A stretch of DNA of 46,065 bases. It comes from a virus (lineage: Duplodnaviria > Caudoviricetes). Below the pieces are notes generated by a model. That model saw nothing but the letters and a program-made list of their open reading frames with translations, was not told the origin of the DNA and did no database searches. Position numbers and translations under genes: made by a program. The stretch is from positions 1 to 46,065 of IMG/VR virus record IMGVR_UViG_3300037470_000435. One strand, written 5' to 3'. Below, piece by piece: positions 1-46,065 of the stretch; position 1 is the stretch's first letter; each line of letters opens with the position of its first letter.

Positions 1-30
1 TTCTTGGGTGTATTCCATTTTCTTGGCCAT

Positions 31-396
31 CTATCTCTCCTTCCCCAACCGCTTTTGCAGATAGAGCGGCATATCTGGTGGGTTCAGTTCTTCCATAACG
101 GTCCTCAGGTAATCTCCGTGTTCTTTAAGAACCCACTCCAACGCCTCTTTCGCTTCCTGTAGGTCTTTGAGGGTGGTGGAGAAGGAGCGGAACAGATCAT
201 CCAGTACCCGATTATCCCCCCTCAACCGTTCATTTAGCTCGCGGGTGAGCGTGTGAGAGGCTTGGATTTCGCGTTCGAGTTGGCGGGCGAACGCCGCCCA
301 AGAAAGCTGAACAGTCACTGGGCTTTCAAAGGCTTTGGATCGAGGACATTGAAATACCATTTCATCTGTCATTGGGGTGTCTAGCATATCGCTCAT
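31..396 (-). CDS. hypothetical protein, coiled-coil
   Basis: ORF; ATG at 396 overlaps the upstream TGA (ATGA), preferred to the longer ORF-track start. Confidence 0.6.
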   Translation of the reverse strand: MSDMLDTPMTDEMVFQCPRSKAFESPVTVQLSWAAFARQLEREIQASHTLTRELNERLRGDNRVLDDLFRSFSTTLKDLQEAKEALEWVLKEHGDYLRTVMEELNPPDMPLYLQKRLGKER

Positions 397-689
397 ATCT
401 TCCCCCGTTCGCGCAGTAAGGCGCGGATGATCCCGCAAGCATCCTTCTCTCGAAGTTCGTCATTATCGTAGTCGTCATAACATCCGTTCTTAAGGAACGC
501 TTTAGCCCGCTTCTCCACCTCCGTCTCGATGTCAGGGGCAGTGTCGTGCATTATTTTGAAAAGCTCCTTAACGATTTGTTGGATGCTTCTGGTTGTAGCG
601 AGCTTATGGGTAATCTCACGATAAAGATCAGCACCACGGTTCAACATTTGATTATCTGGCTCGCGTGGGATGTGCTTGATGGGGGTCAT
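393..689 (-). CDS. hypothetical protein
   Basis: 98-aa ORF co-oriented with and coupled to neighbour; IPREPDNQML-like motif common in small phage proteins. Confidence 0.6.
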   Translation of the reverse strand: MTPIKHIPREPDNQMLNRGADLYREITHKLATTRSIQQIVKELFKIMHDTAPDIETEVEKRAKAFLKNGCYDDYDNDELREKDACGIIRALLRERGKI

Positions 690-804
690 GGCTGGTTGCT
701 CATAGTTATGCCTTCTTGTCAGCGTTTGAAATCATGGCAGAGTCAGCTCCTTAAACCGATCAAAAAAAAACCTATTTTTCGCCGCTTTCTTCGTTTGAAG
801 TCGA

Positions 805-1152
805 TCATGTCTTATCCTTATGCTTGGGCATCAGGTTGGTGAGTTTGTAGTAGCGGGTTTTGCCAAGGAGGGTTTCCCAGAAGTAGCTGCGTTGGCATTT
901 GGAGCATTGTGTTTGGTCATAGCGATGCCGGCACCAGGAGGTGTTGTCGGCGCCGCAGCCGGGGCACTTCCAGTTGAGCTCGGCGCGCGAGAGTCTTGGA
1001 GCTAAGTCATCAGCCATTAGTTTTTTCTGATGCTGTGCGCCGGTCTTCCACCGGTAGATCGTGGCCCGGCTGATGCCGGTGATCGCGACGATGGTCTCGA
1101 TGGGGACGTTGTCTTCCAGGGCTTGGAGGGCATCTGTTTTAGTACCGTTCAT
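805..1152 (-). CDS. HTH DNA-binding protein with C-terminal zinc ribbon
   Basis: IETIVAITGISRATIYRW (Hin/resolvase-type HTH); CPGC...CSKC. Confidence 0.7.
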   Translation of the reverse strand: MNGTKTDALQALEDNVPIETIVAITGISRATIYRWKTGAQHQKKLMADDLAPRLSRAELNWKCPGCGADNTSWCRHRYDQTQCSKCQRSYFWETLLGKTRYYKLTNLMPKHKDKT

Positions 1153-1159
1153 CGCGGGG

Positions 1160-1190
1160 ATTCTCGCAGAGTTGAAAAGTGGGCTGTTTT
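1160..1190 (-). promoter_or_regulatory. CAGCCCA-box promoter
   Basis: AAAACAGCCCACT-12nt(ends TGc)-GAGAAT-7nt-ATG. Confidence 0.65.
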
Positions 1191-1261
1191 GTTTGTTTAG
1201 CGCGAATTTAAAACCTGGGCGCTGGGTGCTCGGAATGCTAAGCGGATCATGGGGTTACTGA

Positions 1262-1730
1262 TGACTGATGACTCAGGGCTAGTGAGAATCCGGGGCAGAA
1301 CGTGAGACGGGTCTGTCGTTTTTGCGCGAGAGACGGACCCGGTTGATTTAAAAGAGATTTCTGTGAGAATTCTAATTATTCTTCGATGAATACTGGCGTA
1401 TTATATATATTATATATATTAATTACTTATACTTAATATATAGTACGTAGTACGTATTTTGTCTCACGGCTTGAGTTTGAGAGCGATCTAGCCAGCTGGG
1501 AGACTTTTGAAAAAATAAAAAACACTTTCACACGATTCCCCTTAAGGTTGCTCAAACCGCGCTAAAATCCCAATACCGGAGCTATGAAATAAATGTAAGT
1601 TATTGAAAAAGCCGGCTCGAGTTTGAGGTTTTTGTGAGATTTATGGGGTATATTATGAGACGCTAATATACTCGTTTTTTGCTAGGGAATAAGTGTAAGC
1701 CTTTGAAAAGGCCGGCTCGAGTTTTAAAAC
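1262..1730. other. putative replication origin (AT-rich core plus repeats)
   Basis: Non-coding; AT tract ~1398-1460; many (T/G)GAGA(C) repeats; 37-nt direct repeat at 1588 and 1688; IHF-like TAAGTTATTGAAA. Confidence 0.5.
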
Positions 1731-1863
1731 GGTGTTTTGGAGCCCCAGGCGTTGGCAACGGGTGGAGAAGCCCGCGGAGGGTACCCGGACCGCACCCTTC
1801 CGCCACTTATGTCCCGAATGACGGTGCGGTTGACCTCAAAGCTATTTCAGATGAACGGTAGTG

Positions 1864-2466
1864 CTAAGCCGCTGAACGGGCATAGTCCCATTGAAACCAG
1901 TGTTGCATGTACTGAGAGGCCTCGTCGGTGAGTGGCGGAGGGGGCTTCTGAGGCGTGTTGTTGTGTTGGGTCAGGTTGACGTTGAGATGCTCGGCGAGGT
2001 TTTGCAGGTATTGGAATGGCCAGATTGTGGTGCCTAGGTCGGGTCGGAGGTATATGAATTGGCTTTTGCGGTTTTCTGGGAGCGGGTGCCGGACGGTGAA
2101 TTTCGGGAAGAAGCGTCCTTTGCCTGTGGCGTCGTAGGCGTGTGTGAATACAGTTTGGTTGTTCATGAGCCATTCCGAGAATGGCTGTTTGACACTGGTG
2201 CGCATGGCTTCGGAGTAGGCCGGATCGGCGTGTGGGCCGTTGAAGTTACGGAGAAATTTGTAGAGGCTCCAGAGGCGGTCGAGCGGATCACGGATTACGC
2301 CGAGTTTCTCCCAGCGGTCGTAGCCCTGGGGTACGCCGTCGGCTTCCATGTGGCGGTAGAGCAACACGGATTGTGGATACTTGGCGGCGATGGCGCGGCG
2401 CAGGGATCCGGATCCTGTGCGTGGGACGAGGATGATAATTTTCTGAAGCTCAGGTATGAGGATCAT
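1864..2466 (-). CDS. sulfotransferase family (Sulfotransfer_2-like) protein
   Basis: 5'-PSB-like VPRTGSGSL, 3'-PB-like IRDPLDRLWSLY, SQFIYL and C-terminal F.WD; start MILIPEL. Confidence 0.65.
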   Translation of the reverse strand: MILIPELQKIIILVPRTGSGSLRRAIAAKYPQSVLLYRHMEADGVPQGYDRWEKLGVIRDPLDRLWSLYKFLRNFNGPHADPAYSEAMRTSVKQPFSEWLMNNQTVFTHAYDATGKGRFFPKFTVRHPLPENRKSQFIYLRPDLGTTIWPFQYLQNLAEHLNVNLTQHNNTPQKPPPPLTDEASQYMQHWFQWDYARSAA

Positions 2467-2485
2467 GAAGGGTCTCTTGTGGTTT

Positions 2486-2646
2486 GTCTGCCGGGCCGGT
2501 GCGGTCACGCTGGCTGATAAGGCTTGCTGCCGCTCCGTTTACCCGCTTATCTCACGGTATAGGCCTGAGCCCACGCTATCGACGTTAGGTTCAGACCGTT
2601 CCGAATAGGGCTACCTTCTTACTGGTTCTGTTCCTACCCGGCAGAC
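2486..2646 (-). ncRNA. candidate ~160-nt structured RNA
   Basis: Ends pair perfectly (GTCTGCCGGG/CCCGGCAGAC); long internal hairpin; lies 12 nt after tRNA-Asp CCA. Confidence 0.5.
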
Positions 2647-2658
2647 TCGTTAATAAAT

Positions 2659-2735
2659 TGGCGGGAATGGGGAGACTTGAACTTCCGACATCCGGCTTGA
2701 CAAGCCGGCGCTCTATCCTGCTGAGCTACATCCCC
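2659..2735 (-). tRNA. tRNA-Asp(GTC)
   Basis: GGGGATG/CATTCCC acceptor, CCGGC-TT-GTC-AA-GCCGG, TTCAAGT T-loop, G73, CCA. Confidence 0.9.
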
Positions 2736-2740
2736 GATAA

Positions 2741-2886
2741 GGAGGGCTGAATGGGAGTCGAACCCTAGGGCGTTGGATTAGTTGACTCTCCAACGTCCCG
2801 TCCAGTATTGCAGTGCTGACCGCTCAGCGCCCATCTACGTGTCTGCAGACATGCCTGCAGCTTTATTTCGATGCTGGATTCAGCCC
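2741..2886 (-). ncRNA. tRNA-like RNA, 146 nt, 9-bp acceptor and 3-bp T stem
   Basis: GGGCTGAAT/ATTCAGCCC-T-CC; GGG-TTCGACT-CCC; extra helices inside; sits between two tRNAs with ~5-nt spacers. Confidence 0.7.
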
Positions 2887-2891
2887 ATGTT

Positions 2892-2968
2892 TGGTGAATC
2901 GGGCGGGGCTCGAACCCGCTAGGACCAGCTTGAAGGGCTGGCTGCTCGACCACTTTGCATTCCGATTC
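2892..2968 (-). tRNA. atypical tRNA-Glu(TTC)
   Basis: GAATCGG/CCGATTC, CCAGC-CC-TTC-AA-GCTGG (C33), GCGGG-TTCGAGC-CCCGC, CCA. Confidence 0.75.
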
Positions 2969-3539
2969 AGGTATGACTCTGCTCCATGTTCTTGTAACAG
3001 CGCTGTACCATGAGTGCCTGGGTGATGGCGTCATCGAGCGCGTTGTGGTGGTCACCGATGCGCCATTGGGGTTTGTCGTCGTAGTTGGGGAATCCGCTGC
3101 GCTCGATGGTACGTACGCAGTTCTCTTCCCAGTATTTCATGGGCCACATCTCGCGGACGGATTTGAATGCGCTCTTGATGATGACGCAGTCGAAGCTCGG
3201 GCCTTTGGCCCACACGCCGGTGAGTCGCTGTGGGCGCTCCTGGATCCAGCGTCGCAGGCCGCTGATGGCCTCGAGGAGGCTGCGGTTGTTTTGTAGCATG
3301 GCCAGGCGCGCGCCGTCGGCCTGCTGCATCCACCACACAACGGTGCTGGGCGACATGGTGCGGCCGAGGCGGACATTATCTTCCAGGCTGACGGTGCAGA
3401 AGTAGCTGTCCTTGCGTAGGTCGTCGGGTGTGCTGGTGGAGTTGAATGGGTCGAATACGCAAGCACCGATTGAGGTGACCGCGGCGTCGCGTTCGGTGTC
3501 CATGGTTTCCAAGTCCAGCATGAATTCGGCGTTGATCAT
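2967..3539 (-). CDS. DEDDh 3'-5' exo(ribo)nuclease (RNase AS/Rv2179c-like phage family)
   Basis: MLDLETM (ExoI), WAKGPSFD (ExoII), HNALDDA (ExoIII). Confidence 0.85.
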   Translation of the reverse strand: MINAEFMLDLETMDTERDAAVTSIGACVFDPFNSTSTPDDLRKDSYFCTVSLEDNVRLGRTMSPSTVVWWMQQADGARLAMLQNNRSLLEAISGLRRWIQERPQRLTGVWAKGPSFDCVIIKSAFKSVREMWPMKYWEENCVRTIERSGFPNYDDKPQWRIGDHHNALDDAITQALMVQRCYKNMEQSHT

Positions 3540-4133
3540 TTGGATTTTGGCTCCTCGTCTTTATGAATGGTTTTCTTGAAGTAGCCGTTTAAGGCGGTGT
3601 GGAAGACGATGACGCCTTCCGGGTTCATGAAACCGGGCGCTGCGACGCTTCCTTTTTTGTCGAGTTGAAAGAGCATGTCGTCGACGGCTTGGGTGTTAAA
3701 AGGTCCTTGGTAGAGTACCGGTACCACATGGCAGCATTCCGGTTTGGTCTCTTCATTCCATCGGGAGGTGTTGAAAAGTGAGAAGCGTTTTTCTTTGAGG
3801 CCATATCCACGGCCGATTTTGCCGCCCCACCACTCACCGAAATGGGAGCCTTCACCTAGGTGGGTGAGTTCTTCGGCGTGTTTGGCTACCCATGCGGCGA
3901 AGCCGAAGTTGTCGTCTCCGGGGGATATGAATCGGTTGCGTGAGCCGGCGTAGATGTAGTAACGAGCGGCGCCGCCAGGGGGTAGGCACGATTGCGGTGG
4001 TTGGTATTGCCGGTCCTAAGCCGAAACCTAGTGGTGAAAAGGAGATCGTGATTTGCGCGTTAGTGCCGTCGAGTTTCTCAGTGATGATACATTCGCGGGA
4101 CAGGCGCGGAATTTTTCCAAACGAATTGAACAT
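3536..4133 (-). pseudogene. Rnl2-like RNA ligase with a single +1 frameshift
   Basis: TEKLDGTN (motif I) in one frame; AGSRNRF, FGEWWG, PEGVIV, FKK in the next; break at C5 run 3978-3982. Confidence 0.8.
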
Positions 4134-4142
4134 GGTGGCCTC

Positions 4143-5996
4143 TTATTTGTTGTAGAAGACTTCGTGGCCGCCTTCAGCTTTGAGCGGGAGGTCGGGTGCC
4201 CAGGCGGGCGGTGTGGCCATGGTGTCCAGCATGAACTTGAAGCACTTATCAGCTTCATCTTCAGGTGCGAGCGCGACGACTTCGTCATATGTGAACATGA
4301 CGGCACGCCAGCGCTGGTCGATGATTTGGAGCTGGTCGGTAACGATGATGCGGGCCAAGGCCTGTACGATGTTTTCGACGCCGAGGCCTCCGTAGATCTT
4401 GGTGCGGCCGCCTTCTTGGACGGTGTAATAGAGATCACCGTCGTAGCCGCCCAGATCTGGATAGTAGAGATCCATGCCGTTAGGTAGCCGGATGCGCTCG
4501 TGGCTGAAGGTCATCCCTTTGTAGGTATATGGTTTCATCTTGGGGGAGGTCATGGCCCACAAGAGGTTGTTGATGGTTTTCCAGCTGGCGGTGATGGCCT
4601 CGTATTTACCGCGATAGCCGTACACGATCCCGGTGGAAGTGTCTAATTCGATGAAGACGCGTGGGCCGCTTAATGCACCGGCGGCTAAGGTGGCTTTGAG
4701 TTTGGGGGGTCCCATGCCGAAGCCTAGGCCGAGGATGCAGACCTTGCCGACGAAGCCTTCGAGTTCGTCTGGGTGGGTTTCGATTCCGTTTATTATTTCT
4801 ATGCGTTTACGGTTGATGGGCCGGTGGTAAATGATCTCTGAGGCGAATTCGCTGTAGACGTCGCGGTCGGCCCGGAAGGCTTCGAGGAGTCCGAGTTCGT
4901 CGGCTTGCCATGGGTTGACGCGCGCTTCGATTTGGGCGGAATCACTTACGACCAGGCGGTATCCTGGTGGTGCGATTATGGACTTACGCAGCTCTGATCC
5001 GCGCTTGAGGGCGAGCGGGTTGACTTTATCGCCGCCTGAAGGTCTTCCGGTGTGCGCGCCATAATGGTTGAGGTAAACCGGCCACGGCTTGTTGTCTTCG
5101 GTGATTCGCAGCAGCCGCTGTGTTTTGTTTTCGTTCTGGTTGGATTTGGCATGGATGCGTGCGGCCATCAGGTCGCGGGTGCGTTCATCTGGGCTGTCGC
5201 GCAGGTCCAGAAATGCTGAGTCGCCCTTGGCGAATGCATATGTTTGTTCGCCTGTGGTGGGGCTGATTTTCATCGGCACGGTTATGCCGGCGTTCTCTAG
5301 GATCTTGGCGAACTTTGGGTTGCTGGTGAAGTCCTTGCGCGTGTAGCCGGTTTTGTCGATGAGTGCGGCCTTTTCGGCTAGCTCGGCCTCCATGGCTTTG
5401 ATCGCGCGTGGTCGGTCGGTCAGGAGTACGGGGTTGGTGAATAGTTTGATGGTGAAGTTCATTAGCCATAGCTCGGCCGGGATGAAGAATGGTAGGAGCT
5501 TCTCGGCGATGGTGTCGGCGATGTCCACGTCCTGGTCGCAGTACACACTCAGAGGTTGTTCGAGTTCAGGGGTGAGTTCTCGCAAGCCTTTGGTGGCGTC
5601 CAGGGCTGCTTCTAGGTTGGTGTAAGAAATGTTGAGGTGTCGGGCTACGGAATATAAATCATGTCGGCATGAGGTCTGGTTGATGGCGCGGCTCATGCTT
5701 AAGGTACATATGAAAGAGCGTGGTTCTACTCCCACATGTTCTTTGAGGATGAGGCCTTCAAATTGCGCGTGATGCGCGATGAGATCGGTGTCGGTCCAGT
5801 TTACATCGTTTTGTAGGAATTTGAGCAGCGCGTCGCGTCGCATCCAACGGGTAGGTTTGCGGTCAACTTTGACTGAGCCTCCATGGATGAGGAATTCGGG
5901 ACTGCGGATGTATTCTGCGGTGGTGTGTTGGTACTTGCCTTTTTTTAGTGTGTAGGTGCTGCTGAAGTAGGTTTCGAGGTCGAGTCCTAGACGCAT
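4143..5996 (-). CDS. family A DNA polymerase with 3'-5' exonuclease domain
   Basis: LDLETY, AHHAQFE, YCDQD exo motifs; DSAQIEARV motif A, KVCILGLGFG motif B, TYDE motif C; start MRLGLDLET. Confidence 0.9.
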   Translation of the reverse strand: MRLGLDLETYFSSTYTLKKGKYQHTTAEYIRSPEFLIHGGSVKVDRKPTRWMRRDALLKFLQNDVNWTDTDLIAHHAQFEGLILKEHVGVEPRSFICTLSMSRAINQTSCRHDLYSVARHLNISYTNLEAALDATKGLRELTPELEQPLSVYCDQDVDIADTIAEKLLPFFIPAELWLMNFTIKLFTNPVLLTDRPRAIKAMEAELAEKAALIDKTGYTRKDFTSNPKFAKILENAGITVPMKISPTTGEQTYAFAKGDSAFLDLRDSPDERTRDLMAARIHAKSNQNENKTQRLLRITEDNKPWPVYLNHYGAHTGRPSGGDKVNPLALKRGSELRKSIIAPPGYRLVVSDSAQIEARVNPWQADELGLLEAFRADRDVYSEFASEIIYHRPINRKRIEIINGIETHPDELEGFVGKVCILGLGFGMGPPKLKATLAAGALSGPRVFIELDTSTGIVYGYRGKYEAITASWKTINNLLWAMTSPKMKPYTYKGMTFSHERIRLPNGMDLYYPDLGGYDGDLYYTVQEGGRTKIYGGLGVENIVQALARIIVTDQLQIIDQRWRAVMFTYDEVVALAPEDEADKCFKFMLDTMATPPAWAPDLPLKAEGGHEVFYNK

Positions 5997-6002
5997 GGCG
6001 TG

Positions 6003-6032
6003 AGTGTACTCATCAGAGGTATGGGCTGTTTT
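6003..6032 (-). promoter_or_regulatory. CAGCCCA-box promoter of DNA polymerase operon
   Basis: AAAACAGCCCATA-11nt-TACACT-6nt-ATG, directly after a terminator. Confidence 0.7.
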
Positions 6033-6048
6033 TGGTATGTGTAGGCAT

Positions 6049-6089
6049 AAAAAATGCCCCGGGGCTTGGGGGAGGCCTTGTCCGGGGCG
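6049..6089 (-). terminator. intrinsic terminator
   Basis: GCCCCGG...CCGGGGC stem followed by ATTTTTT. Confidence 0.65.
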
Positions 6090-6121
6090 TGGTTGGATCG
6101 CGGGGGAGGGTTGGAGAGTTG

Positions 6122-6937
6122 TTACGCGGTGGCCTGATCGGGTTGTTTGTCCTCCATGGTCTCGGTGGCGGTGGAGGAGAGGAACGCGGCGCGGTTGTTG
6201 TTCTCGGCGTCGGTAGCCATCTGATCCGCCAAGGTGTCGGCCTTGTTCATCACGTCGATGAGCAGGCGGCGTTCTGCACCGAGGTCGGCTAGGCGTTTGG
6301 CTCGGCGGGTACCGGCGGCCTGTTGTAGGCGTTGCTGCTCGTATTGGTCGCATTTACTGGCGACTTTCTCGAGGATACGGGCGGCATCGTAATCCGAGAG
6401 CTCGAAATCGCCGGATTCGAAGCGCAGAGCCGCATCGATCTCGTTGGCGATGTATTTCTGGTCGCGGAGGATGGCTTGACGCGTGAGCTCCTGGCGTTCG
6501 AGGTTCTGCTTGGCGTTACCTTCGAAGGCTGCGGTTGCTTCCGCGATGGTGACGCCCATGGTGGTGGCGAAGGTCTTTATCTCTTCCTCGGGCGTGACAC
6601 GCGGGGCGTTGTTCTCCTTTGTGACCAGAGCGATGACGCTTTCACCGGTGGGTAGGAAGTCCGGGGTGGCTTCTTCCTTGGCCCAGCTGATGATGCTGCT
6701 GATCTCCGTGATGCGCTGGTCTTGGCGTTTTAGGCGGGTGAGTTTGTCTGCTTCTGGCATGCTGCGTAGGCGCGTGAATTGGTTGTCGTCCGGGTGGTCC
6801 ATGCGCGCCCGTACCGCGATAGCGGAGGCGAGGCTGGCGCTGTACGACCAGACGAGGGAGGCCATCAAGGATCCGTGGACACCGTTTACGAGCTTGAGGT
6901 CGTTGATCCGTTGTTCGACTTTTGTTATGTTTGACAT
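6122..6937 (-). CDS. hypothetical alpha-helical early protein
   Basis: 271-aa ORF, GGAG RBS. Confidence 0.75.
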   Translation of the reverse strand: MSNITKVEQRINDLKLVNGVHGSLMASLVWSYSASLASAIAVRARMDHPDDNQFTRLRSMPEADKLTRLKRQDQRITEISSIISWAKEEATPDFLPTGESVIALVTKENNAPRVTPEEEIKTFATTMGVTIAEATAAFEGNAKQNLERQELTRQAILRDQKYIANEIDAALRFESGDFELSDYDAARILEKVASKCDQYEQQRLQQAAGTRRAKRLADLGAERRLLIDVMNKADTLADQMATDAENNNRAAFLSSTATETMEDKQPDQATA

Positions 6938-6963
6938 TATGTTCTCCAGTTGTATTGCGTTGG

Positions 6964-7161
6964 TTAGATGTGTGAAGCGATGAACTTGTGCTTGAATTGT
7001 ACGAAATGTTCTCGACTCCGGATGTTGCCGGGGACGTAATCCATATAGGCGTCGACGGCTTCGTCCTCTAGGCGGCTGATGGTGTCTTCTACGCTCTCTG
7101 TTACGAGCGGTGAATGGTCAGCGGCGATCTCGGCAACTTGACTATTGAATAGAACTCTCAT
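6964..7161 (-). CDS. hypothetical protein
   Basis: MRVLFNSQ..., GGGGG RBS. Confidence 0.6.
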   Translation of the reverse strand: MRVLFNSQVAEIAADHSPLVTESVEDTISRLEDEAVDAYMDYVPGNIRSREHFVQFKHKFIASHI

Positions 7162-7255
7162 GTAACCCCCCAAGTTAAATGAACGACATAAATCCAAACT
7201 CAAACCACACCAGGCCCCAACTCAAACAACTCAAAACCGGGAGCTTGGTGGGCGT

Positions 7256-7279
7256 AAAAAAGCCCGCCTAAGCGGGCTT
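7256..7279 (-). terminator. intrinsic terminator
   Basis: AAGCCCGC-TTAG-GCGGGCTTTTTT. Confidence 0.8.
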
Positions 7280-7394
7280 GTTGGGTGCGGCAATGTTGTT
7301 ATCTCCTGTTAACTTCGTTGAAAATGACTCGGAGCGTCCTCGCCCTGAGTCACTAGTCCTAAGTCACTAAGCCTTAAATACCCCGAGTACTTAG

Positions 7395-7814
7395 TCACCC
7401 CGTTACCCCGAACGCCTTACTGAGCGCGTAGCCCCCGGCCAGCAGCAGGCCCAGGTATCCCGCCCAGAACAGCTTGGCCTGCCGGGGCCACGGGGTATGG
7501 GGAACGCGCTCCGCGGGCTGTATGAGGTCTCGGAAGCCCGTGTGGCGATCCCAGATGGTGGCGGTGCAGCTCGGGCAGTCACACGCGCCCAGCTCAATCT
7601 CCTCCACGGCCAGCTCTTCGACTTCGGCTACTGGCAACGCGAACCGCCGGTCACCCGGGGCGATCTTCACTGCGTCGTAGTCGCCCGACGCGAACAGCAC
7701 GTTGGGCAGGCTAGCTTTGCAGCGTCCCACGCATTGCTCGTCGCACGGGCACTGGCCGACGGGTGACAGGTTCTGCTCTTCACGACGTATCTCGTTCTGT
7801 TTGAACTTGCTCAT
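7395..7814 (-). CDS. hypothetical Cys-containing protein with C-terminal TM helix
   Basis: AAGGAG RBS; CPC/CDCPSC; hydrophobic LFWAGYLGLLLAGGYAL. Confidence 0.65.
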   Translation of the reverse strand: MSKFKQNEIRREEQNLSPVGQCPCDEQCVGRCKASLPNVLFASGDYDAVKIAPGDRRFALPVAEVEELAVEEIELGACDCPSCTATIWDRHTGFRDLIQPAERVPHTPWPRQAKLFWAGYLGLLLAGGYALSKAFGVTG

Positions 7815-7855
7815 GGGTCATTACTCCTTAGCACTGAGTCATTGGTTAGTAGGAA

Positions 7856-7897
7856 CTTCACACCCCGCACGCAGCACCAAGTGCGCAGCACGCGGTG
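7856..7897. repeat. early-region hairpin motif copy B
   Basis: 31/42 identical to 8366-8407; GTGC-GCA-GCAC on + strand. Confidence 0.7.
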
Positions 7898-7902
7898 GCA
7901 GT

Positions 7903-7932
7903 AAAAAGCCCCTGGGCGCGAGCCGCAGGGGC
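7903..7932 (-). terminator. intrinsic terminator
   Basis: GCCCCTG...CAGGGGC-TTTTT. Confidence 0.75.
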
Positions 7933-7939
7933 AGGTTGG

Positions 7940-8329
7940 TTAATCGAAGCAACGGCCGTTCGGCACTAACGGCTTGTCGGTGCCGATCCGGAGGTACGGC
8001 TTCTCTTGGCCGACATCGGACTTCCGGTAGGATTTCCAGACCGCCACCGACACCTTCTTGTCGGTGCCGTGGATGGCCAGGACGCCCCGACGGGTCGGAG
8101 CCTTCGGGTTCTCCGAGGGCGTGCGCAGGAGCGTGCCTGTGGCGACGATCTCGTTGCCGCGCTTGACGGTGAGCATGCCGTCCGGGGTGAACCACGCGTC
8201 CAGCTCTTCGGACTCGTCATCGAGTACGAAGCTGCCACGCATGGCCTTGTCGGAGTACGAGAACACCGCACCGGTGAAGCGGTTGTCGAAGCCCTCGGGT
8301 GCATCGGACTGCTGGGTATACTGGTTCAT
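7940..8329 (-). CDS. DUF736-like, possible ssDNA-binding protein
   Basis: FDNRFTGAVF, NPKAP...G, VAVWK..S...KPYLRI pattern. Confidence 0.5.
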   Translation of the reverse strand: MNQYTQQSDAPEGFDNRFTGAVFSYSDKAMRGSFVLDDESEELDAWFTPDGMLTVKRGNEIVATGTLLRTPSENPKAPTRRGVLAIHGTDKKVSVAVWKSYRKSDVGQEKPYLRIGTDKPLVPNGRCFD

Positions 8330-8365
8330 GGTAAAGCCCTCATGTATAGAGAACGGAATGTTCTC

Positions 8366-8407
8366 CTTCACCCCAAACACGCAGGACTGAGTGCGAAGCA
8401 CGAAGTC
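8366..8407. repeat. early-region hairpin motif copy A
   Basis: GAC-TGA-GTGC-GAA-GCAC-GAA-GTC on + strand. Confidence 0.7.
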
Positions 8408-8548
8408 AAAATAGTTGGTTCAACCTCGCGCGAATGCGCGAGCACATTCGAGCTTTTCCCAAGAGCATGAAAAGGGTTGACGGGTGGGTTTGTGGGTCGA
8501 GTAGGGTGGACCCGGAGACATGACTAAGTTTCAGAATTTTCACGGCCT

Positions 8549-8622
8549 ATTTTATTTTTTAAATTTTGTGGGCTGTTTTTATGCCAAAAGATAAACAGCC
8601 CAGGGGTTTGCTATGACAAGCT
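8549..8622. promoter_or_regulatory. back-to-back pair of CAGCCCA-box promoters at the strand switch
   Basis: Leftward AAAACAGCCCACA-12-TAAAAT; rightward TAAACAGCCCAGG-12(TGa)-CAAGCT-6nt-GTG. Confidence 0.7.
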
Positions 8623-8628
8623 CTGTCT

Positions 8629-9218
8629 GTGCATTTGGTTATATCGAGAAAAGCCGCAAAAGCGCGAGGGAAGCTGCGGTACTTCACCGGCCACGCGTGC
8701 AAACGCGGTCACGTCGTGGAGCGACAAATTTCGAACAGGCAATGTCTGGAATGTACTCGCATCAACCACAACGACCGGCGGCGGACATATCCGGAGAAGG
8801 AACGGGCCGTTCGCCGCAAATGGCGGCGTGCCAACCTGAAAAAAGCCCGCGCCTACGGCCGCGCCCGTAGGGCGCTCAACCCAGAAAAGCACGGGCCGAC
8901 TTTCGTGAATGGCGGAAAGCTAATCCGGAGATAGCGCGCGCCGCATGTCGCGCGTGGGCCAAAGCCAACCCCGACAAAGCCAACGCCGCAGTAGCCCTTC
9001 GCCGCGCTCAGAAGCTCAAAGCCACCCCAAAATGGGCCAATCACGACGCGATTAACATCATTTACGCCGTCGCGCGGTTCCAGAGACGGCATGTTGACCA
9101 CATCGTCCCGCTCAAAGGCAAAAACGTCTGCGGCCTGCACGTCCACAACAATCTGAGGCCGTTGGAGCCCAAGAAAAACATGAGTAAGGGCAACAAATTA
9201 CTCGAGGAGGCCGCATGA
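8629..9218 (+). pseudogene. HNH endonuclease copy 1, frameshifted
   Basis: RYFTGHACKRGH N-domain; HVDHIVPLKG..VCGLHV..NL in another frame; one base missing near 8890 (CAC-GGGCC). Confidence 0.8.
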
Positions 9219-9463
9219 ACCCCATCAAATTCGAGCCGGAACTGGAGTACACCCGCGAAACTACACTCGGTGAGCTTCTCGACCGCGGCGGGGGCCATCA
9301 ACCCGGAACAAGCGACGCCTTAACGCTCCACTTTTCGAACGCTGAGGGCGAGTTTGTCGGCTCGTTCTGCATCGTCCGAGGAGTTGACGCCGACATTGTC
9401 ACCGATGCGGTTTTTACCGCCCTCGTCGGCGGCCCAATCCCTAAAAACCGAGTACTTCACTAA
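9215..9463 (+). CDS. hypothetical protein
   Basis: GAGGAGG RBS, ATGA overlap. Confidence 0.65.
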   Translation: MNPIKFEPELEYTRETTLGELLDRGGGHQPGTSDALTLHFSNAEGEFVGSFCIVRGVDADIVTDAVFTALVGGPIPKNRVLH

Positions 9464-9480
9464 CAAAAGAGGAAAAATCC

Positions 9481-9765
9481 ATGCTCAAAGCTTCTGAAAA
9501 CGCCGCAAAAGTCGTCGCTGAGCCCCGTCTGCAGCAGATCATCACCGATCTCAACGGGGTCAACATGTACGCCCGCGGCCTGGCCGAACGCGCCGACGAA
9601 ATCGACGCGCGACTGAGCGGAAAACACGTCGGTGCTGGCATCCAGGGCACTCCGGTGGAGGCGCCGGCAGGTCTCTTGGCGCAGCTGGAAGGGGGCCTGG
9701 GCGATCTCCGCGCCACGCTCGGCAGCATCGAAGCCCGCCTGATATCGCTCAGCCAGAGCATTTAA
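9481..9765 (+). CDS. hypothetical coiled-coil protein
   Basis: AGAGGA RBS. Confidence 0.65.
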   Translation: MLKASENAAKVVAEPRLQQIITDLNGVNMYARGLAERADEIDARLSGKHVGAGIQGTPVEAPAGLLAQLEGGLGDLRATLGSIEARLISLSQSI

Positions 9766-9790
9766 CTCAACACCAAGAAGAGGAAACAAG

Positions 9791-10069
9791 ATGACAACAG
9801 TTACCGCATTTCACTTCGAAGTTGCGCTAGCCCACATTAAAAACGGTCGCAGGGTGCAGCGCATCGGTTGGAACGGCAAGGGAATGTTCATTTTCCTCGT
9901 GCCCGGCAGCAAGTTCAAAGTCAACCGCCCGCCGCTGCTCGGCATCTACGAGGAAGGCACCGAGATCAACTACCACGCGCACGTCGACATGCGTACCGCG
10001 GACGGCAAAATCGTGCCGTGGATCTGCTCGCAGACTGACATGCTGGCGACGGACTGGGCGCTGGTGTAA
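9791..10069 (+). CDS. DUF2829 / Tad2-like nucleotide-signal sponge
   Basis: F..AL..IK.G.RV.R.GWNGKGMF...VPW..SQTDMLA.DW signature. Confidence 0.8.
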   Translation: MTTVTAFHFEVALAHIKNGRRVQRIGWNGKGMFIFLVPGSKFKVNRPPLLGIYEEGTEINYHAHVDMRTADGKIVPWICSQTDMLATDWALV

Positions 10070-10344
10070 TGCCCCGCTTCCGCAAGCGTCCCGTCACAGT
10101 CGACGCCGTCCAGTGGGGCGGCGTCGGCGATCACCCGGCCGTGCGGCCCTGGATTCATCCGTACAGCGACGTCAGCAAAGGCGTTTGCGGTTACTGCGCC
10201 GCTCCGATGGGCGCCCACGGCTGGATAGACACCCGCGAGGGCGGCCACATCGTCTGCCCGGGTGACTGGGTCATCACTGGCGTGGCCGGCGAGAACTACC
10301 CCTGTAAGCCGGACATATTCGAGCAGACGTACGAGGCGGTGTGA
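10069..10344 (+). CDS. conserved phage protein (RKRPV..DAVQW...TREG...PGDW...YPCKPDIF..TY family)
   Basis: Recognisable widespread phage motif; coupled to DUF2829 gene. Confidence 0.75.
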   Translation: MPRFRKRPVTVDAVQWGGVGDHPAVRPWIHPYSDVSKGVCGYCAAPMGAHGWIDTREGGHIVCPGDWVITGVAGENYPCKPDIFEQTYEAV

Positions 10345-10568
10345 GCGCGTACCTTGATCAGTGGAACGTGCAGGTAGCCGAGTATTGCCGCCGGTTTGAA
10401 CGCCGGCACGCGGCAGTAGTTACTCGGTATCGGGTCATGAGTCATCAGCACTACGTCATTGCTCATCCTAACTCGTTAGCCGCATGGTACTACGTCCTGG
10501 GTAACTGCAAACCGCAGCATTGGAACGCCGTCATGACGGTCTGGCGCTACGGGATGGGAGTCTCATGA
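10341..10568 (+). CDS. hypothetical protein
   Basis: ORF with GTGA overlap. Confidence 0.5.
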   Translation: MSAYLDQWNVQVAEYCRRFERRHAAVVTRYRVMSHQHYVIAHPNSLAAWYYVLGNCKPQHWNAVMTVWRYGMGVS

Positions 10569-10807
10569 GCTACCAAGAAGAACTCAACCGCCACAAAGAA
10601 GCCAAGAGTGTAGAGCCGGTACTACGCCCTATGCCGTCGAAGAAACGAGGCCCTAAGTCTTTCGTTCTAGAATGCCGCTGGGTTCCACGACTGACGCCGT
10701 GGGAGAAATGGAGGGCGTATTACACGTACGAAGCCGCCGAACGCGCCCGCAAGCGGCTTTCTCGCAAGTATTCGTTTATGGAGCTGCGTCACCGGCCATG
10801 CCCTTAG
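10565..10807 (+). CDS. hypothetical basic protein
   Basis: GGGAG RBS, ATGA overlap. Confidence 0.55.
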   Translation: MSYQEELNRHKEAKSVEPVLRPMPSKKRGPKSFVLECRWVPRLTPWEKWRAYYTYEAAERARKRLSRKYSFMELRHRPCP

Positions 10808-10932
10808 TCATCAGTATCTTGTTCCTGGTCCTCTGTTCTCCGTCATCAGTCACCGTCGAGCCGTATGCCGATGAGGACGTCGAGGTGATTGAGGACGTCG
10901 AGGTCTGGGTCAATTTCCACTGGGAGCTCTGA
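10798..10932 (+). CDS. small putative exported/membrane protein
   Basis: MPLVISILFLVLC hydrophobic start. Confidence 0.4.
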   Translation: MPLVISILFLVLCSPSSVTVEPYADEDVEVIEDVEVWVNFHWEL

Positions 10933-10934
10933 TC

Positions 10935-11462
10935 GTGTTCGACAAAGCCATCGAGTTCATCAACCGGTTCTGGGACTGGGCCAAGCCGTTCGAGATCCTC
11001 ATGGCCTACGAGGGTGGGGTGATGACGCGCTTCGGGAAGTTCCAGAAGACGCTGACGCCCGGGTTATACCTCAAGGTGCCGTTCGTGGACTACGCCCTCA
11101 CCACCCACACGACGATCACCACGCTGCAGCTCCGCCCGCAGACCTTGACCACGAAGGACGGCCAGCAGGTTGTGATCGGCGCCATCGTCAAGTACCAGAT
11201 CAAGGACCCCAAGCCGTTCCTGCTGGACATCTGGGACAGTACCGACGTGCTGAACGACGTCACGCTCGGCGCCATCAAGCGCGTCGTGAACGCGCTGTCC
11301 TTCGAGGACCTGGTCCACACCGACGTGGAGGCCCTCGTGCTGGAGGCGGTGCGCAAGGAGTGCAACCAGTACGGCTTCCGCATCCACAAGGTGACGTTCA
11401 CCGACATGGGAAAAATTCGTACGCTGAGACTGATGACTACGGGCTCAGCGCAAACCCCTTAA
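10935..11462 (+). CDS. SPFH/band 7 domain protein
   Basis: YEGGVMTRFGK...PGLYLKVPFVD, LTTKDG..V, YGFRIHKV.F.D. Confidence 0.85.
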   Translation: MFDKAIEFINRFWDWAKPFEILMAYEGGVMTRFGKFQKTLTPGLYLKVPFVDYALTTHTTITTLQLRPQTLTTKDGQQVVIGAIVKYQIKDPKPFLLDIWDSTDVLNDVTLGAIKRVVNALSFEDLVHTDVEALVLEAVRKECNQYGFRIHKVTFTDMGKIRTLRLMTTGSAQTP

Positions 11463-11466
11463 ATTC

Positions 11467-11497
11467 TAGGCAGCCCACTGACCGGATCAGCCATGAT
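11467..11497 (+). promoter_or_regulatory. TAGGCAGCCCA-box (late) promoter
   Basis: TAGGCAGCCCACT-12-CATGAT-9nt-ATG of terS. Confidence 0.7.
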
Positions 11498-11506
11498 TCG
11501 GTCCAA

Positions 11507-11977
11507 ATGACTCAACTCCGGGACCTCACAGAAGCGCAGCATCTTTTTGTTCAGTGCGCCACCGCCGGGCTCACCACGGCCGCCGCGGCACGAGCCGCCG
11601 GCATCAGCGAAGAAGAAGGCCAGCGGATCGTCCAGCTGCCACACATTCAGGCGGCGATGGCGGAGATCCGCAACAAGCTCGCGACCAAGCTCGAAATCAC
11701 TCGTGAAGATGTGGCCCGCGGCTTCCTCGACGCCGTGCGCAGCTCGGCCAACTCGATGGAGCTCGTCGCCGCGTGGCGCGAGATCGGCAAGTTGCTCGGT
11801 CACTACGCGGCGGAGAGAGTCGAGAACACGATCAACGTGGCCGGCGTCGCCAAACTCACACAGATGAAGCAGCTCGACGACAAAGAGCTGCTGGATCTTA
11901 TCGGGGTCGACCCGACCAAGGTGCTGCAAGGGTCGTGTGAACGCGTGGAAGAGGCATATGCGACTGATAAGCCATAA
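11507..11977 (+). CDS. terminase small subunit
   Basis: LTEAQHLF...AAARAAGIS HTH, ITREDV, A..EIGKLLG; upstream of terL. Confidence 0.8.
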   Translation: MTQLRDLTEAQHLFVQCATAGLTTAAAARAAGISEEEGQRIVQLPHIQAAMAEIRNKLATKLEITREDVARGFLDAVRSSANSMELVAAWREIGKLLGHYAAERVENTINVAGVAKLTQMKQLDDKELLDLIGVDPTKVLQGSCERVEEAYATDKP

Positions 11978-12488
11978 AGAAGCCAAAGCCGCTGGCCTGA
12001 AGCGCTACTTCACCGGCAAGAAGTGCGCTCGCGGGCACATCGCCGAGAGGCTCGTGTCCTGTCGTAATTGTCTTCAATGCCATAACGAGAAATGTACCGC
12101 CTGGGCGAAAAGAAACCGGGCAAAACGCAGGAAGTTTGCCCGCGCCGGGTACGCGGCGAACCCAGACAAGCAGCGGCTTCGCTGTCAGGCCTACTACGCC
12201 GCCAACACGGCGCGCGCTCGGGCGCGGGTCAGCGCATGGAAAAGAAAACACCCGGACAAAAACACCGCCAACACGGCGCGCCGCAACGCCCGCAAGCTCA
12301 AAGCCACTCCGATCTGGGCGAATCATGACGCCATCGAGGTCCTCTATTCGCTCGCGCGAAGCGCCAGCAAACAGGTCGACCACATCGTCCCGCTCAAAGG
12401 CAGAAGTGTCTGTGGTTTGCACGTTCATAACAACATGCAGCTCCTACCGCCGGCAGAGAACATGAAGAAAGGCAACCGGCATGTCTGA
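11958..12488 (+). CDS. HNH endonuclease copy 2
   Basis: AKAAGLKRYFTGK.C.RGH; VDHIVPLKG..VCGLHVHNN. Confidence 0.9.
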   Translation: MRLISHKEAKAAGLKRYFTGKKCARGHIAERLVSCRNCLQCHNEKCTAWAKRNRAKRRKFARAGYAANPDKQRLRCQAYYAANTARARARVSAWKRKHPDKNTANTARRNARKLKATPIWANHDAIEVLYSLARSASKQVDHIVPLKGRSVCGLHVHNNMQLLPPAENMKKGNRHV

Positions 12489-14331
12489 AAAGGAAATCGA
12501 TTACACAGCAATTCCATGCCCCGTGTGCCATGAGGTCAAGTCATTTGATCGCTACAACATGAAAGGGCCGCCGTTCACGATCTGCTCGGCCTGTGTGCTG
12601 ATCAAAGACCAGCAGGCCCATGAGGATGCGAAGGCGCGCCGCCGGGCGGAGAAGCTGATCGAGAACCCCCTGCTCGGCATGGACCGCGCCACCAAGGCAA
12701 GGACCCTCGCCAAGGCGAAGAGTAAGAAGGCCAACGAAAAACATAAACGCAAGACCGGGGCCAACCTACGTGAAGCGGCCCAGACCAAAGTGGCCAAGGC
12801 CGTCGCCGCCGTGATGCCGCCGACCACGCCCAAGCACGAACCGACCGAGGCCGAGAAAGAACTGGCCTGGCGCATCCTGGCGCAGCGTCGCTTGCTGCCG
12901 TTCATCATGCGGTTCAAAGAAGACTACCTGGCCGGTTGGGTTCACAAGGATTTGTGTGAGCGGCTCGAGAAATTCAGTGACGACGTGGTTGCGGGCAAAT
13001 CTCCCCGCTTAATGCTGTTCCTACCGCCGCGCACGGGGAAAAGTGAGATCGCGTCGGTGAATTTCCCGGCGTGGCATTTGGGGCGGAACCCAAAACACGA
13101 AGTCATCGCCACGTCGTACGCCGCCGCGCTGGCCTTCAGCTTCTCCAAGCGGGTCCGCGCCATCATCCGCGACCCGTCCTACACCAGCGTGTTCCGCGGG
13201 TGCCGGCTCGATCCGGACAGTCAGTCAACCGAGAACTGGAACACCACGGTCGGCGGAGGGTACCTCGCGGCCGGTGTCGGCGGACCCATCACGGGCCGCG
13301 GCGCGCACGTACTGATCGTGGATGACCCGGTCAAGAACCAGGAGGAGGCCGACTCCGAGACTTCGCGCGAAGTGGTGGCCAACTGGTACAGCTCCACCGC
13401 TTACACCCGACTCGCGCCTGGCGGCGGCGTGCTCATAATTATGACCCGCTGGAACGAAGCCGACCTCGCCGGCTGGCTGCTCGAAATGCAGAAGCAGGGC
13501 GGCGACACCTGGGAAGTCGTGTCGTACCCGGCCATGGCGGAAGAGGACGAGAAGTTCCGTAAGAAGGGCGAGGCGCTGCACCCGGAACGCTACAACATCG
13601 ACATGTTGCAGCAGATCAAGAAGGCCGTCGGCCCGCGCAACTGGTCGGCGCTATACCAGCAGAACCCCGTGGCCGCCTCCGGCGTGTACTTCACGGACAA
13701 AATGATTCGTTTTTATGACGGCGCGCCGCCAGGGAACCTGCGGTACTACTCGGCGTGGGACTTGGCGATCAGCGTCAAAGAAAAGGCGGACTACACGGCC
13801 GGTGTAACCGTCGGCGTCGATGAGAACGACGTGATGTACGTGGTCGACGTGCGCCGCGGTAAGTGGACCGCGGACCAGATTGTGGAGCAGATCCTCGACA
13901 ACTACGTGAAGTGGAAGCCGGACGTGACGGGGATTGAGAAAGGGCATGTGCAGCTAGCTATCGGCCCATTTCTCAAGAAGCGCATCAAGGAGCGCAAACT
14001 ATTTGCGATGTACGTGCTGGAATTCGGCGCAGGCCGCCGCGACAAAGCCTCGCGGGCACGACCGATCCAGGGGCGGATGGAGCAAGGCCTGGTGCGATTC
14101 CCGCGCCACGCGGCATGGATGGACGACCTGCGCAACGAGCTGCTGGGGTTCCAAGGCGGCGCCAAGCACGATGACCAGGCCGACGCGTTGGCTTGGGTTG
14201 GCGTCATGTTGGACGAGATCCTGCCGGCGCAGCTCAGCAAGAGCAAGAAGGCGAAATCCTGGCGCGATAAGTTGACGCGCTTCGGCGCTCGTAACAAGAA
14301 CTTTTACGGCGCGAGTGCGATGTCGGCATGA
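12481..14331 (+). CDS. terminase large subunit
   Basis: PPRTGKS Walker A, LIVDD Walker B, WDLA/DYTA/HDDQAD nuclease; N-terminal CxxC...CxxC extension. Confidence 0.95.
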   Translation: MSEKEIDYTAIPCPVCHEVKSFDRYNMKGPPFTICSACVLIKDQQAHEDAKARRRAEKLIENPLLGMDRATKARTLAKAKSKKANEKHKRKTGANLREAAQTKVAKAVAAVMPPTTPKHEPTEAEKELAWRILAQRRLLPFIMRFKEDYLAGWVHKDLCERLEKFSDDVVAGKSPRLMLFLPPRTGKSEIASVNFPAWHLGRNPKHEVIATSYAAALAFSFSKRVRAIIRDPSYTSVFRGCRLDPDSQSTENWNTTVGGGYLAAGVGGPITGRGAHVLIVDDPVKNQEEADSETSREVVANWYSSTAYTRLAPGGGVLIIMTRWNEADLAGWLLEMQKQGGDTWEVVSYPAMAEEDEKFRKKGEALHPERYNIDMLQQIKKAVGPRNWSALYQQNPVAASGVYFTDKMIRFYDGAPPGNLRYYSAWDLAISVKEKADYTAGVTVGVDENDVMYVVDVRRGKWTADQIVEQILDNYVKWKPDVTGIEKGHVQLAIGPFLKKRIKERKLFAMYVLEFGAGRRDKASRARPIQGRMEQGLVRFPRHAAWMDDLRNELLGFQGGAKHDDQADALAWVGVMLDEILPAQLSKSKKAKSWRDKLTRFGARNKNFYGASAMSA

Positions 14332-14816
14332 AAGTAATCAGCCATAAAGATGCCAAAGCCGCGGGTCTGAAGCGGTACTTCACGGGCAAACCATGCAAGC
14401 GCGGCCACGTCGCAGAGCGGTTCGTGTCGAGCGCAGACTGCACCGAATGCAACCTCGAACGCCTCCGCGCCCGTAAAAAAACCAACCCGGAGAAAGTCCG
14501 CGCCTGGCGCCGCGCCCAATACAAAGCCAACGCGGACAAAGAGCGCGCCCTCATTCGTGCCTGGCAGAAGGCCAACCCGGACAAGCACAACGCCAGGCAA
14601 GCGCGACGTCGTGCCCGCAAGCTCGAAGCCACCCCAATCTGGGCGTGCAAAGAAGCCATCGACGTCATCTATGCGTTGGCGCAGTCGCAGAAGAAACACG
14701 TTGATCACATCATCCCACTAAAGAGCCCGCTCGTCTGTGGGCTCCACGTACACAACAACATGCAGCTCCTACCGCCGGCAGAGAACATGTCGAAAGGAAA
14801 CCGCTATGACGGATAA
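14328..14816 (+). CDS. HNH endonuclease copy 3
   Basis: Same two-domain layout as copy 2. Confidence 0.9.
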   Translation: MKVISHKDAKAAGLKRYFTGKPCKRGHVAERFVSSADCTECNLERLRARKKTNPEKVRAWRRAQYKANADKERALIRAWQKANPDKHNARQARRRARKLEATPIWACKEAIDVIYALAQSQKKHVDHIIPLKSPLVCGLHVHNNMQLLPPAENMSKGNRYDG

Positions 14817-17049
14817 AGCTACGCCGTTCACATATTCTCCGAAAGACATGGCCATTGCCGACGAGAACTACCGCCGCTACGTACGCGACCGCGACAACGG
14901 TCACATCGACTTCGTCAAGCTCGCGCTCAAATGCGACGAGTACTATCGAGGCGAGCAGTGGGCTGAGGAAGACCTCGCCAAGCTCAATGCCTCCAAGCGC
15001 CCGGCGCTGACCATCAACGAAGTTCTCCCCACCGTTAATACGGTCTTGGGCGAGCAGACCCAGCAGCGCGCCAATATCGTATACAAACCGGTCGGCGACG
15101 GCACCAGCGAAGTTGCCGAGGTAATCACAAAGGTCGCCCTCCACATCTGGGACGATAACAGCGTTGACTACCAGGAGTCCCAGGTATTCGCCGACGGCAT
15201 CATCATGGGCCGCGGGTTCTTCGATATCCGCATGGACTTCTCCGACAACATCAACGGCGAGGTCCGCATCGTGGCGGACGACCCGCTCAATATCGTCATC
15301 GACTCCGACGCCAAGGACTACGACCCCAAGACGTGGAAGGGCGTGAGCGAGACCAAGTGGTTAAGCCTCGACGACATAACCCTCACGTACGGCAAGGACA
15401 AAGCCGACGAGCTGCGCGGGTACGTGGCCTGCGAGTCGTCCTACGGCAGCGACAGCATCGAGCTGGGCGCGCCCACCTTCGGCGGCACGGAAGGCTCAAC
15501 CGGCGTGGGCGAGTACGCCGGCGGCGAAGCGGAGACGGACGGCAGCACCATCCGGCGCGTGCGCGTCGTCGAGCGCCAGCACCGGAAGCTGTCGCTGGTG
15601 GAGTACTTCGTTGATCAGGAGCACGGCGATATGCGCCAGGTGCCCGAGCACTGGAACCGCGAGAAACGCCGCGCGTTTGCCGCGCAGTGGGGTCTCGGCC
15701 TCATCAAGAAGACCGAGTCGCGTATCCGCTGGACCGCCACCGCCGACCACGTCGTGCTGCACGACAGCTGGAGCCCGTACAAACGCTTTACCAAGATCCC
15801 GTACTTCGCGTACTTCCGCCGCGGCAAGCCGTTCGGCCTCGTGCGCAACCTGATCTCCCCGCAGGACCAGCTGAATAAGGTATCTAGCCAGGAGCTGCAC
15901 GTCGTCAACACCACCGCCAACAGCGGCTGGATCACTGAGGCGGGCTCCCTGACTAACATGGACGGCAACGAGCTGGCGGAGCGCGGCGCCGAGACCGGCC
16001 TGCACATTGAGTATGCCCAAGGGCGCGCGGTGCCCGAGAAGATCCAACCCAACCAGATTCCCAACGGACTCGACCGCATCAGCCAGAAGGCCGAGGTCAA
16101 TATGCGCCGCATCAGCGGCGTCAACGAGTCCATGACTGGCAACGACAAGTCTGAGGTCTCGGGCGTCGCTATGGCCGACAAGCGCAGCCGCGGCTTCGTG
16201 ATGCTCAACGTGCCGTTCGACAACCTGACCCGCACGCGCAACATGCTGGCCGAGCATGTCCTGGAGCTCGTGCAGCAGTTCTACACCGAAGGTCGCGTGT
16301 TCCAGCTGACCAACTATTCCAACCCGGAAGAGCCGGACGAGAAGGTGGAAGTCAACCAGATGACGCCGGAGGGCGAGGTCATCAACGACCTGACGCTGGG
16401 CGAATACAAGGTCGTGGTCACTTCCGCGCCCGCGCGCGACACGTTCGACGAGGGCCAGTTCGCCGAGGCCATCAGTCTGCGCGAGATCGGCGTGATGATC
16501 CCGGACGACGCCATCATCGAGTACTCCCACTTGTCCAAGAAACATGCGCTGGCCGAGCGCCTCCGCGCGCAGATGGGTATGGGCAAGCTCACGCCGGAGC
16601 AGCAGGCCGAGCAGGAGATGCAGCGCGAGCTCACCATCCGCCGCATCGTGGCCGAGATCGCCGAGATCGAAGCCACCAGTACCGAGCTCGAAGCACGCGC
16701 GCAACTCAATATGGCCAAGGCCCAGGAAGCCGTCACGCCCAAGCCGGGCGAGCCGGGTTCCGAAGGTATGGATGGCCAGCAGGAGATGCAGATCGCCCGC
16801 GAGGAGATGGAACTCAAGCTGCAGCAGAAGCGCGAAGAGCTGGCCATGCAGCGCCAGAACAAGCTCGACGAGCTGCGCAACGCACTGGTCATCGCCGAGA
16901 TGGCCAACCACGCCAAGGGCATCCAGGCCGGCATGGAGCACCGCGCGCAGCAGGTGAAAATAAACAAGGACGACGCGACCAAACGCTTTGGAATCAAAGC
17001 CAAGGCCGCAGTCTCACGGTCCTCAGTGAAGAAGAGCTCTAAGAAGTAA
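14806..17049 (+). CDS. P22-like portal protein
   Basis: YYRGEQW...RPALTINEV.P.V..V.G; C-terminal coiled-coil; start MTDKATPF. Confidence 0.9.
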   Translation: MTDKATPFTYSPKDMAIADENYRRYVRDRDNGHIDFVKLALKCDEYYRGEQWAEEDLAKLNASKRPALTINEVLPTVNTVLGEQTQQRANIVYKPVGDGTSEVAEVITKVALHIWDDNSVDYQESQVFADGIIMGRGFFDIRMDFSDNINGEVRIVADDPLNIVIDSDAKDYDPKTWKGVSETKWLSLDDITLTYGKDKADELRGYVACESSYGSDSIELGAPTFGGTEGSTGVGEYAGGEAETDGSTIRRVRVVERQHRKLSLVEYFVDQEHGDMRQVPEHWNREKRRAFAAQWGLGLIKKTESRIRWTATADHVVLHDSWSPYKRFTKIPYFAYFRRGKPFGLVRNLISPQDQLNKVSSQELHVVNTTANSGWITEAGSLTNMDGNELAERGAETGLHIEYAQGRAVPEKIQPNQIPNGLDRISQKAEVNMRRISGVNESMTGNDKSEVSGVAMADKRSRGFVMLNVPFDNLTRTRNMLAEHVLELVQQFYTEGRVFQLTNYSNPEEPDEKVEVNQMTPEGEVINDLTLGEYKVVVTSAPARDTFDEGQFAEAISLREIGVMIPDDAIIEYSHLSKKHALAERLRAQMGMGKLTPEQQAEQEMQRELTIRRIVAEIAEIEATSTELEARAQLNMAKAQEAVTPKPGEPGSEGMDGQQEMQIAREEMELKLQQKREELAMQRQNKLDELRNALVIAEMANHAKGIQAGMEHRAQQVKINKDDATKRFGIKAKAAVSRSSVKKSSKK

Positions 17050-17116
17050 ACGGAACCGCGGGCCGACAATTCCGCGATAACAACATCCGCCTACAAAGGC
17101 GTTAAAAGGAAAAGCA

Positions 17117-18256
17117 ATGATAACCGAAGCCGAAGCACCCGCAGTTGAGACAACAGCTCCCGCAGCTGCGCCCGTGATCGAGAACAAACACACGGACGCT
17201 TTTGCAGGTCGTGAAGCCGACGAGGTGGAGGAGTTCGATTCTTCCGGCGCAGACCGGGGTGACGAAGCCACTCCCGAAACGAACTCGGCAACTGAAGCCG
17301 CCGCAGCCGCGCAAGAGGCCGCCGAAGCGACCGCCGCTGAGAAAGCCGCGAAGGATGCCAAGGACGCGCAGGACGCTGCCGACCTGGCCGCTGCCAACGC
17401 CGCGAAGGAAGACAAGGCCGTAATCTCCGCAAATGCGGAGAAAGCCGCCAAGGGTGCCAAGGACGCCAAGGACGCTGCCGAGACCGCGCCAGACGCCGCC
17501 GAAGCCGGCGACCCGCCGGGGGACAAGAACCCCCGCATCCCGAAGGAGCGCTTCGACACGGTGAACAACAAGCGCAAAGCGGCGGAAGCCGAGAACCTGC
17601 GCCTGAAAACTGAGCTCGAAGCACTGAGAAACCCGCCCAAAGTACCGGACGCGTTCGACTTCGACGCCAAGGAAGAGGCGTACATGCAGGCGGTGCTGGA
17701 CGGTGACACCAAAGCCGCCAAGGCTATCCGTACGGAGATTCGCGCGGCTGAGAAGGCCGAGTACGTGGCGACGGTGGAAACCGTAGCGACGACGCGCGCC
17801 CAGCAGACACTCACCGCCAACACCATGCAAGCGCGTACCGAGGCTGTGGTGGCTGAGCTGCAGGGTCGGTTTGAGATCTTCGACGAAGCCAGCGAGCGCT
17901 ACAACGAAGAAGCCGTCAACGACACCATCGCCATGCAGCGCGGGTTCATTGAGCAGGGCATGGATCCCGATAAGGCCTTGACTAAGGCCGCCGGACTGAT
18001 GACTAAGGGCGAGACGGACCGCAAGGCAGCGCCAGCGGTCACGCCGGAAGAAAAACCGGCAGCCGAAGTGAAACCGGTCCCGAAGAAGCCGGACGTGGCC
18101 GCCAAGGTGAAGGCCGCCAACGCCCAGCCGCCTTCGCTGGCGAAGGCCGGCGAATCAGGTGCGGCGCGCGACGGGTCGGTGTCGGTCTTCGACATGCCGG
18201 AAGAGGAGTTCGACGCGCTGCCCGATAGTAAGAAACGCCAGCTGAGGGGAGACTGA
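17117..18256 (+). CDS. scaffolding protein
   Basis: Acidic Ala-rich, IPKERFD.VN, C-terminal M.EEEFDALP....LRGD; between portal and capsid. Confidence 0.8.
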   Translation: MITEAEAPAVETTAPAAAPVIENKHTDAFAGREADEVEEFDSSGADRGDEATPETNSATEAAAAAQEAAEATAAEKAAKDAKDAQDAADLAAANAAKEDKAVISANAEKAAKGAKDAKDAAETAPDAAEAGDPPGDKNPRIPKERFDTVNNKRKAAEAENLRLKTELEALRNPPKVPDAFDFDAKEEAYMQAVLDGDTKAAKAIRTEIRAAEKAEYVATVETVATTRAQQTLTANTMQARTEAVVAELQGRFEIFDEASERYNEEAVNDTIAMQRGFIEQGMDPDKALTKAAGLMTKGETDRKAAPAVTPEEKPAAEVKPVPKKPDVAAKVKAANAQPPSLAKAGESGAARDGSVSVFDMPEEEFDALPDSKKRQLRGD

Positions 18257-18309
18257 ACCACTGCTCAGATAACAAGGATGCCTTGTTATCTGAGCGCCAC
18301 CATAAACCG

Positions 18310-18336
18310 CGGGCCTCTTCGGAGGCCCGAATTTTG
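18310..18336 (+). terminator. probable terminator (UUCG hairpin)
   Basis: CGGGCCTC-TTCG-GAGGCCCG-AATTTTG. Confidence 0.55.
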
Positions 18337-18367
18337 TAGGCAGCCCAGATTTCCTTTGTGGGACACT
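18337..18367 (+). promoter_or_regulatory. TAGGCAGCCCA-box promoter of capsid operon
   Basis: TAGGCAGCCCAGA-12(TGg)-GACACT. Confidence 0.7.
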
Positions 18368-18504
18368 CCGCACTGTAGTTCTCGCCCATCTGCGCGTCAG
18401 CAGACCGCGTCAATCCTCGTTACGGGTTGTTAGAGATTCGCAAGTCACGGCGTTACTGGTGACAGGTAAGTGAACTTTAACCCGTATTCAACGAGGAAGC
18501 CTCC

Positions 18505-19608
18505 ATGGCTGTTACCAATTTCAACGCTCTGACCACAGAGCAGAAGACCGTCTGGTCTCGCGATGTTTGGAAGGTTGCGCGTAACGCGTCCTTCATCAAC
18601 CGGTTCGCTGGCAAATCCCATAACTCGATGGTGCAGCGCATCACCGAGCTGACCAAGAGTGAACGCGGCGCCCGCGCCGTCATCACCCTGGTGCCCGATC
18701 TCGAGGGCGACGGTGTCGCCGGCGATAACACGCTGGAAGGCAACGAAGAGGAAATCAAGGCATACGACCAGGTCATTCAGATCGACCAGCTCCGTAACGC
18801 CAACCGCCACAAGGGCAAGATGGCCGAGCAGAAGTCGGTCGTGAAGTTCCGTGAAACGTCCAAGGACGTGCTCGGTTACTGGCTGGCGGATCGTCTCGAC
18901 CAGATGGCGTTCCTGACGCTCTCCGGCGTGGCTTACACCTACAAGACCGACGGCACGACCCGCACAGGCTCGCAGTTGCCGGACCTGGCCTTCGCGGCCG
19001 ACGTGACCGCTCCGACAGCACAGGGCACTCGGTATTTCGTGTGGGACGGCGGCAACGATGACCTGACGACCAACGACGGCAACGATGATCTCGTGGCGGC
19101 GGACACCCCGTCCTACAAGATGCTGGTGAAGCTCAAGGCCAAGGCCAAGGAACAGTACGTCCGCGGCGTAAAAGATGCCAACGGTGAGGAAGTGTTCCAC
19201 GTCTTCATGACCCCGAGCGGCATGGCGGCACTCAAACTGGACGCGGACTACCTCGCCAACATCCGCGGTGCGGGTGTGCGCGGTAGCAAGAACGAGCTGT
19301 TCGCTGGTACCACTTCCGTCCTCGTCGACGGCATGTGGATCCACGAATACCGCCACGTGTATCACGCCTCGACCTGGGGCAGCGGCGCGGTTGCCGGACA
19401 GCGAGTGCTGTTCTGCGGTGCGCAAGCGCTGGGTCTGGCCGACATCGGTGCTCCCGAGTGGAACGAGAAGGGCTTCGACTACGACAACCAGCAGGGTGTC
19501 GAAGTGGGCAAGATCTTCGGCCTGTTGAAGCCGCAGTTCATCTCCCAGTACTCGGGCCTGACGACCGCCGTCGACTTCGGCGTCATCACCTGCGACACCG
19601 CGGTTTAA
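18505..19608 (+). CDS. major capsid protein (N4-gp56/DUF4043-like)
   Basis: GDGVAGDNTLEGNEE, IDQLRNA, LFCGAQALG, DFGVI..DTA. Confidence 0.9.
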   Translation: MAVTNFNALTTEQKTVWSRDVWKVARNASFINRFAGKSHNSMVQRITELTKSERGARAVITLVPDLEGDGVAGDNTLEGNEEEIKAYDQVIQIDQLRNANRHKGKMAEQKSVVKFRETSKDVLGYWLADRLDQMAFLTLSGVAYTYKTDGTTRTGSQLPDLAFAADVTAPTAQGTRYFVWDGGNDDLTTNDGNDDLVAADTPSYKMLVKLKAKAKEQYVRGVKDANGEEVFHVFMTPSGMAALKLDADYLANIRGAGVRGSKNELFAGTTSVLVDGMWIHEYRHVYHASTWGSGAVAGQRVLFCGAQALGLADIGAPEWNEKGFDYDNQQGVEVGKIFGLLKPQFISQYSGLTTAVDFGVITCDTAV

Positions 19609-19619
19609 GCAACTTGAAC

Positions 19620-19646
19620 ACCCCGCCTAACGGCGGGGTTTCTCTC
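19620..19646 (+). terminator. probable leaky terminator after capsid gene
   Basis: ACCCCGCC-TAAC-GGCGGGGT-TTCTCT. Confidence 0.55.
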
Positions 19647-19663
19647 TGAAGAGGAATTAACAC

Positions 19664-20074
19664 ATGGCAATCACAAAAGACAGTAACCGCCAGGGCGTCC
19701 TGGTCGTGCATCAGCCGTTCACCTGGGAAGACCTGGGCGACGGCGCGATCACAACGACCACGGTGTTCGATGCGATCCAAATGCCGGCCAACGCCATTGT
19801 TGTGGGTGGGCAGCTGGTAATCACCACAGTCTGGGACAGCTCCGGCACGACCACCGTTTCGGTGGGCGACGGCGGCTCCGCTGCTCGCTACCTTGGCGAC
19901 ACCTCGATCAAGTCAGCCGCGCGTACGGCGCTGGTACCGACCGGTTACAAGTACACCGCCGGTGACACCATCGACCTCGACCTGGCGCTCGCCACAGGCG
20001 TCGCTACCGCGGGAGAAGGGTATCTGGAAGTTGAGTACATCATCGACGGCCGCAGCAACGAGAACCAGGGCTAA
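19664..20074 (+). CDS. capsid decoration/cement protein
   Basis: Beta-rich, P.NAIVVGG...V.VGD, follows capsid gene. Confidence 0.65.
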   Translation: MAITKDSNRQGVLVVHQPFTWEDLGDGAITTTTVFDAIQMPANAIVVGGQLVITTVWDSSGTTTVSVGDGGSAARYLGDTSIKSAARTALVPTGYKYTAGDTIDLDLALATGVATAGEGYLEVEYIIDGRSNENQG

Positions 20075-20085
20075 GTTGAGCATTA

Positions 20086-20113
20086 CCCGGTTGCGTGAGT
20101 AGCCGGGATTTTT
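20086..20113 (+). terminator. intrinsic terminator
   Basis: CCCGGTTGC-GTGA-GTAGCCGGG-ATTTTT. Confidence 0.7.
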
Positions 20114-20175
20114 GTGGACGAAGTCACCGCCGTTAGAAGCGGCGGTGATTCCAATAATAACTACGAGGTTTGCTC

Positions 20176-20559
20176 ATGAAGAAAATCACGGTTAAAAGTC
20201 TGGTCAACATACATCTGATGTCGTTGACCGGGCACTCGATGCGTATCCCGGCCAACATGCCGACGGAGATTCCGGAAGTTTGCGCGAAAGAAGCGTTCGC
20301 CCGAGGGTGCGCCCTCGTCGAAGCCGCCGCTCCCGCACCAGTTGTCACAACGCCGGTTGTAACGCCGCCGGTTGTCACAACGCCCGGGACGGACGAAGCG
20401 CAGATCAAGGTTGCGATCCACAAGCTCGTCGAAGCCAATGATCCTGACAGCTTCAAGAAAGACGGAAGCCCCAAGGTGGCGGCAGTCGCCGCAGCGATGG
20501 GGATCCCGGTCACCGCCGAAGAAGTCACCTCCGCCTGGGAAGCAATTCAGGCCGAGTAA
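20176..20559 (+). CDS. hypothetical virion-associated protein with PVVTT linker repeats
   Basis: GAGG RBS; C-terminal FKKDGSPKV...AW motif. Confidence 0.65.
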   Translation: MKKITVKSLVNIHLMSLTGHSMRIPANMPTEIPEVCAKEAFARGCALVEAAAPAPVVTTPVVTPPVVTTPGTDEAQIKVAIHKLVEANDPDSFKKDGSPKVAAVAAAMGIPVTAEEVTSAWEAIQAE

Positions 20560-20571
20560 GAGAGGTCTTAG

Positions 20572-21036
20572 ATGCCGCAGGCCGAGTCGGTTTCGCGAAA
20601 AGACGCCAAAGCCGCCGGCCTGAAAAGGTATTTCACCGGCAAGCCGTGTCTTCGCGGGCATATAGCCGAGAGGCTCGTCTCGAGGGCGCGGTGCAACGAA
20701 TGCAAACGCATCCGCGAGCGTGCCCGGCAGAAAGCCAACCCAGAAAAACACAGCTCCCGTATTCGCGCCTGGGCCAAAGCCAACCCCGCGAAGGTCAACG
20801 CCCGAAACGCTCTCCGTCGCGCCCAGAAACTAAAGGCCACCCCAATCTGGGCTTGTAAGCCGGCCATTGACATCATCTACGCCATCGCCCAGTCACGCGG
20901 GATGCACGTCGATCACACCATCCCCTTAAAGAACCCGCTCGTCTGCGGCTTGCACGTTCATTACAACCTGCGGCCTCTGCCGCCGGAAGTGAATCTTAAG
21001 AAGTCGAACTCGTTCAAGGCGGGTGCATCGTGCTAG
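20572..21036 (+). CDS. HNH endonuclease copy 4
   Basis: Same family motifs. Confidence 0.9.
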   Translation: MPQAESVSRKDAKAAGLKRYFTGKPCLRGHIAERLVSRARCNECKRIRERARQKANPEKHSSRIRAWAKANPAKVNARNALRRAQKLKATPIWACKPAIDIIYAIAQSRGMHVDHTIPLKNPLVCGLHVHYNLRPLPPEVNLKKSNSFKAGASC

Positions 21037-21674
21037 CGTCTGTGGTCTTAAACAAAGCAGCGACGCTGCTCTTCGACGACACTTTCGTACGATGGGAAGA
21101 GTCCGAGCTCATCGGGCATCTCAATCTCGCCCAGCGAGAGATCGCTACCCTCAAGCCCGCCTCGACCAAGACCCGCGCCACTGCCACCCTGGCATTGGGC
21201 GCGGTGCAGACGCTCCCGACGGGCGCGATGCGGTTGCTGGACGTGGAGTGCAACATCACCTCAGGCGACGCGCGCAGCAAGGGCATCACCTACGCTGACA
21301 AGGGCGCGCTTGATCTGTTCGATCCGGACTGGATGACGGCCGACGGCGCGGCCGAAGCTGACAATTACTGCTACGACGCTGACGACGACGCCACGACGTT
21401 CTACGTGTCGCCGCCAGTAGTGAATGGCACCAAGGTGCAGATCCTCTACTCGGCCTACCCCACTGAGATCACCGCCAGCACCGACGCTCTGACGGTGGGC
21501 GACGAGTATGAGTCGCCGTTGCTGGATTACGTTCTCTCCCGCGCGTACACCAAAAGTACTGAGTCGGCTGACTTGACCAAGGCTTCCGGGTACGCCCAGG
21601 CGTTCTACACCGCGCTCGGTGCCAAAGACAAAGCCGAGGCGTACCGGCGCGCCATGGCGGAGAGGGCTAAATGA
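21030..21674 (+). CDS. head-tail adaptor protein
   Basis: L.D...VRW...EL...LN.AQREI; FYV.PP; LLDYVLSRAY.K. Confidence 0.7.
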   Translation: MLASVVLNKAATLLFDDTFVRWEESELIGHLNLAQREIATLKPASTKTRATATLALGAVQTLPTGAMRLLDVECNITSGDARSKGITYADKGALDLFDPDWMTADGAAEADNYCYDADDDATTFYVSPPVVNGTKVQILYSAYPTEITASTDALTVGDEYESPLLDYVLSRAYTKSTESADLTKASGYAQAFYTALGAKDKAEAYRRAMAERAK

Positions 21675-22309
21675 CTACCGCACTCACCGCGTTCCTTCCT
21701 GAAGTACTGCCGAGTGTACCCAGCTGCCCGCAGCCGCTGGCCATTAACGCCGTCCGCAACACGCTGCGTACGCTGTGCGAGCGCGCACCCGTCTGGAAGA
21801 ACACCCCCACCGCGATAGACGTAGTGGCTGATCAGATGGAGTATCCGTTCGTCCCAGCCTCCGGCACCCTCGTGGCCGGGGTCGAGTACGCGGCTCACGA
21901 CGATCTCGAGATCTTCCCGAAGACCGAGCAGCAGCTCGACGAGATGTATGCGAACTGGCGCACCGACGGTTCCGGCGACCCGAAATATTACACGCAGCTC
22001 TCGCAGCGTAAGATTGCGCTGGTCCCCACGCCGGCCGCTGCGTCGACGGGCGGGCTGACCCTGCGGGTGTCGTTGAAGCCGTCGTCGACCGCGACGACGG
22101 TGGAGGATGAGATTTACGACGAATGGCATGAAGTAGTGGCCCACGGCGCGCTGGCGCGACTGCTGGTGATCCCCGACAAGCCGTGGACGAATGCGGACGA
22201 AGCGCTATTTCACGCTGGGCTCTTCGAGATGGGCGTCCTAAAGGCGAAGAAGCGCGCTGAAGATTCCTACTCCCGGGCGCATCGCACTATTTCATACGGA
22301 GGACTCTGA
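21671..22309 (+). CDS. second adaptor/tail tubular protein
   Basis: FLPEV.P.VP.CP..., L.P.P, GALARL..IP.KPWT. Confidence 0.65.
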   Translation: MTTALTAFLPEVLPSVPSCPQPLAINAVRNTLRTLCERAPVWKNTPTAIDVVADQMEYPFVPASGTLVAGVEYAAHDDLEIFPKTEQQLDEMYANWRTDGSGDPKYYTQLSQRKIALVPTPAAASTGGLTLRVSLKPSSTATTVEDEIYDEWHEVVAHGALARLLVIPDKPWTNADEALFHAGLFEMGVLKAKKRAEDSYSRAHRTISYGGL

Positions 22310-22548
22310 TGGCTGCCCCTACGGTCGATGCGCTCCGGGCTAAATACGAGCCGCTGATTCAAGCGCAAGCCGCCGCAGTGCAGCGAACCATTGTTGACGG
22401 TCGGGCGGCCGCTGCTGCGGCACAGGCCGCGCTTAGCGCTTTACAGGTTGAGTTCCGGCTTAAGAAAGAAAAGATCCTCGCGTACGAAAAAGCCCTCGCT
22501 TTACGAGCTGAGTTGACTGTCGTCATTGCTGACGCCCCAATTCTCTAA
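22309..22548 (+). CDS. hypothetical protein
   Basis: GGAGG RBS, coupled ORF. Confidence 0.55.
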   Translation: MAAPTVDALRAKYEPLIQAQAAAVQRTIVDGRAAAAAAQAALSALQVEFRLKKEKILAYEKALALRAELTVVIADAPIL

Positions 22549-24446
22549 TGACAGCTATCCGCTTCAAAGACTTCCAGGGCATGGTCCCCCGCCTGGGGGA
22601 CCGCGCGCTCGCGCCCAATCAGGCGGTGGAGGCCACCTACTGCAAGCTCTGGTCGAAGGAACTGCGGTCGTGGACCGAGCGCGCCAAAGTAGCCACGCCG
22701 ACCAACGCCGGTAACAACCCGCTTCTCAGCATCTATCGCTACGCCGAAAGTGGTACCCCATACTGGGTATGCTCGAACGTCGAAGCGGACTTCGCGCGTG
22801 GCCCCATCGCCGGCGACACCGTTGAGCGCACTTACGTTACTCAAGGCAGCACGGCGATCCCCAAGGTTTTCGTCACCTCGCAGGTAACCGCTGACGCACT
22901 CGTCCCGGCCGCTGCCACGCCGCTGGGCATGCCGATCCCGACCACTGACCCCGTCGTGGCGTCTGTCGTGGGCGGCGCCCCCCCGACCGAATCGCGTTCG
23001 TATGTGTATACCTACGTCGCCAGCACTGGTGAGGAGGGCGCGCCCAGCGACCCCACCGTTCCGCAGACCGGCAACATCGACGCGACGTGGACCGTCACGC
23101 TCCCGACGACCGCCCCTACCGTCAACGGAACTGCGCGGACGGACATCACTACGGTACGTCTATACCGCACCAACACCGGCACGACAGGGACCAATTATCA
23201 GTTCGTGGCGGATGTAGCCCTCGCCACCGGCACCTACGCCGACGCCATCGCTCCGTCTGCACTGGGGGAAATTCTCCCGACCGAAGCCGACTGGGGACCG
23301 CCGCCGAGCGATATGGCGGGTATCATCTCACTCCCTGGCGGTGTACTGGCCGGGTTCACCGGCAACGAGCTGTGCTTCTCCGCTCCAGGTTATCCCTACC
23401 TCTGGCCACTGAGTTATCGGCAAACGACCGACTTCCCTATCGTCGCCATCGGCAACTTCGGGACTACGGTCGTGGTCGCGACGACCGGTAACCCGTACTT
23501 GGCCATCGGTTCGACGCCCGCAGCCGTGAGCATGTCGCGTCGCCCCGAGCGTCGTCCCTGCGTGTCTAAGCGCAGTCTGGTGAGTTCCGAGCACGGCGTG
23601 TCGTATGCCACGCCGGACGGGTACTACGTCATCGGTCCGAGCGGTTCGTACATGCTCACCGAGAAACTGATGACTCATGACGAGTGGCAGGCTTACTACC
23701 CAGCGAGCATGCATGCAGCGGTGCTAGATGGGCGAGTATTTCTTTTTTATCACGCCGGGGGTTACGTCGGCGGCGCGGGGTTCATCATCGACCCAAACGG
23801 CTCGGTGACGTCCAGCAACACGCCGCTCATGACTGAGCTCAGTTTCTACGCCTACGCGCAGTATGTGGACTACACGACAGGGACGCTTTGGCTGGCTACG
23901 GTAGTGGCCGAGGTGTTCCAGATCGACGAGTGGGAAGGCGGTTCCTCGACGCTGCAGTACAGCTGGAAGTCCGGCGAGAATCCGACCGAGCGCCCTATCA
24001 ATTTCGCGTTCGGGCAGGTGTTCGCGGCGTACACGCTATCCGCTGCTGAGCAAACAGCGCTCGACACGGTCAACGCTGCGATTCTGGTGAGCAACACGGT
24101 CAAGATCAACAACACTACTGTCAACTATGCACTCGACGGCACGCCCACACCAATTACCCCGCCGTATAACACCAAAGGTATCGGTGGTGGGCTGGGGTCC
24201 ATGCCGCTCGCGGGCGTCGCGGTGGCTGGCAATATCCTGGAGAAAGCAACGAACAACACCAACGGCGTGTCGTTCCAGTTGTACGGCGACGGAGTTCTTC
24301 GGTACGTGGTGACGGTCGGCTCCAAAGACCCGTTCCGGCTGCCGGGCGGGTACACGGCGGACAGCTGGTCTGTAGGTGTCAGCGCCGTGATTCCGGTTAA
24401 AGAAGTGGTCTTGGCCACGGATCTTAAGTCCTTGAAGGCCGTATGA
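22548..24446 (+). CDS. tail nozzle/stabilisation protein
   Basis: I.F..F.GM.PR start, YVYTYV...GEEG.PS, L.FS.P..PY.WP, beta-propeller-like. Confidence 0.7.
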   Translation: MTAIRFKDFQGMVPRLGDRALAPNQAVEATYCKLWSKELRSWTERAKVATPTNAGNNPLLSIYRYAESGTPYWVCSNVEADFARGPIAGDTVERTYVTQGSTAIPKVFVTSQVTADALVPAAATPLGMPIPTTDPVVASVVGGAPPTESRSYVYTYVASTGEEGAPSDPTVPQTGNIDATWTVTLPTTAPTVNGTARTDITTVRLYRTNTGTTGTNYQFVADVALATGTYADAIAPSALGEILPTEADWGPPPSDMAGIISLPGGVLAGFTGNELCFSAPGYPYLWPLSYRQTTDFPIVAIGNFGTTVVVATTGNPYLAIGSTPAAVSMSRRPERRPCVSKRSLVSSEHGVSYATPDGYYVIGPSGSYMLTEKLMTHDEWQAYYPASMHAAVLDGRVFLFYHAGGYVGGAGFIIDPNGSVTSSNTPLMTELSFYAYAQYVDYTTGTLWLATVVAEVFQIDEWEGGSSTLQYSWKSGENPTERPINFAFGQVFAAYTLSAAEQTALDTVNAAILVSNTVKINNTTVNYALDGTPTPITPPYNTKGIGGGLGSMPLAGVAVAGNILEKATNNTNGVSFQLYGDGVLRYVVTVGSKDPFRLPGGYTADSWSVGVSAVIPVKEVVLATDLKSLKAV

Positions 24447-24664
24447 GCAACGAGACCCCGCGCGTCGTTACCAAGGTCCCGGCGATTCCGGATATCCCTC
24501 TCGGCGAGATATCCACCGATGCGCTGCACGGTATCCTCAGCGCGATCAAGCAGCTGCTCGAAACTCGGGAAGGCATTGTCGCGGGCGGCACGAAGAGCCG
24601 GTTTCTCACGATCCGGGACCTCGAAAAAACGGGGGTCGTGCTACCTAATGGACTACCTAAATGA
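24443..24664 (+). CDS. hypothetical structural protein
   Basis: Coupled ORF; LE.REG...F.T.RDL...G. Confidence 0.6.
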   Translation: MSNETPRVVTKVPAIPDIPLGEISTDALHGILSAIKQLLETREGIVAGGTKSRFLTIRDLEKTGVVLPNGLPK

Positions 24665-24695
24665 TAGGCAGTCCACTCCAGGGATGTGCTGAAAT
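24665..24695 (+). promoter_or_regulatory. TAGGCAGTCCA-box promoter of ejection-protein operon
   Basis: TAGGCAGTCCACT-12(TGc)-TGAAAT. Confidence 0.6.
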
Positions 24696-24716
24696 GTCCG
24701 ATACCGAGGTGATATT

Positions 24717-25367
24717 TTGAGCTGGCTCAGTAGCTTTTTTAAGTCTCCTAAGACCGAGGAAACCGGCGCCGAGAGTGCGGCCGTCGCGCGCGCTAATGAG
24801 ATGCGCGCCGACTACAAGGACCGGTACGTCCCGGTAGAGAACAAGTTCCTGGCCATGACCCGGCAGACGCCGGGCATGTACGAGCGCGCCCGCGGCGTGG
24901 CCAACGCTGACGCCGCCGCACAGTTCGACGTAAAGGGCGAGCAGGCGTTTCGGTCTAAGCTGCTGGCTGGTAACGCGCCGAACAGCGGCGCGAGCGTGAT
25001 CGAGATGGGAGCCAACGCCGACAAGCGCGGCGCAGGTCTCGGTAAATCTCTTAACTCCGCCACCTTCGCTACCGACATAAAACAGCGTACCGGCCTGCAC
25101 AAGGCCATCTTGCTCGGCCAGAACATCCGGGACAGCGCAGTGACGGGTGGCCAGAACGCAGCGTCACTGAGCGGGTCGATGGCGCTCTCCAACACCAACG
25201 CCCTGCAAGGGTGGCGCTCCGGCATTATGGGCGCGGTTGGCACCGCGGCCGGCGCTTACGGGCAGTACCTGGCTGGCCAGAAAGACCCGGCGGCCAACGA
25301 CGTGTATGAGTCCGAAGCGCGGTACGGCGAAGGGTATGGCCGCACCTGGGGCGGAGGGTTCGATTAA
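24717..25367 (+). CDS. internal virion/ejection protein
   Basis: GAGGT RBS, TTG start, Gly/Ala-rich C-terminus. Confidence 0.65.
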   Translation: MSWLSSFFKSPKTEETGAESAAVARANEMRADYKDRYVPVENKFLAMTRQTPGMYERARGVANADAAAQFDVKGEQAFRSKLLAGNAPNSGASVIEMGANADKRGAGLGKSLNSATFATDIKQRTGLHKAILLGQNIRDSAVTGGQNAASLSGSMALSNTNALQGWRSGIMGAVGTAAGAYGQYLAGQKDPAANDVYESEARYGEGYGRTWGGGFD

Positions 25368-26179
25368 TGAGTTGGTTGAGCAGTATTTTCAAGAAACCTG
25401 ACGCGCAGGAGTCCCGGCTGACTAATCAGCTGGAAGAGATGTCGCGCGCGGATTACGAAGACTACAAGACTCGGCTCGCGCCTTACGAAAACGAACTGAT
25501 GGAGTCGATTGACAATCCGGCCGCCAAAGAGGCCGCCGCTGCTGAAGCAGGCGCGCGGTCGGATCGGTCGTTCGACGTTGCCGCCGGTTCTCTGGCCCGA
25601 CAAATGGGACGCCGCGGCGTCACCGCCACTCCGGAGCAGCGCGCCGCTATCGGGCGACGCACCGGCTTGGCGCGTGCCGTTGCCAACGTCGATGCACAGA
25701 ACACGTCCCGCTTCAATACTGAAGCGGCTAATATCGAGGACGCTGGGTTCCTGGTGGAGCGCGGTCGCGGCACTGCCGGAGCGGCCGCGACGGGCTTGGC
25801 ACGCGCCGCCCAGTCCGAAGTCACCCGGAACAGTAACAACGCCGCTGCGCAGAGTGAGGACCAGGCCGGCAAGATGAAGACCGTCGCCGCCGTGGCTGCG
25901 ATGTTTATGTCCAGCCGTGAGTACAAAGAGGACATCGCTCCAGTGTCCTCGACAGAGCTGATCGACCTGTTGCAGCAGATTGATGTGGTGCAGTTCAAGT
26001 ATCGCCCGGAAGTAGGTGTCCCCGGGCATTACGTCGGGGCTATCGCTGAAGACGTGCCGGCCCTGTTCGCCACTGAAGACCGTAAGGCACTTAATTCTTA
26101 CAACTTGATCGGTGCTCTCGTGTCTGCCGTGCAGACGCTCAGCGCTCGCGTCAACCAACTTGAAGCAGTGAAGGAATAA
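25367..26179 (+). CDS. ejection protein with C-terminal peptidase S74-like chaperone domain
   Basis: SSREYKEDI...F.Y...G.IAED.P...L..AVQ.L...V..LE. Confidence 0.75.
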   Translation: MSWLSSIFKKPDAQESRLTNQLEEMSRADYEDYKTRLAPYENELMESIDNPAAKEAAAAEAGARSDRSFDVAAGSLARQMGRRGVTATPEQRAAIGRRTGLARAVANVDAQNTSRFNTEAANIEDAGFLVERGRGTAGAAATGLARAAQSEVTRNSNNAAAQSEDQAGKMKTVAAVAAMFMSSREYKEDIAPVSSTELIDLLQQIDVVQFKYRPEVGVPGHYVGAIAEDVPALFATEDRKALNSYNLIGALVSAVQTLSARVNQLEAVKE

Positions 26180-26180
26180 C

Positions 26181-28052
26181 ATGGCCGGCACAGGAGCTTG
26201 GGGCTCTTTCGCAGACGGCGCGACGCAAGGCGTTCGCCTGATGAGTGACCTACAGCAGCGGAAGTTCGAGAACACCCGCGCGACGCAGCTGGATGCGGAC
26301 AACCGCAGCCGTTACAACGATTCCATCGAGTACCGCGACAAGCTCTACGACGACAACCGCTCTGAGATCGAGGGGCAGAAATCCGCCAAGGCGCTCGAGT
26401 TCGCAGTAAACGACTTTGCGTCTAACCCGAAGACGGCGCACTTAAACCTGTCGACCGCCGCCGGGGCCAACGCGTTCCTGAAGATGCACGGGCAAGCCGT
26501 CAACCCGCTCATCAGCAGCAACAAAGAACTGCGTGACGAGGCGCTGAAAAACCCGGACGTCGACAAGAGCAACTGGTTCGCCGGTATCATGCCGGTGGAC
26601 GACGGTAAAGGCGGCGTCCGCCACGCCATCATGCTCAACGTGCGTGATGCGAATGGCAACATCGTCGCCAAGCCGTGGAGTAAGTCACGAGGTAAGAACG
26701 ACCCTGTGGCTTTGGTCGACCCCACGGAGACTATGGGACTCATCACCAGCACGATGTCTCGGTACGGCTACACCGGCGGCGAAGCAACCGTCAACGCGCG
26801 CGCCAACGCCGACGCGGGTCGGTTGAGTGGCCTGCAAGTGGCAGTTCCCGCTCCTGCAGCGGCGCCAGCCGCGCCAACTACCGCTCCGGTTGGTACTACC
26901 GCACCTGTAGCGCCAGTTACCGCCGCCCCTAGCGCAGTGACATCCGCGGCAGCGCCCCCTGAGGGGTTCACTCCGGAGGGAGAACTCGACCGATTAATGG
27001 GGCGGGGGGACGCAGCGAAGTCAACCCAAGCAGATTTGTCGAATGATCCCTTTGAGGCCGATCCGCCGCAACCTAAGTCTCTTATGGGCCGTACTATGAA
27101 TGCGCTGCCCGCGACGCCTCCTACGGCCAAGATGTACTACAACGAGCACCGCAAAGATTTAGTGGCGTCTGGTCGGTACACTCCAGGCCAGATCGCGGAC
27201 ATGGACGAGAAGTTTATTCCGGGCGGGGTCGCGCTGCCAACCGCGCTGGCAGACGTCAATCCGAACAAATTGACGCCGGGCCAAGTCATGAGTCCTAAGA
27301 ACCAGGACGCGATTGTCAAGGACATGAAACCGGCGACTCCGGACGAGGCGAAGTCAGCGGTGACTTCGGTACAAGCGCCTGCGGGAGGGCGCAGCGGTCA
27401 TCCGTCGCGTCGCCAGCTGGCGGACGCGCTGATCCTCAAGGCGCACGGTGTGCTGACGAGCGAGCAGGTCACACGCTACGCGCAGACCGGCAAGTTGGAG
27501 AAGGACGAGCTCAAGTCCTTCAACCCGGAGCACGACATGTATCTCAACGGCCAGCTGGTCAAGAAAGGCGAGCCGAAGGGCACGACTTCGAAAGAGCAGA
27601 ACAAGGAACGGCGCGACATGCTCAAGATGGCCGAGGACCGCGTGCGGAACAACATCAAAGAGCTGAACGGCAACCCAAAGGCCGGCACGCCCAACAAGTA
27701 CACCTATTCCGACTACACCACGCGCATGACTGAAGTACATAACGCGCTGCGCGATGCGAATTTGCCAGCCACGGTGATCGAATTGGCGGAGTCGCCGGAG
27801 CTTACGGGTGTCTTGACTGAGCTCTACAAGAAGGCCGTGGACATGGACGACAAAGGCGGCTGGTTCACCAAAGAGGCCAAACGCACCATCATGGACGCGT
27901 ACGAGAAGACCTACGGCAAGTCCGGTCCCAAACCCCAAGTGACGGTTAAGAAAGTCAACGGCGTCGATACCGAAGTCGTCGAGTTAATGGTCGACGGCAA
28001 GAAACAGTCTGTCGATTACCAGAAAGCTAAGGCCCTCGGCCTCATCAACTGA
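26181..28052 (+). CDS. internal virion/ejection protein
   Basis: GSFADGA.QG start, position in operon. Confidence 0.65.
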   Translation: MAGTGAWGSFADGATQGVRLMSDLQQRKFENTRATQLDADNRSRYNDSIEYRDKLYDDNRSEIEGQKSAKALEFAVNDFASNPKTAHLNLSTAAGANAFLKMHGQAVNPLISSNKELRDEALKNPDVDKSNWFAGIMPVDDGKGGVRHAIMLNVRDANGNIVAKPWSKSRGKNDPVALVDPTETMGLITSTMSRYGYTGGEATVNARANADAGRLSGLQVAVPAPAAAPAAPTTAPVGTTAPVAPVTAAPSAVTSAAAPPEGFTPEGELDRLMGRGDAAKSTQADLSNDPFEADPPQPKSLMGRTMNALPATPPTAKMYYNEHRKDLVASGRYTPGQIADMDEKFIPGGVALPTALADVNPNKLTPGQVMSPKNQDAIVKDMKPATPDEAKSAVTSVQAPAGGRSGHPSRRQLADALILKAHGVLTSEQVTRYAQTGKLEKDELKSFNPEHDMYLNGQLVKKGEPKGTTSKEQNKERRDMLKMAEDRVRNNIKELNGNPKAGTPNKYTYSDYTTRMTEVHNALRDANLPATVIELAESPELTGVLTELYKKAVDMDDKGGWFTKEAKRTIMDAYEKTYGKSGPKPQVTVKKVNGVDTEVVELMVDGKKQSVDYQKAKALGLIN

Positions 28053-28076
28053 CGTACAACCCGCTAACGGGGTAAC

Positions 28077-31000
28077 GTGGTCTCCCTCGCAGATCTTGTA
28101 GTGACGCCCGACGCAGACCAAACGGCCCGCGCGCCTTCGCTCGCGGACGTTGTGATCAAAGACCCTGCGGTACTTCAGGCCCACCGCGAGCAGATCATCA
28201 AAGACTCGCCGGCAACCAAAGACGGGCGCTTCCGTATCGTCGACGGCGACACCGTAGTCGACACCACGACCGGCCAGCACCTCCGCCTGCGAGGCATCAA
28301 CACTGCCGAGAAAGGCCGCGGCGTATCCGCCGAGGCCGCCAACGAACTGAAAAATTACCTTGACGCCGCCGGCAAGGTGACGCTCAAAGAGTCCGGCAAG
28401 GACGTGTACGGCCGTACCGTGGCCGAGCTCGTGGCTGAGGACGGCAGCTCGATCAACCAGAAGATGGCTGCGGGTGGGTTCGCGCCGTCGATGAACTTCG
28501 GCGGAGAGACAGGCCCCTACGACAAAGAATCCAAGCGCGCCAACCTCGCCCAGTTCGGCGCGGGTGTTCGCACGCCGGAAGAAGCCGCGAGTGACCGCCG
28601 CCTGCGCGCGGCGCAGATCATCAACTACCAACCGACGGACCCGGGCCAGTTTGCCAACCCCACTCAGCGCAAACCCACCTTGTTGCAAGACGTCGGCAGC
28701 GGCGTCCGCCAAGGTACGGACCAGCTGCAGGCCGACGCCTACGCCGTAACGGCGCTGTTCGGCGATGCGCTGGGTTCCGAGGACGTGCGCAAGTGGGGCA
28801 TGGACGGATACCAGCGCAACCAGGCCGAAGCCGCGAGCAACGCGCCGAGCGTGCAGGACTTCACCAGCATCGAGACGGGCGGGGACTTCTTCCACTGGGC
28901 GGCGGGTGCGCTCGGGCAGGCCGCGCCGTCCCTGGCGACCATGGTGGCTGGCGGCGGTGTCGGCGCGCTGGCCGCCCGCAAGGGTGTGCAGATGGCGACG
29001 GGCAAAGGCGCGGAAGAGCTGCTGCGCGGACATGTCACCAAGAAGGCCGTCGATAACATGGTCGAACGCGGCGTTCCGCGCGGCGTCGCGGAACGCGTCA
29101 TCTCCCGGGCGCTGCGTGAGAACCCGGCGGTACACGACGCTATGGCGCGCGGTCTGGTGACCCAAGCCGGCGCGGCCGCGGGTGTCTACGCGACCAGCTC
29201 GGCGCAACAGACAGGCGAAATCTACGGCGAACTGGCTGAGAACGGCATCCGCGCGCCGGGCACGGCTGCGGCGTTCGGCGCGGCTGGCGGTGCGCTCGAT
29301 GCAGCAGGCCCGCTGTACCTGATGCGCAAGCTGTTCCCAGGCATCGGGGACGAGGCCGCCAAGTCCATCGTCAAGCAGGTCGCCAAGATCGGCGGTATGG
29401 AGTTGCTCATCGAGGGCAGCACGGAAGGCGCGCAAGAGGTCATCGCGCTGGCCGCCCGCGCTCACGAGGATCCGAATTTCAAAGTCTGGACGCCGGAAAA
29501 CCGTATGCGCGTGTACAACGCCACGGCGGCAGGCGCGTTGGTAGGCGCGGTTGGCGGTGGCCTCGGCGGTGTTGCCGCGGGTCGGTCTGACCAGGGGCAG
29601 GTCGACGAGACATACCTTAATACTCCGCCTGAGAACACGCCGGCGCCTGCGGTTGAAACGCCTCCCGCAGCCGAATCACCCCCGCCCGCTACCCCTCCGG
29701 GGGGTGGGATCGTTCAATCTGAGGCTTCTCAGGAGGTCGTTTCTGAGCCAACTACCAATCAGGTACCAATTCCTGATGAATTAGTAGTTACGCCCGACAA
29801 AGCGCCTGCGAGTATCCCCCAAGAACTGAGCGCGGCGGATATCGCGCCACAACCGGCCCGAATCGCGCCAAAAGAAGTCCCAATCGCGCCAGAACCGCCG
29901 GTCACCCTCAAGTCCGTCGCCGAGACCGTCAAGCAAGTCCTCGCCGAACACGACGCCGAGAAAGAACAGAAAGCCGCCGCGATCAAAGCGGTGAACGACA
30001 AGCTGTCGGCCAAGTTCTCGACCAAGATCGAGGGCCTGACGCAGAAGCAGCGCGAGGCCGTCGAAGTCACGCCGGATAAGGCTGCGGATAGCAAAGCTCC
30101 TGTGGACGTCGCGCCGGAGCCTGAGGCTGCTCCGGAGACCAAGGAACAGGACGAGCAGGCCGTGGCTGAGTTCGGCCCGGCCCACGTACCCGAAGCCCAG
30201 CACAACATCGCCGAGATGCGGGTGATCGAGCACGGGCAACTCAAGACCGGCAAGCCGTGGAAGGACAGCAAGGGAGCCATCGGCGTTCGCCTCGGCGTGC
30301 TGCGCCGGCAAGCCAAGAAACTCGGTTCCGAGTCCCTGTATGACATCAAGGCGGTCAAGGATGGCTTCGTCATCGAAGAGTCCATCCCGCCGCACGAGCA
30401 GGTCTACGAAGACCGCGCCACCGGCAAGATGCGCACACGCGGCGAATTCGTCGAGGTGCGCCTGGAACAGGCGAAGAAGACCGCGCGCAAGTACCCGGAC
30501 GCCGACAACAAGTTCAAAGTGGTCCGAGTGTATCCGTACGACCACAAGCCCGGCGCGGTAGCGCAGCGCCTGGATGCTAAGAAGATCACCCAGCTCGGGC
30601 TAGATCTCAACCGCGAGGAAGCAGACACGCCGTGGGGGCCGCAGCGTATTCTTAACGGATGGAACGCCGGCATGGCTGAGGTGCTGCTCAAATTCGATCC
30701 GGTGAGTACGAAAGGCTTCCCGGACGAGACAGTGGTGTGGAGCTCTAAAGAAGGCGATGTCACGCTCGGTCAGCTGACGGCGCGCTTGAAGCCGCCGCAG
30801 GAGAAGATCGACGCGCTGGAAGACACTGACAAGAACCGCAAAGCGCGCGCTGGTTACCGCTCTCAGATTAAAACTGAGAAACGTGCCGGCGTGGATGGCG
30901 TGTTCTACGACGAAAAGAGTGGGACCAAGGTCAACATCGGCGAGCAAACCAGTACAGGGATGCGGACGATTCAAGACGTCGATCCGAGTAAAGACCGTAC

Positions 31001-34000
31001 GGTTATGGATGAGGAGCGCCCGCTGAGCGACGAGGACAGTGTCGACCAGATCATGACGCGCGACGAGGATCGCTCGAACAAAATCGACCGCGAGTTCCAT
31101 CCGGAAGAGGATAACAAGCCCGTCGACATGGTCGGCGAAAGCGCCGGCACGGTACTGCGTAACAAAGGCCCCAGCGCCGAAGCCAAGGCGGGCCAAGAAG
31201 CCCGCAACGCGGCGCGAGCGCCGACGAAACAGCCGGGCGACACCTACGTCCCCGATAACACAGACCCCCGCGCGGCTGAGAAGGCCGAGGGCTTCAAGCA
31301 GGCGGCGACGAAGCGCACGGGCATCACCAAGGTGGGCGAGACCATCACTAGCAACGAGCTCTCGATGGTCCAGTCGCTCGCGAAACTCGTCGGGCTCCAG
31401 GTTCATATCACCATCGTGGACGAGGCGGGGCTCAAGCAGCTGCGCGCCGAAGGCCACCCGATGACCGATCACCTGAACAAGATCGAGAACGACAAGCCGT
31501 TGGGGCGGGCGCTGTTCACTCCCGACTCGCGCGACACTGTCATCTTCATATCCAAGAAAGCCACAGGCATCCAGCGCGTGGCTGTGTTCGCGCACGAGTT
31601 GGGCCACATCGCCCACCTGGCGATGTTCGACACCCTCTCCGCAACCCACCCAGCGCGCGTGCGTTTGGTCGAAGGGTACACCCGCGATCTGATGAATGGC
31701 CGCGCCGGCAAGAAAGGCTTCTACGAATGGTACGCCAACCAGTTTGTCGCCTGGGTCGCGCGCCGTCAAGCGCCCAGCAGCGTCGTCGAGAAGTTCTTCA
31801 AGGACGTCTTCACCTCGTTGAAGAAGATGTGGAACGAGCTGACCAAGAAGTACAAGCTGAACCAGAACTTCGGCGACTTCATGGACGCCGCCGTCACCGA
31901 GGCCAACGCCGGCCGCGCGCAGATGTTCGTGGGCGAGACAGACCCGGCGCTGCGCCTGCATATCAGTAAAGACGCGCCGCTCAACTTCACGATGCCCGAA
32001 TGGGTGGCTCATAACAAGGTCGTCGAGTTCTCCAAGTATCCCACGAAGAAATTACTCGAGAACCTGCACAGCTTTGCCAAGCTCGTGCTGCTCCCGGCTG
32101 ACACAGTGATCCGCGGCACACGCGCCAAGACCGGTGAGCTGTACAAGCCTGCCGTCATGCTGGCCAACATCCTCAAGCGCCGTCCCGGCACGCAGGCGAC
32201 CGGCGCGGAGAAGGTCTACGACTACAAAGGCAACGAGATCACCGACGGTTATCTCGACGCGGTGGTGCAGGTTACCGGGATGTTCATGCACCCTGCGGAG
32301 CAGGTTCTGCGGCGCGTCGAGGCCAAGCACAAGAAACTCCCGCGCAAAGAGCGCGAAGCCGCTGTCACAGCAGACCACGCGCGTATGAGCGACCTGCTCA
32401 ACCGCAACCTGGACGACGCCGAGCTGGGCCGCAGGAGCCCGGAAGCGCTGGCGTTGCGCAACGTACTGGAAGGGGTGTGGCCATATCTGAAGAAAGCCCT
32501 CCCCGACCTGGGGCAGTTGCCGAAGTACTGGCCGCACGTATTCGACAGGGCGTACCTGGAAACTCACCGCGACGAGTTCGTCGGCATGCTGAAGCGCCAC
32601 TGGAAGCGCAAAGGCGCCAAGGTCAGCGACGAGGTATTGGCACAAGACGCCGAAGCTGTCTACGCCAAGATCATGGACGAGGGCGGCTTCGCCCCGGATA
32701 TTCAGGACACTACCGAACGCGCCGGGATGCCGGCCGGGTTCAAGTTCCTGCGCGAACGCGGCCTTAAGGACGTGCCCGCGGACGAGATGGCGGAGTTCTT
32801 GTCCAAAGACCTGACGAACACGATGGCGTCGTACATCAAGTCGGCGGTGCGCCGCGCCGAGATGGAGCGCCGCGTCGGGCGCTTCGAGAAGGGTATCGAC
32901 GGCGAAGGCGCGTGGAACCCGAACGCCGTGCTCGATAAGACCTTCGCCCAAGCAAAGAAGGATCTCACTCCGGCGGAGTTCGCACAGCTCGTGAAGAACT
33001 TCTCCGCTGCGCGCGGCACGCAGAAGCACGACATCTCGCCGGAAACCCGCCACGCGCTGGCGTGGGTGCAGGCGTATCAGAATTACCGCACGCTGTTGTT
33101 CCCGACCATCTCGTCGATCCCCGACTTAGGCAGCGCCATGGTGCGTTCGCGCGCGGTTAAAGGCTCGTTCAGCTCCTTGCAGGAGGCCATCAAGGCGCTG
33201 GCCGACGCGAGCAAAGGTAAGCGCAACGAGCTGGCTGAGCTGGCGGCGTCGATGGCATTGATGGAAGAGGCCGCCACCAATCAGGCGCTGCACGAGACCT
33301 ACGCCACCGGCAACTTCAACACTCCTAACGCCAACAAGGCCAACGACCTGCTGTTCAAGTACAACGGCCTGCATTACTGGACGCAGCTAGTGCGGGTCAT
33401 GGGTTTAGCACTGGGTAAACGGTATCTACACACTCATTCTCTGGACACCAGCGCCCGCAGCACCCGGTACCTCAAGGACTTAGGTCTGACTGCCAAGGAC
33501 GTGCAGGACTGGGAACGCGGTGGAAGCAAACCGTGGTCCGTGGAGAACATCAACGACGCTAACGCCGAGAAGATCGGTCGGGCGCTGAATCAATTCGTCA
33601 ACGAAGCAGCCATGCGCCCGGACGGTTCCATGCGCCCGGCTTGGGCCAACGATCCGCGGCTGGTGTTGTTCTGGCACCTCAAGTCGTTCATGTACGCCTT
33701 CCACCAGACCTTCATCATGGGTACGTACAACGAGATGAAAGCCCGCCGCGCGGAAGGCTCCGGGGTTATCGACACGGCCATGCCGGCGCTGGCCATGACC
33801 AGCGTGCTGTTGCCCCTGGCCATGGGCGCCCTCGCGCTGCGCAACCTGCTCCAGCATGAGCTCTGGGGTACCGAACCGACGTACTCCGCGCTGGACGCTT
33901 GGGAAGTGCTGCAGCGTTCGGGCGGCTTGGGCTACGCCCAGCTGGCCGCGGACATGGACGAGGCTGAGTCGCACGGCAGCTTGGCGTTCCTGGCCGTGGG

Positions 34001-34121
34001 TGGCCCCACCGTCTCGCAGTTCCAAGCCCTCGTTACGAAGCCATTTAGCAGCATCGCGGCGCAGTCCGTACCGCTGCTCGGACAAATCCCGGCTTTTCGG
34101 AATCTGGTGACTGGTCACTAA
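28077..34121 (+). CDS. giant (2014 aa) ejection/polyvalent protein with SNase-like and zincin-like domains
   Basis: IVDGDT..LRLRGINTAE..KDVYGRTVA..IN..M..G.A; FAHELGH..FYEWYANQF. Confidence 0.85.
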   Translation: MVSLADLVVTPDADQTARAPSLADVVIKDPAVLQAHREQIIKDSPATKDGRFRIVDGDTVVDTTTGQHLRLRGINTAEKGRGVSAEAANELKNYLDAAGKVTLKESGKDVYGRTVAELVAEDGSSINQKMAAGGFAPSMNFGGETGPYDKESKRANLAQFGAGVRTPEEAASDRRLRAAQIINYQPTDPGQFANPTQRKPTLLQDVGSGVRQGTDQLQADAYAVTALFGDALGSEDVRKWGMDGYQRNQAEAASNAPSVQDFTSIETGGDFFHWAAGALGQAAPSLATMVAGGGVGALAARKGVQMATGKGAEELLRGHVTKKAVDNMVERGVPRGVAERVISRALRENPAVHDAMARGLVTQAGAAAGVYATSSAQQTGEIYGELAENGIRAPGTAAAFGAAGGALDAAGPLYLMRKLFPGIGDEAAKSIVKQVAKIGGMELLIEGSTEGAQEVIALAARAHEDPNFKVWTPENRMRVYNATAAGALVGAVGGGLGGVAAGRSDQGQVDETYLNTPPENTPAPAVETPPAAESPPPATPPGGGIVQSEASQEVVSEPTTNQVPIPDELVVTPDKAPASIPQELSAADIAPQPARIAPKEVPIAPEPPVTLKSVAETVKQVLAEHDAEKEQKAAAIKAVNDKLSAKFSTKIEGLTQKQREAVEVTPDKAADSKAPVDVAPEPEAAPETKEQDEQAVAEFGPAHVPEAQHNIAEMRVIEHGQLKTGKPWKDSKGAIGVRLGVLRRQAKKLGSESLYDIKAVKDGFVIEESIPPHEQVYEDRATGKMRTRGEFVEVRLEQAKKTARKYPDADNKFKVVRVYPYDHKPGAVAQRLDAKKITQLGLDLNREEADTPWGPQRILNGWNAGMAEVLLKFDPVSTKGFPDETVVWSSKEGDVTLGQLTARLKPPQEKIDALEDTDKNRKARAGYRSQIKTEKRAGVDGVFYDEKSGTKVNIGEQTSTGMRTIQDVDPSKDRTVMDEERPLSDEDSVDQIMTRDEDRSNKIDREFHPEEDNKPVDMVGESAGTVLRNKGPSAEAKAGQEARNAARAPTKQPGDTYVPDNTDPRAAEKAEGFKQAATKRTGITKVGETITSNELSMVQSLAKLVGLQVHITIVDEAGLKQLRAEGHPMTDHLNKIENDKPLGRALFTPDSRDTVIFISKKATGIQRVAVFAHELGHIAHLAMFDTLSATHPARVRLVEGYTRDLMNGRAGKKGFYEWYANQFVAWVARRQAPSSVVEKFFKDVFTSLKKMWNELTKKYKLNQNFGDFMDAAVTEANAGRAQMFVGETDPALRLHISKDAPLNFTMPEWVAHNKVVEFSKYPTKKLLENLHSFAKLVLLPADTVIRGTRAKTGELYKPAVMLANILKRRPGTQATGAEKVYDYKGNEITDGYLDAVVQVTGMFMHPAEQVLRRVEAKHKKLPRKEREAAVTADHARMSDLLNRNLDDAELGRRSPEALALRNVLEGVWPYLKKALPDLGQLPKYWPHVFDRAYLETHRDEFVGMLKRHWKRKGAKVSDEVLAQDAEAVYAKIMDEGGFAPDIQDTTERAGMPAGFKFLRERGLKDVPADEMAEFLSKDLTNTMASYIKSAVRRAEMERRVGRFEKGIDGEGAWNPNAVLDKTFAQAKKDLTPAEFAQLVKNFSAARGTQKHDISPETRHALAWVQAYQNYRTLLFPTISSIPDLGSAMVRSRAVKGSFSSLQEAIKALADASKGKRNELAELAASMALMEEAATNQALHETYATGNFNTPNANKANDLLFKYNGLHYWTQLVRVMGLALGKRYLHTHSLDTSARSTRYLKDLGLTAKDVQDWERGGSKPWSVENINDANAEKIGRALNQFVNEAAMRPDGSMRPAWANDPRLVLFWHLKSFMYAFHQTFIMGTYNEMKARRAEGSGVIDTAMPALAMTSVLLPLAMGALALRNLLQHELWGTEPTYSALDAWEVLQRSGGLGYAQLAADMDEAESHGSLAFLAVGGPTVSQFQALVTKPFSSIAAQSVPLLGQIPAFRNLVTGH

Positions 34122-34125
34122 GTTC

Positions 34126-34156
34126 TAGGCAGCCCACTAGCAGCTCTAGGTACAGT
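34126..34156 (+). promoter_or_regulatory. TAGGCAGCCCA-box promoter of tail fibre/lysis operon
   Basis: TAGGCAGCCCACT-12-TACAGT-8nt-ATG. Confidence 0.75.
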
Positions 34157-34164
34157 GAGAAGAT

Positions 34165-35190
34165 ATGACTACTCAGCTTTGGGCGAATAACGCCACCAGT
34201 AAAATAGCCGCAGCCGTCGCGGCTATCGACACGTCGCTGACGTTCACGTTGGCAGACGATGCGCTGTTCCCCAACCCTACCGGCGCGCAGTATCTGCTCT
34301 GTACCTTAACCATGGTCGACGGCAGTTACGAGATCATCAAGGTCACCACCCACACAGCAACTTCCGGCGCGTTCCAGGTCATCGAGCGCGCGCAAGAAGG
34401 GACGGCGGCGCTGGCCATCACCGCCGGCGACGTGACTGACGGCGTCAAGCTCGAACTCATTCTGACCGCCGACTCGGTGGAACAGTTCGCCCGTAAGGAC
34501 GAGGACAACACCTTCGTTGGCGACAACACGCACTCTGGAAACGACACTCACAACGGCAACAGCATCCATAACGGCAACGTAGCATTCAACAAAGTCTTAA
34601 CTTTCGGAAGCTCCACCGAAGTTTCAACGGCGCATTCGATGCAATTAGCCGCCGGTGACAATTTTGTCTATCACATTAGCCCGGGGACAGCCTACATTTT
34701 CAAATCTGCCGCCCTGGGCTCTGCGGCGGACAGGGTTACAGTTTATGAATCTGGCGGAATAACTTTACACGATACCTCAGGTAACGCCCCCGACGGCGGG
34801 CAGATAAGCGGAGCCGGTAACGCGATTGCCGGTTGGTACCATAACGGAAGTCTGGTCTATTCATCCGCTTCCATGTTCGAGTACGTGGGGGCCATCGTAG
34901 ATGCTAATGCTAACGCCCATCCCCACGGTCTCGGTTCAAGGCCGACGCTGACGCAATTTCTTATCCGGTGCGTAGATGCGGGCGGAGAGCACGGCTACGC
35001 ACAAAACGATGAGGTGAGCTTCACGGCCAAGCGTGTCGGTATTGACGAATGGTCCCCACCGGGGTGGTGCGACGCGACCAACGTGGGCGTTGTGACCAAC
35101 AACGAGATCGCAGTCATGAGCAAGACTTCGTTTGCGAACGCAGTCTGCACAAACAGTAAGTGGAATTTCGTGATGCGGGCGTGGAAATAA
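34165..35190 (+). CDS. tail fibre protein
   Basis: ANNA.S.I...EI.KVT...RAQEGT anchor; NTxxG repeats; HGLG..P...C tip domain. Confidence 0.8.
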   Translation: MTTQLWANNATSKIAAAVAAIDTSLTFTLADDALFPNPTGAQYLLCTLTMVDGSYEIIKVTTHTATSGAFQVIERAQEGTAALAITAGDVTDGVKLELILTADSVEQFARKDEDNTFVGDNTHSGNDTHNGNSIHNGNVAFNKVLTFGSSTEVSTAHSMQLAAGDNFVYHISPGTAYIFKSAALGSAADRVTVYESGGITLHDTSGNAPDGGQISGAGNAIAGWYHNGSLVYSSASMFEYVGAIVDANANAHPHGLGSRPTLTQFLIRCVDAGGEHGYAQNDEVSFTAKRVGIDEWSPPGWCDATNVGVVTNNEIAVMSKTSFANAVCTNSKWNFVMRAWK

Positions 35191-35193
35191 GTC

Positions 35194-35538
35194 ATGACCT
35201 ACCCGTTCCTCCTCCATACCCTCGGACTCTGGTCCTTGTACCTCATCGCGATGTGGTTGAAGAAGCACCGCGCCCAGATCGAAGCGCGCGGCAAAGTGTT
35301 TGTCGTGACGGCCTATGCCTTCTTCTGGATCGGCTACGTGCTCGACGTGCTCTACAACTATTTCTACGGCTCGATCATGTTCGCCGCGATGCCGGCGAAG
35401 GGTGACTGGACGCTCAGCGCGCGCCTGGAACGCATCCGCGAGAACCCGCTGAATTACACCGCCCGGCAACGGGCACTGGCCGACTTCTTCTGCGAGAAGA
35501 TGTTGAATCCTTACGACCCTTCTGGAAAACACTGCTGA
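35194..35538 (+). CDS. membrane protein
   Basis: Hydrophobic segments, TLSARL, DPSG.HC end. Confidence 0.65.
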   Translation: MTYPFLLHTLGLWSLYLIAMWLKKHRAQIEARGKVFVVTAYAFFWIGYVLDVLYNYFYGSIMFAAMPAKGDWTLSARLERIRENPLNYTARQRALADFFCEKMLNPYDPSGKHC

Positions 35539-35711
35539 TGCAAGACTCAACCAAAACCTCCATTGACGTCGCCTCCATCGGTGTCGGTATCAGTGCTCTC
35601 GTTGACTGGCTCCCGGCTATCGCTGCGGCGTTCACCATCATTTGGACGGCGATTCGAATTTATGAAACCGCAACGGTGCAGGCGGTCTTCGCGCGGTTCA
35701 GAAAGAAGTAA
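35538..35711 (+). CDS. putative holin (57 aa, not in ORF track)
   Basis: MQDSTKTSIDVASIG...WLPAIAAAFTIIWTAIRIYET...RFRKK, directly before lysozyme. Confidence 0.7.
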   Translation: MQDSTKTSIDVASIGVGISALVDWLPAIAAAFTIIWTAIRIYETATVQAVFARFRKK

Positions 35712-35714
35712 GCC

Positions 35715-36143
35715 GTGGACCTAAAAGCAATGATGCAGCAGCTGCTCGAACACGAAGGCGAGCGGCTGATGATGTACAAGGACTCGGTCGGTAAGTGGAC
35801 AGTAGGAGTCGGCCACAACATCGAGGACAAAGGCATCCCCAAGCAAGTCTCGGACCTCTTACTGGAGATCGACCTCGACGAGCATATGGCCGAGCTGGAC
35901 GAGTACCTGCCGTGGTGGAGACAGCTGGACGAGGTCCGGCAGTTGGTGGTTGTCGACATGGCATTCAATCTGGGAGTGAAGCCGCCATTGGGCAAGCTGC
36001 TCGGGTTCAAGAACACGCTGAAGTACATGCAGCAGGGCCTGTATGACCAGGCGGCGGACGGGATGGAGAGCTCCTTGTGGGCGAAACAAGTGGGGAAACG
36101 AGCCAAGCGCTTGGCGCAGATGATGCGAACAGGAGAAGTATGA
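35715..36143 (+). CDS. endolysin, T4-lysozyme-like (GH24)
   Basis: HEG.R...YKD..G..T.GVGH, MAFNLG, S.WAKQV..RA.RL. Confidence 0.9.
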   Translation: MDLKAMMQQLLEHEGERLMMYKDSVGKWTVGVGHNIEDKGIPKQVSDLLLEIDLDEHMAELDEYLPWWRQLDEVRQLVVVDMAFNLGVKPPLGKLLGFKNTLKYMQQGLYDQAADGMESSLWAKQVGKRAKRLAQMMRTGEV

Positions 36144-36346
36144 ACAATTTGGAATACAAAGGATTCAAGTCAACGCGCATGGCGCTGACGTTACTGGGGA
36201 TCTTCCTGGCAACGGCCGAGCTCTCGATGGGCAACGTCACCGGAAGTGAGTGGTTGGACGCACTGAAATGGTTGCTGGGCATCTACGCCAGCAGCGAAGC
36301 CGCGGCGAAAGGCGCCGAGGCAGTACGAGACAGAGGAGTAATGTAA
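36140..36346 (+). CDS. small 2-TM holin-like protein
   Basis: AGGAG RBS; KSTRM + two hydrophobic helices. Confidence 0.6.
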   Translation: MNNLEYKGFKSTRMALTLLGIFLATAELSMGNVTGSEWLDALKWLLGIYASSEAAAKGAEAVRDRGVM

Positions 36347-36786
36347 TGGCGAGTTTTTCTGATGGTATGAAGGGGCTGGTCAACTGGTTGGGCGCACTGG
36401 CCGCGGGTGACCCGGCGCCGGTTGTCAGTGCCGGCTACAACGGCGAAGTTTACACCTTCCGTCTCCCCGCCGCGGTGACGGTCTATGCGCGCGCGACGAA
36501 TGGCGCGGAGTTGGAGGCCGTGGGCGGTTTCCGTGAGTGGGAAGTCATGTTCCTGCCGACCGCCGCCTTCACCAACGAGAAGAAAGCGCTGGTGACATTC
36601 AGCGCACCGTCCGAGGCCGTGGCGAACTCCTGGCTGTCCGATACCGGCGGCCAGAGTTTTCCCGTGATGAACGTGCCGATCCGGCTGGGCGTGTGGGAAG
36701 GTCCGTTCTTTTCGAATACGCCCATTAATTGGGCGGATGTAGACCCAGACGTGGATGGGCAGTTCTTCATCCGGGGGGTGGTGTGA
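36346..36786 (+). CDS. hypothetical protein
   Basis: GAGGAG RBS, start MASFSDG. Confidence 0.6.
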   Translation: MASFSDGMKGLVNWLGALAAGDPAPVVSAGYNGEVYTFRLPAAVTVYARATNGAELEAVGGFREWEVMFLPTAAFTNEKKALVTFSAPSEAVANSWLSDTGGQSFPVMNVPIRLGVWEGPFFSNTPINWADVDPDVDGQFFIRGVV

Positions 36787-37535
36787 TGCTACAGACCAAC
36801 GTACCTGAAGCGATGATGACCGAGGCGCAGCTTCCGCCAAACACAGACATCTTCGACACGCTGCTTTCGCTGTTCCAGTGCAAGGAGCGCAGCCCGGACA
36901 CGTCCATCGCCGACGCTATCAACAGCGGCGTGATCTGGACGCCCAGCGATGCGCTGGGGTTCACGACTGACTATGGCGTTGACATAGGCAATGGGGGGTC
37001 GGCCATCGTAGCCACCACCGGCGGCTCTGGTATCCCCAGCATCGCCAGCGGGTTCTTCCTCATGGCCGGCGTGATGACCTTTGAGGATAACGTGGCGACG
37101 GGTGGTTTGAGTATGTGCAGTTATGGCGACATGCTTAATTCAGTAAATCCTTACTTGGGCATCTACAACCCGGGGGGCGGCAGCACCAACATGATAGCGA
37201 CTTCGGGAGCGGCGACAGCCACTATCGCTACCGGCGGCATCAACACGACGCCTCGTGGGTTCGCCATTGCGGGCGAGATCGGTGCTAGCAAGACGCTTAC
37301 TGTGGCAATCGATGGCGCAGCGCCGGTGGAAAGCGCCCCCGCGACCATCGACGCGCTCAACTGGGATGCGGCCTCTAACTTCTTTTTGCAGCGTACCACG
37401 TTGTCCCTGTGCTTCCTGATGGCACCGACGCGGCGACCGCACAATCTGTTTCTGCGCGCGCTGGCGGACTGGCTCAAGTACAACGTCATCACCGGCGGCA
37501 ACAAGACGCTGTATCCGCTGTTGAAGGGCCGCTAA
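36786..37535 (+). CDS. hypothetical beta-rich (possibly lectin-like) protein
   Basis: Coupled ORF, Gly/Thr-rich. Confidence 0.55.
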   Translation: MLQTNVPEAMMTEAQLPPNTDIFDTLLSLFQCKERSPDTSIADAINSGVIWTPSDALGFTTDYGVDIGNGGSAIVATTGGSGIPSIASGFFLMAGVMTFEDNVATGGLSMCSYGDMLNSVNPYLGIYNPGGGSTNMIATSGAATATIATGGINTTPRGFAIAGEIGASKTLTVAIDGAAPVESAPATIDALNWDAASNFFLQRTTLSLCFLMAPTRRPHNLFLRALADWLKYNVITGGNKTLYPLLKGR

Positions 37536-39170
37536 ATGGAGTTTGCCTCCCGGCAGGTTTTCGGTATCCGGCTGAGCAAGGCCACGGCGAGTACCGCCGT
37601 GATCGGCGTGGCGACGGAGAGCAACGCCACCTGCGTCGTCACCTGCAATGGCGTGGAGTTCACAATCAATACCGGGGATTTCGTGGCGGTCGGCGCTGAC
37701 GCCCCAGCACCGGGTAAATCTCGCGCCTGTTACGTCGGGCATGTAGCGCTGACAGGACTCAACGCCTTTCCTGCGAAGAACACCTACAGCGTGGCACAGG
37801 GAGCTAACACCCTGTCGGTAGACGATAAAGGCGTGCCGCTCTGGTTCCGCGCCTCGCCCGCCATCAATGATGATTTCTCGGTGTTCGGTTACGGCTGCCA
37901 CGCTCGCGTGGATCATGCTGGATATTTTACACATACACGAACGTACATCGAGGGCGAGACAGCGCCCTATTGTTCCGATGTGTTCGGCATCGACGATGTG
38001 ATTCTGTATGGTGACACCGCCAACGTTGACGACAGTGCTGGCACCGGGCACGTCCACCAAAGCAGCAACCCAACGTCCGAATACGACATGGCGCTAGTGT
38101 ATATGGCGTGGATGTCGATGCTGGAGGACACCGCTGAGGCGTCATTCGCAGTGGCGCAAGGCCGCGAAAAAGACTTTGTCTGGGTCACGCAGCATGTCGT
38201 GATGCGTTTCCAGCAAGGCGACCATGAATACGCCGACGACCTCGGCGTGCCGACTTATGGCGTATCCTGCCTGACGTATCCCAGCCCGCGCTGGGCCAGT
38301 GTTGGCGTACCGAGTGGGATGGCGGCGTGCTGGGATAAGTTCATTGACCCGCTGAATGACTACACCATCCGCAACCGCGACACAGCTTCGAGACATTGGG
38401 CGGTGACCATTGGCTGCGCCACGTTCTTCGCGCCGGACGGTTATAGTGTGTCGGACGCAGCCACGGTGCGCTACGGCAACAATCAGATTCTCGACATCCT
38501 CGATGGCATTAATAATGATTCGGCGTTTAAAATAGAATTGTCCGGCGATTCCGCCCGTAAGCTCGACCCGGCGGGGGCGAATCGGGCCAACGGCAACGCG
38601 CAGCAGCCGCTATTCGACACCTGGCTGTCGGAATATAAGACGCTGTACACACGCGTCGGGCAAACGCCGAAGTCCATCATGGACAACCCTAAGACCAATG
38701 GTCTGCAGGGGGTATACCTGCGCTGGCACGTGGCTGACATGCATCGGCCGCAATCCACCTATCACTTCGCCCCGGCCTACAACGATGGGGTGAACGATCA
38801 CGCCGAGGAATGTTTCTGCGAACTTGGTGCTGGCACGGTGAATGGCTCCGGCAATTTTGCAATCGCCGCAGCGGCGCACGAAGCCCTCAACCCTGACACG
38901 CCGGTTACTTACGCCAAGTGCCGACTGGACTACGATCCTGGCCCGACGTGGACTTTTTTGGGTGATCCTAGCCGCTGGCACGGCACCCGCGCCGATTTCT
39001 ACGGCAGCCGTGGCTGGAAGGAAATGTACGTCTATCTGTTTGATGAGAGCAATACGGTGGTGCATACCCGGCATCTGCTGGAACGCAGCAGCAACGAACC
39101 CTTCCCGAACGATTGGGTGCTGCCGAAGATCACCACGCCGATCTCAAACAAAGGCAGGAAGCGGACATGA
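37536..39170 (+). CDS. PhoD-like metallophosphoesterase with N-terminal Fn3-like region
   Basis: FGYGC, DDVILYGD, GDHEYADD, ADMH motifs in PhoD order. Confidence 0.55.
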   Translation: MEFASRQVFGIRLSKATASTAVIGVATESNATCVVTCNGVEFTINTGDFVAVGADAPAPGKSRACYVGHVALTGLNAFPAKNTYSVAQGANTLSVDDKGVPLWFRASPAINDDFSVFGYGCHARVDHAGYFTHTRTYIEGETAPYCSDVFGIDDVILYGDTANVDDSAGTGHVHQSSNPTSEYDMALVYMAWMSMLEDTAEASFAVAQGREKDFVWVTQHVVMRFQQGDHEYADDLGVPTYGVSCLTYPSPRWASVGVPSGMAACWDKFIDPLNDYTIRNRDTASRHWAVTIGCATFFAPDGYSVSDAATVRYGNNQILDILDGINNDSAFKIELSGDSARKLDPAGANRANGNAQQPLFDTWLSEYKTLYTRVGQTPKSIMDNPKTNGLQGVYLRWHVADMHRPQSTYHFAPAYNDGVNDHAEECFCELGAGTVNGSGNFAIAAAAHEALNPDTPVTYAKCRLDYDPGPTWTFLGDPSRWHGTRADFYGSRGWKEMYVYLFDESNTVVHTRHLLERSSNEPFPNDWVLPKITTPISNKGRKRT

Positions 39171-39427
39171 CCCGCTACGCCCTCATTGCCGCTCTGGTTC
39201 TCGCCGCCTTTTTCAAGTGGCAGGCGATGACCTGCGACACGCAGTTGGCCAAGTCACGCGGTCACGTAGCAACTCAGAACGAAGCCGCCAGCACCGCGGC
39301 CGCCCAGGGGGAGACCCTGGCGGCCCAGAGCGAAGCGGCTGCGCGCAAGGCCCAAGCCGAGCACGCCAAGAAGCGGATCGAAGGACACGGACCCGATGCA
39401 CTTAACAAATTTTTTGCTGAGCTGTAG
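39167..39427 (+). CDS. i-spanin (Rz-like)
   Basis: N-terminal TM, coiled-coil, overlaps lipoprotein gene. Confidence 0.7.
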   Translation: MTRYALIAALVLAAFFKWQAMTCDTQLAKSRGHVATQNEAASTAAAQGETLAAQSEAAARKAQAEHAKKRIEGHGPDALNKFFAEL

Positions 39428-39665
39428 CCTCCTGCTGGCCGGTTGCGGCGGTACGCAGCTCGTCAAGGTTGAGGTTCCGACCAAGATCCACCCACCGGCC
39501 GACCTGGTGGAGCCGCTGAGCAAAGAACACCGCCCGACGTTCGTGTATCCGAATGATTCTGGCGCAAGCAGCTGCCTGACGCCAGAGGGCGAGCGGCAGC
39601 TGCGTGAACTGTTCTTGGAACTGCTAGGGAAGTACGAGGCACTGAGGGCATGGGCTATCGACTGA
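39396..39665 (+). CDS. o-spanin (Rz1-like lipoprotein)
   Basis: LLLAG-C lipobox, Pro-rich. Confidence 0.7.
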   Translation: MHLTNFLLSCSLLLAGCGGTQLVKVEVPTKIHPPADLVEPLSKEHRPTFVYPNDSGASSCLTPEGERQLRELFLELLGKYEALRAWAID

Positions 39666-39946
39666 GGGTGTTGATGCTGGCGTTGACCCTGGGCTTAGTT
39701 TCTCAGGACTCAGTCGCTGCGGCCGAACTTACCGTCGTCCAGCATTGCGGTGTTCCGGTGCTCTACATTGGGACGCTCGATGGGACCACGATCTACGTGA
39801 CTCAGTACGAGGTTAAGACGTACCCAGTCTTTGCGGAGTTCTTGTCGAAGATCATCCGGGAGCTGACGCTCATCAACATCGAGCCGCAGATCAACGGGAT
39901 TAAGATCGAGCAAATCAGCGGTATCCACTGCCCCATCCGCGTGTGA
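39650..39946 (+). CDS. hypothetical exported protein (start uncertain)
   Basis: Signal-peptide-like N-terminus, two Cys. Confidence 0.5.
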   Translation: MGYRLRVLMLALTLGLVSQDSVAAAELTVVQHCGVPVLYIGTLDGTTIYVTQYEVKTYPVFAEFLSKIIRELTLINIEPQINGIKIEQISGIHCPIRV

Positions 39947-39954
39947 AAAAATAG

Positions 39955-39985
39955 ATTGCAGCCCGCCCACGACCTATGAGACTAT
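39955..39985 (+). promoter_or_regulatory. box promoter of tRNA array
   Basis: ATTGCAGCCCGCC-12(TGa)-GACTAT, 8 nt before tRNA-Gly. Confidence 0.55.
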
Positions 39986-39993
39986 CCGTGCTT

Positions 39994-40068
39994 GCATCCT
40001 AAGTGTTGTTGGCGGCACGACGGTCTTCCAAACCGTAGGCGTCGGATCGTAACCGACAGGACGCTCCA
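39994..40068 (+). tRNA. tRNA-Gly(TCC), atypical T-loop
   Basis: ACGGT-CT-TCC-AA-ACCGT; GTCGG-ATCGTAA-CCGAC; U73, CCA. Confidence 0.8.
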
Positions 40069-40074
40069 GATTAT

Positions 40075-40152
40075 ATGAAACGAACCTTTACACAGACGCA
40101 ACCCAATCATCCGGCGGCCAGAGGCCCCTCGGAGGTTTATCATGCGTCCTGA
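40075..40152 (+). CDS. putative attenuator leader peptide MKRTFTQTQPNHPAARGPSEVYHAS
   Basis: 25 codons; overlaps antiterminator strand; composition matches downstream tRNAs. Confidence 0.7.
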   Translation: MKRTFTQTQPNHPAARGPSEVYHAS

Positions 40153-40211
40153 GTAATCGTACTCACACCAGATGAACACCGAGGGGCCTCCAAAAGAGGC
40201 CCCTTTGTTTT
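40121..40211 (+). promoter_or_regulatory. mutually exclusive antiterminator/terminator (attenuator)
   Basis: 40121-40132 pairs 12/12 with 40179-40190; 40182-40190 alternatively pairs with 40196-40204 followed by TTGTTTT. Confidence 0.85.
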
Positions 40212-40286
40212 GGGCTTGTAGTGATAATGGGAGCACATCTGCCTTGCAAGCAGAAGGTCAGGGTTCGATTCCCTGCTGGTCCACCA
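40212..40286 (+). tRNA. tRNA-Ala(TGC)
   Basis: TCTGC-CT-TGC-AA-GCAGA, G3-U70, A73, CCA. Confidence 0.9.
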
Positions 40287-40342
40287 GTTTTGAACGTACA
40301 TATGCTTACTGCCGTGTATGTTTTGTAAGCATATAGCTTTAC

Positions 40343-40419
40343 GCCCGATTAGCTCAGTAGGTAGAGCAGCTGCCTTGTAAGCAGAAGGTCGCAGGTTCGA
40401 TTCCGTGCATTGGGCACCA
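40343..40419 (+). tRNA. tRNA-Thr(TGT)
   Basis: CTGC-CT-TGT-AA-GCAG; bulged T stem; CCA. Confidence 0.9.
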
Positions 40420-40424
40420 GTTAT

Positions 40425-40499
40425 CAGCGTGTAAGTCAACAGCAGACGGCCGAGCTTGGAACTCGGAGGCAGCTGGGGCAGCACCAGCCACGCTGACCA
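40425..40499 (+). tRNA. tRNA-Pro(TGG), non-canonical D/T loops
   Basis: CAGCGTG/CACGCTG, CCGAG-CT-TGG-AA-CTCGG, T-loop GGCAGCA, CCA. Confidence 0.8.
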
Positions 40500-40502
40500 T
40501 TT

Positions 40503-40578
40503 TGGCGTGTAGCTCAGCAGGCAGAGCAGCGGATTGTTAATCCGCCGGTCGCTGGTTCGATCCCAGCTGCGCCAGCCA
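40503..40578 (+). tRNA. tRNA-Asn(GTT)
   Basis: GCGGA-TT-GTT-AA-TCCGC, G73, CCA. Confidence 0.92.
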
Positions 40579-40583
40579 GTTAC

Positions 40584-40660
40584 GGCGATATGTAGCTCAA
40601 TTGGCAGAGCCCTCGACTGTGAATCGAGAAGGTGCGGGTTCAAGGCCCGTCGATCACCCA
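40584..40660 (+). tRNA. tRNA-His(GTG), irregular acceptor stem
   Basis: CTCGA-CT-GTG-AA-TCGAG; GCGGG-TTCAAGG-CCCGT. Confidence 0.8.
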
Positions 40661-40665
40661 ATTAT

Positions 40666-40739
40666 TGACTTGTCGTCTAATGGCAGGACAGGAGGTTTTG
40701 GCCCTCCCAATGCAGGTTCGAGTCCTGCCGGGTCAACCA
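40666..40739 (+). tRNA. tRNA-Gln(TTG)
   Basis: TGACTTG/CGGGTCA, GGAGG-TT-TTG-GC-CCTCC, CCA. Confidence 0.9.
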
Positions 40740-40740
40740 G

Positions 40741-40977
40741 TTACTTCTTGAACTTGTACCAGCCCTCGCCCTTCATGCAGGTCTCGAAACGCCGTTTATT
40801 CGTGCGCTGGCCGGGAGGAATGTACCCGCCACCGGCGTAGAGCTCCTGGCTGATCGATTCGCAGCGTGAGACGTCCGCGTAGTACTGTTGTTGCGATTTG
40901 CCAGAGCCGGAAGCCCACTGGTAGTTGTTGGCACAACCGGCCAGTAGCACGACGGCGACGAACTGAGCGAACTTCAT
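40741..40977 (-). CDS. small lipoprotein
   Basis: LLAG-C lipobox, two further Cys; GGAGG RBS. Confidence 0.75.
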   Translation of the reverse strand: MKFAQFVAVVLLAGCANNYQWASGSGKSQQQYYADVSRCESISQELYAGGGYIPPGQRTNKRRFETCMKGEGWYKFKK

Positions 40978-41261
40978 TCAGAGCCTCCCATGAGCGGCAT
41001 CCAAGCGTTGACAATTTTATCGTTATCGACTTCAAACCACACCAGCACATGAACCGGAGTTGTAGTGCCGGGGACTGGCTCAACCAGTAGCAGGTACTCG
41101 TGGACGCTGCGCTTGCTGCCGGTGCAAGCCCGGATTTCGCGCGGCGGACCCCAGTCGGTATGCAGCTTGGCCACGGGGCAGCCTATCCACGGTATAACCC
41201 GTAGGGCCAGAACGGAAGCGGCGTGGATACTGAGCGACTGATCCGGCATGGCGCGCATCAT
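40974..41261 (-). CDS. hypothetical protein
   Basis: WIG...L...WGPP motif; ATGA overlap with lipoprotein. Confidence 0.55.
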   Translation of the reverse strand: MMRAMPDQSLSIHAASVLALRVIPWIGCPVAKLHTDWGPPREIRACTGSKRSVHEYLLLVEPVPGTTTPVHVLVWFEVDNDKIVNAWMPLMGGSE

Positions 41262-41285
41262 CTACGATTTTAGACCTAATCGCAA

Positions 41286-41469
41286 GTACGTCCCGTTTTT
41301 GTCCCGGCGCCCGCGAAACTAGCTTAAATCAAGCCATTTGCCGCGCTCTTTCACGGCTATGTCCCCGCCACAGCGGGCTTGTTTTAGGCTGTTTTTATAA
41401 GGCCTAGGACGAGCGAATGGTACTGTTTGGTATAGTTTGACGACGGGTTTGTCCCAAATGTCCCACACC
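41286..41469. mobile_element. attP site
   Basis: Non-coding; five (T)GTCCC arm-type repeats (41290, 41300, 41360, 41450, 41459); IHF-like AATCAAGCCATTT; core GCT-CTTTCAC-GGC 41345-41357. Confidence 0.7.
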
Positions 41470-41482
41470 ATATATGTGGGTA

Positions 41483-41932
41483 TTACGCTGCGAGTTTGTT
41501 GCCTTTGGAGAGATTTTCGACTGCGGGGATGTTGCGGAGGTTGTACTCAACATGAAGGCCGCAGACGTTGTGGCCTTTGAGAGGAACGATATGGTCGGTG
41601 TGTTCGCCCGGTTTACGGGCGGCGTAGATCGCCGCGATGGCATTTAGATCGGCCCAGGCTGGGGTGGCGCGGAGCGTGTGGGCGCGGCGGAGGGCACGAC
41701 GGGAGACGAATACTGCGGGGTTGGCGTCGTATCTTAGGCGCTGTGTGTATGCGCGGCGGGCTCGGTTTGCTTTGTGCCAACTCGTAGCCCGCTCCGGGTA
41801 CTTCTGGCGGTGCTTCTTCATGTTGGCTGAGTGGCACGACCGGCACCACCAAAACAATCCGTCTTTCGCTTGCCTGTTCGGTGAGAACTCGGCGTGGTCT
41901 TTGTGCGCTTCGCACTTGGGGCACCATTTCAC
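41483..41932 (-). CDS. HNH endonuclease copy 5 (different Zn-finger N-terminus)
   Basis: KWCPKC..F......DGL..WCRSC; ATPAWA, HTDHIVPLKG.NVCGLHV. Confidence 0.9.
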   Translation of the reverse strand: MKWCPKCEAHKDHAEFSPNRQAKDGLFWWCRSCHSANMKKHRQKYPERATSWHKANRARRAYTQRLRYDANPAVFVSRRALRRAHTLRATPAWADLNAIAAIYAARKPGEHTDHIVPLKGHNVCGLHVEYNLRNIPAVENLSKGNKLAA

Positions 41933-41938
41933 CCATCC

Positions 41939-41969
41939 AGCTTACGTATCTGGTTGAGTGGGCTGCCTA
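41939..41969 (-). promoter_or_regulatory. TAGGCAGCCCA-box promoter of HNH copy 5
   Basis: TAGGCAGCCCACT-12-TAAGCT-6nt-GTG. Confidence 0.7.
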
Positions 41970-41991
41970 ATTCTTGTACGCTTCGCGCCTC
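41954..41991 (+). promoter_or_regulatory. host-type sigma70 stable-RNA promoter for tRNA-Glu
   Basis: TTGAGT-17-TACGCT then GC-rich discriminator TCGCGCCTC. Confidence 0.65.
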
Positions 41992-42067
41992 GTCCCCTTC
42001 GTCTAGAGGCCTAGGACCTCGGGTTTTCAGTCCGATTACACCGGTTCGAATCCGGTAGGGGACGCCA
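41992..42067 (+). tRNA. tRNA-Glu(TTC)
   Basis: GTCCCCTTCGTCTAGAGGCCTAGGAC...TCGGG-TT-TTC-AG-TCCGA...AGGGGAC-G-CCA. Confidence 0.95.
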
Positions 42068-42068
42068 A

Positions 42069-43055
42069 TTACAGGTTGATCTTAGTGCCGGCTAGTTGTA
42101 AATGTTCCGGGGTCAAGTGTGAGTATTTTTCGGTCGTGGTGACACTGGCATGCCCGGCGAGCACCTGGACGGCTCGTAGGGGCACTCCGGCCATGACCAG
42201 CTGGGAGATGTAAGTGTGACGCAGGCTGTGGAGGGTCCCGCCCAGTTTGGCGCGGTGGGCGCAGCGTTCAAAGGCCCTGGTGAGGGAGCGCGGGTGCTCG
42301 CGCGGCAGCACGTACTGGCCCTCGGTCTTGATGCGCTTGACGGCGCGGCGGGCATTGTCCGTGAGCGGAATTTCACGCCACTTGCCGCTCTTGGTACGTT
42401 CCTCGGCGGTGGAGAGCACGCGGATCGAGCTCTCGCCGATGTCGGCCTTCTTGAGCTGCAGGGCCTCGCTGCGTCGTAGTCCGGTGTTGACCATCAGTTG
42501 CCAGATGGCGGCGTGGTAGGGCGACGCGGCGTACAGGCGCTTCAGTTGGGGCTTGGTATAAAAATGGGGCGGCCTGGCGTCCAGCTCTTGTGGCATAGAA
42601 ACCCCCGCAATCCGATTCCTCGGTAAAAGCTCCCATTCTACGGCCTTGTTCAGCAGGGCCTTCAGTATGCGCAGTTCCTTCGTTACGGTGCCACTAGCAC
42701 TAAGTCCTGAGCGACTGTGTTTGTAGTCCTCGGCCATCTTGGGGGTGATTGCATCGAGCGGAAACACGCCGAACACCGGGAGCAGGTGCTGCCGGACGAT
42801 CTGGGCGACGCGCCAGTGACTGGAAGGGTATTCTTTTTCGTGCCACGCCAGATATTCTTCGGCGTAGTTACTCATGACTAAGGACGAGGGGAGATAGACT
42901 TGGCCTGTGCTGAGCTCGAGTTCCTTGGCCTGCAGGAGGATTTTAACCTGGCGTTCTGGTACTGTTCGGACATTTCCGACTGGAGTTTTGTGGCGGCCGG
43001 TGACGTCGGACCATTGTATGTACCAGGTGCCACCACGTTTGTAGTATGTTGCCAC
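42069..43055 (-). CDS. int: tyrosine integrase
   Basis: TGLRRSE, TKSGK, HSLRH, LAGH, TEKY catalytic set. Confidence 0.95.
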   Translation of the reverse strand: MATYYKRGGTWYIQWSDVTGRHKTPVGNVRTVPERQVKILLQAKELELSTGQVYLPSSLVMSNYAEEYLAWHEKEYPSSHWRVAQIVRQHLLPVFGVFPLDAITPKMAEDYKHSRSGLSASGTVTKELRILKALLNKAVEWELLPRNRIAGVSMPQELDARPPHFYTKPQLKRLYAASPYHAAIWQLMVNTGLRRSEALQLKKADIGESSIRVLSTAEERTKSGKWREIPLTDNARRAVKRIKTEGQYVLPREHPRSLTRAFERCAHRAKLGGTLHSLRHTYISQLVMAGVPLRAVQVLAGHASVTTTEKYSHLTPEHLQLAGTKINL

Positions 43056-43234
43056 GCCGCTTCTTTCTCGATTGCCCGTTGTAGATCGCTCCTACGATAC
43101 ACTAATTTACCCATGAAACGAAAGGGGAGGATAGCGTAGGCGGTGCGGTGGCGGCGGAACTGGCTCAAACAGACACAACAATAGTCGGCGGCTTGAGCCT
43201 CGGTGAGGTAGTCCTTAACCAAAGGGGACTCCAA
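42878..43234 (-). CDS. excisionase-like HTH protein overlapping int
   Basis: YLTEAQAADY...GKLVYRRSDL; start uncertain. Confidence 0.7.
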   Translation of the reverse strand: MESPLVKDYLTEAQAADYCCVCLSQFRRHRTAYAILPFRFMGKLVYRRSDLQRAIEKEAAWQHTTNVVAPGTYNGPTSPAATKLQSEMSEQYQNARLKSSCRPRNSSSAQAKSISPRP

Positions 43235-43520
43235 TAGAGAAGCGCTCGGCGTAGGATGCGGCGCGCAGCTGCGCGGCGATGCTCGGGTGGCAGATGACCA
43301 CCTGCCTGCCGCCCATACGCATCATGATGGCGGTAGGCTCTTGGACGAACCCGAAGCGCTTAGTGCGTTTCTTCTGGATGCGGTGGTGGTAGCTGTCACG
43401 CATCCAGGGCCGGCGTTTGAACACGACCTTGGGTTTGTCGGTGTTGCGGACGCAAAGCAGATTTTCATATATGGGGAGGCCGCGGAACATCACATCGGTC
43501 TCGCGCAGACGAATTCCCAC
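43215..43520 (-). CDS. hypothetical protein
   Basis: R.QKK..KRFG...P...ICHP motif. Confidence 0.6.
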   Translation of the reverse strand: MGIRLRETDVMFRGLPIYENLLCVRNTDKPKVVFKRRPWMRDSYHHRIQKKRTKRFGFVQEPTAIMMRMGGRQVVICHPSIAAQLRAASYAERFSIGVPFG

Positions 43521-43735
43521 CAGTGGACGCCGCGCCCGGTGCGGACGTTGCGGCGCCGATTCAGGGCGAAGGTGAAGATGCGTGGATCGGCCTTGCTGTC
43601 GGGTGAGAGGGCTATGGACTCCATTACGTTATAGGTTACACAGCTGGGTAGTCCGTTGGTTGGTGGTGCCCGCAGTTCACGTATCGGTGGCAGTTGGCGG
43701 GCGGCGGTTTTGATATCGGCGGGGGTAGGGTTCAC
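43490..43735 (-). CDS. hypothetical protein
   Basis: Coupled ORF. Confidence 0.45.
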   Translation of the reverse strand: MNPTPADIKTAARQLPPIRELRAPPTNGLPSCVTYNVMESIALSPDSKADPRIFTFALNRRRNVRTGRGVHWWEFVCARPM

Positions 43736-43923
43736 TAGTCCTCCCAGATGTCGAGTTCTGCGCCATTGAATTTCATCGGTGGTTTTTGGAACATGTAGTA
43801 CCGCTCGAGTTCGGTGCAGAGCTTGATGTAGTTCGAGCGGGTGATCGAGATGCGCTTGACCTCGGTACCGGTTTGTTTTTGAAACTTGGCCACGGTACGG
43901 AGGAGCGCGGCGGCGATGCTCAT
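43735..43923 (-). CDS. hypothetical protein
   Basis: GGAGG RBS, start MSIAAALL. Confidence 0.55.
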   Translation of the reverse strand: MSIAAALLRTVAKFQKQTGTEVKRISITRSNYIKLCTELERYYMFQKPPMKFNGAELDIWED

Positions 43924-44003
43924 CGTAGCCCTCCTTCGTCGTTGTTGCAGTACTCGTATACGAGCAACAGTATGAGTATGGTTATTAGGAATGCTGGGGT
44001 CAT
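43920..44003 (-). CDS. small single-TM protein
   Basis: MTPAFLITILILLLVYEYC, fills gap between coupled ORFs. Confidence 0.45.
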   Translation of the reverse strand: MTPAFLITILILLLVYEYCNNDEGGLR

Positions 44004-44254
44004 TAGCAGATGACTTTGTGTGTGTCGAAGGGCCATACGGGACCTTTCCATCTGTCCGGTGGAGGGACTGGCGGAGCAATGGCGGGTACCAGGTTTGGGT
44101 TGAACGGCGGTGTAGGGTTGAACGGCGGCGTGACTTTGTGGAAGACCGTGTTCAAGTGCGCGACGATCTGTTCCCACTGCATTTTGTTGGGCGGCCTGGT
44201 GTCATGGAGTTCGACGAAACCTTGGAGCCAGTAGCAAAATTGTTCTGAGTTCAT
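44003..44254 (-). CDS. conserved phage hypothetical protein
   Basis: M..EQFCYWLQGF.EL...P...QW..I..HL..VF.KVTP motif. Confidence 0.7.
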   Translation of the reverse strand: MNSEQFCYWLQGFVELHDTRPPNKMQWEQIVAHLNTVFHKVTPPFNPTPPFNPNLVPAIAPPVPPPDRWKGPVWPFDTHKVIC

Positions 44255-44430
44255 TGGAGGTTCTTCGGCATGAGTTTGAGAATTGCGGGTGACGCGGTGC
44301 TGCGTCGGTCGTGGCGGCGACGGGCTAGGATGCGCGCGGCGACGGCTCCGGCTTCGCTGACGAAGGCGGCGCGGCGTTCGAAGGTGCGGTAGTCGGGATA
44401 ACCTTTATGAACCGGTACTGGGTTGGTCAT
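44251..44430 (-). CDS. hypothetical protein (59 aa)
   Basis: GAGGA RBS, ATGA overlap. Confidence 0.5.
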   Translation of the reverse strand: MTNPVPVHKGYPDYRTFERRAAFVSEAGAVAARILARRRHDRRSTASPAILKLMPKNLQ

Positions 44431-44440
44431 GTTGTCCTCG

Positions 44441-44692
44441 TTAGTCGATGGGGGATTTAGGCGGGGTGCAGTTGACGCAGATGCCGGTGGTGGTGTCGTG
44501 AACGTAGTCGTAACCCATCATTCCGGCTTCGACGTAGTTGCCACACAGACGACATGAGGCCATACCGCGGTCGTTCATGAGTTGTTGTAATTCGTGGGCG
44601 TCGAGGCCCCAGTCAATCTGGGCCTCGAAGCTGCCGCCGCTGGCTGCTTGCTCGGCGATTTCTTCTTGTTCGTGGATAGTAAATCGGCTCAT
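44441..44692 (-). CDS. small zinc-finger protein
   Basis: CRLC...CVNC. Confidence 0.6.
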   Translation of the reverse strand: MSRFTIHEQEEIAEQAASGGSFEAQIDWGLDAHELQQLMNDRGMASCRLCGNYVEAGMMGYDYVHDTTTGICVNCTPPKSPID

Positions 44693-44985
44693 GGTTCCTT
44701 ATGTTTGCATATCTGTGGGTTGGGCTGTTTTGTGGGCGGGAGGGGTTTCCAGCCTTCGGTGAGGTACTCGAGGAAGGCGGCAGTTTCTTCGGGGTGGGCG
44801 TCGAGCAGCGGGTTGTCCCAGTAGTGGCCGTAGTAGACCACTTCAAAGCGCGGGTGTGGGCCGAAGCCTTTGAGATGGCGTGGTGCGGTGACGTTGCGGG
44901 TGTGCTTCTCGGGGATACCGCTGACTAGCAGGAAGGCGTTGTATTCAGCCAGGGAGCCGCAGAGGACGAAGATGGTTGGGCTCAT
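44689..44985 (-). CDS. hypothetical protein
   Basis: GAGGA RBS, ATGA overlaps. Confidence 0.6.
   Translation of the reverse strand: MSPTIFVLCGSLAEYNAFLLVSGIPEKHTRNVTAPRHLKGFGPHPRFEVVYYGHYWDNPLLDAHPEETAAFLEYLTEGWKPLPPTKQPNPQICKHKEP
44701..44731 (-). promoter_or_regulatory. CAGCCCA-box promoter
   Basis: AAAACAGCCCAAC-12(TGc)-AAACAT-8nt-ATG. Confidence 0.55.
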
Positions 44986-45155
44986 GCGGGTATTTCCTCA
45001 GCAATAGGCTCAATGGAGAGTAGCTTGACGGTATCGGGGTGGCCGTCTTTGTCGTGGCGCAGTGTGGGCTCGAAGGTTTTGGCGGCTTCGGCTGCGGTGG
45101 GGGCTTCGACGGAATGGGTGTGGACAGCGAGGGTTTTGACGAGGTACTGGGGCAT
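44982..45155 (-). CDS. hypothetical protein (57 aa)
   Basis: MPQYLVKTL..VEA.T..EA. Confidence 0.5.
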   Translation of the reverse strand: MPQYLVKTLAVHTHSVEAPTAAEAAKTFEPTLRHDKDGHPDTVKLLSIEPIAEEIPA

Positions 45156-45166
45156 TGGCGGAGGCC

Positions 45167-45259
45167 TTATATTTTTAGTATGAGCGCCCAGACTGTACCC
45201 AGGAAGAAGCAGGTGCTTCCTCCCAGGTATAGAAAGAGGATGGCGATTTCGGAAGACAT
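45167..45259 (-). CDS. small hydrophobic protein
   Basis: LYLGGSTCFFLGT; TAATG overlap. Confidence 0.45.
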   Translation of the reverse strand: MSSEIAILFLYLGGSTCFFLGTVWALILKI

Positions 45260-45465
45260 TACTTCAATAAGGATTCGATTTGGTTGGCGATTTTGTCGGC
45301 ACGGGTACGCTCCTGACTGAGGGCGGTCTGTTCGTCTTCCATGGCACAGATGCGGTCGTTGATATCGTGCTCACGGGTGGCGTTTCGGTTGGAAAGCGCG
45401 CGTAGATCGCTGACAGTCTGATTGAAGCGGTTGAGGATTTTGTCGACGTTGGTGGGCTTGAACAT
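45259..45465 (-). CDS. small coiled-coil phage protein
   Basis: AAAGGT RBS, MFKPTNVDKIL..F. Confidence 0.65.
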   Translation of the reverse strand: MFKPTNVDKILNRFNQTVSDLRALSNRNATREHDINDRICAMEDEQTALSQERTRADKIANQIESLLK

Positions 45466-45499
45466 TTGAGGGTACCTTTTTGTTATGGTTGGAGGAGGC

Positions 45500-45530
45500 T
45501 TTATACAGTGGGTGAAGTCTGGGCTGCTTT
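45500..45530 (-). promoter_or_regulatory. CAGCCCA-box promoter (within 3' end of upstream CDS)
   Basis: AAAGCAGCCCAGA-12-TATAAA. Confidence 0.45.
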
Positions 45531-45821
45531 TCTTTCGGTTTCGATTTCTTTTTGTAGCATGGCTAGTGCGCGCCAAGCGACTTTGGCGGAGTGGCGGGTG
45601 CCATCCGTGTCGACGGTGCCGGCCTCCCAGAGATGCCGGCAAAGGGCATCAGGCTCATCTGTGCTTTTGGTGCGGTCCCAGTGGAGCGGCTCGCCCTTGT
45701 GGTGCTGGTCGTTGCCTTTTTGGGAGCAGGCAGCGACGGCGGCTAGGGCGTCAGGGAAGTATTTGATTAGTCCAGAGAATAGAGGGACGGCTTTACGCTC
45801 GGCGGCGTTGGTAGGGATCAT
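45501..45821 (-). CDS. dATP/dGTP diphosphohydrolase-domain protein (DUF5664-like)
   Basis: YFPDALAAVA..S..GN.QH...LHWDR.KS.D..DAL.RHL...H...AWRALA.LQ. Confidence 0.75.
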   Translation of the reverse strand: MIPTNAAERKAVPLFSGLIKYFPDALAAVAACSQKGNDQHHKGEPLHWDRTKSTDEPDALCRHLWEAGTVDTDGTRHSAKVAWRALAMLQKEIETERKAAQTSPTV

Positions 45822-46063
45822 TTACGGCTTCCGGTGTTGTAGGCGGTGCGGTTGAGGTGGGCTTCTTCTTTGAGAGCCTTGCCAAGACCGATTAAGGTGG
45901 GCGGGTGGATCGTGCGTTGTTCCTTTTGATTGCGGTATAGCTTTTTGATGCTACTGAGCTCGGTGCGGAGTTCGGCGAGTCGGTTGAGGGCGGCTTCGTA
46001 GGTTCTGAAGTAGCCGCCTAGGTAGGCGCGGTTGTTGCGGTACAGCCGGACGCGGTAGCGTCT
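45818..46063 (-). CDS. partial ORF with AP2-like DNA-binding segment
   Basis: RYRVRLYRNNRAYLGGYFRTYEAA; runs off window end. Confidence 0.5.
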   Translation of the reverse strand, partial: RRYRVRLYRNNRAYLGGYFRTYEAALNRLAELRTELSSIKKLYRNQKEQRTIHPPTLIGLGKALKEEAHLNRTAYNTGSRK

Positions 46064-46065
46064 TT

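Follow-up and report, generated by a model that had tools for sequence, protein, structure and literature searches.

A putative leader-peptide attenuator ahead of a tRNA array in an uncultured phage

Attenuators, inducible tRNA arrays and the present locus

Why phages carry tRNA genes is a long-open question, and codon supply, replacement of degraded tRNAs and evasion of anticodon nucleases are the candidate answers. One known way of linking tRNAs to transcription is the T-box riboswitch, in which the charging of a tRNA sets the choice between a terminator and an antiterminator; the tRNA is bound directly, and translation is not needed. The locus described here lies in a stretch of phage DNA 46,065 nucleotides long (hereafter the window), which is the whole of the linear IMG/VR record IMGVR_UViG_3300037470_000435. 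It has in common with a T-box the choice between terminator and antiterminator, but a T-box binds tRNA, whereas the locus in the window would need translation. No T-box match was found in Rfam at the gathering score over the window, nor at E-values up to 10 over positions 39900-40800.

The second point of comparison is ribosome-mediated attenuation, whose mechanism is described for pheL in PMC3082878. The E. coli leaders trpL, hisL and pheL and the multivalent leaders thrL and ilvL resemble the locus in the window in having a short ORF, control codons that correspond to the output, and an antiterminator and an intrinsic terminator that exclude each other. A preliminary description of this DNA had also remarked that thrL begins Met-Lys-Arg, as the leader in the window does, and this was seen in the thrL sequence that we used as a control. 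In contrast, the output in the window would be tRNA genes rather than enzymes of amino-acid biosynthesis. The window leader represents six amino acids by 11 different codons used once each, whereas thrL has 12 control codons of 4 kinds and hisL and pheL have 7 of 2 kinds, and the tandem runs of control codons found in thrL, hisL and pheL are absent from it. With no ribosome the window locus is predicted to read through, whereas trpL, hisL and pheL have a protector hairpin. Finally, unlike the E. coli attenuators, the window leader lacks a Shine-Dalgarno site and is placed between tRNA genes in a phage.

Inducible tRNA genes and broadly responsive leaders are each known separately. As described in the accessible parts of PMC8421152 and PMC10272220, the trn operon of Anabaena PCC 7120 is an inducible tRNA array (the L-array) under the repressor TrcR and is induced when translation is impaired. 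It is like our reading of the window locus in that an extra tRNA array is switched on under impaired translation; unlike it, the trn operon relies on a protein repressor, is plasmid-borne and comprises 26 genes, and those parts describe no codon-matched leader. The toiL uORF of E. coli topAI-yjhQ is one short ORF that senses stalls at several positions, and it differs from the window locus in acting by ribosome-binding-site occlusion plus Rho, in controlling a toxin-antitoxin pair and in taking antibiotics as its input (10.1101/682021).

AriB, of the PARIS system, cleaves tRNAs and thereby stalls ribosomes at the cognate codons; Thr(UGU), Asn(GUU), His(GUG) and Pro(UGG) are among its probable cleavage products (PMC12409363), and these are four of the six anticodons of the array in the window. 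Because Lys(UUU), which AriB chiefly targets, is absent from this array, we treat the overlap only as a lead. Feedback control of phage tRNA transcription is not described for the T5 counter-defence tRNAs in the accessible part of PMC12409363. A literature search, with subscription papers mostly outside it, found no account of leader-peptide control of phage tRNA genes, in agreement with the preliminary description, whose author knew of no phage tRNA-array attenuator of this kind.

The leader, its hairpins and the tRNA genes

The elements of the locus, all on the + strand, are as follows:

39956..39985, + strand: possible weak promoter ahead of tRNA-Gly, seen by eye (A-tract, TTGCAG, poor -10)
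39994..40068, + strand: tRNA-Gly(UCC), upstream of the switch (ARAGORN; Rfam 43.3 bits)
40075..40152, + strand: 25-codon leader ORF without a Shine-Dalgarno site, starting 6 nt past the CCA of tRNA-Gly
40084..40119, + strand: putative sensor block, codons 4-15 of the leader
40121..40132, + strand: antiterminator 5' strand, beginning in codon 16
40135..40177, + strand: inner hairpin, containing the leader stop codon and compatible with both states (minimum-free-energy and forced folds)
40179..40190, + strand: shared strand, both antiterminator 3' strand and terminator 5' arm
40182..40211, + strand: intrinsic-terminator-like hairpin and U tract, -16.4 kcal/mol, abutting tRNA-Ala
40212..40286, + strand: tRNA-Ala(UGC), G3-U70 present (ARAGORN and Rfam)
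40343..40419, + strand: tRNA-Thr(UGU) (ARAGORN and Rfam)
40425..40499, + strand: tRNA-Pro(UGG)-like gene, cloverleaf fold with irregular D- and T-loops
40503..40578, + strand: tRNA-Asn(GUU) (ARAGORN and Rfam)
40584..40660, + strand: tRNA-His(GUG), irregular acceptor stem (Rfam 44.8 bits; ARAGORN at relaxed threshold only)
40666..40739, + strand: tRNA-Gln(UUG), last gene of the array (ARAGORN and Rfam)

Translated anew, the ORF at 40075-40152 gives the 25-aa peptide of the preliminary description, and 11 of the 12 codons from 4 to 15 specify Thr, Gln, Pro, Asn, His or Ala, with all six present. The varied synonyms remarked on earlier were likewise found, all 11 matched codons being different, which is a mild effect (4,391 of 100,000 draws under the codon usage of the phage). 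The amino acids of the tRNAs outside the terminator (Gly, Glu and Asp) are absent from leader codons 2-15, and codons 16-25 show no enrichment for the amino acids of the array (3/10).

Codons for Thr, Gln, Pro, Asn and His are A/C-rich and would be favoured in any A/C tract, and two kinds of null were therefore used: one in which the leader is fixed and six amino acids are drawn, and one in which base composition is kept. With the leader fixed, 11 of codons 4-15 were covered by 3 of 38,760 six-amino-acid sets, 11 of codons 2-15 by 10 sets and 9 of codons 2-13 by 140 sets; the physically safest block, codons 2-12, gives a weaker match (8 covered, in 261 of 38,760 sets). When draws were weighted by tRNA frequency in the phage loci that we fetched, the counts for blocks 4-15, 2-15 and 2-13 were 39, 188 and 1,524 per 400,000. 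Real runs of six amino acids from other phage arrays (n = 385) never reached 11/14, and one reached 10. Among 147,090 stop-free base shuffles, 56 reached 11/12, of which 17 also contained all six amino acids, and of the 891 ATG-started 14-codon stretches in the window only the leader itself has 11 matches and all six. The codon match between leader and array, on which the preliminary description was built, exceeds chance under both kinds of null.

The earlier caveat that the leader has no clear Shine-Dalgarno site was justified: none was found before 40075, where the start lies 6 nt from the tRNA cloverleaf. By the same crude test, such a site is also absent from 15 of the 38 other predicted genes, some of whose starts are doubtful. 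The start region (40069-40090) has a mean unpaired probability of 0.80 with tRNA-Gly attached and 0.96 without it.

Perfect pairing of 40121-40132 with 40179-40190 was confirmed (12/12 Watson-Crick pairs), and the extensions proposed for it turn out to be the inner helices of the minimum-free-energy fold, 40135-41/40171-77 and 40153-58/40163-67 (z about -6, 0/200 shuffles). The terminator stem pairs 40182-40190 with 40196-40204 (9/9 pairs), with TTTGTTTT, and its end at 40211 is the base before tRNA-Ala; the leader stop codon lies 30 nt upstream of the terminator core. As claimed, the antiterminator excludes the terminator: the 5' arm is common to both hairpins, and pairing and folds alike make the two mutually exclusive. 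When the upstream spacer was shuffled with its dinucleotides kept, none of 20,000 versions contained a perfect 12-bp complement to the 5' region of the terminator. Two further complementarities, one of 8 bp joining the end of the leader to the acceptor strand of tRNA-Gly and one of 11 nt linking the leader start with tRNA T-loops, were rejected as within chance.

The six tRNA genes named downstream of the switch are not equally secure. Ala, Thr, Asn and Gln are supported by ARAGORN and Rfam, and His by its Rfam score; the irregular Pro gene was called by neither Rfam nor ARAGORN, relaxed threshold included, and may not be a working tRNA. Its anticodon arm is common to tRNA-Pro-type genes in two other loci (L116 and L160), its T-loop is similar to a purine-rich variant in a tmRNA-like end of a third (L464), and a search against cultured phages gave 2 short matches. 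Purine-rich T-loop variants are functional in some tmRNAs. The acceptor stem of tRNA-Gly has an A3-C70 mismatch, and this gene, together with the other tRNAs of the phage (two Glu and Asp), lies outside the terminator. The 56-nt spacer between tRNA-Ala and tRNA-Thr (40287-40342) carries a perfect inverted repeat of 10 bp and duplicates the 9-mer of the Thr anticodon loop; it may be a signal for processing or what is left of a tRNA.

Leaders before other tRNA arrays

No close homologue of the module was found in searches based on viral contigs, integrase, capsid and spacer. The exact antiterminator pattern had 0 matches in viral contigs, the integrase relatives contributed 1 weak locus only, and the 42 capsid-related records included 3 with any tRNA match and none with this module; the tRNA-Gly pattern matched 3 loci. 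A search with the spacer gave 6 short chance matches in cultured phages and two of 14 nt among all fetched loci. Under a strict G+C stem rule, which may miss A+T-rich terminators, a terminator was present in 1 of 262 tRNA-with-gap sites, namely the window itself (130 loci from capsid relatives and from the tRNA-Ala and tRNA-Gly patterns, plus the window). Conservation or compensatory change therefore cannot be shown for this copy, and the prediction was instead tested at the level of the class, in unrelated loci.

The first viral survey searched by pattern, in two scans, for hairpins placed immediately ahead of a tRNA and drew on at least 240 loci (at least 120 from each scan). Together with the window, the matches listed gave 358 tRNA-with-gap sites and 119 terminators, among which the antiterminator duplex of the window is the strongest (-29, vs. 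-21 for the next). A layout filter blind to amino acids let through the window and 36 other loci; of these 36, 4 that had only Met or uncertain calls were dropped, leaving 32. The leader block scored was the 14 codons before the antiterminator, and the null was obtained by permuting arrays. In these 32 viral loci, among the matches listed and with the window excluded, 48 of 65 array amino acids were matched in the locus's own leader, vs. 30.7 when permuted (1/100,000). With one locus per family, families having been grouped by eye, the counts among the matches listed were 32-34 of 47-49 vs. about 23 (36, 58 and 227 per 50,000), and arrays with three or more amino acids gave 25/34 vs. 16.9 (728/100,000). 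We would like to note that this test was not blind, because the filter was set after leaders had been seen.

Individual analogues can be closely matched. The leader of L490 contains 7/7 of its own array amino acids (Tyr, Trp, Cys, Ser, Thr, Glu and Gln) and that of L488 contains 6/6; both repeat codons, and we therefore regard the one-codon-each feature of the window as local and mild. A family of seven loci (L460, L461, L480, L481, L514, L555 and L566) has leaders with Trp, Cys and Pro codons before Trp/Cys(/Pro/Gln) tRNA genes; in it the rare residues stand just before the hairpin, and promoter-like and Shine-Dalgarno-like sites are clear.

The covariation did not extend to a held-out metagenome scan, in which 119 loci, many of them apparently bacterial chromosomes, gave 48 terminators and 12 usable loci: 17 of 35 array amino acids were matched vs. 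16.8, and 20/35 vs. 19.3 when the whole pre-hairpin block was scored. Thus, the prediction of the preliminary description that leader codons vary with array content stood in the 32 viral loci and failed in the held-out set. One locus of the latter, L609, nevertheless has all 9 of the non-Met amino acids called in its array within its first 15 codons. A third viral scan (51 loci) yielded 3 distinct leaders, a set too small to weigh, with 11/13 vs. 7.7 (9,935/30,000). Among them, L730 (1370-1545)/L733 has, midway in a large phage tRNA array, a 28-codon leader with all 20 amino acids, an antiterminator and a terminator. It shares with the window leader the first three residues, a similar stem and the lack of a Shine-Dalgarno site; as there is no continuous alignment between the two leaders, we do not claim homology, and the L730 leader had no match in cultured phages. 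Five other loci (L408, L605, L633, L671 and L729) share a conserved ORF, about 55 codons long, that has promoter-like and Shine-Dalgarno-like sites of its own and is flanked on one side by tRNA-Gln(UUG) and on the other by a terminator preceding the genes for tRNA-Gln(CUG), Ile and Glu. The end of this ORF can pair with the terminator arm, and it is possibly a second type of leader.

Ribosome position, proposed mechanism and phage setting

A ribosome extends about 8-12 nt past the start of its A site, and footprints of 8, 10 and 12 nt were modelled on a transcript cut at the terminator loop, the output being the cost of freeing the terminator 5' arm. With the A site on codons 2-13 the arm is predicted to be sequestered (15-24 kcal/mol to free it); the cost is 19/13/7 kcal/mol at Ala14 and 10/4/2 kcal/mol at Ala15 for footprints of 8/10/12 nt, and from codon 16 onward the arm is free (1-4 kcal/mol), i.e., the switch flips at codons 14-16. 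The same model places all four E. coli controls (thrL, hisL, pheL and trpL) high on their control codons with a fall before the stop, bearing out the supposed likeness of geometry. A profile of this shape was also obtained for 8/8 hand-picked analogues, and in L490, L488 and L555 the last matched codon falls on the same falling edge as that of the window.

Full-length equilibrium folding also flips the window from antiterminator to terminator, at codons 13-15. This model fails on 3/4 E. coli controls, thrL, hisL and trpL, for which it calls "terminator" wherever the ribosome is placed; it finds no terminator for ilvL, and of the eight analogues it calls "terminator" at every codon in 7 and is high throughout in the eighth. 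Its probabilities are therefore weak evidence, and we rely on the truncated-transcript model.

Given the modelled costs and the falling edge at Ala14-15, the codons for Thr, Gln, Pro, Asn and His stand in good positions for sensing in the model and Ala is marginal: Ala15 is probably not sensed, and sensing of Ala14 would require a ribosome whose cover ends about 8-10 nt beyond the start of the A site. The proposal that a completing ribosome covers the antiterminator strand and a stalled one does not is thus upheld by the model for codons 2-13, partly for 14 and weakly for 15. The warning that a stall at the last Ala codons might mask the antiterminator was apt, the last of them lying at or past the switch point, and the idea that all six amino acids are sensed stands for five, with Ala doubtful.

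The codon match, the exclusive hairpins, their spacing and geometry, and the covariation across the viral class together argue that the module is probably a codon-specific, ribosome-coupled transcription attenuator for the phage tRNA array, read when decoding fails. Host RNA polymerase would make tRNA-Gly and the leader as one transcript, and a ribosome would initiate without a Shine-Dalgarno site on the A/U-rich, predicted-open start region. With charged tRNAs plentiful, it would pass codon 15 and cover 40121-40132, the terminator would form and only tRNA-Gly would be made. Were any of the charged tRNAs for Thr, Gln, Pro, Asn or His (and, to some extent, Ala) missing, the antiterminator would form first and the six genes would be transcribed, their products relieving the stall and closing a feedback loop. 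Transcription may enter from the possible promoter at 39956-39985 or else from the late/lysis genes; a consensus scan found 0 promoter-like sites.

A protector (1:2) hairpin is absent from the window (17-18 kcal/mol at codons 2-3, vs. 0-2 in trpL, hisL and pheL and 8 in thrL), and an untranslated leader would therefore read through. If no ribosome loads, the antiterminator would form and the six tRNA genes would be transcribed, so a general loss of translation would likewise open the switch. This raises the possibility of an attenuator that is real but reads general translation failure (lack of initiation, stalling from antibiotics or host shut-off, or amino-acid starvation), with the codon match secondary and the loss of particular tRNAs not the input it works on. 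The antiterminator in place both at codons 2-3 and without a ribosome is what such a device would show, the leaders of L730/L733 use all 20 amino acids, and toiL senses many stalling agents (10.1101/682021). The block, however, matches this array and not amino acids generally, and leader content follows array content among the viral loci; we regard general sensing as rather unlikely.

Another explanation is that the ORF is untranslated, the antiterminator is the default, the array is constitutive and the module is the relic of an attenuator. The missing Shine-Dalgarno site fits this, the irregularities of tRNA-Pro, -His and -Gly could be signs of decay, and equilibrium folding, weak evidence as it is, gives the antiterminator a probability of about 1.0 before the terminator 3' arm is made. 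In contrast, the reading frame, the codon match and both stems are intact (12/12 and 9/9 pairs), the start region is predicted to be open, and several matched analogues (L469, L490, L609 and L730) likewise lack a Shine-Dalgarno-like site. A relic therefore appears quite improbable.

Returning to the codon-specific attenuator, its natural trigger is most likely the loss of host tRNA, e.g., through cleavage by an anti-phage nuclease, rather than mild amino-acid shortage. Given the usual enterobacterial set of isoacceptors, the 11 leader codons come to roughly one for each host tRNA species, an arrangement that would suit outright tRNA loss better than mild starvation. A broader proposal, which we advance tentatively and hold at somewhat short of an even chance, is that phages including this one carry a modular tRNA-surveillance switch with one codon per host isoacceptor of a chosen set, going "on" by default if translation fails and rewritten along with the array. 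The leader would then be a record of the host tRNAs that anticodon nucleases destroy, and the arrays would be inducible counter-defence and not a constitutive codon supplement. A switch by which tRNA genes were transcribed only on poor decoding of the codons that they serve would show phage tRNAs to be a repair kit made on demand, and would make the question of why phages carry them testable with a 150-nt reporter. It would also bring the tRNA pool, and not just enzymes, under classical attenuation and provide a compact genetic sensor for damage to tRNAs.

The record (59% G+C, estimated 73% complete) has PHROGs matches to DNA polymerase, large terminase, portal, capsid, internal virion proteins, endolysin, integrase and excisionase, from which we read the uncultured phage as a temperate, podovirus-like one. 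Three pieces from another study's run (X2) match 39913-40410 with 0 differences, except for base 40259; the switch region is therefore no assembly artefact. Runs X3-X5 gave short pieces only, none over the leader.

The tRNA array follows spanin-like late genes on the same strand, and terminator prediction places no + strand terminator at 39600-40180, i.e., between the last late ORF and 40180. The hairpin could accordingly just end transcription of the late/lysis operon. A phage antitermination protein would then carry polymerase past it, as happens in lambdoid late units headed by tRNA genes, and the complement and the ORF would be due to chance or local duplication. In line with this, 78 of the 119 terminator-before-tRNA sites listed lack any perfect helix of at least 5 bp, some of them looking lambdoid, and the gene for an antitermination protein could be missing from a record estimated at 73% complete. 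No such protein was found, however, when 60 ORFs were compared with PHROGs and 28 with Pfam, and chance does not give both the 12-bp complement and the codon match directly before it. We consider a plain late terminator most improbable.

Two further tRNA genes bear on the phage itself:

41992-42067: tRNA-Glu, complete and host-type, tail-to-tail with the integrase (42069-43055)
2892-2968: second tRNA-Glu, divergent

The first of these, beside the integrase, is likely the attachment site. A pattern made from it matched at least 120 genome stretches, and nearly all of the 80 listed are Gammaproteobacteria, a hint only that the host may belong there. Leader-peptide attenuators are established in Gammaproteobacteria. 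An ARAGORN call of tRNA-Val at 11232-11323 was treated as false, lying antisense inside an SPFH gene without an Rfam match.

Additionally, a Tad2-like (Thoeris anti-defence) domain is present at 9791-10069 (Pfam PF11195, 79 bits vs. a cut-off of 25), which suggests that the phage likely has other counter-defence genes besides the tRNA module. Four related endonuclease VII-like ORFs (11937-12488, 14328-14816, 20572-21036 and 41483-41932) are scattered among the structural genes and are probably mobile homing endonucleases. Lastly, a structured element of 145 nt on the - strand (2742-2885), between tRNA-Glu and tRNA-Asp, had no Rfam match at E-values up to 5; it has a tRNA-like acceptor stem and T-loop with long inner arms (fold z -3.3, 0/200 shuffles) and is possibly an undescribed tRNA-like RNA.
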